Shown in pieces: positions 1 through 64,000 of a stretch of DNA of 64,000 bases. How positions within the stretch are numbered: position 1 is the first letter of the stretch; every line of letters begins with the position of its first letter. Origin of the DNA: Paecilomyces variotii (lineage: Eukaryota); the NCBI GenBank assembly GCA_004022145.1, contig RCNU01000003.1; one strand, written 5' to 3'. The position numbers were made by a program, and so were the translations under genes. Under the pieces are notes generated by a model that did no database searches, was not told where the DNA came from, and was given only the letters and a program-made list of their open reading frames with translations.

Positions 1-74
1 AAAAAAGAAAAAAGAAATAATCCAAACGGGGTTAATATTTACAACTAACTAACTAACTGGATAAAAATACTTAG

Positions 75-943
75 ATATCAACACCACCAAAGAATCCACC
101 AGACTCTCCACGATATCAACCACAACCAACAACAACATCCCCTCACCTCGGGTGGGATCCGCATCAACCGCCTTGAACGGCAAGGTGTATATCTTCTCAG
201 GCCGTGGCGGAACCGCCATGGCGCCGATAGAAGAAAAAGGCTCATTCTGGGTGTTCAACCCTGAAAACAGCACCTGGGCTCAAGTCGCACCTAGTAGTGA
301 TCAACTCCCCTATCCCGTCGGACGGAGCTACCACGCTCTCGCGAGTGATGGGAAAGAGACGATTTTCCTCCATGCCGGATGTCCCGAGAAGGGGAGACTG
401 AGTGATTTCTGGGCGTTTAATATCTTCACGAGGCAGTGGAGAGAGTTGGCTCCGGCGCCGAAGCCGGAGAGGGGTGGGACGTCGATTACGTATGCGGACG
501 GGAAGGTGTTTCGTATGAATGGATTCGATGGAAATACGGAGCAAGGAGGCGCGGTGGATGTGTTGGATCTGGAGAAGAATGTCTGGGAGACAATTACTTA
601 TCAGCCGGATGGGGTGGAGGGGCCAGGACCGCGGAGTGTGAGTTGTTTGTTGGCGGTTAAGGTTGATGGGAAGTCGAAGCTGGTTACTCTGTTTGGGGAG
701 AGGGATCCGAGTAGTTTGGGTCATCAGGGGGCGGGGAAAATGCTGGCGGATGCGTGGATGTTTGATATTGAGTCGAGGACGTGGATGGAAATCAAGAGTA
801 AGGGCAGCGATGCGCCTGAGGCGCGCGGCTGGTTTGATGCGGATGTGGTTATTGAAGACCCGGCACGGCCCAGTATCGTTGTCCATGGGGGTCTTGCAGA
901 GTCGAATGAACGTCTAGGCGATGTCTGGCGGCTGGATCTGTGA
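75..943 (+). CDS. Kelch-repeat beta-propeller protein, nitrile-specifier-protein-like (5' partial, last exon only)
   Basis: Branch site (ACTAAC) and TAG acceptor at 72-74; the exon reads through ORF 152..943. Kelch motifs PSPRVGSAS, IFSGRGG, GRSYHALAS, HAGCP, NGFDG, GPRSV, PEARGWF, VHGG..NERLGDVW. Start lies upstream of the window. Confidence 0.85.
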
Positions 944-1129
944 TATGAATTCTGTTGGACCGGTTCTGGAGGTCTCGTCCAGGGAATTGGTGGCTTCTTA
1001 AACACATATGGTGCCAGGATTGATATTGACATAACATTAACTCATGAATATTTTACATCGCTAGATATATACAACAGAAGTCTCTTAGAATATCTGGAAC
1101 ATAACGACAGTGTCAAGAAAGAGCAATCG

Positions 1130-3037
1130 TTACGGGAGTGATATTTTCCCAATAAAATCCTTCCCATCCGTGTTATAATACCCGCACACCACCAGATCTA
1201 CCGGCTGATCGATATCTAATAGCTTTAATTTCGACGTATCTTCCGCAACAGCTGGCAAAGCAAACGTGATGACCCGATCTTGCTCCCAATATGCAGCAAT
1301 CTGAGTTATGATCCGCTTGACGAGATGCGTGGGATAGTGCGAGTGCTCGTAGCCTCTCCCTCTGGACTCGAGTCGTGGCCAGAGGACATCCAATATGTAG
1401 TGAAATATCTTGTCGGAACGCCACAGTAGCACAAGTTGCAGGAGCACCTCTGTCAGACTGAGCGTGTACACATCCCATGTGTTTGACATGGTGAAATCGA
1501 GCGTGCCGGCAATTTGGCATATACTATCTGCCAGATTGTCAAGCAGAGTAGTGGAGTGTCCGGATCCTCCAGGGGGGGCTCCATTTGCTTCTTCGAAGGC
1601 AATCTCACAGAGCATGCAATATACAGCATTCATGGCGTCTCTATGAGTCGGAAATCCATGACACATGGACGAAGCATCCTGATTCATTTGACTTGGTGTG
1701 ATACGTAACGTCGGCAGCTGATCCGCATTAAGTCTGGATTTCCACACCTTCAGTCTTTCTTTCTGCACGTCTAACAAGCCGCGTAGGTGAGAGCCTCGTA
1801 CAAATCCCTCTCGTGCTTCTGCAGTCTCGTCCGGAACACTATCTCTTCCTAGTAATTTGTTCAACATCTCATATGCGACGTTGCTAATCTCGCTTGACAG
1901 CTCAGATATCCGACAGCTGCCCGCCACGCAACGGTAGACCACCATCTTTGTTCGAATCTCCATGGTCTTGATAAGAATGTCGTAGATAAGATCATCCACA
2001 TTCATTTCCAGGATGCACTTCATATATAGATGACCATTTGCATCCGGGAGGAGATTCGGCCCAAAAGAGCTGGCTCCTTCTCCTTCAAGAAGCAACGCAG
2101 GTGGCTTTGCTGGTCGATGGGACATGCATAAACGGTACCACAACTGCAACGCATCGGCTCCATCTGGCGAAGCCATTATCTTCGTTCTATTGTGCAGCAC
2201 AAACTGGACAGAATCCCACACTGCCAGTCGAAATCTCAGATGATCTGTCGATGCATGGTGGTAATAAGCTAGGAGAACGCGCGCAGCAACAAATGCAGGC
2301 GCTTCGTGTTCAATCTCGTCAACATTTGCAGCACTGCAATACTGCAGCGCCAGATCGTGATATACTCGCGCATTGCCATGATGCAAGTTATTCACTAATG
2401 GGCTAAAGACAGATCGTCGACGGTCGTTAGCTAGAACGCGGCTCTGAACGCGCGCATCTAACATTGACAGATTCGACGCCGCGATACAGAGTACTGCGAA
2501 CCGCAGACAAGGAAACATGATAAAAGATGCATCCGTAAATCGAAGAGACGCTGCCGGAAGGAGATGGCGTACATGTCTCTGGAAATGGTCAAAGTAGCTA
2601 GCCTCGAGACTGTCCGCAAAACTAACAAGAGTAGGCGGTAATTCTGAATTTCCAAGTTCACTCAGACACTTGAGCATATGAACATTACAGTTTTCACCTG
2701 CAATGTTGTCCAACACATTAGGCTTTGAATTAGCAGTAGCAGATCGCGATGGTGTCGTCTGAGTCATTCTATATTTCTGCAACAATGTTCCGTTGCAATT
2801 CCGAAAAGTAAAATCGACGCCATAACTGCATTCCAGCGATAGTCGCGCACAAGCCTGACAGCAGGGTCTTGTCTCATCGCACTAGATGGAGTTATATATA
2901 AGAATATACCCTCACGCCGATGTAAGAAAATCAGTACTAACTCGCTTGCCTCTTCTGCGACATGGCTTGCAACCCGTATGGTTGCGACGGATTTTGCGCG
3001 CTTTTACATTATTGGCAGATGCAGTCTGCGTTAGCAT
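1130..3037 (-). CDS. Zn(II)2Cys6 fungal transcription factor (~615 aa)
   Basis: Exons 3037-2942 and 2881-1130, intron 2941-2882 (GTTAGT...TAG). Spliced N-terminus RRNHTGCKPCRRRGKR|CDETRPCCQACARLSLECSY gives the six-Cys cluster, followed by a fungal TF middle region (LRFAVLCIAASNL). Confidence 0.9.
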
Positions 3038-3391
3038 ATTTGGTCTGGTGTGTAGTTTAAGAAGATGGAAAAAGCAATTGAAAAAGCAATCGTGGTGAGA
3101 CTCGGGAAGGAAAGAAAAGGAAGATACTCCTACAAGACGCTAGAATCCAGATAGATACTGGGCCAAGCCAGTATAAGCAGGTGATTGGTTGATGAATCTA
3201 AACTAACTAAAGGGCCATAACTTTGGACATGTGATTGGGAGGACAAACAAGTCAAATATGGTGTGGCATTCCGCATGCCTCATATTAGGAGCCATCCCCC
3301 ATTTCTCACCATCTCACATCCACGAACGCCCCCTTTAAATCGTGCTCCTGTATAGAACTCTGCTGAGTGTCACCACAGAATTCATACTGCG

Positions 3392-4169
3392 ATGGAGCTT
3401 CATAATGTCACTCCCTCTGAGGTCAGCTTTGGAAAAAAGCTCTTTGTCTCCAAATTTTCTGCCATATTTCTCGTCACTGTTCGCAAAACAAAATGTGTTA
3501 TGAAAGTGGCAAGTCAGGCGACGATGATGCATTTGTTATCATATAACTAATCTAGTAAGCATCATGGACGAGGACCGCGACGGTATTATGAGCCGGAGGA
3601 CCGTGAATTGGATATTCATATCCTTGAGACTACCGCCTATACCCGTTTGAAAGATCATGGGCTATGCGATCGGGGAATTGTGCCTCGATTTCTTGGTTCC
3701 ATGGAAAAGTTTGATCCGTCGTTCTGTCAGCCTCACTTGAAGATGTTTTTACACGATGAGTACCTTCCTAGTGCCATCTTCTTGGAGTACATACCCAACT
3801 TAGAGATGATCCAGCTGCACAACTATACGCCGCAGCGGATGAATAATCTTCTAAATAGCATCCGGGAAATCCATTCCGCATTAGTGCGACATAAAGATCC
3901 AAAACCTAGGAATATGATGATTATTAAGGATGACCCAGAAAGAGTGGTCTGGATAGATTTCGATCGAGCGGAGACATATAACGAGGATCAAATAACCGAC
4001 AAACAAAAATACCTTCTGGAAAGGGAGGAAGTGATGGTTGTCGAATTCAAGAAATGCATAGTGAGTTCACTTAGTACCTAGAAAATGCTTAGCTTTCTAA
4101 TTCCATTCTCAGGAGGCCGACTATCAGAACGGCAAGCTCAACGAAGCGTATCTCTTTTACTGCACTTGA
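3392..4169 (+). CDS. Small stand-alone protein-kinase-like protein (~224 aa)
   Basis: Exons 3392-3508, 3560-4060 and 4113-4169; first intron GC-AG, second GTGAGT...CAG. Motifs CVMKV (ATP-binding Lys), ETTAYTRL (helix-C Glu), AIFLEYIP, HKDPKPRNMM (catalytic loop), WIDFDRA (DFG-equivalent). Confidence 0.85.
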
Positions 4170-4356
4170 TGCTCTCGATTTTCGAGGCTTAGAAACCCCA
4201 ATGTCGTGTCTTATTCTTTTTCCTTTGCTTTTCTTTCCCTATTCTTTTTCCGGCGATGAAGGGGAGTTTTTGATCTCAGAAGAGGAATACAACTTCAAAA
4301 ATATGTCTTTTTTACCTATTCCGTTGGCCATCGTATAGCTATAGGTATCATACGGG

Positions 4357-4995
4357 ATGATGTAGGAGGGACTGACGCTCACTTTTGGCCCCCTAACTCA
4401 TATTAACTTGAGAGTTCTGGAGCTGTTCGTTACGACCAGAGATATTCTGGGTACGAAAAGCGCTTTTCTCTTGCAGGGATGATTGTTGGCTGCCAATTCC
4501 AGCGGTAACCTTGTGTTAGTGTCGCCAAATAGATAGGCAATCAACGTGGTGTAGCGATACGCTGTTATCCCCGGAGAGACGGCAGAGATAGTGGCATCAG
4601 CAGAGGAGGAGTGACCAATAGCTGAGCCTACACAAGCGCCTATCAACAAAGCTCTAGAGTTGCGACCAGTGCTCTAACTCCAGTAATAGCACCAGAAGGA
4701 TATATGATACCTCCCTGTCACAGATATTGTAACTCGTCTATATGTGACTGGATCAGAGCTATCCATCATCCTAGGCGAGACGCGGCGCTTAGTATCATGC
4801 GTTATCTTATAAGAATTGTCTCCGGCGCTACCATTCTCTTCCAATAGGAGCTCCGGGATGATACCATACCTGGTACCGTAAGCTGCCTAAGATGCACATC
4901 GACTAGCCAATATTCAGAGAGTGGTTGCTGAAGCATCAACGAACCTAAGACGCAGAGTGCCGCCTTGTATTGTAAGGATCCTTGCTCATTGTTAG
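4357..4995 (+). pseudogene. Possible heavily decayed coding remnant between the kinase and nuclease genes
   Basis: A frame from ATG 4357 reads protein-like (e.g. LELRPVL*LQ**HQKD) if stops are read as C>T-mutated CAA/CAG/CGA, and the DNA is TA-rich. The stop count is close to random expectation, so support is weak. Confidence 0.25.
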
Positions 4996-5697
4996 CTTTC
5001 CTGCAGATTCAGAGCATATGTTCCAGTCATTGTATTGTTTTTTCTTTTTTTTTGCTCGTTTCACACCTGCAAGGGTGGTAGAACGTGCCCAGTTAAAGGT
5101 CTTGATTAAGCGCTATCAAATTGATACGGAACTCGCCATGGCCATACCATGGTGGGGGAGCAAGGTACGAGGTCGGCGGGGCAGTACTAAGTATACCGCC
5201 TTAGGACTATTTAGTATTAGCACCCCTTCTACCTAAGAGGGAGAATCCAAGCTTCTTACCTCCTCCTAGTCGTACCATATCACAAATACCGGCGTATATA
5301 TCCCCACATAAGGCAATGACATTATATCGCCAATCATTCAACCACATATCGTCGTCTCTGACTATACGGGCGCCGAAGACTAAATTAGGACCGTGCATGT
5401 ACCAATGAGATTAACATGCTATATTTACAAGCACAAGGCTGAAGCAGAGCTGAGTTTCCAGCGTTTCGCCTTTGTTGCGAACCAATCAATCACACAATAT
5501 TATGCGCCGTCGCGAAGTCAAAGCTCGCGATCGTGCCTTGAGACCTTTCTCGATAGATGGGCTTCCCATCTCTATATAAAGATGCCGTTTATAGTTACCA
5601 GCTGTCCAAGGAACGAGATTCTCTTTTGAGAAACCATCTTCTTCTTTCTTTTCGACTGCAAACTCGAAGGTTTTGGACCGCGACACTTCACATCGAT

Positions 5698-6492
5698 ATG
5701 GCAAACAATACCGTTTCTCTCATGGTCTATTTACAACATGCCCTACCAGCAATCCCAATAAACCCGCCACCACACCCGGGACGCAATACCACAAACACTG
5801 CAGATGAAGCAGATGACATCAGTGGAATTGCAGTCTGGCATGGATTCAACCTGCAGACTATCATTCATCGATACGGAAACATTCTTGGACAAACACACCT
5901 ACCGCCAGATCCTATGCCGACTTCACCTCCTCGTGCTATTACAGCAGGGAATGCCCTCAGAAGCAAGATCTACGAATATGTCTTTCCCAGAGTACGGCGG
6001 GGTCTGCGAGCTGCTTTCAATACCTTGACTGCAACCAATCAGATGAATGGGCTGACAAGCGTGTCAATTGATGTCGGAGAGGCTGCAAAGATTATTGAAA
6101 ATTATAAGCCTGATACTGCCTATTTTGCATTAGCACTCCCTGCTGGCACGAGTTGGAACCGCGCCCCTGGTGATATAAAACCCTCATGGAAATGGAGTAC
6201 AGCTTTAGCCAACCATCCGATGGATACTTATCGCGCAGAATTTCGTCAGGCACTCAGTCAAGTCAATTGGTATATGAGACAACATCATTCACGATATGGA
6301 TTCATTCTTACCAACCAGGAATTGGTTGTTATACGACGGTTGGATAACCATGGTAATCTGGAGCTTGCACCTCCAATTCCATTCACTGCGGGGGGAACCG
6401 TTGCGCAACCACGGATGACTGTCCTATTGGCATTATGGTACCTCGGAATGCTTGCTGCACAGGACCAAGGAGTTGACCGCTGGGATATGTGA
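5698..6492 (+). CDS. Fungal hypothetical protein with PD-(D/E)xK restriction-endonuclease-like motifs (264 aa, intronless)
   Basis: First ATG 5698 within ORF 5557..6492. Motifs YKPDTAYF...GDIKPSWKW...FRQALSQVNWYM...RYGFILTNQELVVIRR match the PD...(D/E)xK...QxxxY pattern of fungal REase-fold domains. Confidence 0.75.
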   Translation: MANNTVSLMVYLQHALPAIPINPPPHPGRNTTNTADEADDISGIAVWHGFNLQTIIHRYGNILGQTHLPPDPMPTSPPRAITAGNALRSKIYEYVFPRVRRGLRAAFNTLTATNQMNGLTSVSIDVGEAAKIIENYKPDTAYFALALPAGTSWNRAPGDIKPSWKWSTALANHPMDTYRAEFRQALSQVNWYMRQHHSRYGFILTNQELVVIRRLDNHGNLELAPPIPFTAGGTVAQPRMTVLLALWYLGMLAAQDQGVDRWDM

Positions 6493-6989
6493 TGTAAACG
6501 CAGGGATACTGTACTCCAGCTCATTTCACGACTAGATTTCCTTCTTCAGGGATTGTAATATTCTATTCTATTTGAAACTCTCCATGGATTTCATGGATTT
6601 TACATATAGTTCTCAGAAGATTCTGAACAGACAGAAACGATCCCTATAACCACCACTTCTGTTAATGCGCTCAAAGGAACAGACAATGGATCTTGTTTAA
6701 GCCCAAGGCAGCCACTATTAGGTAATAATGTAAGCAGACTGCTTCCCGAGTAGATAGATAGATACAGATGCAATTCAGTTATGCAGACCTGTGGACCGGA
6801 GTGCAAATATCAAATTAACTTTGGAAGACTGGGGTAGAGTCTGCGCAATGTCTTCAGAGGGCATTGGTTACTTATAGTGCTTAGTCCGTACGCACAATGC
6901 TGCAAATAAAGTGCCTTGGCACCGTTGTGCTTGGTACCCATAACAAGAAGACGGAGAAATAGAATTGCAGGTTTCTTTGATTATCTCCT

Positions 6990-7135
6990 CTATAGGATAA
7001 AATTATATTTATTACTTTGCTGAATATAAAAGTTTTAGAATTTAAATTTTGACTCCTACTAGTATATAATATAATTCTAGTATTAATATAATGATATATT
7101 AGTAGATTAGGAACATCCTTTTTTTATCCTAAGTT
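6990..7135. other. Very AT/TA-rich tract (RIP-like relic) at the right edge of the kinase/nuclease patch
   Basis: Sequence such as ataaattatatttattac...ctagtatataatataattctagtattaatataatgatatattagtag, much more AT-rich than the flanking genes. Confidence 0.45.
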
Positions 7136-7469
7136 TATACTCAAGGAGGCATCATATTTTGTAAATGTGTATACTTCAACTAAGATACGTACGATGGATT
7201 GCACAGAAGATGAACTGCGAAGAGACTCATGACATTACATCCTACTTCGAACGTCCTAGTCATATACATCAGAGGCGAATGAAACTCGTGCATAAATCAG
7301 AAGCGTCGTCAAAATGTAAAGGAAAACGCCAGAGAAAACAGGGAACCACGCGTAATATAGGGAGCACGAATCTCCCATGCAAAAAGACATTTCAACACAA
7401 GGGATAAAAAAGCGATCGCCCAACTATGCGGGTATCAAGAGACGCATCGTGTACTGTCTGTCAAAGCCT

Positions 7470-10400
7470 CTATGCGGAGCCCAGGTACTTGAGCACAGAT
7501 TCCCTCTCCTCCACGGGAAGCATGCTCAGCACTTGCTGGACACCACGCAGACCGCCGTCCTTGTTGCCCATGAGCAGCTGGGCAACGTCATACGCGACAT
7601 TCTCAGACTTGAGAGATTCGATCTTGGCCTGGACCAACTTCTTGTTGTCTTCATACCACTGCGCAACCTGGCGATCGTTGCGGTCGAACTCACTGTCGAG
7701 AAGGCCGGTCCAAGACTTCAGAGTACGAAGGTGGGTTTCGCGAGCGGAGCCACTGTTGTTCTGGGTAGGAGCAACAGAAGCATCGGCGGGGAGCGCGCCG
7801 CTGGTCTGGGGGACAGCAGAGGGTGCGGCAGCGATCATGCGCTTGAGAATCAACTCCTCACTGAGACGGCGGCGAAGACGCCAGTAGAAGAAGCGTCTAG
7901 CCTCCTTCCAGCGCAGAGCCTGTCGGATAGTGCCCTTGGCCTCCATACGGCCGGCACGGTCGTGGAGATCGGCGAATTGCAGGGCAATCTGCTGGTAGAC
8001 TGGTAGGAGCTGCTCCTCACGCTCTGCCATCTTGGCCTTAATCTCCGACAGCTGCTCCTTGCTGAGCGACGTGTCTTGGAGAGACCTGCGAAGCTCGCCA
8101 TAAGTCGGGTCCAGGCGGGCCATGGTGTCGAGCTGCTTCTCGCGACGGTACTTGATTCCGACGATACCTTCGGGCTCGAGAACACCACCACGAGACTCCT
8201 CATCCGCATACATCTCCATCAGGTCAGGGTTGATGGTGGGATCGATGACGACCCACGAACCACCTCGGAGTTCACCAAACGGCGGGATGTAGACGAAGAT
8301 AGGCTGTTCGTACTTGACGAGGGCATCGACAATGTAGGAACCGTACTTTAGAACCTCGTTGTACATGTCACGCTGACCTCCAGAGAAACCTCTCCAGTTA
8401 GCCAAGATCATGACTGGCAGTTGCTCTCCGTGGTTGAAGTCCTTAAGAGCCTGGGCGGTCTTGAAGGCGGAGTTGGGGTACCAGACTCCACCAGCCTCAG
8501 TGCTCACCATCTCAGTCGAATCGGGGTTGGCAGGGTCGGCAGGAGTCACATTGTCAACAGAGCGAGTCTCAACTGCAATGACACCCATGGGGATACCACC
8601 GAGTCTGGCGCGCCCAACAACAACGGTTCTAGCCCATCCACCGAGAGCCTCCTCGAAAGAGTCCTTGTCGAACAGACCGGGCAGGAAGGCATCCTCCTCC
8701 TGCTTACCAGCAATGAGCCATCGCACATCGTAGGGCTGCTTGGTGGAGGGGGGATAGTAGAGGATGTCACGATCCCAGGGGTCAGACCAGGGACGGATAG
8801 GAACAGGGGCATCCTTCTTGTCCGGAACGTAGGACAGCCACTCGACAATCTTCTGAACACCCTCGAAGTCGTCATTGGCAGTCATGTGGGACACACCATT
8901 CTTGTACATGATCTGCGTGCCACCCAGTTGGAGGTTGGAGGTGTAGACTTCACGGCCAAGGAGCTTGTTGATGGCAGGTGCACCAGTCAGGATGATGGGC
9001 TGGCCTTCGACCTGAATGGCTCTCTGTCCGAGACGAACCAGGTAGGCACCAATACCGACGGAACGGCACGTCACCAGGGTGATGGTGAAGATGTCTTCGT
9101 AGGCTCTGGAGGTGGCACCGGCAATGAGACCGGATCCCCTCAGACACTCAACACCCAGGCCATCCTTGGCACCGATAACGGTGGTGATCTTGTACCTGTC
9201 CTCGCCATCCTCGTGGACCAATTCGGTAATGACTTCCTTGTTCTTGCTGGCGTCGAATCTCTGCTTGACCTCTGGCGTCAGGTAGAGGTACTTGAATCCG
9301 GCCTCTGGATGCTCGGGGTCGTTCCAGGCGACGGAGAAGTGGGGGATCAATTCATCCGCCATTCCAATACGAGCGCCGGAGTTAGCGGACAGGTAAATGC
9401 GAGGAATACCCAGCTTACGGGCCAGCTCGGTGCATTTGTGGAAGAACTTGTCCTCCAGCGGGCCGAAGGAACCGATCTGGTAGGTGATATCGTTGGCAAC
9501 AATGATGAACCGTCTACCTTGGGGGTATTCGGGGGTACGAGCGGTGACGATCCAGCCGACCATACCGTGAGTGTTGGTACCCGCCTCTCTCGAGACCTCC
9601 ACCAGGTTGTCCCTGTCATCGAGCACCAGTTCAGAGTAGTCGATGCACTCACCCACAGGCGGACGCTTGTCGGACAAGGAGGGAATCTTCGAGATGGCCC
9701 GGGTCCAGCTGTTCTGGACAGCCTGTCTGAACAGCTCCGGGAAATCGTAGACGTACTGGGTACCCATCAAATGAGCCTTGTACCGCTTCGGCTGAAGCCA
9801 CTCCTTGGTCGGGTACGGGGTTGACACGGGGCGCAGGTGCATGGAGCCAATCTTGTTGGTGCCACCAATGCTGTGGAAGACCCATTCGCCCTTCTCCGAC
9901 TTCCTCTCAACGTAGAGTTCCACCTGAATGATATATCCATAGGTGTTTGTGATGATGACACGGAGAGGGTAGGCCATTCCAGTTGCAGGGTCAGTGCAGA
10001 GAATACGGATCTCTGCACCAGTGACGCGCAGGCGCCACAGACGGCGTCCGAAACGATCCAAGAAGCCGGCCAGGGCCTCCTCCACATCGTTGGGCTCCAG
10101 GTTGAAGACCGGAGAGAAGTTAATGAAGATGTGGTTGAGGTCGGAGTTGTTGTTGCCAATGATCTCCAAAGCATCCAGGATATCGTTCATCAACCGGTCT
10201 GCCTCTGAGATCAGGTATTCCGCAGTAGGGATGTCGTCCCGCAGGCGTCCAGGACGCACCACAGCACGAGTGAAGTAGCGCTTGTCCACAGCCTTGTCGT
10301 TCTCGGGGCCCTTGCCGATGGCTTCGTAGACGTGGATGTTCCGGTTCTCCGTGAAGACCGGCTTGATGCGGAACTTGGAAAGACGGCCCAGTTCAAGCTG

Positions 10401-13400
10401 GAAGGCCAGAGCAGGCTCACTGTGACGAATACTCTCATCCTCCTGGTAAGACGGTCCCCTGAAGGTGAAATAACCGGGGTAGGCACCATCCTTGTGACCG
10501 CAGATGAAGGTCACCCGACGAATACGGCGGGCGAGGAACTCTTCCTTGAAACCGGCCACCAGGTCGTTGATCTGCGAGACAAGCTCCGTGTCATCCAGAG
10601 CCTCCACGTCACGAATAGCCACATTGAGAACATTGCTGAGCTCGTCGCTCTCCGGCTTCTGAGAGGGCTTGCGCTTGCCAGACAGATCAGCCAGCAGACC
10701 TTCGTTGGCCTTCTTGACCGGAGAGCCAGCGCGCGGGAAGACTTCGAGGGCCTTGGGCAGGTATTCTTCAGCCTCTTCCAGGTACTGGACAGGGATAATA
10801 ACACCCTGTCTAGTGGGTTCACCTCCGTTCTCGTTGATGAAATAGGACATATCACTGATGGAGTTGATTCTCCTGTTGAAAGTGTCGCTGGTTGGGGTGC
10901 CAGGAGCGGACGGGTGAGAAGATGTGATAGGCAGGCCGTATTCACTCTGGCCAACTTTGCCCAGAATGAAGTCCCACGAGACGAATGGAGGTTCATTGTC
11001 GTGGTGATACTGAATGCCCTTCAACTGATACGCCCGGTAAGCTCTGCGGACGTACACTTCCAGGGCGGCTAAAGAGACCCACGGGTCCTGGTGACAGAAG
11101 AAGTGCGGGAGTACATCGAAAACGGTGTACTTGGAATCAACGACCTCCTTGAGCACGTTGATATCGGGTTCCCGGTGGTCCCAGCCGGTTTCACCATACC
11201 TGGACTCCACGACTGACGAACGCAAGATAAGCTCCATCTGAGAGGCTCTCTCCTCCAAGGACGGCAGGGCGCTTTGAATGAGTAGCTCACGAGCCTTGAG
11301 GGCCACCTTGGACGAAGCTCGGGATTCGAGCTCGGTCAACTTTCTGAGAATAGGCTTAAAGTGCTTGCCGACGTTTCCGACGTTAGGTCGGTTCGGACGG
11401 TACATGTCGAGGATGGCCAGGATGAGGTTGTTCTTGGAGCTGACCTTGCTGTGCGACAAGACGGTGTAAACAACCTTGAGGATGTCATCCTTGTTCTCAT
11501 CTCTGAGCTTGAGAATGGCATCCTCGTCGCGAACGTTACGTCCGGTAAATAGATGCTCGACCTCCCAGTACTGCTCCAGGAGACCAATGAAGACGTCGAA
11601 CTCGTGGGTCTTCAGACCATCCATGTATCGGTCGATAACGGTCAAAAGAGGGAGCAGAGTCGTTCGGAGTGTCTCAGCATCACCCGGGTTGACATTTTCC
11701 TCAATGAAGCGCGAGATGGTCTTCTGCAGCTGCTTGGCAGGGAATTCAGCCTTGCGAGTCTTTGCACGATCCACCACCTGGACGAGCTGAGCGTCAAGCT
11801 TCTGAGGAATGCGAGAGTGCAGTGCGGAAAATTGAGCGTTCCATTCTCCGTACGGAAGCTCAGGATCGCGGAGGACTTCGACGAGTTCTTTGAGGGTCGA
11901 ACCCATGATAATCTGGTTGTCAAAACCCCTGAGGATGTTCTCGAGGATGCTGTACAAAAGGACGTAGCGCTGAGGCGGCTTGTTTCCAACCACCTGAGGC
12001 GGGCCCAGATCGGGGAGCTGCCCAGTGAACGGCTGGGCGTGCTTCACGCGTGAAGGGTCATCCAAAGTCAGGATTCCCATAATATCGCCAGCCTCCAGAG
12101 TGGCGCCAGGTTGCTTGATGAACTGGACGATACCATCCTCCTGAGCGATGAGAGGCATGTACATCTTCATCACCTCAACCTCCGCGAAGGGCTGACCGGT
12201 CTTGACATGGGAGCCGTTTTCCACGGTGAACTTCACCAGCTTACCGGGACTGGGGGTTCGCAGCTGGGTGGGGTCATTCTCCTGCTCGAGCAAGCAAGTC
12301 TTGCCGTCCACGCTCAGACGGGTGGCGGCAGCTTCCTCCTTCCAGTAGACGTTGTGGCTGCGACCATTCAGCAGGACAAGCAGACCACCGTCCGCGAGAG
12401 CACGGACGCCGACGGAGCACTTGGAGCCGTTGATGAAGAGAGTGTAGCTGTCCAAGCTTGCGCGGGTCGCGGTGAACTTGTATCGTGAACCCTCGTAGAT
12501 GAAGTCGACGGGGAAGACTGTCTTCAGGACGTCCTTGGCGGGAACCTGACCCTTCTCTAGACCCTTGCGGTATTCCGCAATGCATTCCTCGCTGGCCTGG
12601 TGGGCTTTCGTAACAGCTCCGCAGATGACAGCGAGAATGGGGTCGGGACGCTCAGCGGTCAGCTTGTTGCTGATCAGCTGGTCCAGCCAGCCCGTGGTAA
12701 TGGTGTTCTCTTCGAAGGCGGGAGTCTCGAGCAGCTTGATCAGGTACTCAACGGTGGTGCGGAAATCACCACGGATGCTCAGTTCCTTCAGGGCAACAAC
12801 CATGTGCTTTCGAGACGCCGATCGGTTCTCGCCGTAGGCGAAGATGTGACCGAACTGGCTGTCCGAGAAACTGTGGATTCCACCCGAGCTACCGACGGAG
12901 AAATAACCCCAGACGTTAGACGAACTTCGGAAGTTCAGCTCGTGCATGGTACCGCTGGAGGGCTTGAATCCCTCACCGGGATCTTCGGAGGTGATACGAC
13001 AAGCGGTGGTATGTCCCTTGGGCTGCGGGCGACGCTGGGTCTTGAAGCTCTCCTCACTCTTGAACTCGAAGTCGATCTCAGACGAGGTGTTGGGGTCGAC
13101 ACCGTAGAGCAGACGAATGTCACGGATGCGGTGCAGGGGGATACCCATGGCAATCTGCAGCTGAGCGGCAGGCAGATTGACGCCGGAAACCATCTCCGTG
13201 GTGGGATGCTCGACCTGGAGACGGGGGTTCAACTCGAGGAAGTAGAACTTGTCATCCGCATGCGAATACAGATATTCGACGGTACCGGCGGAGACGTAGC
13301 CGACCAGTTTTCCCAGGCTAACAGCAGCCTTCTCCATGGCCTGGAAGGTAGATGGCTTGGCAATGGTGACGGGAGCTTCCTCGATAATCTTCTGGTGTCG

Positions 13401-14596
13401 TCGCTGGACGGAACAATCTCTTCCGAAAAGGGAGATGTTGTTTCCGTACTGATCGGCCAGCAGTTGCACCTCCAAATGTCTCGCCTCGCCGGCCAGCTTC
13501 ATGATGAAGATTGGCGATCCGGGAATCTCACTGGCGGCCGCATTGTACAGGGTGATAAAGTCTTCTTCCTTCTCGACCTTTCGGATACCCTTACCACCGC
13601 CTCCTTCGGAGGCCTTGACCATGACGGGGAACCCAATCTCGCGGGCTTTCTGGAGACCCTCCTCGGGCGAATGTGTGCATCCCTTGTCATAGACCTCATC
13701 CTCGACCGTGACGATGCCGTTCTCGTCAATTGTCACTTGGTCGACACCCGATCCCGACCACGGGATACAGGGCACATTGGCGTGCTGTGCGACAATGGTG
13801 GAGGAGATCTTGTCACCCAGCGAGCGCATGGCCGATGCGGGCGGACCAATGAAAATGATCTTCTTGGGCGAGGCCGCTAGTGATTCTGGCAGCCTTGGGT
13901 TCTCTGAAGCATGGCCCCTGCGAGCTGAGTCAGTTTCGCGCAATTGTTGTCTGACAGTCTCATTTTTACGGCTTACCATCCTGCCCAGACGGCGTGCACG
14001 TCCATTCTCTCCGCAATGTCGACAATCAGTTCGACGTTGGCGTAGTTATTATTATTAGTACCTCCGGGAACCTATACCACGGAGAACCAACGTCAGCACA
14101 TCCCACGTAGAAAATTTCTTTGTGCGGGAAAATGAGCCAACCGTACCTCCACATACTGATCGGCCATACGAATGTAATCTGCGTTGGCCTTGAGATCCTC
14201 TGGCGTGGCCATGACGGTGAACTGGATGGCGCGCTCGTTGCCAAACGTCTCGTAGGCCCATTTTCGTACTGATCGGATCTCCTTGACTGCAGCAATACCG
14301 TTGTTGGCAATCAACACCTAGAAAAATCAAAATCAAATCCTCACTGTCAGCCCGTCTGTCGTGTACGAAATTTCACTGTGGGGGGGTGCTGTTTTCACCG
14401 CTCCCCCCAATACTGAAATGGGACGTACGGAAGTAATGACGGAGTGACCGCCGTGAGCGGCCACAAAGTCCTTGACGTTGCTGGGAGGAGCAACATCGAG
14501 GGCGTTTCCACCGACGAAATGTGAGGGGATATCGTATTTGGCAGCGAGAGAGCTGCCGTGCCCGTTGGTGGCACCCGTTCCGTTACTAAGACCCAT
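7470..14596 (-). CDS. ACC1: Acetyl-CoA carboxylase, multidomain BC-BCCP-CT (~2293 aa)
   Basis: Exons 14596-14429, 14317-14147, 14071-13977 and 13917-7470 join in frame with canonical GT-AG introns. Motifs [38 protein letters not shown], biotin site EVMKM, carboxyltransferase ANSGARIG and [13 protein letters not shown]. Confidence 0.98.
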
Positions 14597-16332
14597 GATG
14601 CTGATTATCTTAATCGACAACTTCCATGTAGAAATTCAGCCCGGAATAGTGAGAGTGAGGAGAAAAAGAAAAAGAGATTAGGTGAAAAAGCCGTTCGAAT
14701 GAGGGCGTTGACGGCACCGATGAACCAAAGCTTTCGAAACTGTTCAACACGCAGGTATTATAAACATATAACGGGATCGGGCACGTCGCGCACCACCCTG
14801 GAGGAAAAGGACGACGGGGAGGAAGGAATTGACGGCCAGGGAGTCTGGGCGATGGTGGTGGTGAATGGGAAGGGAAGAGGGAAAGAGAAGAGGAAAGGTG
14901 TGGGAGGAGGACTAGTCAGTTATCTGAAGAAATGCCACGACCACCAACCACGGGACTTAAGTATATAGGGGTGACCACAAGCGGAGCAGCGACTTTGATC
15001 CAATTCCAACGTGGTATTTTAATTACTATTAGGCTGTTCGTCTGGACCGATCCGTTCCCAGCCTTTTTTTTTCCTATCGACTCTACGAAGTACCTAGTAA
15101 ATACAGTTACTTACTTACTTTCCTTGGCCCGTCGGATCTGTCATCCAGACGGCTTGCAGGTAAAAAAAAAATCATCCAAAAGAGAGGTGTCGGGCCGTCC
15201 AGCTAGCAGGGAAAACGGTCCATTTCGGCGCGGGTCCTTTGGATCCCCAACTGGAGAGCTTGTTGGGCCCATGACGTGCCTGGCTCCGCTGGCTGTCTTC
15301 CCACCAGATTTGCTACCGATGATTATGGCTTTCCAGGTACCGGTGGTAATACAGTAACAATAATAATAATAATTAAATTATTATTGACCAAGAAATAATA
15401 CTAATTATGTCTGGATCTGAACATGGCTAGCTACAGTAATAATACATACACAACAACGTAGATAGATTGATACGTAGTTCGATGAGAATATCCCATCTCC
15501 CCATGTCTCTGGTCTTTACTGGACGATCACGGCATCCCGTATGGTCATCCTCTCGTTCTAATAATATTAATTATTCTGACAGTGATCTCAGTGCATACCT
15601 AATAATGGTCTATGTTCTACCTAAGAATAATGGTCTATGGGATTGTGCAGCATCCAGCATAGGTAATGTGCGAAACTAACCGAAAACGGACGGCGTTGAC
15701 CAGCCAAGACCGGGCAAGCTCAGGCGTTGAGCCCCTTGCTGGGACACCCGGATTGGTCGATCGCCCAGATCGCCCGCCAGGCACAAAAACCACCTTGAAG
15801 ACTGCCGTGTTCGGGCGGAAGGATCGATGATTCGATCGCCTGCCAGCGACACCCAATGCTCCGTGCGGTCGGGGTGTTTTTTTTTTTTTTTTACTGTCGT
15901 TATGTTCGCTACATTATTCATTCATTATTAATTAATTACGAACCGCATGCTGACATGATTCGACTGCTGACATTCGACAACATACGGAGTACAGTAAAAG
16001 GCAAAAAAAACCAAAAAAAAGGACAGATATGCAGGGCTGACACTGAGCTGACGGGGACGATCTGATAGTCGATACGATACCTACGTACTACTACTCGGAT
16101 ACCACCCTGGACCAGGGGGTCGGGAGCGGAATCCATACCGCTCGGGGACGGATGTGCCATCTCACCTAAGAAGTTACGAGATAATCCGGAGCTATCCCGG
16201 ATGTCTGTCAGCTCGTCCAGGACTCCAGAGTATAATCATCTCTAGTCTAGTCGCTGATATGATGGATTATATTTCTCGCGCTGCAGATCATCCACGTTGA
16301 ACTACAGAAGGAAACTTTGGCAACAACCTTCT

Positions 16333-16363
16333 ATCATCCCATCGAATCATCCCATCGAATCAT
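16333..16363. repeat. Tandem 13-bp direct repeat (ATCATCCCATCGA)x2 plus a partial copy
   Basis: atcatcccatcga atcatcccatcga atcat read directly from the sequence. Confidence 0.8.
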
Positions 16364-18157
16364 GGCATAGTTAGCATATGGTATGGTAGCAATAATAACA
16401 TAACAAGGCATAGCATACCATACTCGGGTCTACCTAGAATCCTAGATAGAGTAGTAGATACATAACTACTCCGTACAGTACCATATGGTATCTCCACGTC
16501 TCGGATGTTCTTACCGATACCGAAGGATCCAGAACAAAACACATCCAATATTATTCCAGCCACAGGATCATCTCCCTCGCGTCAACCAAAACGGGAAAGG
16601 AAAAAAAAAGAAGTCCCCGACTTCTGTTGGGAGAACAATAATAAAAATAACTAACAACTAATAATACATAGTTAATCATAATGGATGCGAACAACGCAAC
16701 ATCCTCACCAATGCAGAGAAGTGTTGGACGTGACGATCTGCAGCCTGACCGCAGCCAACAACAAGCCACTACTGGCCCTACTGAGAAATTAGGAACCCGA
16801 TCCAACTCCGACACGCGGGCGGATTATTGTGCTGGACCCTTCCAATCTGCTCCATTATTATTATCACCCACTGTGAGAAATTAACGTAGCTTAGTTTTAG
16901 TCCCCGAGGGGGGCCAGTCTAACCCTCTCTTCGGTCGATTTTCCCGACAAGCTAAGTACCCTATGACTGAGTATGGGGCCCAACAACAAAGCTTAGCTGA
17001 TTTCACTTGTTTCCACTCACTCACTCACTTACTTTAGATACTTCACAACAGAAATCTCATCCAAGAATTTCATTCCCGCGCTACTCTTCCGCCTTATCCC
17101 AACAGCAACTATAAGAAAAAAAAAAGCATAACTTAACCTAGTTATACCCTACTATCTGGGAATATACCAGGGACCGGCTTGTCAGGAACACGAATCATTG
17201 GTTCAGCATATCCTGCAAGAATAATATCGGCCTCAATAATAAGCATATAAGCACTACTAAATTCTAAATACAATATCACACGCTCTATTTACAAGGCACC
17301 GCGAAGTTTATATATACAGTAGTACTTCACTTTATGGTAACTACGTACTTACCCTATTCTGGATCTTAGTTACCTTAAAAAAAAGACCTCATTGTAACGT
17401 TACAGTACTGAGGTACTCAGTACCAAGGAAGACGCAATATAGTATATTCCTTGGTCTCAAGAAAAAAAAAAAAGGTAAAGAAATCGACACACCCGACAGC
17501 GAGATCCCTACCTAACCTACCACTGAAAGAATTCGAACCCAAAAAAAAGGACATTGTCCATACGATTCCGGCAGTTCACACAGGCAGTTGTTATGCAGTG
17601 TGTTTCCACCCGGTTGCGGTAACCATGCCACGTGGGACGCTCAACAATGTAACTGAAACTCAAACGGATTACCAGTTACCTATGTAATAATAATAGTTAG
17701 AGTCTACTACTACTATATGTCAGCGTATAAAGCGAACGCCAAGTAATCTATTAATTATCCGTTTGCGGCACGTTCTTTGAATTCTGATTATCATAGGATA
17801 GATAGAAACTTACTAACTAGATAATTACTTGGTTATTAGATCCTTTGTATAGTTACCTCGAGAGATTAATGGAACTAGAAGGAGATAAGCAAGCAAGCAA
17901 GGAATTCAAGGTGTTCAGGTTAGATCTTGCTTTTTGTGCCGTTTAATAACTATTCGACAGTATACTACCTGCTTACTCTACTCATTATGATGATCTTGTT
18001 AAGAGGAGCTTTTCTATGGGACTACAGAATACCACGTAAATATATATAGGAAAAGCTGAACTATTTATTCGAGGACTCTATCTATCGCGTGTTTATTAAT
18101 ACGTTCCAAGATATATAACTAAGTTATAGAGTTGAGTACTGAGCTCTCCCGCCGCTG

Positions 18158-18177
18158 AATATATATATATATATATA
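18158..18177. repeat. (AT)n microsatellite
   Basis: Run of atatatat... read directly. Confidence 0.85.
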
Positions 18178-18965
18178 GCCTGTAAGTTATCCCCCACGGG
18201 GACCGTCTCCTTGGATCTACATTACCGGATTCTATAATCAAGTGTCTGATGTTCCGTATCCTCTCCATTCTTTATGTAGCGTAGTGCGATAAAGCAGCTA
18301 GGCGTCGACAATCGCTTGACTGGGATTACCACCGCAGTCATCACATCTATCGATGACCTCCTTGGCAACACGTAAACATAATCAGAAGAAAAGAATATGG
18401 GTATTATCTAACAATCTGGATCGCTAGGTGCTAACAAGCGAGAGTGGTTGCTGGATGACACAGCTTAGGACGGGTGCAGCGATCCCCTGCTCCACAGGAG
18501 TTCAGGCAGATCAAAGAAACAAACATACTGCACGCCAACAGATGGAAAACCTCTAGCTTTCCCCCATTCGAGTACAACGGATATAGAACTGGTATTATCT
18601 GCAAGAAATCGAAAGCGAAGCATCCACCGAGTCCGATAGCAATGGGGTAAAGACCAGACAAAGAAACCCTCACGAGATCAAAACCCTCTGCGGAAAAAAG
18701 AAGAAACCGCGCCTGGGGCGAAAAAATCACGCCGATGCTCCAACTGCACCTTTGCCCACTAGGGTTGGGAGATCAATGGGTTGATGATGATGATGATGAA
18801 AAAAACAAAGGGGAAAGGAACAAGAATGACACAACCAAGCTGCAACTGTGAAACTGGTCGGAAACCGATGATATGCGCGCCGTAAACGTTCATGAAAAAA
18901 AAAAAAAAAGTATAAAAAGGACCGTAAAATTCATTGTCAAGAAGAATGAAAGGATAATCAACGAT

Positions 18966-20830
18966 CTAATACGTCTCACCCAGATCACCCAGGCTCTGTT
19001 TGTGGTGCTCTCGGGGTGCCATATCGCTCCCTCGGCGAACCATGCCTGAGCTGATCTTCCGCGGTGTCGGTATGGCTGAGATCCCCCCGCTGGGTCGTTT
19101 CTTCAGCCCCGACATGGGGATGGATGTCCTGCCCCTGGTATCCTCCGTAAAGGTGCTTCTGCGGAAGGTAGGGGTGGTGATGTCGCTGATGCTGGTATCT
19201 CCATCTTCATCGATGTTCGTCATGCTAATATTGTGGCTGTGCGCCGTAGTACCTGTGTAGTTGCTGAGAGAAGACCGGGGCCGACGGCTCTCGGTCGTTG
19301 GGTTAGTGGAGTAGTGCCCGATCGGCGTCCTGGCAGTGGCGGCGCCATTGAAGCTGGCTGCACCATTGAAACTCTGCCGGCTATCGGGTCGTGGCGCTGG
19401 GATGCCGCTCGAGTACGTATGGCCGATCGAGCTGCGGCTGGAGAAGCTGGTCCGACTGCTGGGCCGACTGTCTCCTTGGGTGCGTGTGCCGACCGACTGT
19501 CGGCTCGGTGGGATATACGGGGTGCCGTCGCCGTGGACAGAAGAACTGAAGCTGCTGCCACTTGTGCGCTTCCTCGAAGACTTGCGCACCGTGATGTTAG
19601 AAGGAATAGGACTCTGTCCTGACACGGAGCCACGGGGAGAGGTCCTGCTAGGCGTATCCACAGGGGCGGGGAGTCTCGATCGGGCAGATTGCACTCGTTC
19701 CTCCAACTTCTGCATCTTCCCGATGAGGCCACGAATCTGGTATAGAGAACCCGATCGGGGAAGTCCCGCCGACTGGGAAGCACTGAATCGAGAGACGCTG
19801 GAGCGCGACGTGACTGACGGCGTCGACCGGCCATTGCTGAGCGGAATCGAAGGGGCTCGTGTGTGCCGGCTCCTGACCGGACGGCCACCCCTGTTCGATT
19901 CCGTCACAGATATACTGGGCTTTCTGAGACTGGTCGGTGCGCCGGGCTTGCGCAGGCTGGTGGATGACTCCGATATCGTGGGGGAAGGCGGAGTGACGGC
20001 ATCCGATGTGACGGACGACGCTGACTTGGCTGGAGGCGTTGCCATCGTAGGGGAAGAGGCTGTCGTGACGGGAGAGTGTTCGGACACATCGGGAGTCTTG
20101 GGGGCTCCATGGCTCGAGTCCAGAGGCGCTGGCCTGCGACGTCTCTGAGTGTTCGACTCAGCCTTGCGAAGCTTGTCTTGGACGATGTCAGCTTCGATCT
20201 TGAGATCAGACAGTTCATCACGAAGACGCTGAGTCTCTATCCGCAGAGACTCTCGTTCTTGCTCTCCGTTCTTGATCTCTTCCTCCAGCAGGACTCCGCG
20301 TTCGATCGCCATGTTGTATTTGGATTCCAGATCCTCTAGCGACGACGTGGTGTGTCGCGCCTGGCGTTCGAAATCATCGTTGGCCACTTCCATATCCCGC
20401 AGCCTCAACTGCAGTGCCCTGTTCGTTTCCCGTAGATTGGTGATCTCCTTCTGCAGGGTGTTCTGCACCGAGCTCGCTTCTGTCTTGGCCTGTTTGTACT
20501 TGGTCTGCAGCGAGATTAGCATCCATCCACCGCAAAGCGAGGCAAGCGATCCAGAGGGACCGCATCAAGCTCTGGGGAAGTTTCGATGATACCCACCTTC
20601 CATTCCTCGACCTCGTAGCGCAAGCTCTCTACCTTCTCCTTCAACTGTCGCTCCCGCTTCTCCGAGGCCTCGATATCCTTTTCCAACTCCGCCTCCAGTT
20701 CGCGACTGGAGGCTTGAAAGTCAGCCAGCTCGACCTCGAGCTGCTCATATTGCGACTTGTAATATGACAGCTCCTCTTCCGCAGAACCCGCCACATGGCG
20801 TGGTGAAGGGGTTCCATCGGTAGCCGGCAT
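18966..20830 (-). CDS. nudE: Nuclear distribution protein NudE (LIS1/NudF-interacting dynein regulator, ~590 aa)
   Basis: Exons 20830-20597 and 20504-18966. N-terminal coiled coil ELADFQASSRELEAELEKDIE...LRDMEVANDDFERQAR...ERGVLLEEE; C-terminal SLYQIRGLIGKMQKLEERVQSARSRL in a Ser/Pro-rich tail. Confidence 0.95.
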
Positions 20831-21745
20831 CGTTGGCTACGTCAGATGAATGCGCACGCAACGGGAGCCAGGGGAGAGGAAGGCGGTTGAACAGCACAGA
20901 CAGGCTCAAGAGCGAGATGCGATCGACGCAGGCGACATAAGAACACCGCCAGAAGTCCCGTCGTGGACGAAGGGGATGGCCGTGGTGACGGCGATGCACG
21001 TGGAACTGGTCCCAATAATGACCGGTTCGAGCGGTCCCTGGACACAATGCGGTGTCGCAAACGGCAGCTCTGAGGGCGTGCAGGAACGCTGGCGGTCAAG
21101 CAAGACGTTCCAGAAAACCTACCTTAGACGCTGAACCCCCTCGCTGGGGGTTGCTCTCGCGGTGTCGATGGCGGGGAGAGAGGGGTGTTCGATGGGCTGC
21201 GGTGCATCCCATGTCCAAGAAGTTCGTCGACCAGCTGGAGTGTTGATGTTTCCGTCGTCAGGGGCGCCTTGGCCTGAAACCGCCTAGCGCGGGACAGCTG
21301 CTCCATCTCTCTCCTCCACGCCTGCGCTTCTCGACGTGCGTACACCGAAGACAAGAGGTCTAGATACAACAGGCGATTCTCTGGGGGGATCTGGCTTTCT
21401 GGTAAGCTGTCTGTCTCTGCTGTGTTTCTCTGTCACTGCTACGCCCTCGCGCCGTCGTGTCCCTTTGGCCCCCCGTGTCATTCCGCAGCTCCGTCGGTGC
21501 TCTGCTCCACTGTTCTCTCTTCTGCTGGCTGCTCTCTATGTCCACGCACGATCTCCCCCATCCATCAGGCACCGATCTGATGCGATTCCTTCCACGCACT
21601 CGATATCTTCTATCACGATGCCCGTCCTATACCCCTCACAGATTGCGCTGTGCAGTGCAGAACGGAGCTTGATGAGAATGGTGATGCTGACGCGCTGCTC
21701 CGTCCAGAGCTTGCTCTGTCCCCGTTTCCTAGTTAACCGGCCGTC

Positions 21746-23135
21746 ATGGCTGACTCCGCGGATCTCAACCTCGACGCGCCAAGCGATCTTCAGGATATTC
21801 CTGATATGGCCATGGAGCTGATTCCACCGCCCGAAGGAACATTCCCCGATAAGTGAGTCCCCTCACTCGCCTCCCTCCGGTTCGCCGTACATGGTCCCGC
21901 ACGGTTCCTTCAAGGTTCAATGCGTAGACTGATCGGGTTGTGTTTTGTCTTTGATAGAGCTTCCCTGCTCGCCTCAGTCCAGGCCCACGGAAAAGCCCAC
22001 GGATACAACATCGTCGTGAAATCGTCGAGCACGCCAACGGAGAAGAAGCCGGGACGGACCGCAAAGATATGGCTGCGCTGCGATCGTGGTGGACAGTACC
22101 GGCCGCGGAACGGTCTCACCGAAGAGACTCGAAAGCGCAAGAGGACCTCCCGTCTCATGGACTGCCCGTTCATGCTAGTGGCAGCTGGGACGCCTGGGAT
22201 CTGGACATTAACGGTGCTGAATCCGACTCACAACCATGGCCCCGTCCTCGATAGGCCGCGCCATGTGCCACATCACAAAGTCAAGAAGGGCCAGATCACG
22301 GCAGTTCCCTATGATTGGCCGCACGATGCTACGATGACACCATTCACGACCGCACTGGTTATAATTGATATGCAGAAGGACTGTAAGTCTAGATCGGACG
22401 TGGGGTGGTTGCTCTATACGGCTCTTTGCTGACCGGCTGTTAGTCTGCAGTCCCGGCGGTTACATGGAGTATCAAGGCTACGACATCTCTGCCAACCAAG
22501 CTCTGATCCCAAAGCTGCAGCGGGTGCTCCATGCATTCCGCGCTTCTGGCTTTCCTATCTACCACACTCGCGAAGGTAGCATCTCATCGACATGCCCCAA
22601 TGAGAGCAAATGATTGCTGATGATCATACTAGGCCATCGCCCCGATCTCTCGACGCTACCAAGTCGAGAAAACTTTCGCTCCCGGAATAATGCCTCCGGC
22701 CTGGGGATCGGTGCTCAAGGGCCCTTGGGTCGCCTGTTGATTCGCGGGGAGGTTGGCCATGACACTGTTGATGAGCTGTATCCGCTCCCCGGGGAACCAG
22801 TCATCGATAAGCCCGGCCGCGGAGCGTTTCAATACACAGATTTTGAACTACTTCTGCGGAACAAAGGCGTCAAAAACCTTATTCTAGCAGGAGTGACGAC
22901 GGACGTCTGCGTTTCAACCACTATGAGAGAAGCCAACGATCGGGGATTCGACTGCTGCGTCCTCGAGGACGGTACTGCGGCAAGCGACCCATCACTGCAT
23001 CACAGCACGATCCAGTCGATAAAGATGGAGGGCGGCATCTTGGGTGCGGTTGCGAGGCTCGACGACGTCGTACAAGCCGTCGAAAACTTCAAAGCTGTCA
23101 CTGTGAAGAAGTTGGCTCCACAGATGACTTCTTAA
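21746..23135 (+). CDS. FAR1-type zinc DNA-binding domain fused to an isochorismatase-family cysteine hydrolase of biuret/guanylurea-hydrolase type (~388 aa)
   Basis: Exons 21746-21852, 21958-22382, 22444-22575 and 22633-23135 join in frame. N-domain HGYNIVVKSS..WLRCDRGG..TSRLMDCPF..NPTHNH. C-domain PYDWP, IIDMQKDFCSPGGY, HTREGHRPDL, IDKPGRGAF, GVTTDVCVSTTMREANDRGF, KMEGG. Confidence 0.9.
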
Positions 23136-23750
23136 CCGAAGAAGAAAAGGTGTTGTTTTCAACAATAATGATTTGATTTCCTCATCGAGAGGCATGGGTA
23201 ACGAGGTCTCTTCGGTGTTATTTTCTGTTTGGCGTTCCGGATCCATCGAAACAAGCGGGATATCTGGTCTTTGACTCTTCTGGCGGCCGTCAGTAATCGC
23301 GGCTGCGGAAGCGTACATTTTTTTCTTTTTCATATCTTCTTCGACTTCTACTTCTACCGATCACGATCACGATTTGAGCCACTTTCGATTCACCTTCTAG
23401 AGTTTATTTAGACACATGATACGTACACGGTATCTTATATTTTTGTTTATCTAATCCAGTCCTTTCCCTGGTGGAATTCTACCTCCTTGCCGTTTCTATA
23501 GGTCGTCCATTTTTTCTTTTTCTATTATTGACTTTCGAGTATTTCAACCGTATATGGTGGTGGGTATCATTCGCAGAAACATCTGCTCTCTAGGCGCTAA
23601 TCTAGCTTCCTCAAATCAAAACACATGATCACGACAACTCCCATAAAACGCCATGCACAGAAAACCAACCCCGCATCTCACCAACTTAGAAAAAGAAAAA
23701 AAAAAAAAAAAAAAGGAGAGAAGGCCAGCTTTGATACGCAATATCCCCAC

Positions 23751-24420
23751 TCACAACCACTTCCTCCCCGCCGCAGCAACTCTCGACCGAAACACCGGAC
23801 TCCGAATCTCTGTCCCCTGCTTATAAAACGGACTCATGACCGTCTTGACGTAATTCTCATACACTTCATTCAGGAATTGCCGGATCGCCTCCTCAGTCTG
23901 CGGAGACGTCGGGTTCGCAGCGATAGAAGTCGACGAGGCGCGCGAGCTGCTCCCGCCGCCGAGGGCGGAGGAAGACATGGAAGCGGCTAGGGAGGAGGAT
24001 GAGGAGGGGAGTTGGGGCGGTTGGTGAAGGAGGAGGAAGCGGGCGCCGGAGGGGGTGAGGAATGCGGAAATGTGTGCCGCGGTGGGTGGGTAGGTGTCGA
24101 TGTGTTTGAGGTACCTGTTTGTGGTTCGATATATGATCAGTTTGATATTCGAGAGAGAGAGAGAGGTTGAGGGTGAGGGGAGGGGGTGGATGGTAGGTCA
24201 TGCAAGACACAGTTCAGGGGACAACGTACATAGCACCATTCATCCATTGTACTTCCTCAACGACATCCAAACTGGAATGGATAATGAATTGATTCATATA
24301 TCGCGCCGTATCCGGGAAGCGGAATCGAGCAATGCCATCCCCGCCAGCTTTGGACGTGCCGAATGTGAGGGTGAAGAGCGGGACATCGGTCGGGGAGAGA
24401 ATGGTGAAGTAGTAGGACAT
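23751..24420 (-). CDS. TRS20: TRAPP complex subunit Trs20/sedlin (184 aa)
   Basis: Exons 24420-24230 and 24114-23751. MSYYFTILSPTDVPLF...NQFIIHSSLDVVEE..W...MYLKHID...ISAFLTPSGARFLLLH...IRQFLNEVYENYVKTVMSPFY. Confidence 0.93.
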
Positions 24421-24979
24421 TGTTGCGACTTCCCCTTTTGGGAAGGGGAGTTGAAACCTGATAGTCTGCACTGGAGGGTTTTCTTGGGAAAGAGATCAAG
24501 TCGTAATAGGAGCTGTTCTTTTAACGAGGCTCTTGTACCCTCAAATAGACGATAGTTAACTATTGACGTTCGGGTACTGAGAAGCTCGGACTAAGTTGTC
24601 GTTTAGTCTGGAGTAGATGGATCACGTGATACGGAGATAAGACTGGCGTTAACTATCAGCTCTGCTCATATCGACAATGTGACTCTGGTATTTTGAGTAT
24701 ATGTCAACAGAGGACAGCAGGTAAATAGTGAGATCTATGATGTGATAAGCCCTTAATTGAATTATTCTAGCTAAAGGACACAGACTCTGTGTGGTAGCAA
24801 CACTGTCCTTAGGGCTGTGTTCTACCTGCCCTAGTTACTACTATGAGTGTGACAAAAGCTATCGCGCCTAGCTATTATTCTAACCCCAATTGCTCAGTTC
24901 GTCATCGGATAATGGCGTATAATACGTATCATTATTACCACAGCAGTATCTAGGCTTATCAGGGTCGTTCTATCCGTTG

Positions 24980-26470
24980 TCAGCCTATGTTCAGGCGACG
25001 GAGTCCAAACTGGACACTCGGCTCAGACTCCTCTTCCTCTTCTTCCTCTTCCTCTTCTTCCTCTTCCTCTTCTTCGACTTCGTTTCTCCAAGACAAGCCA
25101 GCACCCGCCGGCCTATGGAAATCTGGGTCAAGATCCTCATCTGAAGCGTCGGCCGCCCCACTCATAGCAAGAACACGATGTAAAGTCCACTGGAGCTGGA
25201 GTAATTTAACCGATGGCAGAGGAAGTTTGACTGGATCCGTCGTACGGAAAGTGAGGACATCGCCAGACCTAATCTTCTCCTCAGTTGCGAGCCTGAATAG
25301 CTTGGCAGAAGGTATGCCGTCCCTGGTGCTGGAGATAAGATCGGGGGCAATAGGCGACGGAAGTCGGGTGATTGACTGGCTTTTACGATAATCCATTGTA
25401 TGCAGCCAAAAGAATTTCACGGTCAGGGTTGTTTCGTCATCGCTCAGCTGAAGTGGGTATAGAGCAAAACGAGCCTTTTCCCACAATTGATGGGCGATAT
25501 TACTGAAGCACATGAGATTGGCGCAATGCTCGGTTGCTTGAGGTCCCAGTACTTTGGCCTTCCAGGAGTTAATCTTTTCTAGTGTCCAGAAGTTAGACAG
25601 AGTTTCCCAAAACTGCTCCTGTTCTATCTTGCTCTTCTGACCCAGAGAAACAGGGTAGATATGTGCTATCTCTATCGGCTCTGTGAAACCAGTGATAAGG
25701 CAAGTAGAATCGTCTCATTTTTCGCATTAAGGTAGATTAGTAGATAGTTCGGACATGTTATAATAGTTTAAAATTACTAGCTTTCTGGCAGACTTCTTGC
25801 GAGCGGTACTAGTTTTGCTTGATGTTATGCTGGGCTTGGCCAAAGAAGTGGTCGCCTTCTGGGGGCTTGGTCCGGTGACTAGCTTGGGAATCTTTGATGG
25901 AGATTTTCCCATGGCATCAGCTTTTCTCTTCCGCCAAGTATCCACGCGGTGCACTAGATGGATGTGTGATACTCTCCCTGGCACGAATCCGACGTATTTC
26001 AAGGACTTCGACGCTCTCTTCCTCCATCGGGATGTCGAAGGTTTGGACGACATCAGGTTCGAAACCCCGTATTCTGACGGGCAGACAAATTGAAGAATTC
26101 ACAGGACTCGATGCTAAAAATAGTATGCACTCGGTATCAGATATTTCCAATCTCAGGAAGACTATATACTTTCGGATGTAGTCGATCACGAAGGCATACT
26201 AGCTTTGCGTCCCATATGTACCAGGTAGTAGTGGATGGAGCAATAACCCTCTGCTCCTTGCTGGATCAGCTTATCGGAGATCTTTCGCATAAGATCACGA
26301 AAGCTTTGGCATTCTTCCCCATCTGGGTTATCTCTATAAAGACCAGATCTCCATGAACTGCCACGCAAAGGTATAATTATATAAGAAGCTAGCAATGATA
26401 TATATATAGCATTGACAGGCTTAAGCTGCCCGGTGCTTGGATTCTCTAGCAAGCTCAGGATATTTATCCT
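24980..26470 (-). pseudogene. HNH-endonuclease (fungal HNH_2/Crinkler-type) pseudogene
   Basis: From 25726 the frame reads CEK*DDSTCLITG..EIAHIYPVSL..FW..W..TEHCANLMCFSNIAHQLWEKARFALYP..PLPSVKLLQLQWTLHRVLAMSGAA. There is an in-frame TGA at 25717-25715, the intron 25777-25727 ends in AA instead of AG, and the 5' part is broken across frames. The 5' boundary is approximate. Confidence 0.8.
25029..25075 (-). repeat. (GAA/GAG)n trinucleotide repeat encoding poly-Glu in the HNH tail
   Basis: tcctcttcctcttcttcc... on the + strand, EEEEEEEEEEEEEEEE in ORF 24980..25513. Confidence 0.9.
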
Positions 26471-28477
26471 CATGGGTGGAGCTCGCTAAGGAAAAGATGC
26501 GGGAAAGCTCCTGGCGCCTAGGTAGGGAGTTGCCGAGGGAAGGTATCAGGAGGAAGACTTAACCAGAGAGATAGAGTAGGTGAGAATAAAAGTGGTGAAT
26601 GATTTGGAGATAAAGGATTCACCGGGGATTTTACTAGACGTCTAGTAATGGGTGATAGACGAGATGATAATGTATTATGAATAGTATTGCTAGTAGCGTG
26701 AATATAGAACGCCTCTTTCCATCTATTTTGATATCTATCTGACCCAAAGACAGTAGCCACATATCATCACTTTCACTTGCGGAAGTTTCCACCGAGTAGG
26801 ATACTCATGTGTGAATATTTTGGGGAATGTTCATTTGAGGCCTGAAGGCGAAGGTATGACTGTTGTACCGAAAAGGAAGCCAATGCCATGATCCACAGAG
26901 ACTGGTAACTTGGTGTTTGGAGCCTTCGAGATATGAAATTTTCCAGGGCCCTTTACTGTGAAGTTAATAGTTAATGAAGATAGTTATACGACGGGATAAC
27001 AACCTATTCATTAGGATTAGAAAATCCTGGTACTGATCTTTAATTTGAAATGAGAGGGAGTCTGAAGGGAGAAAGTAAAATAAATTGCACATTGGGATCA
27101 ATGGTAAGGACCAGGGAATTGAACATAACTCACTAAGTTGACGTACTGGAATGTACTGCTGCAATAATCTTAAACAGTTCCGTGCCAGCCAACTTTCTTA
27201 ATCTACTAATTTCTTTCATAGGCTGTACACAATCATTATCTAATGGTCTGTTTTGGTATTTGTAACCATGTTGTGGCACGAAATATCTCCGTGACCTTTC
27301 AAGTACACAGTACTGTAAACCAGTAACTTTTATGTACCCCCAGCGGTCTCTCTGAGCCACATGTAAATTAAAGGTGATGGAACGGAGACTTTTAGCATGC
27401 AGGCCACTGGCAGTGCTATGGATAAAGAAAAATACCATTCCACCAATATACTCCTTGACGAGGTGATCACCAGCCAAACACCTCGTCAACAAGGATGCTA
27501 GCTAAGGCCTGCCGTGGCTGGGTACCGGGAGTAGAATCTACGCCATCCGGAAACAGTGGCCGTGGGAACTGGAATTTGCATCCATTTCTGTGGTATCTCA
27601 GTGGACAGTAGTACTCCGGTAAACTCTCACAATCTCTCATGTGCGTAACCAGGCCCCAAGCAGAAAGACATGCCCCTCGATGGTCAATTATTTGGATATA
27701 ACTGTAATCAAAGAGTAAGAACAAGAAGGTCACCTTAGATATCTTTGGCGCTGCCTAGCTAATACACGAGAGGACCGAGGCGTTAGTGTGTCTGGACAAC
27801 ATAGCTTGTCCTAAGGACGTAAAGGTTTAAACTATTATTGCAAACTTGCAGTAGATAGTGTACCGCCACCACTGGAAGGAGGGCCAAGATTCCCGATGCT
27901 TATTAGCGTTCTGGCGGCAATACTGTGGATGTAAACTTGGGTAAGGCAGTTTGCAGGTCCCATTGCAAAGTCCATGGTATTTAACAGTCATGGATTGCGG
28001 TATGTTAGACAATCAAAAGTGATGCTATCAAGAATGATTCAAGTGATCCATAACCGACTAGATACAGGGATTACCAAAGACCAGGCCAACGGGCCTGCGG
28101 GAGAATAATGGTGCATCATGGACCACGATGAGGTCCTCAGACCTCCAGGGCCAGCTGCGGAGCCTGACTCGTACGCGATTTTCGTGGCCAACTTAGCTAG
28201 CCACAGGTTATACCAAAAAAGATTATTCTTGCAGGTCGTTATTTCTCTCCTGGCCACAAGCCTATCAAAACTCGTCTGATAAGCTGTAGTTGTAGATCGG
28301 ATCGATTATCCACCGAGCAGGACATGCGTAAACTGTCGACGGCTTGTTTCAGATATCTCGATATCTAATAGATAGAGAAACGGAGTGAGTATTTATTTCT
28401 ACAGCGGGGGGCGCACTCCTAGTCCTCTTCCTTTCGATACGAAATCCAGAACGCCGACACTACAACGTTAACGCATC

Positions 28478-29314
28478 ATGACTACCACCACTGAGACCCT
28501 CACGCCGGAGAAACTCGCAGAGGCGAAAGCCAACTTCAAGAAGGATGGATTCGTGATAATCCCCAACGTGATCTCGACTGAGAAAGCCAAGGAGGTGCTG
28601 GATCGCCTCTGGAAGGCCCGAGATGAGAGCGAACGTCGAGGCGATCCGACCCATCTGGCATGGCTCGACCCCAACGAGAGTAACGTCCGTGTTTTCTATC
28701 TGATGAACCTGGACCCGATCTTCCTGGAATTGATTCAGCACCCGACCGCCATCCAGATAGTGAAGGCAGCTCTGGAATCGGATAATTTCCTCATTTCCAA
28801 CTTCACCGCCAACATCGCGCGACCGGGGTCCAAGTCCATGGGTCTGCATTCAGACCTCTCTCTGCAATGCCCCGCGCCTTGGGAGAAGACGTGGGCGGCC
28901 AATGTAATCTGGTGCATCACCGACATCTACGAGGAAAACGGAGCAACCATGTACATTCCCGGCAGTCACCAGTGGAAAACCCCAGACGACGTGATCAGTG
29001 GGGAAGAAGAAAAGAAATTATACAAGCCGTTCGAAGCCAAGGCTGGCTCCATCGTGGTCATGGACGGCCGCCTCTGGCATAATTCCGGCAGCAACGTCAC
29101 CAAGGACGTCGACCGAGCGCTTTTATTCGGGGCATACAATGCACCTTTCCTGCGCGGTCAGGTCAATTGGGCCGTGGGTCTCTCGGACGAGGTAAAGGCC
29201 ACTTTGAGCCCGCAGATGAGAGACTGGCTGGGAGTCAACCGGGATGGTAATCTTGGGGTGGTGACGGGAGAGAACGATGTCTTTAAAGAAGGGAAGGATG
29301 TTCCTCGAAATTAA
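28478..29314 (+). CDS. Phytanoyl-CoA dioxygenase (PhyH) family Fe(II)/2-oxoglutarate oxygenase (278 aa, intronless)
   Basis: FKKDGFVIIPNV, HxD motif GLHSD, ENGATMYIPGSH, AKAGSIVVMDGRLWHNSG.N....R facial triad and 2OG-binding Arg. Confidence 0.92.
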   Translation: MTTTTETLTPEKLAEAKANFKKDGFVIIPNVISTEKAKEVLDRLWKARDESERRGDPTHLAWLDPNESNVRVFYLMNLDPIFLELIQHPTAIQIVKAALESDNFLISNFTANIARPGSKSMGLHSDLSLQCPAPWEKTWAANVIWCITDIYEENGATMYIPGSHQWKTPDDVISGEEEKKLYKPFEAKAGSIVVMDGRLWHNSGSNVTKDVDRALLFGAYNAPFLRGQVNWAVGLSDEVKATLSPQMRDWLGVNRDGNLGVVTGENDVFKEGKDVPRN

Positions 29315-31002
29315 GGAACTGCGTTGGCGGGATGATAGTTGAGAGATAGGATAAAATGTCCAAGGGGGAACAGGATTTCCATAGTTGACAATAATGATAA
29401 AGACATACAGCTTCTCTCCCAACCCTTCCTGGTCGTTCTTAAATGGCGTCTATCTAGAGATTGAAAGGGCCCAACTAATTACGGAGTATCATTACTTCTA
29501 GTTATCCCTCCGTACTCCAAGTCTCCAACCGTCAGGCCTATGATAGATGTCAAGCTTTCTTTTGACACCTGTCAAAGCTAAGTTTGCTCGGCCCGTTTCC
29601 GTTCGTCTGTACTAGTCTACTAGATACTAGTATAGTCCCACCACTGCCGTCGTTTCTTCATCCAATTTAGATAGGGCACAAAGTCGGGATGACAATCCTG
29701 TCGATCATTTCAAGTTGCCCAATCAAATAACTAGTTCCTGGGGAAGAGCAAAAAGTCATAAAGCGGACATGGCTGGAACGGTCGGTTCGGCTGTTAGGGT
29801 GAAGAAATTCCCGGAGATCTTCAAGCCGCTAAGTAATTAGGCAGCCCAACTTCGCCTTAAAGCAAGCTGCTAACGCTCTAGTTCTGACATGGTCATTAAC
29901 TAAATCCTTGGGCTTTGGCATCCGCGAGCCGCGAGGAAAATCGAGAAGCTAGCAGCCTATTAGTCGCTCCTTGTCTCTAAGTATTTTTCCGTAGAACATC
30001 CTATTTGAGTAACGGCATTGGATTACAGTTACTTCGTATATCATTGACTTTCAGTCATGGACGATGTTTTTCACTGGATTGGGTTCACCATCTCCCCCGG
30101 AATTTGTACGAGATGGAGTGGCCTTAGATATCGTCTGTAATGTCGACCTGTTCCGTAAACTAGCATAGTGGGCGTTGACGACTTATCATAATCGAGGAGT
30201 TACAAAGGGGAAAGAAAAGGAGATAGTCTGTGCAATAATCAATTCAAGTGTCCTGTCCTCTGTCTATGGTATAGCGGACCGCAATGAGAGGCGGGGGTTT
30301 CCCTGCCAAGCTCTCCCCTGCTAAGCGCCGAAATACAGACAGACCCTTTGTAGCTCGGAAGTTTTTCTACGTAATATTTCCTAGCTCGTTGGGAGCACCG
30401 TGACGACGCCAGATCAATAGTGATGGTGGCAACCAAGCGTCTTCGAGGACTCCTGGTAACTAATTCTCAAATTACTTTAGAATCTAGAATAGAGAGTATA
30501 AAGTTTTCCTTCCTGTGCTTGGTGCTTGGTGCTTGGGAGGTGTAGGTTTATAGAATAAGTATGTGTTGAGTTTCCGTCGACTACATCCGATTAGCATCTG
30601 TCACTTACTGTACGGAGCAATCTGAAGAGTCTCTCTATCTGAACAGTTAAGGGTAGCTACTGCCGAATTTTCAGGGATAATGGAATCAATCTTCCGATGG
30701 GAATTAATGCTATACTCCTACGGGTTCCCTAGACGCAGAAGGCGCTCAGATAATCATAGGTAGATTGCACTCACAGATCTAGTGATGCCTCAACGCCTTG
30801 TTCCAGGAGCGATCCTAGTGCTTCCATGTTTCATATTTTGCTTGACTCCCTTCTCCATGCACTTGGCGAGAAGAGTATATAATCCTTTTGGGACAGCTAT
30901 GCGACACGCGCCGCGGTGCTCGTGCTTTCTCATCGCCATCAAGGCCAACCACGAAAATCTTGGGACATTGGCCTCTGAACCCACTGGCGTTGTGATAGCA
31001 CA

Positions 31003-32407
31003 ATGGGTCTCTCAGATAATATGCAGCCCGCAACATGGGCCATTTCCATACCCTTTATCGTGATCACGGGAATCACTTGTCTGCTGCGGTTCTATTCTCG
31101 TCTCTATATCTCGAAGTCCTTTGGGGCGGACGACTGGTTTATGGTTGCTGCATCAGTGGGTGTTCACAATCCTTTTCAACCTTCAAACCTGACCCTGAAG
31201 TTTCTCCTGTCTAGGTATCATGGCTCGTCACAGAAGGGATCCTATGTCAGATGATCACCGATGGAGGAGGCAGGTGAGTTGAGATAATCCTGAAAAGACG
31301 AAGAAAGAACTGGACTGCAAAAAGGGTGATGAACTGATTGTCACCCTTCTCGTCCGATGTAGAGTAGATGCCCCAGCAGAAAACATTGCGAAGATCACCA
31401 TGGTGCGTTCCTTCTCCCCACTCCAAGGTCCGAAGGCCGTTTCATCTTGAAGAATTAAGAAACAAATTTAACTAAAACAAACAACAGCTACTTTTCATCA
31501 TCGAGTTCGTTTACATCCTGACGCAATTGCTGATCAAACTGTCATTCTTGACGTTCTATCTACGAGTCTTGAGCGGTTCGCCCGCATACCGGCTGATGGT
31601 GTTCTGTGCCATGGGATTCACCCTCGCTCAAACTGTTGCTGTGTGGCTATTTTACGGGTTGCAATGTATTCCCTTGGGCACGTTCTTCAATCCCAGCGCT
31701 TATCCAGAAGGGCACTGTATCCCGACTCCGTTGACATTGTATATCCCCGCTAGTCTTGTAAGTGACCTCCCTCTCCATTCTCCATGTGGCTATACTCCCC
31801 CCCAGACTCATTGATGCTAAATCGGGGCAATAATCAGAACGTCTTGACGGATCTCATCATCTACCTACTACCGATTTACCCTGTGTGGACTCTCCAAATG
31901 TCGAAGAAACGTCGGCTCGGTCTGATTTTCTGCTTCACCATCGGCGGCGGCACCATCATCGTGTCAGTTCTCAGATTCATCGTCCTCGTGCAGCTCGCCA
32001 GCGGCTCAAGAACAACATACGTCTACGGATCGGTGGATATTGTGACAACAATCGAGCTCAGCATCGCCATTATCACCGGCAACATGCCGTCCATGGTCTC
32101 AATCTACAAGCAACATGTCATGCGGATCCACGACCAAAGCAGTGACGGGAAGCCATCTCCTTACGAACTTGGGACCATGTCACGGTCACGGTCTCGTCGC
32201 ACACCTGCAAAGGGCAGTGTTGCCCTCAAGTCGCGGGAAGCCGATAATGAATCCGAGGAAGAGTTGTGCAACAAGGGAGAGATCATGGTTACCTCACATT
32301 TCAACGTGACAAGTAGCCAGAATAGTAGACCGGGAGATACGATGCCGTCTTCATATTATAAATTTACATCTGAGAGTCCTACGACAGAGATAGATGTGGT
32401 TCGTTGA
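31003..32407 (+). CDS. PTH11-like (fungal rhodopsin-domain) integral membrane protein without CFEM (~363 aa)
   Basis: Exons 31003-31155, 31215-31273, 31363-31402, 31488-31757 and 31838-32407 join in frame. Motifs LRFYSR...GADDW, IKLSFLTFYLR, QCIP, NVLTDLIIYLLPI..VWTLQM..KRRLGL, IE...AII.GNMP. Confidence 0.9.
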
Positions 32408-32743
32408 TTATTGCTTTCAGCCTGGTATTTAGAACACAACTACACGAGCAGATTCGATGAAGTTACGTTAAATTGAAATGTTCATTTTTTTTTTTTCATT
32501 AATGATACAGTCTTTGATTTCATTGGCTATTCTGTAGCTAACTACGTACATGAGGTACATGAAAGAAGAGGGAAAATGAATCTCAACACCCACATTATGG
32601 TACATCAGGAAAAGTCTAGACTCGAGACATTATTTTCTGGAAAAGCAATATTAGACACGGCTACAGAGAAAAGAAGTTTCTCGAATAGAGAAACGTTCAC
32701 GATGATGGTGAGGATGGTGTGAAATGTGATTGCCACACAAAGG

Positions 32744-34008
32744 CTAGTTCTCGTCGTTAGGAGGAGGGGGAGAAGATGCCTGGACCTGAGACTGCGGCTG
32801 GATACTAGGACGAGGCGCGGAAAGCCGAATTGGAAGTGAGGCTCGAATGTGAGACTGAGGTCGAGAAGCAGGATTCATTTGAATCTGCGCAGCAGACGAG
32901 GAGTGGTTATGAGGATATGTCTGGGATGCCGACTGACGTGGTGACGGTGCTGAAGTTTGATGAGCTGGAGAAGAAATCAAACTCGCACGACGGCTTCCTG
33001 TACCGGTATCGGCTGCGCGCAATGAAAGAAGAGACCGCGATAGACGTTTATTGTCCTCTTTCAGCTTTTTATTTTTCTGACAGATTACCTCGTCGTGAGA
33101 GCGGAGAAAAGCGATATCCACTTCAAGACCGTGGCGGGTGATACGGTTCCATTCATTGATTTTCTTAATCAACTCAACGCCGAGCTCTCCGCAGTCTTCC
33201 ATCAATTCCACGAATTGCCTGTGGTGGAGCAAGTCCTCGATCTGGTTGGCCATGGGAATGAGGACTGCTTCGTGCAGGTCCTCGTAGTTGCCCGTCTTAC
33301 GCTCGTAGATTTCTCTGACGCAGAGGAGGAAGCTTTCAGTGTGCCAATTGGTGGCACACCAGTGCTCGAAGCGTGTGTGAGCTAGGACGCGGAGCGTACC
33401 GACCATGTACTTGTCGGCTATGGCGTAGACTTTGAGAGAATCCGGGATGCGGACTGGATTATCAGCTTTGCTTTCACCCGAGAAGAGGCGAAGTCTCTCG
33501 CTTTTTTGTTCATGAGGCGGAGTGGGCAGAACAGCATCCTTGTCGTCAAAGGTATGGTGATAAAAGTAGGTGATGAGGTAGTCCACAATTTCCGGCTCGT
33601 CATCGTGCAATGTAATGATTCCGGTTTCCGCCTCCTGTACAACTCATCAGCTCCGTTCTACTCTCACCCTAGAAAGAAGCCTCCCAGATAGATATCTGTG
33701 GACACCCGCTGGATATCAGGCGGACATATACATACCCTGAATTTGCCATTGATAGCGGTGTCGAAAATATCGGATTGCGAACAAACGATGGCCTTGTGAA
33801 CTTTCCACTCACGATCTCCGCAGCGGATAGTGAAATCAGAATAGCTCCCATCTTCCAGAAGCTTACCCAGCAAGCCATGATAAAAACAGAACGACATATG
33901 CAACGTGGCTCCTTTGGGCAGCTTAGGCTCTTGATAAAAGGTCCGTCTCGGAGCAGGCTTTTTCGGTCTGGGGTTATCAGGGTCCGACCAATCCGAGTCT
34001 GAGTCCAT
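32744..34008 (-). CDS. BTB/POZ-domain protein (~387 aa)
   Basis: Exons 34008-33736 and 33634-32744. YSDFTIRCGDREWKVHKAIVCSQSDIF...KFR|EAETGIITLHDDEPEIVDYLITYFY...VYAIADKY, followed by a coiled coil and a low-complexity tail. Confidence 0.9.
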
Positions 34009-35381
34009 GTTTGTCTGACGATTGATCAGGAAGGCTGTCAGATGTATTTCACCTTCTGGTTTAAGATAGAAGCCGATGATCTGGCTGCTGATATAGGTCT
34101 AGATGCCGATGTTTAAAGAGAGTTGAGTGATTGGAGAGAAAACAGAAAGACGACAGGATCTCCGCGAGCAGTGTGAAAAGAGAAGAGCACTCGACTAACG
34201 CGCAGGATGGTAACCAGGTCTCATGAGGTCTTGACGAATGTTGCCTCTCCCGATACCTCCTGCGGACTTGCTTTCCGAAGAGATATCTGGCTCGGAGAAC
34301 CAGAACCGCGAAGCGAAACGGTATCTTGACTCAGAGAGTGGAAAGGAGAAGAAAAGAAATAGACAGCATTCTCTAGTGAACTTCTTTAAAATCCAAATCA
34401 GTGCAATTGTGTTAAGAGTCTGTGGCAGGCTTCGTTTACCAGCCGCGATATTCGACGTCACCTAGAAACGCAACCTAACCGCCGGAAACAGTAAGTAGCG
34501 GAACCCTGGGTCCGCTCTTATTACTGCGGCTGGGTTGTGAAAGAAAAAGGTGTTATGGAAGGTGAAAATAGATATGTTATTCCTTTGTTAGATGATCAAC
34601 AAACCTTTCTGTAATTAAACATGCAGGAAGAGGTACAGTACATGCGTGGTGCATCTTTTGCCGACGAGGAGCTCTTTATGTGGAAGCAACGTGGTTATGG
34701 TCCGATCTGGTTGGAACCAGCAAAGTATATCCGCATTTGGATAAGGACATTCCCCTCGGTACCGCTGCTCATCATCCGCTAGCCTTGTCATACTTTAATT
34801 CATAGTTGACGATCGACTGACTATCGAGGAAATTAGCTGGATATGAGCGTTGTCCCTGATGTTGAAGATGCTGGCATCATCTGTCGTTCACAGTCTCTGC
34901 GGGATTGTTTCGGAGACTAGAAACTCTAGGAAGACAGATTGATCTCATAGATGGGCTAATCGATTTCTGTTGTGCACAACTGCTGGCAAGTTCGATGATC
35001 TGTTCAACAGATAATGAGTTATTGTCCAAATACGAGGAGATTCAAATGATATACAATTCAATCTTTCTTCCGGGTGTTCTAGCCTCATGTTACACGCGTT
35101 ATTTTCACATGCGGAATCCTACAGAAATGACTGAGGTGAGACACACTCATCCAAGGAGAGTCAGACTCAGAAAGCGAATCCGCATCTCAACTTCAAGTAT
35201 CACCAAAGCAGAAAGGGCCAACTCCACACCTGCACTTCGAGGGAAAAGCAAGGAAACAGAGAGATATTCATGGGCCGTGAAGCATCATCAGGGAAAGATT
35301 ATCAACAAGTAAACGTGGACGACAGGCTAAGAGTACAGATCATTCGTATCATGACGGAAGAACAAAAGCGTACAACTTGGG

Positions 35382-37232
35382 TCACTTTCGGAGGGACCAG
35401 TCATAATCTTCGTCCAGGATATCTTCAATCGTAACAGAATCCTCCACAATAGCTTGGGTTTCAGAATCGGGCATTTCCGCAGGTTGCTGACCGTTGTTTT
35501 GGGGAGCGTTGTCGACCGTGTTAGCAGAGGGCTCGGAAGGAACACGTGCTCCCTCTGAGAATTCAAACTCCGTTTCCCAATCGGCTATGCTGACGTCTCC
35601 AGAGAGAAGAAACTTGCCGAACAGGAGCACTCCGTGGAAGGTCTCTTTGCCAGTAGGAACGATATTTGATGGCGGTAGGAGGAACCCATAACTGCCCTTA
35701 TCTCGTAACTTGATCTGATACGAGTAGCGCGCATGAAGCTGATGATAGAACCAATCCAACGCACTTCCTCCAGCGGTATCGACGGAAGGGTTCATTGTTT
35801 CCGAGTGTTTCCACTGGCCAGATACAACGTTCCCCTCACAGGCGGACGTGACCTCGTACGTCTCACGGTTGGTAAGACGGATCGCCTTTGCAATACCCAT
35901 AGCCAATTCCTCTAAGTTCTCCAGAGTCGGCGGGACGGACGAGCATGAATAGGCATAAGGATAAAGAATCTGCTGTGAGTAGGAATGCAGATCGAGGAAA
36001 CCGGTCATCTCGAAATTGTTGTTCTCGGTCTCATTTCTAGCCCATTCAGCAAAACTTTGGGACTCCACGGCTTCGAATGGGCCATCGCCGGCATAGAGCT
36101 CGGAGCAGGGGTTTGAACGTGTCGCGTCTCCGTTCCATTCAAAGTCCCAGGCACGATCGAGGTCAATTCCGCGACAAAAGTGCAGACTGGTTTGCTGCCT
36201 GTTCTTCCGCCAGAGTCGATCCGCCTCCCACGTGTAGACATATCCGTCCGGATTCAATGTTGGCACGAAAACCCAGTCGAACTCCTCGAGCAATTTCGTA
36301 ATGCGTTTGGATTTGCCGTAGCCAGTGATTAGCCTGTAGGCCACATATGTGACGGTCGAAGTACTGATCCATTCACGGGCATGCGTGCCACCGGTAACCA
36401 CAATCATCTTTCGCCTCTCTGAGTCACCTTCTGGTGTGCTTGGACGCACACCAAGCCGCAGGGCTGGAATATCGCGACCTTCATACGACGTTCCGACACT
36501 GATCATCCGGACATGTGTGGTAAACATTGACGCCATGAGTCGCATCCATGGAACGATGACAGACAGCGGTTGGTAATCGCGGAAGAACAGATCTGAAATC
36601 TCGGGTGATTGTTGCATGGAGGGGCTAAAGACTGGCTGGTCACCCAGACTGGTGCGTCGTGAGGACGGATAGGAGTTGTAAATCATTTCCGCAAGGTCTT
36701 CAATCAACAACGTGTGAGCCTTTTGCAATGACTTCGGCAGAAGACCCAGCAATGGAGGGATCTGAACAGGGAGGAATTGTCAGTCCAAAGGCCCTTCTGA
36801 GAGTCGCATCTCACTAACCATTTCTTGCGCGAGTCGGATATCCACAAACTCATCCGTGGCCACCCACACATCCAGAAAGAGGATATTGGTAGCTTCCGCC
36901 AGTGCTTCTGCCTCTCGCGGACTACTGATCTGGAAACGAAGAACGACATCGCTTCCATACCGCGCGAGCGTCTTGGCCGGCGGAGCATGGCCGTAGGTCA
37001 GGTCTTTCGAGGATACAATCCTCGAGTGTTTCCGCGGGATCCCCCATATCGTCTCGATGACTGCATCCCGCACGCGAGTCCAGGGTCGCCGGCGATCCTG
37101 AGACTGCGCAAGCAATTGTACCGGTTCGAGAGGAGGGGGAGGCGTGATGCTGGAGCCGGCGGGCACGGCAGGCACCAGAACGGCAAGCAGCAGCGCGCAG
37201 AGGAAGAGGAGAAGACAATGAAGCGTATGCAT
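35382..37232 (-). CDS. ECM14: M14 metallocarboxypeptidase-like Ecm14, predicted inactive (~597 aa)
   Basis: Exons 37232-36819 and 36761-35382. Signal peptide and prodomain (YGSDVVLRF), Zn ligands HAREW and DLHSY, WRKNR; the catalytic-Glu position reads K (YQIKLRD), as is typical of Ecm14. Confidence 0.93.
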
Positions 37233-39135
37233 CTTGTGCTCTCACGGCATCGTCCCGCGGGATGCGGATACGAGGGTCTGTCAGCAGCTGGGGGAGGTTG
37301 ATACCTAGTTACCGACTCACAGATTCATCACGTCGGAAGCCAAGAGGATCCGATGACGATAAGACCAAGGGATGCGCACAAAACCCACGGCGGGCCCTGG
37401 AACCACGACGGGTTCCAGCCTAAATGCTCTGGCGACGCGGCTCGACCATGAAATCTCCAGCTTTCAGTCGGCCAGTTCGATCCACTGCGACCTGTCGTGG
37501 GCCTGTGGCGCCTTCGAGATCTTCTAGGCGTTGTGGTAGTGCGAGGTCTCGAGCAGACAGCGTCCAACGGTTCCAACCAGGCAGAACTATTTTCGATTCT
37601 AGGGCTCATCAGGTCTAGATAGTCTACCTAATTACTCCGTATTATTGTGTCGCAGCTAACAGCTTCTCAGCAGTCTGTCCATGGCTCCATGCTACGACTG
37701 TTCGTCCCTTGACCTCCATTACCATGCGTGGCTGGGCTGGGCTTGAGGGTGTTTCTTGCGATTTGTGTGAAATCCAAAGGATAACGGGACAATTGACTCG
37801 ACAGTGTTTCATCGCAGAATAACCCTTGCGTTCAGTCGCCACCGTACGGGGGCTTTCCGGATAAATCTCGACCGCCAGTCATTATGGTTTCTATCCAGGC
37901 GTCGTCCTGCCATAATAATTCTCCGACTGTTATGCAGCCCAAAGGACCCGGGGCGCTTCCTCCAATGGTTACCTGGAAGGGACCATCAAGCGCAATTGGA
38001 GACTTTCGATTTCCTCCTGGTTCTTTCTGCGCTGCAGCACTTTGTTGCGATCTGTTTCACTGTGAAGATGGGGTCTGTATACAGTCTGGCTCTTCATGTC
38101 TGTGGACAATCGATCAGCACTATTATTGCTGCGTATCAATCGTAGTACTTAGGGAGCATCTAGTAATTAATAGATAATTAATAGCTTGCAAAAACGCTCT
38201 GCCGCTTGGTCTGCCAGCGATCGGCGTCCATGGTTCAGGGATGGACGAAAGCCGTGCCGACGTAAGAAAGGCATCGAGTAAGGATCGTTACCTGCCAGCG
38301 TAACCCACACTAACTCGATTCTTCCACGCTCGCGATGGGCATTATTTGGCTATTATTATTATATTATTATTTGCTCCATGATCGATGAGCTCAATAGACC
38401 ACCATAAATAATAATAACCCGGGCACGTGGTGGAACACCGTTGGGAACTAAAGTGACTCTAGACGCTCTTCGCCTTTTGCTGTCCCGCTCGCGCTCAACA
38501 CAGTTAAGCTGCTGCTTGCTTGGCGTCGTCGTACGCTGGCTGGGCTCGACCATCCCCCTCAAATCCCCCCCCAGAGAACACTGTGGACAGCTCTCCCTGT
38601 CAGCTTGTTTCTCCCTCTCGACGTCAGCTGTGTTTCCTCCTCAGCCCTATCACCGCCGCCCGTCAATTGTCGCTGCGTCTGGCGGTCCCCTTGTCCGGCC
38701 TGGTCCCGCGGGGTTTCCTTCCAATGATCCATCAGTGACCGGTCTGCGATGTAAGAGTCGCTTTGTCTGCGTCGCTCGCTTCTCTGCACAAACCCCATTT
38801 TGCATCACGGTGATTTGTTTTCATCGTGCTGCCCTGCTGCGAAGCCCTAGAAGAGCCGTTACGTGTGTCCGTGGAGCGTCTCAACTCCAGAAGAAGTGAA
38901 ACCGCATAGCACCGCAGCTCATCGCGGGTCCCCAAGTCCAAACAATCTGTTCGCGATGCCATCTTGGTGAGAGTGATACGACCAGCGTTCAAGTCATTAC
39001 AATCTGGGTCAAAAGGACTATCTGGCAACAAATACAATCTACGCTTGGACAAGCACTGAGGCGAGGAATCCATGGGACTATCGTCCATTCAGGGGAGGAG
39101 GAGTGCATAATTCCGCCAGACTCCCGCTGTGAATC

Positions 39136-42100
39136 ATGTATTGGAAAGCCCTCCGGTTAGGTGCTGATGCCAACGACTCCAAACGGCTAAGCACCTTCAA
39201 CCAGAGCGCCCAGTCTCGCCATAGTGAACATATACCACGTCCCAACCTATCCACATCCGAGCTGCCACCTAGGCGCTCAGAATCGACTCCCCGCATCCCC
39301 CAGGAAAGTGAGGACAATGAAGTGCGGCCAGTGACCCCTCAGAATGGTCAAGATGCAGTGGATGGTGAAAAAGTGCCTTTGTCCCCCTCTGCGGCGCAGG
39401 CGCAGACGCCGCGAAGGAACCGCTTCAGCCTGATGAGGTTCCGTCATGCATCTGATCCACAACTGTCCTCTTCTTATACTCGGGCAGGCGAAGATGTGCC
39501 TCCAGTGCCTCCCATGCCACGTAAGTTTTTTTTTGAAGATCAACGACTATCCAGGAAATTCCCCGCAGCTCTGGGAGACTGACTGCTGACGATTTGCCGC
39601 CGAACGACATAGCTCCTACGATTATTACGACAGCTCCTACGAACCATACCATTGAACAACCGACGAAGCGGAAAAACAAGATCAAACTGCTCCCTCGATC
39701 CAAGAAAGCTTCTTTGGAGGACCTGACTTTTAAGGCAAGCGAGGGGAACCTTGACCGCAATGCTAGGCCAGCCAATTCGGGGAGAGGATCGACGGACTCT
39801 CAGATAGGCAATTCAGGTCTTGGGGCATCCAGCACTAACGGAGAAGAGCCCGGTCGATTGTCAATCACGTCTCTGCGGAGTGGAGGAGGTCGTGGTCACA
39901 CCACTGATTCTAATCGTTCCTCGACAATCCAGGATCCAAGGTTCTCCGAGTCCTCGCAGTCAGAGGCAAGCTCTGGGGAGCCTAAGATCTATCGCTCTAG
40001 CTCACGGAATGATGATCAGAATACATCTGCTGCTAGCAAATTATTCCGTCTGCCGCGCATGAAGAAGTCTCGTGGTCCCCTCTTTCCTCTACCGATGAAG
40101 ATGAACCCTACAGATTCACCCCAGCAGCGGCCCGGCAATGGATCGGACAACGGCAAGCCAACTTCCAAAAAGAAAGACTCTGCAGAGATTGTTCAAAAAG
40201 GCGTCGGTTCAATTCCTCCCCCTGAGGACCAAATTACGCCCCTCCCTTCTCCCAGCCACTCAACTGTAGGGTTATCATCCCCGCGATCTGGGGCACCGCC
40301 TCTATTAAGGAACGACTCTACGACCTCTGCACGCTCTGCACAATCTGCATCGTCATTGAAAGGCCAGAATGGCCGCCCCCGTCGGGGTAGATCGTCTACG
40401 CTGGGCTCCGTAGTAGACGAACAACGCCAGCCACCGACCAATCTCCCCTCATCAGGTCGAAATTCGACGTCCACAAGTGGCCGGAAAAGCTTTGGGGATC
40501 TATTCAACTTGTCTCAGCGTCTGAGGCAGAATTCAGAACCTCCTCTTCCTAACAACAGCTCGCCCGCCACTCCCATATCATATTCCAAACCGGGATCATT
40601 CTGCTTTACACGCGATGTCGTCAACTGTCCAGAACGGGAAGAAGGCGATACACCTGCTACATACCTCTCTCGGCTGGAGGAAGCAGTGCGCAGAGGTGCG
40701 ATAGCTGGTATTCTATCGCAGTCCGGTGACGACTTCTACAAGACCGCGTTGCGCCGATACATGCGAAGCTTTGCATTTTTCGGTGATCCGATCGACATGG
40801 CTTTGCGTAAGCTTCTGATGGAGGTGGAATTGCCGAAGGAAACACAACAGATCGATAGAGTGCTCCAGGGATTTGCCGATAGATATCATGAGTGCAACCC
40901 GGGCATATTCGCATCAACAGGTATGCCCATTAGCCTCTTATCATGGGGACCAGATTGACTAATCATATCGCTTGCAGATCAAGCCTACTTCATTGCGTTT
41001 TCGATTCTGATACTGCACACAGATGTGTTCAACAAAAATAACAAACGCAAAATGCAGAAGCACGATTACGTCAAGAATACTCGTGGTGAAGGTGTAGCGG
41101 ATGAGATCTTGGAATGTTTCTATGATAATATTGCCTATACACCTTTCATTCATGTCGAGGATGAACTCAATCTCAACGGACGTCATCTAAATAAGCCTCG
41201 GAGGGGTTTGCTGAAGACCGCCAGTACGGATCACCTGTCGCGGGTCTCCAGCCAGCCCGTGGATCCATATGCCCTCATTCTTGAAGGAAAACTCGATACG
41301 CTGAGGCCAACGCTTAAGGACGTGATGAATTTGGAAGATACTTACAGTTGTACTGGGTCTAGCGGCCCACCAAATATGGATAGCCTACATCAAGCATTCT
41401 CCAAATCTGCTATTCTGCAAATCGTCTCGGCTCGATCACGCCCAGACGCCTTTATGACCCCATCTAGTATCGGCAACCCAGCCGATTCTCATCCTGGCCT
41501 TGTGGACATCAAGGTAGCAAAGGTCGGCCTTCTTTGGCGGAAGGATCCGAAAAAGAAGAAGACGAGATCGCCGTGGCAAGAATGGGGTGCCCTTCTGACT
41601 TTCTCCCAGCTTTACTTCTTCAAAGACGTCAACTGGGCGAAATCCTTGATTTCGCAATATGACGCGCAGAAAGCAGAGGGACGTCGAGGACCTGTTGTCT
41701 TCACGCCGCCTCTCGCTGATTTCAAGCCAGATGGAATCATGTCCACAGATGATGCTCTGGCTTTATTGGATTCGAGCTATAAGAAACATAAGCATGCGTT
41801 TCTTCTAATCCGGCATAACGCACTTGAGGAGACGTTCCTGGCAAATAGCGAAGCAGACATGAATGATTGGGTTGCAAAGCTTAACTACGCTGCAGCTTTG
41901 AGAACGACCGGTGTGCGGATGAAAGGAATGACTGGCACCAGTTACGAGGGTCAACGTCGTAGAGTCAGTCGTATGGGATCAGTCGCATCGGCCACCTCAG
42001 TTCAGTCTGCTGAAGCTGCAGCGGCGCCCGAATCAACTGCTAGTGCGCATCTTGCAGAGGAAGTTTCAGCGGCACGTAAGCAGCTGATGGCTCAAAGGAT

Positions 42101-43511
42101 CCAGGAGGCCAATGAGAGATTATTCACTTGTCAGAGACAGCTGGACGATCTCCTGAGAAATGCTAGACATTTGCAGGTGTTGACACCCGTCCATAACAGG
42201 GCAAGAGAGAATGTCATCCTGGCTGCGGGACGTATGGCAGCAAAACTAAAATGGATGAGGCTGGACATTTGGCGCACTAAGTGCTACAGAGAATTTCTCA
42301 TCCTCGACATGGGTGAGGAGAAGGACTATTTTGGAGCCTGGGGGAAGTTGGAGTTTACGCCTGTGGCTAATGCTACAGCAGCAACCGAAAGCCAGCCATC
42401 CGCAGCGAAAAGTCCGACTGTCGCTCCTGATTCCCCAAAGACCGATACCCACGGTATCGTCTCACCGTCCTCTCCTGAGAGACCACCGACACCTGACAAT
42501 CTATCTTTGGTGCCCTCGAGAGACCTACGTAGGGCGAGTATCGGCACATCGGTTGTTTCGGCGGAGCGGGCTCCCATCAACAGACAGTCTTCTCTGCCTG
42601 GTGCTAAAGACCGAGTCTCGTTACAAGATTCTATGACTGGGAAGCTTAAGCGTGAATCTTCTGTTCAGAGCGGCGGAAGCAGGACAGATGCTAGTGTCGA
42701 CGGGGAGGAGCGCATCCTCAGAGAAGCTGGTCTTCTTCCGGTTGACAGCGCCAGTGGCATCCCTGATACCCAGACTCTAGCCAGTGATGCCGGAGCGGAC
42801 AAGAGAGATGGATCTATCGGTACAGCTTCTGGCGAGCATCGTGGTCGCACCCACCGGAGCCTGCATCGTACCCTCAGGGACTCTCACCATGGCTCGCAGC
42901 ACCAAAGGGTCAAGAAAGGACACGAGTCTAGTTCCTCCGTTCCGGTCCCGGACGAGAGTCATTCTCAAGCAGAGAGTGAGGGGCTATCCAGGAAAGAACC
43001 CAGTTTCACTGTGCATGGCAAGAAAGCCTCCGTGATTACATTTGGGTCTGAGTGGCAGAATATGTCACCGGAGGAGCGATTGAAACTGCGAAAGCCACCG
43101 GCTGCAGATGAGTCGAGAGCTAGCGATATACCACTCGCTGATGGCACAGAATCGATGTTTGCTGGGTCCATGAATGGCGGGCGACCTAACTCGCTGCGGA
43201 GTGCAAGCACTACGACTGCCCGAAGTTTCCGTGCCCATGAAGAATCTTCGAAGGATATACCATCGCTCCCTCCGCTAGGAGAGCTTGAGAAAAGAACATC
43301 CACAGCTTTCGATGATGGAATGAAAACAAAGGACACCGCTGCCTCTATGGAGGCCATTTCGCCCCTCTCTTCCGCCCCGGAGAGCAATGAGCGCAACACG
43401 CCGTTAAAGATAGAAAGCAATGCTTTATCAGGAGAAGAAACACCAATCGATCACAATATGTCCCAGGAAAAGCTATCACCTGGCCCGCATCATCAGGCTG
43501 TGAGTGCGTAG
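39136..43511 (+). CDS. Sec7-domain + PH-domain Arf guanine-nucleotide exchange factor (Syt1-like, ~1408 aa)
   Basis: Exons 39136-39520, 39613-40920 and 40978-43511. Sec7 motifs PIDMALRKLL..ELPKETQQIDRVL..FADRY..CNP and AFSILILHTDVFN; PH domain KVGLLWRKD..WQEWGALLT..MNDWVAKLNYAAA. Confidence 0.92.
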
Positions 43512-45286
43512 TGTACTTTTGGGCGTCGTCTTCTACAACCGACTATTTGCTTTCCTCTCTTCCGCAACGTCATCCACTCTGAAACCCGCAATACGTTACG
43601 CTGATACCCAATATTCTCTGTTTAATTTTTCTTATGTTTCTCGAGCCCGTCGACTTACTCTTGACTATGGCTCATCTCTCGCTTTTCGTTGTACATTTTT
43701 CACGAGGATACCCGAGTTTCTGCTAGGGCACACCATCCACCACATCTATTGGGCTGCTAACACCGACTCTTCATCGCTTTTTCTTTTCACATTTCACGAA
43801 TTCTCCATGCTTCGTGCCTCACGGGTTTACTCTATTGCAGAAGCTTAACGCTGAGACCAAAAATGTGTACATTACATCAAACCAGACACGTACGTTTCTG
43901 TTGGAGTGTCCATCTTCTCTCTCTCTCTCTTTTTCTCCTATAATCTTGTTTCCCTTTTTGTTGTACAGAATTTGGTTTTTCCCAAGGCCGGGAGGGGGTG
44001 GTGCATGATTCCGTCCACAAGGGAAGAGAGGAACTCAACGAAAAGCGAAAAACATTTTCACCCTGCGGCATCTACTAGGGTATCCTGCAAAGAGAATGCC
44101 ATGTTCGCAAGGACATTAGATCAATAGTAAATAGTCGATTCAAACTACTACTTCTCAAAGTCTGCCTTCCTAGCGATGAGTAATCAGGAGTACGGATAGA
44201 TTAGGTATGTATCTTCGCTCGTTCTGCTGTAGTTCACATATTGATAATGCTTTTACCTAGCAAATTTGAACCGTATGATACCCCTTGTAATATCTACTAC
44301 CATTATCACTTTCTCTCTTGTGCTGTACTGTACTGACCGCGACGCAAGAGCCCCGTCTTGGTCGTCAACGAGCTATGGACTGATTCTCCTGCTCTTCCTG
44401 ATCCGTGTTGGGAGAGTTACTAGAGAACTGGTATGAAGTCCATAGAAAAGCGGACAGACAGTTTCTAGACCCATCCATCTTTTCCAGTAATCTCCGGCCA
44501 TTATTGCAGGCTTCTACAGAACCAGGAATGCTCATCCTTATAATAATTAATAAATACTACAAGAAAATATCCGCTCATTAAGAATGTTAACCCTACCTTG
44601 AAGAACATGCAAGATAATAATGAAATCAGCAAAGAACACATACTCTTACTCTGGAGTCTCTATATTCCAGGCTCTGAAGTGAAGACTAAGGGTGTTAACC
44701 CCTGTCAAAACAAGTGAAAGATGATTTTTTGGACCCGCTTCTACTACAGCACAGCGGAGCGGAGGCGGAGCGGAGCCTGGCTGGGTAGTAGTAGTAGCAC
44801 ACGACAACAGAAAGGAATCACACGCAAAAAAAAACACGTCCAATATTTACCTATTCTCTCTTTATTCCCCTTTCTTTCTTCTCTGTCTGCAGCGGAGAAC
44901 TTGTGCTCAACCCCTTTCCTTTCAAGACTCTCTTTCCTGATGGTTCAGTTCATTTCTGTTCCCTCCTGGCTGTATGTTGCACCTGTTAATGACTCCTGAG
45001 GAGGTTTATTAATATATGAAGAGAGGTTAACTGATTCTGTGATAGGAAAGTCTTCTGGTTTCGCTGTAGATCTGTTGTCTCTTGCCTTTTTGGAAAAGTA
45101 CGTGCAGCTGAAGATTCGCTGCAGCTTTTTGTGATAGCTTCACTGAGACGCTGAAAAGGTTAGTTTGTTTTGTTCTCTTTTTTCCTCTAGGCACTTTGCT
45201 GGGCTTGTTTGAGCTGTATAGGAACTCTGTTGTATGGTTGAAGGTTGCTAACTTGTCACAACTCTAGATCTATTAGTTAGGTCTTC

Positions 45287-46716
45287 ATGATGTCACGTGA
45301 GTATAATATTGTCCTGCCATGAGTGAATGTGTTAAGAGGAGATTATGACGGGATAGAAATGAGACAACATGATCTGGGTTTGCTAACAGAGTGTTTGGCT
45401 TTATAGACGCTGAAGGGCCGGCTGAGGCTGGTGAGGCAGCACAATGGGAGAAGACTTTCATAAAGACGTTCATTAGCGAAGGCAGAGGCATGGGCCTGAA
45501 GGCCACATCGGACCTCGCGGCGGGGACCCTGCTCATTAGTGAGCAGGTCATCGCCGTCTTCGGGGAAGAGAGAGTCAAGTCTGTGACCAACCCACGCGAA
45601 TATAACCAGCTCGTGGCCAGTAAGGTCAAGGCGATGGGCGGAAACGAATTCGCTCGTCAATTCATGACGCTCCCCAACAAGCATAGAGACGCGTACCAAG
45701 GCTTCAAGAACGTCTTCGGAGGAGTTATCGAGACATGCCATTTCCCAGCGAACCTTGACGACAATCCAGCTGCTGTTGTCGGTCTTGATTCTGCTTATCT
45801 GAACCATTCGTGCATTCCGAATGTCGTTGTGAGTTTCTTGACGCCTGAGGACATCTATGGCGAGCATGCAAAGCAACACCCTGATGAATACTGGCTCAGA
45901 GCATACACCTGCGTTGGTGTCGCTGAGGGCGAGGAGCTAGCTGCCGCGTACAGCCATTTGAATGTTCCCTCTGCCATAAGAAAGGCGAGACTGAAGGGAT
46001 TCTACGGCTTTTCCTGTTGCTGCAAGCATTGCGAGGCACCAGATCCTGAAGTAGACGGGTTCCTGGACGTGTATGGAAAGATCGAACGCACAGTCATCCA
46101 GCCCAACGTCATCGACAATGAGCCTGCTGCGGCTCTCGAAGCAGCGTACGATCTCGGAATCGGCATGACTTCTGTGGGTATCTTCGACTATCGTTACGCC
46201 ACACTCTGGGAACAGTGTGCCGTTATTTGTGCCTGGCATTCCGATGAAGGTCGCGCCATGTTCTTTGCCGGTAGAGCGCATGCTACTTATGAGCTGATCG
46301 AAGGTCCGGACGGCCGCAACACCAGGAGACTTTGGATCTGGAGGAGTAATATCAAAGGACTTCCTGGGTACGGGGCCTCTAAGAGAGGAAAGTCAAGCGA
46401 AATGGAGGCAAAACTCCTAATATTCAACCCGAGACAGCAGGCGCAGATGCTATTCATGCTTGGTGCAAATAAGAATGAATACATAAGGCTCAGCGACTAT
46501 TTCGGGCTCATCGGACAAGGAGAAGATCAAACTTTTGGCTGGAGCGTCAGAGAGCATGACGACGACAAGGAGGAAGAGCAGACCGCAGAGGAACTTGAAG
46601 CTCTTCTGAAAGACTTGGAAGACGAGAAAAAGGAATACGACCAGGGAAGACTGGCGAAGGATAAGGAGAAATCTAAAGGCAAGAAAAAGAACAAGGGAAA
46701 GAAGGCAAAGCACTAG
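45287..46716 (+). CDS. SET-domain (SMYD/Set5-like) lysine methyltransferase with post-SET Cys cluster (~439 aa)
   Basis: Predicted 10-nt first coding exon ATGATGTCAC (45287-45296), intron GTGAGT...GCTAAC...TAG (45297-45406), exon 45407-46716. Motifs GRGMGLKAT, YLNHSCIPN, GEELAAAY, GFSCCCKHC; acidic and Lys-rich tail. The exact start is less certain than the domain call. Confidence 0.82.
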
Positions 46717-47235
46717 CTACCTAGGTAAGGATCTAGCCAGGATACTCCTTGGATGTTTAATTCGAATTCCTGTGCTTGGAACTATGATTTATTGGGCGGT
46801 TCTGGGTGCTGTTCTGCTGTCATTTCCTATGGTAGTCAGTGTTTGCATACGAGGGGGCAAGATGTGAGCGGAGCGGAGAATCAGGGCGGAGAAGAAGAAG
46901 AAGAAGGTTGTTTTGACGGCGGAAACGTGATTATGTCATGGCGTCGGAGCTGCGAGCGCATCTCAGTCTCGTCTAGACTAGGAACTGTTCGTCTTTTGCC
47001 TTCACGCTCTGATCTCTGGAGATAATCAATCTTGCACTTATTTCCCACATGGACGTACGATGTGATTAGATAAATTCCAGAATTCGAGCTTTTCTTTGAG
47101 CAATCGCCGCATTCAACGACCCCGGACGTCATTTGCGAAAGTCTCCTCCGAGCTCCGCGCACCCCCTCTAACCAGCACCTACAGCTAGGTGGTAACTTCT
47201 TTCTCTTCTTCATATGTTCAGAATAGAGAACAAAT

Positions 47236-48540
47236 ATGGCGCATTCTAAACGCAACACCTCCCTCCCTCACTTCACCTCCTATGAGCGCGACCTCCTACG
47301 CACAACCTGGGGTACGCAACGGACTCGATTATCCCGCGACTCTTTCCTGCCGTTCGGATCATGTCGTCTCTGTCTAGAACCAGCGCGACCTCCAGTCGTG
47401 GCCTGTGCTACAAATGGCGATCTATTCTGTCGCGAATGCGCAATCAACGACCTCCTAGCGCAACGGAAAGAGATCAAGCGTCTAGAGCGTGAGCGCGAGG
47501 AAGCGCGACGACGACTGGAGGAAGAGGAGGCCCTCACACTGGAAGAGGCGCGGACACGGGAGTTACGGGAATTTGAGCTTGTCAGTATGGGATTGGAGGC
47601 AACAAATGGAGCTGCAGGCAAGAAGCGCAAGGCGGAGGAATCAGAGGCGATAGCTGCGTTTCGACAACGGGAAGTGGAAATAGACGGGAAACGAAGAAAG
47701 GTCTTTGAGTTGAATGAGGAGGAGATGAAACGGGCTGCGAGGTTGGAGCAAGAGAGGCTGAAAAGTGAGCTGAAGAAAGAGAAGGTTCGTTTTGGATTGT
47801 GTCCTGTTGATCCCCCTCTGGTATATATATATACTTTGGGCTAACAGCGTGTTGTCAGTTGGAAAACAAATCTGCTCTCCCTTCATTCTGGGTGCCATCA
47901 CAGACTCCAGACACCAACGCCTTCGAGGCCGCGGCCTCTAAACCCGTCAAACTCGCCCCAATATGTCCTGGCTCAGGAGAGAGCAACCGCCATACATACT
48001 CCTTGAAGCTCCTAGTCGACGTCCATTTCACGGAAGAGAAAGCAGACGATGGCAGCGATAAGCTTCAGCGCGTGTGTCCATCCTGCAAGAAGGCCCTAAC
48101 TAACGGCCTGAAGGCAATGCGTATGTTTCATCTATCTATTATTCCCAGTATCCACCCAGGATTGCAAAATCTAACCAGATCTAGTAACAAAACCCTGCGG
48201 TCACGTCATCTGCTTTCCCTGCGTCCAGAAGTTCATGATGCCCCAACTCCATAATACGGCTCCTGACCCGCACGCCTCCAAGGAACAGCAAGACGCTGAC
48301 GCCGCTCGCCGCGGCAAGATGCTCTGCTACGTCTGCGAGGCGGACGTCACGCCTGAACCCCGTAGCAGCGCCAACGGGAAGGAGGACGAGAATGGGAACG
48401 GAAAACACAAAAAGAAAAGCAAAGATAAAGAGAACGGCAAGATCGGCAGGGGCGTCGTTGAGATTACTTCCGAGGGAACGGGATTTGCCGGCGGAGGAGT
48501 AAATATGGCGAAGAAGGTGGGTGTGGCGTTTCAATGTTAG
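47236..48540 (+). CDS. NOSIP-like RING/U-box protein (~388 aa)
   Basis: Exons 47236-47784, 47859-48120 and 48185-48540. MAHSKRNTS..FTSYER..WGTQRTRLSRDS..PFGSCRLCL, LPSFWVPS, CPSCKKALTN..PCGHVICFPC, EGTGFAGGG. Confidence 0.9.
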
Positions 48541-49059
48541 GGGTGATAATGGCGGCATTATTAGCATGCATATACTTGTCTTACTTTCTTATTTGTTGAT
48601 GTTCGCTTTTTCTTGTTACGAACATTAAGGGGGGTGTATCATATAAAATACGCGCCCAAGGACAGCCCTGTTGCTGTGTCTCGATGTATAGAATATGTGG
48701 AATCGAATGTTGCAGATGGCCTCGGGATAATTTGAGGAATTGTTTGACCATTCTTACAAAGACATGACGAGACCAAGTCTTAAGAAATAGATAATAACTA
48801 TCTATAGACGTAATTTGATATCAACATTGTACGCTAATCACACACATCGCCAGAGTCTTCAACGACGAGGCCGAAACAGAGTATAATACTATAAACACTC
48901 TTAACTATGTAGTCATCATGCCCCATGCATAGATTCCCAACCTAAAGAATAAACGCCACGAAATATGTATGAGATGCCGCTGGGGGACGTATGATACAGG
49001 CGTCCAACCACTCTGTTGTAGTTGCTATGGATTCATCTGCCAAGCAGGGAGGAGGGTAT

Positions 49060-50079
49060 TTATCGCAGACCGGGCAGCGATTTCTTGGAGTTGTTGAATT
49101 CCCGAACGGTGATCTCGCACTTGACTTCCTGGCAGAGACGTTTCCTGCGGCTGGCGTCCAGCTTCGAGGCAAACTCGAGACCGCTGGCCCGCTCGACGGC
49201 CTCAAGGGGCACCTCGAAGTCGGAGAGGCTCTTGTCGTTGGGGATGCGAGCGTTGGGTAGGACGAACGCGCCCAGAGAGACCTTGCTTGAGGGGCTGTTC
49301 GTGCCGTCCTCCGCGTAGATGACCTTGTAGAAGTGGGTAGGGACTGCGACAGAGGGCGGGTTTCCAATGACCTCGTAGCTGACGCGCCATTTTCCGTCTG
49401 GATCGCGGTGCGGGAGGTACAACGGGCCGGTCACGATGCGGACGGATGGGTACTTCTGGGTCAGGTTGCGGCAGAAATCCTCGAAATGCGACCAGTAGTC
49501 GCGGTTGAAGCCTTCGCCCACCTGCGGACACATGTTGGTCAGGGCGAAGGTGGCATCCATGGCATCCTGCGACCATTTGGCGTCTGCGGCGGGCACCTGG
49601 TGGCCGCGGTCGTAACCGGAGCGGAAGTAGTCGGCCAACTTGGCGCGGAAGATGGTTGGAATGGTGGTATCCTCGACGAAGACGCTGTGTTTGCGATCTG
49701 CGTTCTTCATGGAGAGGGAGTAGGGGGTGATGTGTTCGGCCACCCAGGACGGATTGCGGGTGCGACGGTCGTAGGCACCCGTCAGGGGCAGCGAGTTCAG
49801 AGGATCGTTCACGGGTCCGGGAAAGCCATATTGAAAGAGGCCTGTCGGATCAACAGGAGCAGCCGTCGAGATTTTCTGTGCGAGAGGAGGTGCTGTCGGC
49901 GGCGAGGGGAGCTTGCCAGCAGTTGGCGGAGCAGCCACGGGAGGCTTGGGTGCTTGTTGCTGCTGTTGCTGGAGCTGCTGCTGCTGCGAAGGGGACCTGA
50001 AGGAATAGAGGAGAGCAGTAGCACCAGCACCGGTGGCTGCACCAGCCGCGGCGATGATTGCAAAGGTAGCCTTCGACAT
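49060..50079 (-). CDS. NUC1: Mitochondrial endonuclease G / Nuc1 (339 aa, intronless)
   Basis: ATG 50079 (MSKATFAII..). YGFPGP, YDRRTRNPSWVAEH, active-site DRGHQVPAAD, TNMCPQVGEGFNRDYW, VPTHFYKVI, ERASGLEF. Confidence 0.95.
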   Translation of the reverse strand: MSKATFAIIAAAGAATGAGATALLYSFRSPSQQQQLQQQQQQAPKPPVAAPPTAGKLPSPPTAPPLAQKISTAAPVDPTGLFQYGFPGPVNDPLNSLPLTGAYDRRTRNPSWVAEHITPYSLSMKNADRKHSVFVEDTTIPTIFRAKLADYFRSGYDRGHQVPAADAKWSQDAMDATFALTNMCPQVGEGFNRDYWSHFEDFCRNLTQKYPSVRIVTGPLYLPHRDPDGKWRVSYEVIGNPPSVAVPTHFYKVIYAEDGTNSPSSKVSLGAFVLPNARIPNDKSLSDFEVPLEAVERASGLEFASKLDASRRKRLCQEVKCEITVREFNNSKKSLPGLR

Positions 50080-51082
50080 GGCGGATGCTGTTGTCTGTTG
50101 GTTACCGCGATATGGAAGACAAGACGGCCAACTGAGCGGAGTGGCAGAGAGATGCGAGGAGAGAACGGAGGGCAATTTAATATATTCAATATATTGAATA
50201 AAACAGCACCTAGCCCTGCTGGTCTCAGCTCCGTCCTCCGTTTGCCGTGTGCTGCGACGGAAGACTCTCGTTCGTCCTCGACTTCGTCAGGCGTTGCAGT
50301 CGCGTGAAGTTTTCTTTCCACAAAGAGGAAAATACATCCCCGACGCGCCGTGCAGCCAATCAGAAACCGTAGAGAGAGAGTAGTGGTCGATATGGTCTAA
50401 AAGAGAGCTGGCGGGGGAAGAAATAGATGGGCGATTTATGGTATTCACGATCAATACGATCCAATACACTGGAATCAGTGCACAGAGGATACTACGGATA
50501 CACTCTATATAAAAACATGATCGCCGCTGTTCTGTGCCTTGATCATCATTGCCTCTCTCTCCCTCTCTCTCTCTCCGGACCAACGAGATCATGGACAGTC
50601 TCGCTGACCACAGAGACAAGACCAGCAACGAAGAGGCTTTCAGTCGATACAGAAACCCGAAGCTGAGGTCTCTGGCAGACCTGAAACTGCGGTGACACTC
50701 TGCCGTGCGCCCTGAAGCTATTCCGGTGCTTTGTGATCAGTCTATCCTTTATCCTGCCTGGTTATTTATTATTATTTGCTGCTGCGCTGCTTCTCGCGGA
50801 CCTTGGTGGAAAGCTTCGTCTAGCGCGGCGGATGATCGTCCAACAGGGAGAACTCGAGGTCAATATATATATGTGTTTATATTCATATATTTTATTCATA
50901 CATATACAGACCATCCTTTAGCATTCCTTCCAGCATGCTGTCAGCTCTGTCCTGACCTTTTTTTCTGTTTCCATCCTCCATCTTCCTCCCTTTGTCTTCT
51001 TCGCCCTCGATCAAGCTCCCCAGCGCTCTGACATCACCGCCCTGCTTCCTGCTCTCGAGTCGCAGCGTGAGCACCAGCAGCC

Positions 51083-52753
51083 ATGGCGGCCAGCAATGAC
51101 ACCCGGGGGTGGATTATGAGCGCGGTCTCAGGAGCTGGTAGGTTTCCTTCTTGCTCCTGCTCTGGTCGAGAGTGTCAGCTAACCCCATCCAGCTTGCATC
51201 CTGGGCTCCTCGATCATCTGTGTCGATCTGATCGTACGCAAGTGTTCGAGTCGCAAGGACTTTGATATCACCAGCAACAATGCCTTCCTGGCCGCCTCGA
51301 TGAGCCTCAGTGCTGGTGTGCTGGTATGAGCTCCCCAGGATCGTATCCATCTGTTGGCGCTCCATGCTGACTCCCTGTCTAGCTCATGTCGTCGCTCTAC
51401 AGCATGCTTCCTACATCCAAGAACCACCTTACCCGCGCAGGATTCTCCCCTGCAGCCTCAGCATACATACTGATCGCCTTGTTTCTGGCGGGCGTGATCG
51501 TCATCCGCATCGTCTCTGCCTTCCTTCATCGCCACATCCCCTCCAGCATAGTGGATTGCGAACATACTCACAACCCAGATCCAGAAGCAGGGGACCATCA
51601 AGCGGAGGAGGTTCGCAACGTGAAAACGGACCCAGTACCGACGATAAGTACCTTCGATGGCAGCACAGAGCGCACACCTCTGCTCCAAAGACCCAAGCCA
51701 CAGTCCTCCATTTCGACACCACCAATGATGGAGAGGGGCAGCGAGGATTCGGTAGCGGACAATGAGCTGGGGAAACAATCTCTCCGCCGCCGTTGGCAGC
51801 GACAGCTAGCGCATCTGCTGGGTGGAACGAAGAGATATTGTGACGAAAATGGTCCATGCTATGGAGTCTCTCAGAAATGCGGGTCCGAGTGTACCAAGGT
51901 CATTCGAAGAGTGCCATCGCAGGAGGCGAGTCACTTGCCAGGGTCTCTCCAGGGACATGTCCATGTCCCGGCCGGACAACTGGAGTCAGAAATCACCCCG
52001 GGAACACCACACATGCCGCAGACACTCTGTCATATCCCGGATGGGTCCTTGACCGCGTCCTCGGACATGGACGCAGGTGCCGGTGATGGCGACTGCTTCA
52101 CTACTCGGTCAACGATCCCGTCTGTCAGAAGTGCACGACCGATCTCAACCAGATCAAATAGCAAGCCTGGGCCTGAGGAGCCTGATCTTGTCACACCGCT
52201 TCTGGACCAGCATGGGCATCATCTTCATGCGGGTCAGCATCACCATCATGTCCCGCAGAACGCCTTCCTGTCGATCGGCCTGCAGACGTCACTGGCTATT
52301 GCTTTGCATAAATTGCCCGAGGGCTTTATCACCTACGCAACCAATCATGCCAGTCCCACGTTAGGTCTCACCGTGTTCATCGCACTCTTTATCCATAACA
52401 TCACCGAGGGTTTCGCCATGGCTCTGCCCCTCTACCTAGCCTTGAATTCGCGCTGGAAAGCAATCCTCTGGTCCTGCCTCCTAGGAGGCGTCAGTCAGCC
52501 CGCAGGCGCTGGGCTCGCCGCGCTGTGGATCTGGGGTTACCGCAAAGCTGGTGGAGGCGGCGACGGAACCGCGTCCGGTACATCCTGGGGAGTCTACGGC
52601 GGCATGTTTGCCGCGACAGCTGGTGTCATGACTTCAGTCGGATTACAGCTCTTCAGCGAGGGTCTGGGACTGACCCATAACCGAAATATGTGTATTGGCT
52701 TCGCAATCGCAGGCATGGGCGTTTTGGGTGTCAGCTTTGCCTTGACGGCGTAA
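51083..52753 (+). CDS. ZIP-family zinc transporter (Zrt3/Zip2-like, ~518 aa)
   Basis: Exons 51083-51137, 51193-51323 and 51383-52753. SLSAGVL, His-rich loop HGHHLHAGQHHHH, ZIP signatures AIALHKLPEG and FIHNITEGFA. Confidence 0.92.
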
Positions 52754-53390
52754 AGAATCCGGACATAAGCACAATTACCACTTAAACATATCAGGAATCA
52801 GGACGGGACGGTCTGGGCCGGCGTTCTACATGAGGAATGGCATGGATGAACTTATGATTTGCGTCCCTTTTTTTTTCTACGACTTTTTCTGTTGCCTTTC
52901 TGCACCTCTTATCGTTTAGATGCAGTATATGGTTACCGGCGTTGTTTTTGTCTGCATGTTCGTTTACAGCTCCCGTTGGCTCTCTGCTTGAGTTAAATTG
53001 CATGGTCATCAAGTGTTCAGGTAATATCAAATTGCGTACAGATTGTAGATTGGGAGAGACGTCAAGATTGACATTCGATTCTCGAACACACTTGTCGTCT
53101 CGTATCACAGGAATGAAAAATCATCATAACATGAACAAGTATAACTAATTGTCATCGTCGTGACTAATAGACATCTTTCATTTTGCTCTGTACATGTATG
53201 TAATTGTAAACCATCCTCGACACTAACTTATATACGTATACGCTGATAGATAGTCAGAGAATCGTTAGACCGATTAGAAAAACCTACGCCTTCCAACTCC
53301 AATGCCCCTCTCCAGGGAGGCGCTTATGCAATAATACAAACATATGAATGAACATCATCATAATCCGTCCAGGGACGGACATCAGCAATT

Positions 53391-54797
53391 CTAGCTTTGG
53401 TTCTCCTTCTCCTTCTTTGCGGCTTCTTCTCTTTCCCGCTTCCGTGCCAGGTATCGCTCCTTCGCACTTGAAACGTCCTTCTCCGTCTTACGACTGCGGG
53501 TGCGCTCTGCGATTTCGCGCTGTCGTGCCTCTTCGGCCTCTGCCTCTTTCCGCGCGCGCTCTTCCAGCTGTGCGGCGACCATTTCGGTCTGGCGTGCGCG
53601 CTGGGCGTTGCGGGCAGTGTAGGCTTCGGAGACGGGGCGTTGGCCGGGACGGGCACGAGAGGCGTCCGCGGCGGCCTGCGCAGCGGTCGAGGAAGAAGGA
53701 GGCGGCTTCGGTTTGGGAGCGACGTTGAGACCGGCTGTGAGGAGTTGGCGCTTGTCGACGACTTGGCCTTCGTCGTTGACGATGATGTGAGCGCCCTTCG
53801 CGTTGAGTTCGGCAGCCAGTTGGGCTTCTGATTTCTCCTGCGTGGCGTCTGTGGTGATATCGTCTTCCGTTATTTCGCCAGCCTTGACGCGCTGGGCCGC
53901 TTCTTCTGCTGCTTTCACAGCTTCGCTGTGTCGTTCCTCGCCGCGAGCCAACACGTCGCGATAGAAACTGACCATGCCCGAACCGCCTTCCCGCTTGCGC
54001 CGCTCCTCTTCCTCCTTCTCGCGCCGGGCTTCCTCCTCCTCCAGTCGACGGATCTCTTCTTGCTGCGCCTTGTATGCTGCCGTGACGAACTTCTCCTTGT
54101 CGGCGAATTCGTCGCCTTCGGCTTCGCGCTCCTTGGCCAGCATTCGGTCCCGCGCTCGCATCTGGTCCCGTTTACGGACCTCCGCGCTCCGCATCAGGGA
54201 GGTCATGTACTTTGGTCCCGAACTCTGAGCATCACTGGTAGTCTTCTCTGGCTTCTTGTGAATACTATCGTAGATGGCATCGTACGAGTAGATGGACGGA
54301 TCCAGGTCCTGCGCCGTCTGCGCATGCTTGCGCGTACTGTGCAAAGCGGCCAAATTGGTGTAATCCTTAGCTGTGCCAGTCGCGCGTACTTTCGATTTTT
54401 TATTATTTCCATTACCAGCCACACCTTCTCCATCTTCGTCATCATCGTCGTCGTCGTCAGCGAAAAGGGAGTTCTTGAGGGGTTTTAGTGTCGGTTTCCC
54501 ACTCTCCGGTTTGCGCTTCGACGGAGGAGGAAGTCCACTGGAGAGAGATTTCTTCGTTTCACTCCGACTTGGCGCTTTGAGAGCTGATGGCTCGTCACCA
54601 AGGGTAGTTATCTCGATTTCCCCGGAGATATCCTCGCCGCCACCTCCTGTCGCGTTCGCTTCGTCTTCTGAATCGTCATCGAAAATCGTCTTCTTGCGCT
54701 TTTGGCCGGCTGCCAGATTTGGCTTTCCCAGTGAAGGCGCCTTGTTCTTGTTTTTGTTCGGGAGGTTGAGTCCGTAGGAGAGAGTTGGAGGGGGCAT
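53391..54797 (-). CDS. Nuclear speckle splicing regulatory protein 1 / CCDC55-like coiled-coil protein (468 aa)
   Basis: Intronless ORF with DPSIYSYDAIYD, PKYMTSLM, EREAEGDEFADKEKFVTAAYK and SAKERYLARK. Confidence 0.85.
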   Translation of the reverse strand: MPPPTLSYGLNLPNKNKNKAPSLGKPNLAAGQKRKKTIFDDDSEDEANATGGGGEDISGEIEITTLGDEPSALKAPSRSETKKSLSSGLPPPSKRKPESGKPTLKPLKNSLFADDDDDDDEDGEGVAGNGNNKKSKVRATGTAKDYTNLAALHSTRKHAQTAQDLDPSIYSYDAIYDSIHKKPEKTTSDAQSSGPKYMTSLMRSAEVRKRDQMRARDRMLAKEREAEGDEFADKEKFVTAAYKAQQEEIRRLEEEEARREKEEEERRKREGGSGMVSFYRDVLARGEERHSEAVKAAEEAAQRVKAGEITEDDITTDATQEKSEAQLAAELNAKGAHIIVNDEGQVVDKRQLLTAGLNVAPKPKPPPSSSTAAQAAADASRARPGQRPVSEAYTARNAQRARQTEMVAAQLEERARKEAEAEEARQREIAERTRSRKTEKDVSSAKERYLARKREREEAAKKEKENQS

Positions 54798-55967
54798 GAT
54801 TCATTTATCGGACAAGAAAGAGGTTAGCTCGCGCGAGAGCTACCTCGGAGTTTGAGTAAAGATGGGTGTGGGATGGCGGATTGGATAATTATGCAAATTG
54901 GTAAATTGATCGCTTGTTCTCATATATGGCTCTTTTCAATGTGGTGAAAATCTTGGTAGAAGAGATGATTGTGATTGTAGTTGTTGTATAGTTAAGTATG
55001 GTATAGATAAATTGTTCAGTTCGAAGCTCCGCAATGGCGTAGCGGAACCACTGCGGTACTGTCACGTGATTATGATTATGTGCCTTGTTGCCTTACGGAT
55101 CTTTTTTATCAGATAATCACCATCACCATTAGTTACCATCAGAGCTGATCAACAGTCGGTTCTCTTAGATAGGAGGGATCTGGAGTTTATCGAGCAGCAG
55201 CTGTTCCCTTCTCTAGAAACAATATACTATTTGCTTCTGCGCTCACTCAGGGTAGAAAGTAGTAGAAAGGACCAAGATTGCATATTCCAAAATAAGCGCC
55301 GAGATCCAACCCCCAACCAATCAACACACCAGAATCGACTCTTCAGAACGCTGCATGATGCAGGTCTAATCACACGCGCGGTGTGACTGGTTAGAGATTC
55401 TTTTAAAAATAGACCTCGTTGATTTCAAAGTCACCCAGTCAAATGAGCCCTTCGACAGGGGAAGATAAGTGTCTTTTTTATGCGAGAGGGGTCGGCGTCT
55501 CGTGAGTGGCTGCGTTGTGTCGTACCTGGTACTATTCTTAACTTGTGAGGGGTCGAGGTAGTTTAAACTGGTTTAATGTGTTTGATCTTTGGGTCAGTTG
55601 CTATCATTAGAATCATTGAGTTATGGGAATGTCTTTTTGCGGGGATGCTACTTGGGTTAAGTATGCGGTGGGGAGGGAGATATTTAATTTAGATCTGCTC
55701 TGCTTGCTCCTTTACGATAGAGTTGATCAGGTACTTATATCTTCAGACCAGTTTGGTTGAAAATTTGGGTTTCGTTTTATTGACTCGAGATATTTGTGTT
55801 CGTGGGTGAGGTCCTACGTTTCGATATACCACGCTTGAAAGATACGGACTACTCCCATTTCCTCTGTTGCTGAATTTGTTTTTGGGTCATCCTCGTATCT
55901 TGGATCTGGAATTTCTACTTTCATTATTTCTACATTGATAACGCTCCTTATTGGATTGCTACTCATC

Positions 55968-56927
55968 ATGGGAATACTACGTCTCCCTCGTCCAGCCGGT
56001 ATCTACATCCCCAGTACCACACGGACAGTGACAACAGATATGATCTCGCCGCCCATGTCGCCCGATGCGGACTTCGATTTCGAGACCCTTGTCCCATCAG
56101 CCCGGTCGGCTCTCCAATACATCTCCAGAAAACTGCAGCAGAAAGCGATGCACCTCACTATGCTAGTCGGATGGGAGAAGCCATTCCCCACTGGTCAGAG
56201 TTCAGATCTGACTGTCATCCCCGTCACGGCGTTGGATCGGGAGTCGCGCAAGACACTAGAGCGGATTATCGAGAAAGCATCGAGGAAGTTCTCGCTTGGG
56301 CAGAGCTGGGTAGATGCTCTAGCAGCGGGCCAGCTGCAGCGGCATAGCAATGAGTATATCATCGAGCAATCCCTCAGGCAGAATGAGATTCTGTTCAGTG
56401 AGGAAGGGCTTACGTTGCTCAGTATCGATCGGGTCTATATGCTCAAACGTCGTCTCTGCATGCTGTCTCACGGAACGACTCGCATCCCAGAAGAAACATA
56501 CATCAGTTCCTGTGTCCACCTGCTCAGGCAGACGATCAAACATTTACAGGGCCGGCCGTTCAGCAAGGCCTTTTTCCATCGTGTCTATGACCACTTGGAT
56601 GTTTCGGACCAGGTTCTGGTGAAGGTGGCGGATGCTTACAGAACTAAATACCGCCAGGATGGCATCGTCTTTCAGCGCGTGCATCAGAAGCAAGAATGTC
56701 AGCGACGCTCCCCGTTTCGAGGCCCTCGGGTTGGTCGAAGACAACAGCAGCCGATACCACCACGCAGTGGTACGCCCCTGCGACGAGGCCCGACGACACC
56801 AGTGTCTGCGTCGGATGTTACGCCTATAACGCGGAATGAATGGAATATCCTCATCGGGCCGGAGTTTCATCAGAACGAGCGGACGGTGACTATGTGGATT
56901 CCGTCGCCGGAGATGGCTGTTCGATGA
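55968..56927 (+). CDS. Conserved fungal hypothetical protein (319 aa)
   Basis: ATG 55968 within ORF 55935..56927. Coding-like composition with ALQYISRKL, SLRQNEILFSEEGLTLLSIDRVY and TPVSASDVTPITRNEW. Function not recognised. Confidence 0.75.
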   Translation: MGILRLPRPAGIYIPSTTRTVTTDMISPPMSPDADFDFETLVPSARSALQYISRKLQQKAMHLTMLVGWEKPFPTGQSSDLTVIPVTALDRESRKTLERIIEKASRKFSLGQSWVDALAAGQLQRHSNEYIIEQSLRQNEILFSEEGLTLLSIDRVYMLKRRLCMLSHGTTRIPEETYISSCVHLLRQTIKHLQGRPFSKAFFHRVYDHLDVSDQVLVKVADAYRTKYRQDGIVFQRVHQKQECQRRSPFRGPRVGRRQQQPIPPRSGTPLRRGPTTPVSASDVTPITRNEWNILIGPEFHQNERTVTMWIPSPEMAVR

Positions 56928-57505
56928 AACCAGTGCTAGAACCACCATTTCCGATCTATATATCAGGGAAAAGAATTTTATTCCATCGCATGGCGTCTTC
57001 GCAAATCGAGGGGATTGTGACTCACTGTAATATCTACAGTTCGTGAAGTTGTCTAACCGACTCATCTGTAGAGTGACTCGGGACGTGAGATGACAAGGTT
57101 GGCTTTATACAACGGAGCCGGACCAGTAAGCAGCTGGTATTTTATCTTTGTTCCATTCATGTCGTCAAGTCGCCTGCTAACGAATTGGGGAATGCAGGAT
57201 CCCTCAGGACTAGCTACCGCTGAGGACCTATGTCCGAGGTCATCAAGTATTGCAGCCCCGGAATTCTCAGCCTGTTACAGGCGTCTTGGAGAGGAGTTGA
57301 TCCGATTTGAGTGTATACAGGAGGATTGTGAATCTGCAAGTCAGCTCTGTAGCACTACCTGGTTGATCAGTGCCTGTCTCATACAATAATGGCTTGCAAG
57401 CACACCACGTCGGGGCTCAATCGGAGAGAATGGACAGTTGATCATGTAAACAACAAAAGACCTGCAGGACGTTAGTCATTTTGAGCAAGTTCTTTCGGCC
57501 GTTCC

Positions 57506-57980
57506 CGATAATCAGCCCGGGAGATAAGAGCGCAATGCCCACAAGTGGACGCGCCGGCGGTCTTGGTATACGGATCACCGCGCAAATGAAGATGAAGCAT
57601 TCCCAACAATGAACCCGTTGGTCGTGGCGCCGCACAACTTAAAAATATCGCGATCCAATGGCCAAATTATATTTCGCATTTCTTCCTCTCAGATCTATCG
57701 GAGCTCGCCATGGCCGGGCTAGATCGGGGGGGCATGGGAGGAGAAATAACACCCCGCTATGAGAAGCCAAGAGGGAGGAAGAAAATAGCACCACCAGCGG
57801 CGGGGAAAGGATTGTTGGTTAGGGCTTTTTATCTTTTTTCTCTTTCTCGATAGCATCGAATAATAATAATAAGATAATAATAATAAATTTCGAGAGAATC
57901 AATTCACCCTTTGAGCATTTAAACATGGCAAAGCCGGCTGAATAATAATAGTGATTGTTCCTTGATTTCTTCTTATCTCT
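57506..57980 (+). promoter_or_regulatory. Cluster of HGATAR (GATA-factor/AreA-type) sites upstream of the nickel permease
   Basis: CGATAA 57506, AGATAA 57522, CTATCG ~57694, TTATCT 57829, CGATAG 57848, AGATAA 57872, TTATCT ~57972. Confidence 0.4.
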
Positions 57981-58217
57981 TTCTCTCTCTCCCCCGCTCT
58001 CCGCATTCTATTATTCGTTTTCGTCACCGACACTCATTGCTCTTTTGGGATCTCCTCTCCCCGCAAGATCTTTTACCTCCATATTTCACATATTATCACC
58101 ATCTATCTTCATTTTGGTGCAGAGGGCGGAGGAAAAGACCGGATACTTGCAAGGAAGATTCTACCTGACTGATTCGATAATCGAAGATAGCATAAGGGCC
58201 GTGGAGAGAGACCTATA

Positions 58218-60266
58218 ATGTCCCGTCCACTTTCCCCCTCGGCCTCTCTTCCTCCAGATGACCCAATTCCGTCATATGGAGCGACAGGATATGAGGAGAG
58301 ATCTATGAAGAAGTCCCTGCTGGGACGGGTGGAACGATCGCATCGCAGTTGGCCGGGGATCAGAAAGATCCCGCTTCCTGCCATTGGGATCATAGCTCTC
58401 ATCGCGATAGTCAATGTTGTCGTGTGGATTGCTGCAGCCATTGTCTTGGTACGTCAGTTCTCTTGTTTATTGTTCAGTTCATGAAGTGCATTGTCCCGTT
58501 ATGTGTTATGATTTGACGATGTAGATATTTTATTTGGGATTATTTTTGGCTTATCTTACACTGTCATCCACCATTCACCATTTCTGATTATTTAATTTGT
58601 GATATGTTTTGTAGTACTGTTTCTTAATCACTGACAGATTATAACTAGCATTACTACACGTAAGTGCTACAATTTCGCAACAGACATGCATGTATGCATT
58701 TTTGGCCGGGAAAAGCTGAAGCCCGAACGGCTCTATCAGAAGCGACCAAAATTATTTGTTGGTGTGAACAAAGTTAATCTTTCTTCGTCTATAGTTCCTT
58801 GGTCTCTACTGCTGCCATCTCATACTCCCTTGGTCTGAGACACGCCCTCGATGCGGACCATATCTCGGTAAGAACCACCAGGATATGACTAATTCCGTGA
58901 TATATGCCTGACTTCATCTATCTGATCGATAGGCGATTGATTTGATGACGAGAAGGCTGCTCGCCACTGGACAGATGCCCGTCACCGTTGGGACTTTCTT
59001 TTCGTTGGGCCATTCCACGTAAGTATCGACATTTGCCGTGCTGCTCACTTCCCCGTATTGATAATCGATATCAGCATTGTCATTATCACCTCTATTGTCG
59101 TGGCAGCCACTGCTGCTGCAGTATCCTCGCGGTTCGACAGTTTCAGCACCATCGGCGGTATCATCGGCAGCTCCGTCAGCGCCGCCTTTCTCATCCTGCT
59201 GGGTATCATGAATGCGTACATCCTCTACAAGCTGTTTAAACAGATGCAAAAGGTTCTGAATCTGGGAGAAGGAGAGGAAGACGAGGCATGGAAGATTGAG
59301 GGAGGCGGGATCCTTTTTTCTTTGCTAAAGAAGATGTTCCGGCTGATTGATCGGTAAGTTTCTCTGTCCCTTCAAAGAGAAGTGTTTACATGTGCTGAAT
59401 AGAGTTTAGGCCCTGGAAAATGTATCCGTTGGGCGTGCTCTTCGGTCTCGGATTCGATACATCTTCGGAAATTGCACTGCTTGGAATCTCTTCCATTCAG
59501 GCAGCAAAGGGTACCGATTTCTGGGTGATCTTGATCTTCCCTATTCTCTTCACTGGTAGGGAACCCTTCAAGCTCGTTAATTATGATCATTGTAGGCTCC
59601 TTGCATTTCGATACTGAAAATCTTATAGCGGGCATGTGCCTCATCGACACCATGGACGGTGCTCTCATGCTGTCTCTATACGTCCAGCCTGCCGCAAACT
59701 TCCTTCCTAAAGCACGGAGATCCGACTCTGTAGGATCGTCCGACGTTATCGACGTTCATACAGAGGGGCCAAATCATTCCGCCAATCCTCGCGATCCAGT
59801 GGCTTTTCTATATTACTCCATTGTCCTCACTACCCTTACCGTTATCGTCGCCATTGTTATTGGTGTTATACAGCTGCTCACCATGATTCAAAACGTGGCG
59901 GAGCCGAAAGGTAAGTTTTGGGACGGTGTCGAGACGGCAGGAGACTATTACGATGTGATTGGCGGTTCTATCTGCGGATTGTTCCTTATATGTGGCCTAC
60001 TGAGCGTGGCCCTCTACAAACCGTGGAGAAGATGGTTTGGCAAGCGACATGGCCAAGCTGACATTGTGGACGAAGAGGGGTCATTGGATGGCGATGCGGG
60101 TGGTATCAGTAGGGTCGGTGGAGAGATCTCTACTACAACTACAGCCGGGGGGAATCTGCAGGAAGGTTCGGCAGCTGCAGATGCTGTTGGGAAGGGATCT
60201 GCAACGCAAGTCTCTGTGAAAGCTGCCAAGGGCGACCAGAGTGATCCGTTGATACCTGAAGTGTAA
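58218..60266 (+). CDS. nic1: High-affinity nickel/cobalt permease, NiCoT family (~487 aa)
   Basis: Seven exons join in frame: 58218-58448, 58649-58659, 58795-58867, 58933-59018, 59075-59353, 59410-59555 and 59629-60266. Signatures [52 protein letters not shown]. Confidence 0.95.
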
Positions 60267-61173
60267 GTAGTTCGAATCTATTAATCGAAAAGCAGCTCGT
60301 ACTGTCTCTTCTCTCGCTGAAGGGAACACTTTCATCCGAGCTTTGCGAACAGGCCCCAGTCTAACAGAGACTGATCAACCCATATACATCCGTCAACACA
60401 TGAAAAGAAGACTCTTAGATCTATTAGTGATACACAGAACATCGATAGTAGGTACTTTCTGCTGCATACTTAAGTAGTAACATGGACTAGAGAGCCGCCG
60501 AGACCATATTGGTCATCTGGCAGCACCGGCTCCATTCAAAACAGCATGCAGTACAACCGTTTGAGGAAGTTTCACTCGCCAAGTGCTGAATACTACTACT
60601 AGTCTACAAGATTCGCCATCAGGATGCAAGCGGCTCGGTATTTCGAGCCGAACACGAGGAATAGCCAGCACTCGACGATGACGTTGGCTTCCCGAGCGAA
60701 CAAAAAAAAACCACTTCGGAGCGGTTGCGAGAAGTGTACACTGTATTACTTACTCTAACTAATATCCCTGGAGATGCAAATGCACAATCTCCATTCACAA
60801 AATTACTCCACCCTTGCTTGTTTTCCTGCTTCCATATTAATATATCCTTGCTCCGTTGTGTAATATTTCCAGCATGGAAATCCTGTCTAGTTATCCGCTC
60901 GTTGCTCTCTGTGCGCGCAATCCAAGCAGACTCGGCCTCATGAGATAATACACCGGTCTTGCTGAAATAATCTGTATATCGTTTTATTCACCAATGGGCT
61001 TTTGTTTCTTATACTGGGATGCATCTATGTCTCGAGCAAAGTTGCCTTTATAAACCCCCCGTGCATGGTCGATTCACTGCCACCTCGTTTAATCCCTTGC
61101 ATAATACATCCATCCATCCAGTATTATTCCAAACCTATATGTATGCGCATGCTTGTATCTTCTTCCTCCTACA

Positions 61174-63339
61174 ATGGAACATTCACCATCCATATCTCGA
61201 GCTTCCACGGAGGATCCTGACGACGAGCTCCCTGGCAAACGACCGTCTTTTGCAGGCTTCCCGCCCATCTTCGTTCTCCCAACTCACCTCACTCTGGATG
61301 AATTGCATCAAGTCGAAGAGACGCTGGCAGACTGCCGCGCACCTCTGACATATGATGTCTCTGAGGCTAAATTAGTCTTAGGGAAGGTGAGCCAGAAGAA
61401 ACGTGCAGCGCTGGAGTTGAGGTCGCGTGGTCTCTGGACGGAGGAAGTAAGCAACAGTACACCCAGTCCGGAACCGCCTGTTAAACGAAGACGGTTGGAA
61501 AGGGGAGTCGAAAAGCAGCTCAAGACACGCACAGAGGAATCTGAGGTGATCAACCTGGATACAGAATCAGAGAACGAAGTGGATGGTGAAACGAGTCATC
61601 ATGTCCCGGCAAAGCATCTCAGAAAAGCGAAATCGCCATCTCCAGCAGCGGCTTCGACGACTTCATGCGCGACGACTTCTTCTTCTCTTGCCCTAGCTCC
61701 TGCGGGAGAGGTCAAGGTCGTCAAGCTCGAATGGTTCCATGAGTGCATGGAAGCTAGGAAGTCGTTATCTCCAGCTCCTTATGTCGTCTATCGCGCTCGA
61801 GTCATCCCTCGTCCGGAGAACTTGATGGTCACTGCAGTCACCAGGTTTGACAGCCGTTCTGTGAGCTCAGCCTCTCCGAGTCCGACCAGGACAAGCAAAG
61901 ACACAGATGCAAAACGTATCCTGGATCGCGCAAGGGAGGATGCAGCGTCAAAGCCATCACCATCTTTCATGAAACCGCATGTCGCGACTCGCCGATCAAG
62001 GGAGCGAGAGGACGGCCGTCAAAGTCAGTGGCAGCCCCCGAAGCTATATCGACAGACTACATCCGAACATGACGCGGCTGTTCCTCTACCACCTGCTCCG
62101 GACTGGGTCAAAAACAATATCACCTACGCTTGCATGCGGTCTGCACCGCTCCATCCGCCAAATGAGAGGTTCATAGAACAGCTCATCAAGATCCGCAAAG
62201 CGAGAGAGTTGACGCTGGATGAGATCGGCGTCCGGGCATACAGTACTTCAATCGCAGCCATAGCAGCCTATCCTTACGAGTTCCGAACTCCAATGGAGGT
62301 CCTCTCCCTCCCTGGCTGCGATACTAAAATTGCCAGTCTCTTCGCTGAGTTCAAAGAGAGTCCCGACGGCACTGTAGCCGCGGCACGGGTACTCGATACA
62401 GATCCAGTCCTACGCACTCTCCACACATTCTACAACATCTGGGGAGTAGGTGCCAAAACAGCTCGCGATTTCTACTATCTGCGCGAATGGCGCGATTTAG
62501 ACGACGTCATCGAGCACGGCTGGGACACGCTCTCGCGCGTGCAGCAGATCGGAGTCAAATACTACGATGAGTTCGGCCAAGGCATTCCGCGCGCTGAGGT
62601 TGAAGAAATCGGCCGCATTATCCATCGTCATGCGAACCGCGTCCGTCCAGGATGCGAATACGACGGCCGTGGAGTCGAATGTATCATCGTCGGCGGCTAT
62701 CGTCGCGGCAAGGATGTCAGCGGCGACGTCGACCTTGTCCTCAGCCATCGCAACGAGACCGTAACGAAGAACCTGGTCGTCGATGTCGTCCGAAGTCTCG
62801 AGGAAGAAGGCTGGATCACACACACCCTATCTCTGCACATGACGACTTCCCATCGCGATCAACAAACCCTCCCTTTCCGCGGCGACGACCCTCCAGGCCA
62901 AACATTCGACACTCTCGATAAAGCCCTCGTCGTATGGCAAGATCCCCATTACGACGACAACGACAACGACAACGACAACGACCATAACCCAAACACCGAA
63001 ACTGAAACCGACCTACCACCCGAAGACCAAGCGCGTGCAAAACGACGCCGAAACCCGAACCCCCACCGTCGTGTCGACATCATCATCTCTCCCTGGCGGA
63101 CCGTCGGCTGCGCCGTACTTGGCTGGTCTGGCGATACTACCTTCGAGCGCGACCTACGACGATACGCGAGGAAAGCGCACAGATGGAAGTTTGATTCGAG
63201 CGGTGTTCGGGAACGGACGTCTGGTGGACAGGTCATAGATCTTGAGCGTGGAGGCGCCACGTGGGAAGAGAGGGAGAAGTTGGTCATGGAAGGGTTGGGT
63301 GTGGGATGGAGACCGGCGACGGAGAGGTGTACGAGGTAG
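61174..63339 (+). CDS. POL4: Family X DNA polymerase with N-terminal BRCT (Pol4/mu/lambda-like, ~721 aa, intronless)
   Basis: BRCT (PIFVLPTHL..VVKLEWF), lyase domain (LPGCDTKIA), HhH IWGVGAKTA, palm VGGYRRGK..SGDVDLV, RRVDII, LGWSG..FERDLRR, LGVGWRPATERC. Confidence 0.92.
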   Translation: MEHSPSISRASTEDPDDELPGKRPSFAGFPPIFVLPTHLTLDELHQVEETLADCRAPLTYDVSEAKLVLGKVSQKKRAALELRSRGLWTEEVSNSTPSPEPPVKRRRLERGVEKQLKTRTEESEVINLDTESENEVDGETSHHVPAKHLRKAKSPSPAAASTTSCATTSSSLALAPAGEVKVVKLEWFHECMEARKSLSPAPYVVYRARVIPRPENLMVTAVTRFDSRSVSSASPSPTRTSKDTDAKRILDRAREDAASKPSPSFMKPHVATRRSREREDGRQSQWQPPKLYRQTTSEHDAAVPLPPAPDWVKNNITYACMRSAPLHPPNERFIEQLIKIRKARELTLDEIGVRAYSTSIAAIAAYPYEFRTPMEVLSLPGCDTKIASLFAEFKESPDGTVAAARVLDTDPVLRTLHTFYNIWGVGAKTARDFYYLREWRDLDDVIEHGWDTLSRVQQIGVKYYDEFGQGIPRAEVEEIGRIIHRHANRVRPGCEYDGRGVECIIVGGYRRGKDVSGDVDLVLSHRNETVTKNLVVDVVRSLEEEGWITHTLSLHMTTSHRDQQTLPFRGDDPPGQTFDTLDKALVVWQDPHYDDNDNDNDNDHNPNTETETDLPPEDQARAKRRRNPNPHRRVDIIISPWRTVGCAVLGWSGDTTFERDLRRYARKAHRWKFDSSGVRERTSGGQVIDLERGGATWEEREKLVMEGLGVGWRPATERCTR
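62956..62982 (+). repeat. (GACAAC)4 hexanucleotide coding repeat (DNDNDNDND) in the Pol X palm insertion
   Basis: gacaacgacaacgacaacgacaacgac read directly. Confidence 0.9.
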
Positions 63340-63900
63340 TTAGTTAACATAAGGTAAATATAGTTAACTAAGTATCGATTTTAGTAACTAGCAATCTATA
63401 GATATTTGGGAGCGGATGTGTTGAAACAAGCTAGGGATATATCGTAACCACCATACATATATATACACGCATTAAGCTTGTTTGTTATCAAGATCTATAC
63501 CCCCTTTTATCATCTACACCATTTTTTTCAGTCTATTCTTCAGTTTTCCATAGAGTAAGGATTCTGTTCATTTATCGAAACAACCGCTCGCTATCCCGTA
63601 CATTGTATACATACTAGGAGACTCATTAAGAACACTGAAAACTCATAGAAAACTGCTTTCGAATCCGAACTGATTCGAATCATCGGCAACAACCAAAACA
63701 ACAAAAGGAGAAGAAGAAGAAGACGAAGAAGAAAAGAAAGATGGTGATGAATGCCTAAGATTTTATTGCACATAAATAAATTTCCCCAAGCGCGCTTTCG
63801 ACAAATAATAAGCATACACTATCCCTCCTCCGATTCCACACTCTTCAAGAGTTAGTTTCCCGGTAAGAAAGAAAGAAAGAAGTAAAAAAGTGATCTGGAA

Positions 63901-63999
63901 TCATATGCCCGGCCTTGAGCTGGCCATTTCGCCGTAGCGTCCTCGGGCTCTCGTGGTGTCGTAAGCATTAACTACCCTCATCTGTCCACCTTCGTCGGC
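63901..63999 (-). CDS. Probable 3' end of a minus-strand gene entering from outside the window
   Basis: Open GC-rich frame ADEGGQMRVVNAYDTTRARGRYGEMASSRPGI* ending at TGA 63903-63901, followed by a pyrimidine/AT-rich 3'UTR-like stretch. Too short to identify. Confidence 0.4.
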   Translation of the reverse strand, partial: ADEGGQMRVVNAYDTTRARGRYGEMASSRPGI

Positions 64000-64000
64000 C

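What the first reader, a model, noticed from the sequence alone, without database searches (positions are those of the whole stretch)
3392..6492. Tandem stand-alone kinase + PD-(D/E)xK nuclease genes: candidate split Spok/Crinkler-like toxin-antidote module
Seen: two co-oriented small genes about 1.5 kb apart in TA-rich, decayed-looking DNA between a TF gene and ACC1. The first is a minimal kinase with intact K/E/HxDxxxxN/DFD residues. The second carries PD...DIK...QALSQVNWYM...YGFILT motifs. Neither has a visible signal peptide. Known: Podospora Spok meiotic drivers combine a nuclease domain (killing) with a kinase domain (resistance) in one protein, and Crinkler-type effectors often pair REase and kinase domains. 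Inference: this may be a two-gene form of that architecture acting as a selfish, drive or non-self-defence element in Eurotiales. Both genes are intact while their surroundings look eroded, consistent with selection on the pair.
Basis: partly seen in the sequence, partly recalled or inferred. Interest (0 to 1): 0.78.

Follow-up and report, generated by a model that had tools for sequence, protein, structure and literature searches.

The report
Fungal nuclease and kinase gene pair
Two neighbouring mould genes, one for a probable DNA-cutting enzyme and one for a small kinase predicted to bind it, sit together in many fungi and look like a poison-and-antidote pair, which could give a simple way to study how fungal spore-killer genes protect their carriers.

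Summary
Both genes are real and intact: a three-exon, 224-aa minimal kinase (3392-4169; both introns spliced in RNA contigs) and a 264-aa restriction-endonuclease-fold protein (5698-6492; D139, D159, K161, QxxxY), matching Paecilomyces variotii records. The pairing recurs: 5 of 11 nuclease-family loci in this genome and 8 of 13 informative metagenome loci have this kinase beside them, in four orientations, and the two trees track each other (Mantel r 0.73, 22 pairs). A complex model scores 0.88 (best control 0.00), with the kinase next to the nuclease's catalytic motifs and conserved Thr31. Decay is one-sided: in 14 pairs with DNA, 4 lose only the nuclease and 0 only the kinase. Best reading (0.6): a two-gene toxin-antidote module in which the kinase binds, and probably phosphorylates, a DNA-damaging nuclease. 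It would work like Spok, but it fails Spok (one protein, Cys cluster) and Crinkler (header) membership. Spok homology rests on one Atlas lead. Toxicity, rescue and drive are untested, and the locus looks near-fixed in the species. 'TA-rich, decayed surroundings' is wrong, apart from a 161-bp solo LTR.

The parts
3392..4169 (+). Kinase gene, 224 aa, minimal RIO-like protein-kinase fold. Exons 3392-3508, 3560-4060, 4113-4169. K38 at 3503-3505, E62 at 3626-3628, catalytic D152 at 3896-3898, DFD at 3956-3964.
   Evidence: spliced CDS = P0123; pLDDT 96; best VIA Rio2 Z 15.1, rmsd 3.5, 165 aligned; tied with other kinases
3509..3559 (+). Intron 1, GC-AG, 51 nt
   Evidence: 51-nt skip in an RNA contig of run X7
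4061..4112 (+). Intron 2, GT-AG, 52 nt
   Evidence: skip in RNA contigs of runs X5 and X12
4170..4314 (+). Kinase 3' UTR up to a poly(A) loose end
   Evidence: run X7 only
5122..5282 (.). Solo-LTR-like insertion, 161 bp, TGATA...TATCA, flanked by a CAAAT duplication (5117-5121, 5283-5287); RIP-like composition; 81% like three other places in the genome. Incidental to the pair.
5698..6492 (+). Nuclease gene, 264 aa, PD-(D/E)xK restriction-endonuclease fold. N30-T31 at 5785-5790, D139 at 6112-6114, D159 at 6172-6174, K161 at 6178-6180, Q188xxxY192 at 6259-6273.
   Evidence: pLDDT 95.9; BpuSI Z 10.1, rmsd 3.3, 149 aligned; covered by RNA contigs
5245..5697 (+). Possible long 5' leader of the nuclease: six out-of-frame or short upstream ATGs plus the in-frame ATG at 5557. 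One RNA contig begins at 5245, but contigs cannot show a start.
   Evidence: weak
1130..2963 (-). Left flank: Zn2Cys6-like transcription factor gene (start approximate); not part of the module
7470..14045 (-). Right flank: long open frame of acetyl-CoA carboxylase (named by recall from the translation); not part of the module

Best explanation
A two-gene toxin-antidote module. Steps: (1) both genes are transcribed, and the kinase is spliced [seen in RNA contigs]. (2) The 264-aa protein is a PD-(D/E)xK nuclease that damages the cell's own DNA if unchecked [fold and catalytic residues shown; activity inferred from Spok]. (3) The cognate kinase binds it next to its catalytic motifs [modelled]. 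(4) The kinase neutralises it, most likely by phosphorylating the conserved N-terminal Thr31, possibly also by blocking the DNA-binding face [inferred]. (5) A nucleus or spore that lacks or loses the locus but holds leftover nuclease dies, which keeps the pair together and lets it spread, also between genera [inferred]. Hosts escape by losing the nuclease first and keeping the kinase, which would explain the relics seen.
For: Fold: top structural matches are REases, including V. vulnificus HsdR (3h1t, Z 7.1), the protein reported as best HHpred hit for the SPOK3 killing domain. D139 is kept in 158, D/E159 in 138 and K161 in 152 of 172 homologues. Linkage: 5 of 11 nuclease loci in this genome (chance 5e-12 if independent, 1e-4 for only 2 events); 8 of 13 metagenome loci with at least 4 kb, the other 5 being fragments of at most 110 residues; four orientations. 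Consecutive accessions in 5 of 7 species compared, plus 3 more by locus tag. Co-divergence: Mantel r 0.73 on 22 pairs and 0.74 on 18, p 1e-4, with matching clades. Complex: 0.88, best of 3 controls 0.00; mark reached by 51 of 78 solved and 2 of 108 mismatched microbial pairs, and by 39 of 65 and 2 of 126 on eukaryotes; runs agree in at least 89% of contacts; partner pLDDT 93. The interface holds nuclease N30, T31, W164-W166 and Q184, and kinase K154, R156 and R175. T/S31 is kept in 114 of 117 catalytically intact and 18 of 34 degenerate homologues (p 9e-10; 16 control positions p 3e-4 to 1). Decay: 4 pairs lose only the nuclease and 0 only the kinase, of 14; 7 of 12 kinases against 1 of 9 nucleases look intact in this genome (p 0.037). 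The one pair with an open nuclease beside a kinase relic has lost PD, DxK and the NT motif.
Against: No activity was measured. The locus is in 23 NCBI contigs of P. variotii against 24 for an unlinked kinase, so it looks near-fixed, with nothing to drive against within the species. Alleles covering 8 of those contigs carry Q188E. The A. fumigatus A1163 record has an intact nuclease beside a kinase model without a catalytic loop, though 99%-identical intact kinases exist in other records. In Lipomyces kononenkoae and Paracoccidioides Pb03 the nuclease and kinase found are not adjacent. Pairs share ancestry, so the p-values are too small; the species compared were picked because both genes were in my hit lists. 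Kinase integrity was judged mainly on the large exon, and metagenome frameshifts may be assembly errors. 7 of 44 blind neighbour pairs pass the complex test. T31 could serve catalysis or DNA binding instead. A tree match shows joint inheritance, not function. One-sided decay would also follow if only the kinase were useful to the host.
Confidence: 0.6

Rival explanations
1. A host-beneficial defence or cell-death switch: the kinase licenses or activates the nuclease on a signal (virus, transposon, non-self fusion), and the nuclease is quiet alone.
For: It explains linkage, co-divergence and binding equally well. The locus is near-fixed and intact across strains. Differences between two alleles are enriched in the modelled interface (nuclease 9 of 30, expected 3.4; kinase 7 of 25, expected 3.4). 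In CRN REase+kinase proteins the kinase is proposed only to 'regulate' the REase (PMC5289972).
Against: An activator should decay together with its nuclease, yet kinases outlast nucleases here. The model puts the kinase beside the nuclease's catalytic motifs. Neither protein carries a further domain that could act as a sensor.
Confidence: 0.2
2. A toxin aimed at competitors (delivered by hyphal contact or leakage), with the kinase as an immunity protein; orphan kinases guard against other strains' nucleases.
For: Four intact-looking orphan kinases in this genome. The REase+kinase pairing occurs in CR effectors.
Against: No header, LxLFLAK motif or evident signal peptide. The stand-alone size is conserved across homologues. 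No delivery gene lies next to the pair in this window.
Confidence: 0.1
3. Two unrelated passengers or remnants of a mobile element, linked by descent only.
For: Patchy distribution and signs of transfer (94.6% kinase identity between Coccidioides and Trichophyton). A Gag-like zinc-knuckle gene lies beside the Onygenales copies. Many relics exist.
Against: Linkage is kept through four different orientations and down to about 25-35% identity. The complex model passes. Catalytic residues are conserved in both families. There are no terminal repeats around the pair, and the DUF3435 matches lie on another contig.
Confidence: 0.07

Closest known systems
Spok meiotic drivers of Podospora and FuSpoks of Fusarium (PMC6660238, PMC9972908, PMC12693581)
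   Same: PD-(D/E)xK nuclease with QxxxY plus an atypical kinase; the same HsdR structural relative; broken and antidote-only copies are also described there. The only Pfam-named Atlas neighbour shown for the nuclease is a SPOK2_N cluster (score 0.91, 178 shared features, family on 76% of members).
   Different: Two genes, not one protein of about 700 aa. No coiled coil, domain 1 or Cys cluster. K to QxxxY spacing is 27 here and 54 in SPOK3. Mostly Eurotiomycetes here; Vogan et al. found close Spoks in only one Eurotiomycete. No drive shown.
Crinkler/CR effectors with REase+kinase C-termini (Zhang et al. 2016, seen only second-hand through PMC5289972 and PMC12693581)
   Same: REase coupled to a kinase, with toxicity ascribed to the REase and regulation to the kinase.
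   Different: No N-terminal header, not fused, no evidence of secretion.
Bacterial toxin-antitoxin pairs in which the antitoxin chemically modifies the toxin, e.g. kinase antitoxins (recalled, not looked up)
   Same: Small adjacent toxin and enzyme-antitoxin genes, predicted direct binding, orphan antitoxins.
   Different: A eukaryote, a spliced kinase and flexible orientation. No prokaryotic or viral relative of the nuclease was found by pattern scan.
Neurospora Sk-2/Sk-3 (separate killer and resistance genes; PMC9972908 introduction)
   Same: Two-gene poison-antidote layout in a filamentous ascomycete.
   Different: Unrelated proteins as far as I recall; not compared here.

Membership tests
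PD-(D/E)xK nuclease superfamily | Restriction-endonuclease fold | tested here: met
   AF2 pLDDT 95.9; VIA top hits BpuSI Z 10.1 and DrdV Z 8.6; Foldseek top hits are REase-like at E about 1e-3, none under 0.001
PD-(D/E)xK nuclease superfamily | Conserved PD and (D/E)xK residues | tested here: met
   D139 in 158, D/E159 in 138, K161 in 152 of 172
PD-(D/E)xK nuclease superfamily | Cleaves nucleic acid | not testable with these tools
   needs an assay
Protein-kinase-like superfamily | Kinase fold with K, E, HxDxxxxN and DFx | tested here: met
   Pfam Pkinase E 3e-5 but under the curated cut-off
Spok | Nuclease and kinase in one polypeptide | tested here: not met
   Separate ORFs 1528 bp apart, kinase upstream with its own stop and a poly(A) end
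Spok | Cys cluster before the kinase; N-terminal coiled coil and domain 1 | tested here: not met
   No pattern match; the nuclease has no Cys and both proteins are single domains
Spok | Sequence homology of the two domains to SPOK domains 2 and 3 | tested here: inconclusive
   Only an Atlas lead to a SPOK2_N cluster; the profile is not in the held Pfam; no SPOK sequence came from any search
Spok | PD-(D/E)xK plus QxxxY motif in the killing domain | tested here: met
   Q188 in 146 and Y192 in 152 of 172; spacing differs from SPOK3
Spok | Spore killing; kinase-dependent resistance | not testable with these tools
   needs crosses and expression tests
Crinkler (CRN/CR) effector | N-terminal header (Ubl/LxLFLAK) for delivery | tested here: not met
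   No motif; no extra domain in either model
Crinkler (CRN/CR) effector | Membership of a named CR-REase or CR-kinase family | not tested
   Zhang et al. 2016 is not held; no profiles available
Toxin-antidote pair | Conserved tight linkage and joint inheritance | tested here: met
Toxin-antidote pair | Toxin never left intact without its antidote | tested here: inconclusive
   0 of 14 pairs with DNA; possible exceptions are A. fumigatus A1163, Lipomyces and Paracoccidioides Pb03
Toxin-antidote pair | Toxicity alone, rescue by the partner | not testable with these tools
   needs expression tests
Starship cargo | DUF3435 captain and element boundaries around the locus | tested here: not met
   The only DUF3435 matches are on contig C45; the flanks are ordinary genes

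The most novel reading that the evidence does not exclude
Filamentous ascomycetes carry a widespread, unreported bacterial-style toxin-antitoxin family. A stand-alone DNase is switched off when its cognate minimal kinase phosphorylates its conserved N-terminal threonine. Many parallel pairs diversify their interface, move between genera (even into Lipomyces yeasts) and act as addiction modules or spore killers. Spok and the REase+kinase Crinklers would be fused forms of the same logic, so this pair would supply the missing resistance mechanism.
Probability: 0.3. Interest if true: 0.9.

Novelty: new variant of a known kind. Interest (0 to 1): 0.74.

Why it matters
How a kinase domain protects against the Spok nuclease is stated as unresolved in the Spok papers I read, partly because poison and antidote lie in one protein. 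Here the same two enzyme types are separate proteins of 264 and 224 aa, with a confident binding model and a named candidate phospho-site, so the question can be tested directly in yeast or in vitro. If the reading holds, a family that databases list as hypothetical proteins or mislabel as BUD32, FTA2 or fungal-type kinase (1337 clusters at 50% identity for the nuclease profile) would be selfish elements. They are common in Aspergillus, Penicillium, Paecilomyces and Onygenales genomes and could bear on cross fertility, heterokaryon outcome and the retention of accessory DNA.

Tried and rejected
Decayed, RIP-like surroundings: rejected. Terminal repeats or a transposon boundary around the pair: only chance-level repeats; a DNA search of the genome found no second copy of the whole block. 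RNA genes in the spacer: none. Pfam for the nuclease: no family for the query, and only scattered weak hits in 82 members. PDB by sequence: nothing. Long fused forms: none among 8000 candidates of 514-2000 aa, which is weak evidence. One 497-aa JGI model (P0263) joins nuclease and kinase in Spok order, but its motifs are degenerate and it may be a gene-model merger; P0043 looks like a run-through. Bacterial, archaeal and viral relatives: none by pattern scan; one 112-aa 'Bacillus' record on a 337-bp contig matches a P. variotii allele and looks like contamination. Direct comparison with SPOK: not possible. Compensatory interface change: not strict, since D176A, T177G and A180T also occur with kinases that lack the facing changes; kinase enrichment drops to p 0.09 after weighting by variability. 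The spacer at 4708-5155 has no cover in 3 of 4 RNA runs and run X1 behaves like DNA; neither proves anything. A Gag-like neighbour gene as a third component: absent from the window and all loci held. My first exon-2 and exon-3 coordinates were wrong and were corrected. L058 was left out of the 8 of 13 count (2.7 kb; its kinase-like ORF has no Pfam match) but is included among the 14 pairs scored for decay.
Full report
What is there. The window carries two + strand genes 1528 bp apart, between a Zn2Cys6-like TF gene and ACC1. The first has three exons (3392-3508, 3560-4060, 4113-4169) and gives 224 aa identical to database protein P0123. RNA contigs skip intron 1 in 1 and intron 2 in 2 of 4 runs laid, and one run shows a poly(A) end at 4314. 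The second is a single ORF of 264 aa, also covered by RNA contigs. The closest named records are Paecilomyces variotii, at 98-100%. The spacer is ordinary non-coding DNA (TpA/ApT 0.93 against 0.59-1.01 elsewhere), apart from a 161-bp solo LTR with a 5-bp target duplication.

Folds. The kinase model (pLDDT 96) is a short kinase fold; Rio2 ranks first by VIA (Z 15.1) but is tied with other kinases. K38, E62, H150-D152-N157 and DFD are present and conserved. The second protein has no Pfam or PDB sequence match but folds confidently (pLDDT 95.9). It matches restriction endonucleases: BpuSI Z 10.1 (rmsd 3.3, 149 aligned), DrdV 8.6, HsdR 3h1t 7.1; most of the 50 rows are of this fold. Foldseek gives the same families at E about 1e-3. 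D139, D/E159, K161, Q188 and Y192 are kept in 158, 138, 152, 146 and 152 of 172 homologues.

Linkage. This genome has at least 11 nuclease-family loci (10, one weak fragment added and not fetched) and 12 kinase-family loci (11, one relic found); three more queries added nothing else. Five nuclease loci have a kinase within 1.6 kb: two in tandem, three divergent. Chance is 5e-12 for five independent events and 1e-4 for two. The metagenome scan gave 31 loci, 18 distinct; 13 hold at least 4 kb and 8 of these have the kinase, divergent (5), tandem nuclease-first (2) or convergent (1). The other 5 are nuclease fragments. Accessions are consecutive in A. granulosus, A. fumigatus A1163, R. emersonii, A. 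ochraceoroseus and C. immitis, but not in L. kononenkoae or P. brasiliensis Pb03. Locus tags add A. avenaceus, A. terreus and, two apart, Emmonsiellopsis. These cases were chosen because both genes were in my lists. For 22 pairs (19 linked by DNA, accession or locus tag, 2 inferred from equal contig length, 1 fusion) nuclease and kinase distances correlate (r 0.73; 0.74 for 18; p 1e-4) and the trees share most clades.

Distribution. In P. variotii, 11 consecutive accession pairs are visible and the kinase is on 23 NCBI contigs, against 24 for an unlinked paralogue: near-fixed. All alleles compared keep D139, D159 and K161; 4 of the 12 sequences have Q188E. P. lecythidis and 'P. variotii No. 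5' share neighbour genes of this window at 89-94%, yet gave no hit above 54% in the top 120 of either search, so the pair seems absent from their annotation. Near-identical kinases in different genera (Coccidioides and Trichophyton, 94.6%) and copies at 74-78% in Lipomyces (its placement among yeasts is recalled) point to horizontal movement, not tested by a tree with a species control. The nuclease profile finds 1337 clusters at 50% identity and no prokaryotic or viral relative.

Decay. Of 14 pairs with DNA: 5 are open in both genes (one kinase cut by a contig end), 4 have a broken nuclease beside an open kinase exon, 5 are broken or dead in both, and none has an intact nuclease with a broken kinase. 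At C45 the nuclease frame is open, but PD reads PE, DIK reads AVR and the NT motif is gone, and the kinase beside it is a relic. In this genome 7 of 12 kinases and 1 of 9 nucleases look intact (p 0.037; the long conserved C67 gene and the C23 fragment left out). Possible exceptions: A1163, whose kinase model lacks the catalytic loop although 99%-identical whole kinases are on record, and the two unlinked cases.

Binding model. ESMFold2 scored the complex 0.88, best of 3 controls 0.00. The mark is reached by 51 of 78 solved and 2 of 108 mismatched microbial pairs, 39 of 65 and 2 of 126 eukaryotic ones, and 7 of 44 blind neighbours; runs agree in at least 89% of contacts; partner pLDDT is 93. 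I found no solved sequence relative of the nuclease, so a pass from memory is less likely. The interface uses nuclease 23-40, 133-135, 164-166 and 175-195, next to both catalytic motifs, and kinase residues that include K154, R156 and R175 around the active site. T31 is 98% conserved in A1 and tracks catalytic integrity: 114 of 117 against 18 of 34 (sequences not independent). The output does not list which nuclease residue faces D152, so T31 as the phospho-site is inference. Differences from the most divergent P. variotii allele are enriched in the interface (nuclease p 0.006, kinase p 0.09 after weighting), but they are not strictly paired.

Mechanism and odds. Toxin-antidote with kinase-mediated neutralisation, 0.6; kinase-activated defence nuclease, 0.2; inter-strain toxin with an immunity kinase, 0.1; passive co-travellers, 0.07. 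Shown: gene structure, splicing, folds, linkage, co-divergence, decay pattern. Modelled: binding. Inferred: DNase activity, toxicity, phosphorylation, drive.

Against what is known. In Spok the nuclease kills through DNA damage and the kinase gives resistance, in cis and in trans, by an unknown route (PMC6660238: passages and sections 17 and 19; PMC9972908: first fifth of the text and passages; PMC12693581: passages and section 18). About a sixth of CR effector C-termini pair REase and kinase (PMC5289972, passages). This pair would work like those but is neither: it is two genes, with no Cys cluster and no header. PMC12957317 and PMC10104507 (passages) added nothing. Ten searches returned no paper describing a two-gene form; six returned no paper at all. 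The library lacks subscription journals and Zhang et al. 2016, whose text or supplements may already list stand-alone CR-REase and kinase neighbours. No supplements were read.

Verdict. Real, well beyond chance, and probably functional as a pair. A new variant of a known kind; interest 0.74, mainly because it makes the Spok resistance question testable.

Noticed in passing
window 24980-25714 (-): ORF with an HNH_2 endonuclease domain (Pfam E 5.6e-9) and an acidic tail; a second conflict-type nuclease in the window.
   Followed up: partly
L032 4196-6244 (-), G000:C67: 682-aa gene whose C-terminal part is homologous to the nuclease (hhalign 98.7%) but lacks PD/DxK and has no kinase of this family within about 5 kb; possibly a domesticated copy.
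   Followed up: partly
window 5122-5282; L072, L073, L074: Solo LTR family with at least 4 copies in the genome; one RNA contig of the nuclease begins inside the window's copy, so it might supply an upstream start.
   Followed up: partly
P0482, P0486, P0487, P0489 (Onygenales records): A near-identical 113-aa Gag-like zinc-knuckle gene lies next to the kinase in Coccidioides and two tags from the nuclease in Helicocarpus; hints at retroelement-linked transfer.
   Followed up: partly
P0263 (JGI, 497 aa): Nuclease and kinase in one predicted protein, in Spok order, with degenerate motifs; its two halves group with the divergent pair L052 in both trees.
   Followed up: partly
L057 1871-3211 (-), L058 3-590 (-): A distant clade of the nuclease has two kinase-like genes in tandem beside it in L057, the second of another subtype that also seems to sit beside L058.
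   Followed up: partly
P0022: A further P. variotii nuclease paralogue (62%) on only 2 NCBI records; a better candidate for a polymorphic, still spreading copy.
   Followed up: no
window 6940-7160: AT-rich patch (GC 24%) with weak similarity to G000:C67:148962-149073; possibly a repeat relic.
   Followed up: no
window 3509-3559: Non-canonical GC-AG intron in the kinase; several database gene models of relatives read through or mis-splice this intron.
   Followed up: yes

Follow-up and report, generated by a model that had tools for sequence, protein, structure and literature searches.

A transposase-related finger fused to a guanylurea-hydrolase-like domain in Eurotiomycetes: a candidate one-component regulator with losses of the catalytic cysteine

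That filamentous fungi have a WRKY-GCM1 finger fused to an isochorismatase domain was published in 2006, with the suggestion that the catalytic domain acts as a small-molecule sensor (Babu, PMC1702500). The relevant passages of that report amount to two sentences and are silent on substrate class, taxonomic range, catalytic losses, and any HxC counterpart. Its example protein probably belongs to the family analyzed here, and the report has apparently had no sequel. A sequence-only reading of the present locus proposed an enzyme-sensor or transcription regulator that lacked functional characterization. The regulator idea gains support from orthologues that have lost the nucleophile, but the architecture and the sensor idea were already in print. 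As for characterization, literature searches, which included locus tags and covered mostly the main texts of open papers, found no functional study of the fusion, and within the same scope no mention of catalytic losses or of the lichen family described below. The substrate class, the repeated catalytic loss, and the second Mutator-finger fusion appear to be new, and they make the 2006 sensor suggestion directly testable.

Enzyme folds couple a metabolite to transcription in yeast Gal3, fungal NmrA, and bacterial PutA and BirA, sometimes in catalytically dead form. To our knowledge, eukaryotic one-component regulators that combine an enzyme with a DNA-binding domain are uncommon. The locus differs from these systems in fold, in that its predicted DNA-binding part is transposon-derived, and in the coexistence of live and dead orthologues, so that natural versions would allow catalysis to be separated from regulation. 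On the DNA-binding side, yeast Aft1 and Aft2, Candida Rbf1, Aspergillus nidulans VipA, and the plant FHY3/FAR1/FRF proteins share with it a MULE-derived, insert-containing WRKY-GCM1 finger, but no enzyme domain is described for them in the texts covered; VipA binds a promoter according to a second-hand account (PMC6000157). On the enzyme side, the nearest described proteins are BiuH of Rhizobium leguminosarum 3841 (6AZO/6AZQ; PMC5806882), the guanylurea hydrolase of plasmid pMET-2 (BB_00025; PMC9800807), and TrtA (6XIX; PMC7948467).

One spliced gene with a Mutator-related finger

The window, a stretch of 64,000 nucleotides of Paecilomyces variotii (contig RCNU01000003.1), contains one real spliced fusion gene that encodes a finger followed by a cysteine hydrolase:

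18966..20831, minus strand: nudE, the upstream divergent neighbor (Pfam NUDE_C), outside the element
21402..21707, plus strand: intron of 306 nt in the 5' UTR, GT-AG, with the upstream noncoding exon ending at 21401 (seen in one of four runs, X5)
21746..23135, plus strand: coding span of the fusion gene, 388 amino acids in four coding exons (open reading frame; spliced contigs X4 and X5; 387 of 388 residues identical to protein P0001)
21746..21852, plus strand: exon 1, acidic N-terminal tail and start of the finger
21853..21957, plus strand: intron 1
21958..22382, plus strand: exon 2, finger core, linker, domain junction, start of the hydrolase, D173
22383..22443, plus strand: intron 2
22444..22575, plus strand: exon 3, F178, Y184, and Y190 of the pocket lid
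22576..22632, plus strand: intron 3
22633..23135, plus strand: exon 4, K281, R284, C314, E354, stop
23751..24495, minus strand: downstream convergent neighbor, presumably Sedlin/TRS20-like, which marks conserved gene order (same neighbor in contig L104 by tblastx)

All three coding introns are GT-AG and leave a single frame of 388 residues, which differs from P0001 of Paecilomyces variotii only at residue 345. Among the four sequencing runs compared, whose RNA status is a program's guess, contigs of X4 and X5 (two studies) each cross both domains with precisely the three coding introns removed, and those of X1 and X15 are unspliced. The X5 contig extends into the adjoining gene, hence its continuity alone is no proof of one transcript. 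The case for one transcript is instead that the passage from finger to hydrolase (PYDWP, 22307) is free of introns, being inside exon 2, and that the single frame is conserved. The early claims that one spliced open reading frame joins a C..C..HxH domain to a hydrolase, and that a junction within exon 2 speaks against merged genes, are both borne out. In a protein search, 56 of 57 matches (among 339 candidates) are this gene or fragments of it, which argues that the fusion is not due to chance.

An erroneous gene model, or a decaying transposon fragment that came to lie beside a hydrolase gene, is very improbable. It could appeal to the sole non-fusion match in that search, the MULE transposase P0057 (E 1.3e-8; PF10551 above cut-off), but the intron-free junction, the spliced contigs spanning both domains, and conservation of the fusion across a class are against it. 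The locus does not qualify as part of a Mutator/MULE transposon. There are no terminal or long inverted repeats in 20800-24000 and no transposase core near the gene, P0001 is without PF10551, and when P0057 was used as query against the genome, this finger was the only match among the matches listed. The neighbors are housekeeping genes, among them also a nearby acetyl-CoA carboxylase gene (Pfam). No nitrogen gene cluster was seen among open reading frames of at least 170 amino acids in the window, read by eye, and one GATA site only is upstream of the fusion gene; both results count against the regulator model proposed below.

The finger itself maps as follows:

21824..22243, plus strand: insert-containing WRKY-GCM1/FAR1-type domain, residues 27-131, with predicted zinc ligands C77 (22079), C105 (22163), H127 (22229), and H129 (22235) and basic insert 78-104 (Pfam FAR1/AFT, Aft2 fold match, Atlas 0.91)

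Each of the four ligands is retained in 46 of 47 aligned rows. In insert-containing members of the WRKY-GCM1 group, a basic stretch of 20-70 residues separates the cysteines and a helix precedes strand 1; the inserts, a trait of the family, are suggested to contact DNA (passages of PMC1702500). The window protein has a nearly invariant insert of 27 residues, nine of them K/R, which contains RKRKR, and its AlphaFold model (pLDDT 82) has a helix at 36-50 followed by four strands (span 36-124). Folding of the finger alone from a single sequence gave a pLDDT of 44. The N-terminal tail, residues 1-26, is conserved and acidic (seven D/E, zero K/R) and has low pLDDT. A KRKR stretch that had been read as resembling a nuclear signal is present, but its place in a family-typical basic insert deprives it of value as independent evidence for one (PMC1702500, in the part on such inserts).

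Pfam FAR1 (PF03101) is borderline. Its cut-off is 28.1 bits, and the scores are 28.4 for the 99-residue piece from exon 2, 26.9 for exon 2, and 24.1 for the full-length protein; fused members range from 24 to 32 bits, and one of seven scanned exceeds the cut-off (P0053, 31.9). The match to Pfam AFT is weaker than that to FAR1. Searched against 48,161 chains, residues 27-133 of the model have as best non-hydrolase match the DNA-bound yeast Aft2 (4lmg; VIA-align, rmsd 2.5, 74 aligned residues) at a moderate Z of 8.3, near the level common for unrelated folds; Foldseek with the whole model returned hydrolases only, among the matches listed. The moderate Aft2 match agrees with the sequence evidence and with the Atlas value of 0.91, and a MULE transposase as nearest non-fusion match supports a Mutator origin. 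The initial assignment to a FAR1/WRKY-GCM1 domain of Mutator kinship, including its expected fold, thus holds. By sequence and model, the N-domain is a Mutator-related CCHH finger of the WRKY-GCM1/FAR1 type with an Aft2/FAR1 fold, and it is predicted to bind DNA; transcription factors of the FAR1/Aft kind do so in the nucleus, sequence-specifically and dependent on zinc. Over the 74 aligned residues, 23% are identical to Aft2, too few for transfer of its binding site.

It is improbable that the N-domain has ceased to bind DNA and now controls or localizes the hydrolase as a protein-interaction or metal-sensing module. The borderline Pfam scores and the modest Z would fit such a change. The near-invariance of the basic insert and of strand residues would not, nor would a DNA-bound protein as best structural match, and orthologues with dead hydrolases (see below) would be left unexplained.

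The hydrolase domain and its likely ligand

The remainder of the protein is an enzyme domain:

22295..23084, plus strand: isochorismatase-like cysteine hydrolase, residues 149-372, belonging to a Glu-type clade of fungi that neighbors BiuH and GuuH
22908..22910, plus strand: codon of the catalytic C314, intact here and replaced in 9 of 47 aligned orthologues
23028..23030, plus strand: codon of E354, at the site of BiuH Gln215 and TrtA Gln202; the pMET-2 guanylurea hydrolase also has Glu

Isochorismatase (PF00857) scores 138 bits over a cut-off of 27. D173 (codon at 22367), K281 (22809), and C314 align with D36, K142, and C175 of BiuH, so the D-K-C triad is intact, as proposed, and the other motifs named in the sequence-only reading are likewise all there. 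Among solved structures, Rhizobium BiuH is nearest (E 1e-79; TM 0.95 of target, rmsd 1.1, 54% identity), and the window protein shares with it the fold, the triad, and equivalents of F41, Y47, Y53, T171, D173, and V174 (BiuH numbering; parts of PMC5806882). To this extent the earlier link to BiuH was sound, but identity with it is rejected. The score against NCBIfam NF050097 is 292.7 bits, below the cut-off of 370 (two other members reach 247.9 and 279.8), and the substrate contacts Gln215 and Lys145 are replaced by E354 and R284. On biuret, the Q215E variant of BiuH has a kcat/KM of 115 versus 149,742, and K145R is effectively inactive (kinetic results in PMC5806882). The window protein also has Ala for Ser147 and Ile for Val218, belongs to a separate clade, and has the N-terminal finger. 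The 80 best bacterial GTDB loci listed all have Gln and Lys at the 215 and 145 sites, and none of these 80 is a Glu-type relative.

Homologues were compared in a set of 120 rows (43 FAR1-fused, one HxC-fused, 43 stand-alone, 16 exon fragments, and 17 two-domain algal types). Glu is at the Gln215 site in 42 of 43 fused and in all 43 stand-alone fungal rows, and also in a cysteine hydrolase of plasmid pMET-2. Glu at this position is reportedly the signature of GuuH, the enzyme that converts guanylurea to guanidine and ammonia. BB_00025 of pMET-2, from Pseudomonas mendocina MET, was assayed as a guanylurea hydrolase (results in PMC9800807). Locus L001:2821-3456 is taken as BB_00025 because it is the only match on pMET-2 and adjoins the deaminase named in the pertinent text of that paper. 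It resembles the window protein in the Glu, in PLGRLLIRGE and GAF motifs, and in 53-54% identity; it differs in having Tyr at the Lys145 site and in being a stand-alone bacterial enzyme. The two Glu-type bacterial loci examined (4 among the 80 metagenome loci listed) each follow a creatininase-family gene, an arrangement that fits amidine substrates. A search for guanidine riboswitches around bacterial homologues of the Glu type yielded 0 Rfam matches in six sources.

In a tree of 69 rows, the fungal enzymes group together (100/97), separately from the BiuH clade (98/97). The free search placed the pMET-2 guanylurea hydrolase beside BiuH (97/81, on a long branch). Constraining it to join the fungi gave the best tree found, slightly better at 4.3 lnL (p-AU 0.59), a sign that the free search was not optimal; its place may be with either group. 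TrtA was also rejected as an identity. Its fold matches (Z 32.7) and equivalents of its Ala134 and Ile205 are present, but 2 of 7 signature residues match (A286 and I357); F35, N41, E160, Y187, and Q202 as given in the passages on TrtA are missing, their sites being Y184, Y190, D312, S339, and E354 in the window protein, at 43-44% identity. Judged by these residues, biuret is an unlikely substrate. A guanylurea-like compound is the better-founded candidate ligand, by way of one assayed enzyme that was identified by context.

Catalytic loss in fused orthologues

The range of the fusion seems more restricted than the "widespread in ascomycetes" that was first considered possible. All 41 matches with an organism name (57 matches among 339 candidates, matches listed) are from Eurotiomycetes, to which we take these organisms (Eurotiales, Onygenales, Pyrenula, Phaeomoniella) to belong; among the matches listed, absence elsewhere is weak evidence. 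The fusion is conserved through Aspergillus, Penicillium, Talaromyces, and Onygenales, where it is annotated only as isochorismatase or RutB-like hydrolase. In a full HMMER search, one representative only of the best 150 aligned over both domains. Stand-alone versions of the hydrolase are found in Dothideomycetes, Leotiomycetes, Chaetothyriales, and Laetiporus, and none is in the Eurotiales and Onygenales rows of the 120-row set. Of 26 fused rows, 25 form one clade (96/87), and a single clade of all 26 fits too (p 0.21).

The alignment of orthologues comprises 47 of the 57 matches, excluding nine fragments and the transposase. C314 is Ala, Gly, or Ser in nine of them and is retained in 38. The loss is fixed in Trichophyton/Microsporum/Nannizzia, Coccidioides/Emydomyces, and Monascus (cluster members), and in Myotisia the Asp and Lys of the triad are gone as well. 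The last-exon reading frames P0112, P0142, and P0147, for which the last exon alone was read, also do not have the Cys, which calls for caution. Counted over related sequences of the 120-row set, 8 of 44 finger-fused members are without the Cys, against 0 of 43 stand-alone ones (Fisher p 0.0055). The dead state needs four changes on the tree, and one clade of dead FAR1 fusions fits the AU test (p 0.12). On a dermatophyte-type contig (L104), a dead gene retains the exon layout, the downstream neighbor, and two further genes of the window; it therefore is at the orthologous locus.

Across the nine dead orthologues, the finger is 87-93% identical and the hydrolase 61-77%. Of 41 full-length rows, 38 likewise have a finger better conserved than the enzyme (medians of 90% and 78%). 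From these comparisons, catalysis is evidently dispensable in several lineages and the finger is not. The orthologues that lost the nucleophile lend support to a regulator, and a DNA-binding regulator, whether its hydrolase domain is a sensor or a scaffold, is rather probable. We suggest, at a probability of roughly 0.5, a one-component regulator that binds DNA and, through a dimeric hydrolase domain, a guanylurea-like ligand; catalysis would be optional.

In this model, a Mutator DNA-binding finger was domesticated and, early in the Eurotiomycetes, joined to a fungal amidohydrolase of the Glu type. The hydrolase domains would dimerize by analogy to BiuH, pairing two fingers on DNA. In the BiuH dimer, Gln215 comes from the neighboring subunit (structural account in PMC5806882), and E354 might likewise be supplied across the interface. 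The pocket would bind a small amidino-urea, guanylurea-like rather than biuret, and binding or turnover would alter DNA binding or exposure of the acidic N-terminal tail. Where C314 is intact, as in the window, the protein probably also hydrolyzes its own signal; where C314 is lost, the hydrolase domain would be a pure sensor. Targets of such a regulator would point to the natural substrate of guanylurea-type hydrolases.

The intact nucleophile in 38 of 47 fusions, including that of the window, is compatible with a plain enzyme too. A guanylurea-type hydrolase with a metabolic or detoxifying role, tethered by its finger to chromatin or nucleus (for example for removing products of guanine oxidation) and exerting no control of transcription, is unlikely. 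It draws on the intact triad and on the lack of a stand-alone copy in Eurotiales and Onygenales rows, which might make the fusion the sole such enzyme; a search of the window's own genome likewise revealed no close stand-alone paralogue. Elsewhere that genome has two genes with a possible part in handling guanidine, one urea-carboxylase-like and one of DUF1989 type, and oxidized guanine was proposed, as a hypothesis, as a source of guanidine (in the relevant part of PMC12623156). But dead enzymes would gain nothing from a tether, and still the finger of dead orthologues stays 87-93% identical at the same locus, and throughout the family it is conserved better than the enzyme.

The state of the pocket in dead members bears on a further alternative, somewhat less improbable than the tethered enzyme, in which the protein regulates by binding DNA while the hydrolase domain is a dimer or tetramer scaffold only, with moonlighting activity and no control by a ligand. 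BiuH-fold proteins are dimers or tetramers (descriptions in PMC5806882 and PMC7948467), and E354 is at the BiuH subunit interface so that its conservation can be structural. Dead FAR1 fusions have altered pocket residues F178, T310, and V313; these changes, and the loss of E354 along with the Cys in the lichen family below, fit a scaffold as well as a sensor. The sensor reading is favored in that dead FAR1 fusions mostly keep K281, R284, and E354 (the last in 7 of 7) and in that the nucleophile is retained in most fusions across the class.

A second finger-hydrolase fusion in lichen fungi

P0254 of Heterodermia and nine relatives (10 matches among 18 candidates) have the same hydrolase behind a different finger; the named members are from Heterodermia and Dirinaria, with Physcia added from the cluster. 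All 10 proteins have the finger motif C-x5-C...HxC. In MULE transposases of the HxC family, few residues separate the first two cysteines, and HxC and an N-terminal helix are further traits (family description in PMC1702500). Against PF03108, the lichen finger scores 15.1 bits (E 0.019), below the cut-off of 25, and its Atlas value of 0.89 to PF03108 clusters is a lead only. Profile-profile comparison of FAR1-type and lichen-type fingers found no detectable similarity (probability 0.2%, from shallow profiles), and the 80 metagenome loci listed, mostly bacterial, include no lichen-type finger. In all seven lichen members that reach the site, the catalytic Cys is absent, as is Glu354.

The lichen hydrolases form a separate clade (100/100), and a joint clade with the FAR1 fusions fits the AU test (p 0.21). 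The AU values of p 0.12 for the dead state and p 0.21 here do not prove how many independent events there were; two independent captures, a single fusion with a later exchange of fingers, or extreme divergence could each account for the lichen and Eurotiomycetes fusions. The lichen family offers a test of repeated capture of transposon fingers by one metabolic enzyme.

More tentatively, the Glu-type amidohydrolase may have been recruited at least twice as a ligand sensor behind transposon fingers, of FAR1 type in Eurotiomycetes and of HxC/MuDR type in lichen fungi, with the enzyme then dying repeatedly. If so, extant members would document the passage from an enzyme, through an enzyme-regulator, to a pure sensor, and the regulon would reveal an unrecognized natural guanylurea-like signal, possibly from oxidized guanine. 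A BED-like N-terminus of P0260, a cluster of one without a Pfam match, is perhaps a further such recruitment in one dothideomycete.

Other fingers and partners of the hydrolase

In lichen fungi (P0254, P0069, P0285-P0292, P0358 and P0359), a putative HxC/MuDR-type finger is joined to the hydrolase type of the fusion gene, and by their predicted domains these proteins are a second family of finger-hydrolase fusions. Every full-length member has lost both the catalytic Cys and the Glu. A single sequence, P0260 from Dothideomycetes sp. NU457, has a live hydrolase (catalytic Cys kept) of the fungal clade; its residues 1-59 carry CxxC...H...C, which we take to resemble a BED zinc finger, and a Pfam search with this N-terminus gave zero matches. 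P0112, P0142 and P0147 are last-exon ORFs in the fungal hydrolase clade that have Ser in place of Cys and carry long tails rich in Ser/Thr/Pro; the metagenome scan found no exons upstream of them among the matches listed.

Algal and unnamed proteins (P0058, P0060 and P0211-P0227) have BiuH-like and TrtA-like domains in tandem, an architecture that accounts for 17 of 120 rows of the homologue set. A second isochorismatase-like hydrolase, with Ser at the Gln215 site, is fused to an amidase-like domain that, from a motif recognized by eye, appears allophanate-hydrolase-like:

L007:82-2415 (G000:C1 near 3253123), (-): hydrolase-amidase frame, 777 aa, without introns

Neighborhoods of bacterial Glu-type hydrolases

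L175:4040-5459: Glu-type bacterial hydrolase locus
L164:180-1573: Glu-type bacterial hydrolase locus

At both loci, a gene of the creatininase amidohydrolase family immediately precedes the hydrolase, and downstream lie a gene for a metallo-beta-lactamase-fold protein and genes for ABC transporters. This gene order suggests a cyclic-amidine pathway.

Copy number and gene surroundings

The fusion is present as two divergent copies in each of two Penicillium species, P. verhagenii and P. herquei (P0049-P0052; fingers 68-71% identical), whereas one was found in Paecilomyces variotii. P0351, a Fusarium-labeled protein of 219 aa from an 877-base contig, clusters with Talaromyces, and its label probably reflects contamination.

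21172-21401: short upstream region common to the divergent fusion gene and nudE
24980-25714, (-): frame presumed HNH-endonuclease-like
28472-29314, (+): frame presumed PhyH-like dioxygenase
59535-60263, (+): frame presumed, from a motif, to be nickel-permease-like

In run X5, the fusion-gene and nudE contigs are joined, and a 306-nt intron is seen in the fusion gene 5'-UTR. The HNH-like and PhyH-like frames sit between conserved neighbor genes that directly adjoin in L104, a dermatophyte-type contig; thus, the block in the window has insertions or a rearrangement. The nickel-permease-like frame, 36 kb from the fusion gene, is probably unrelated to it.
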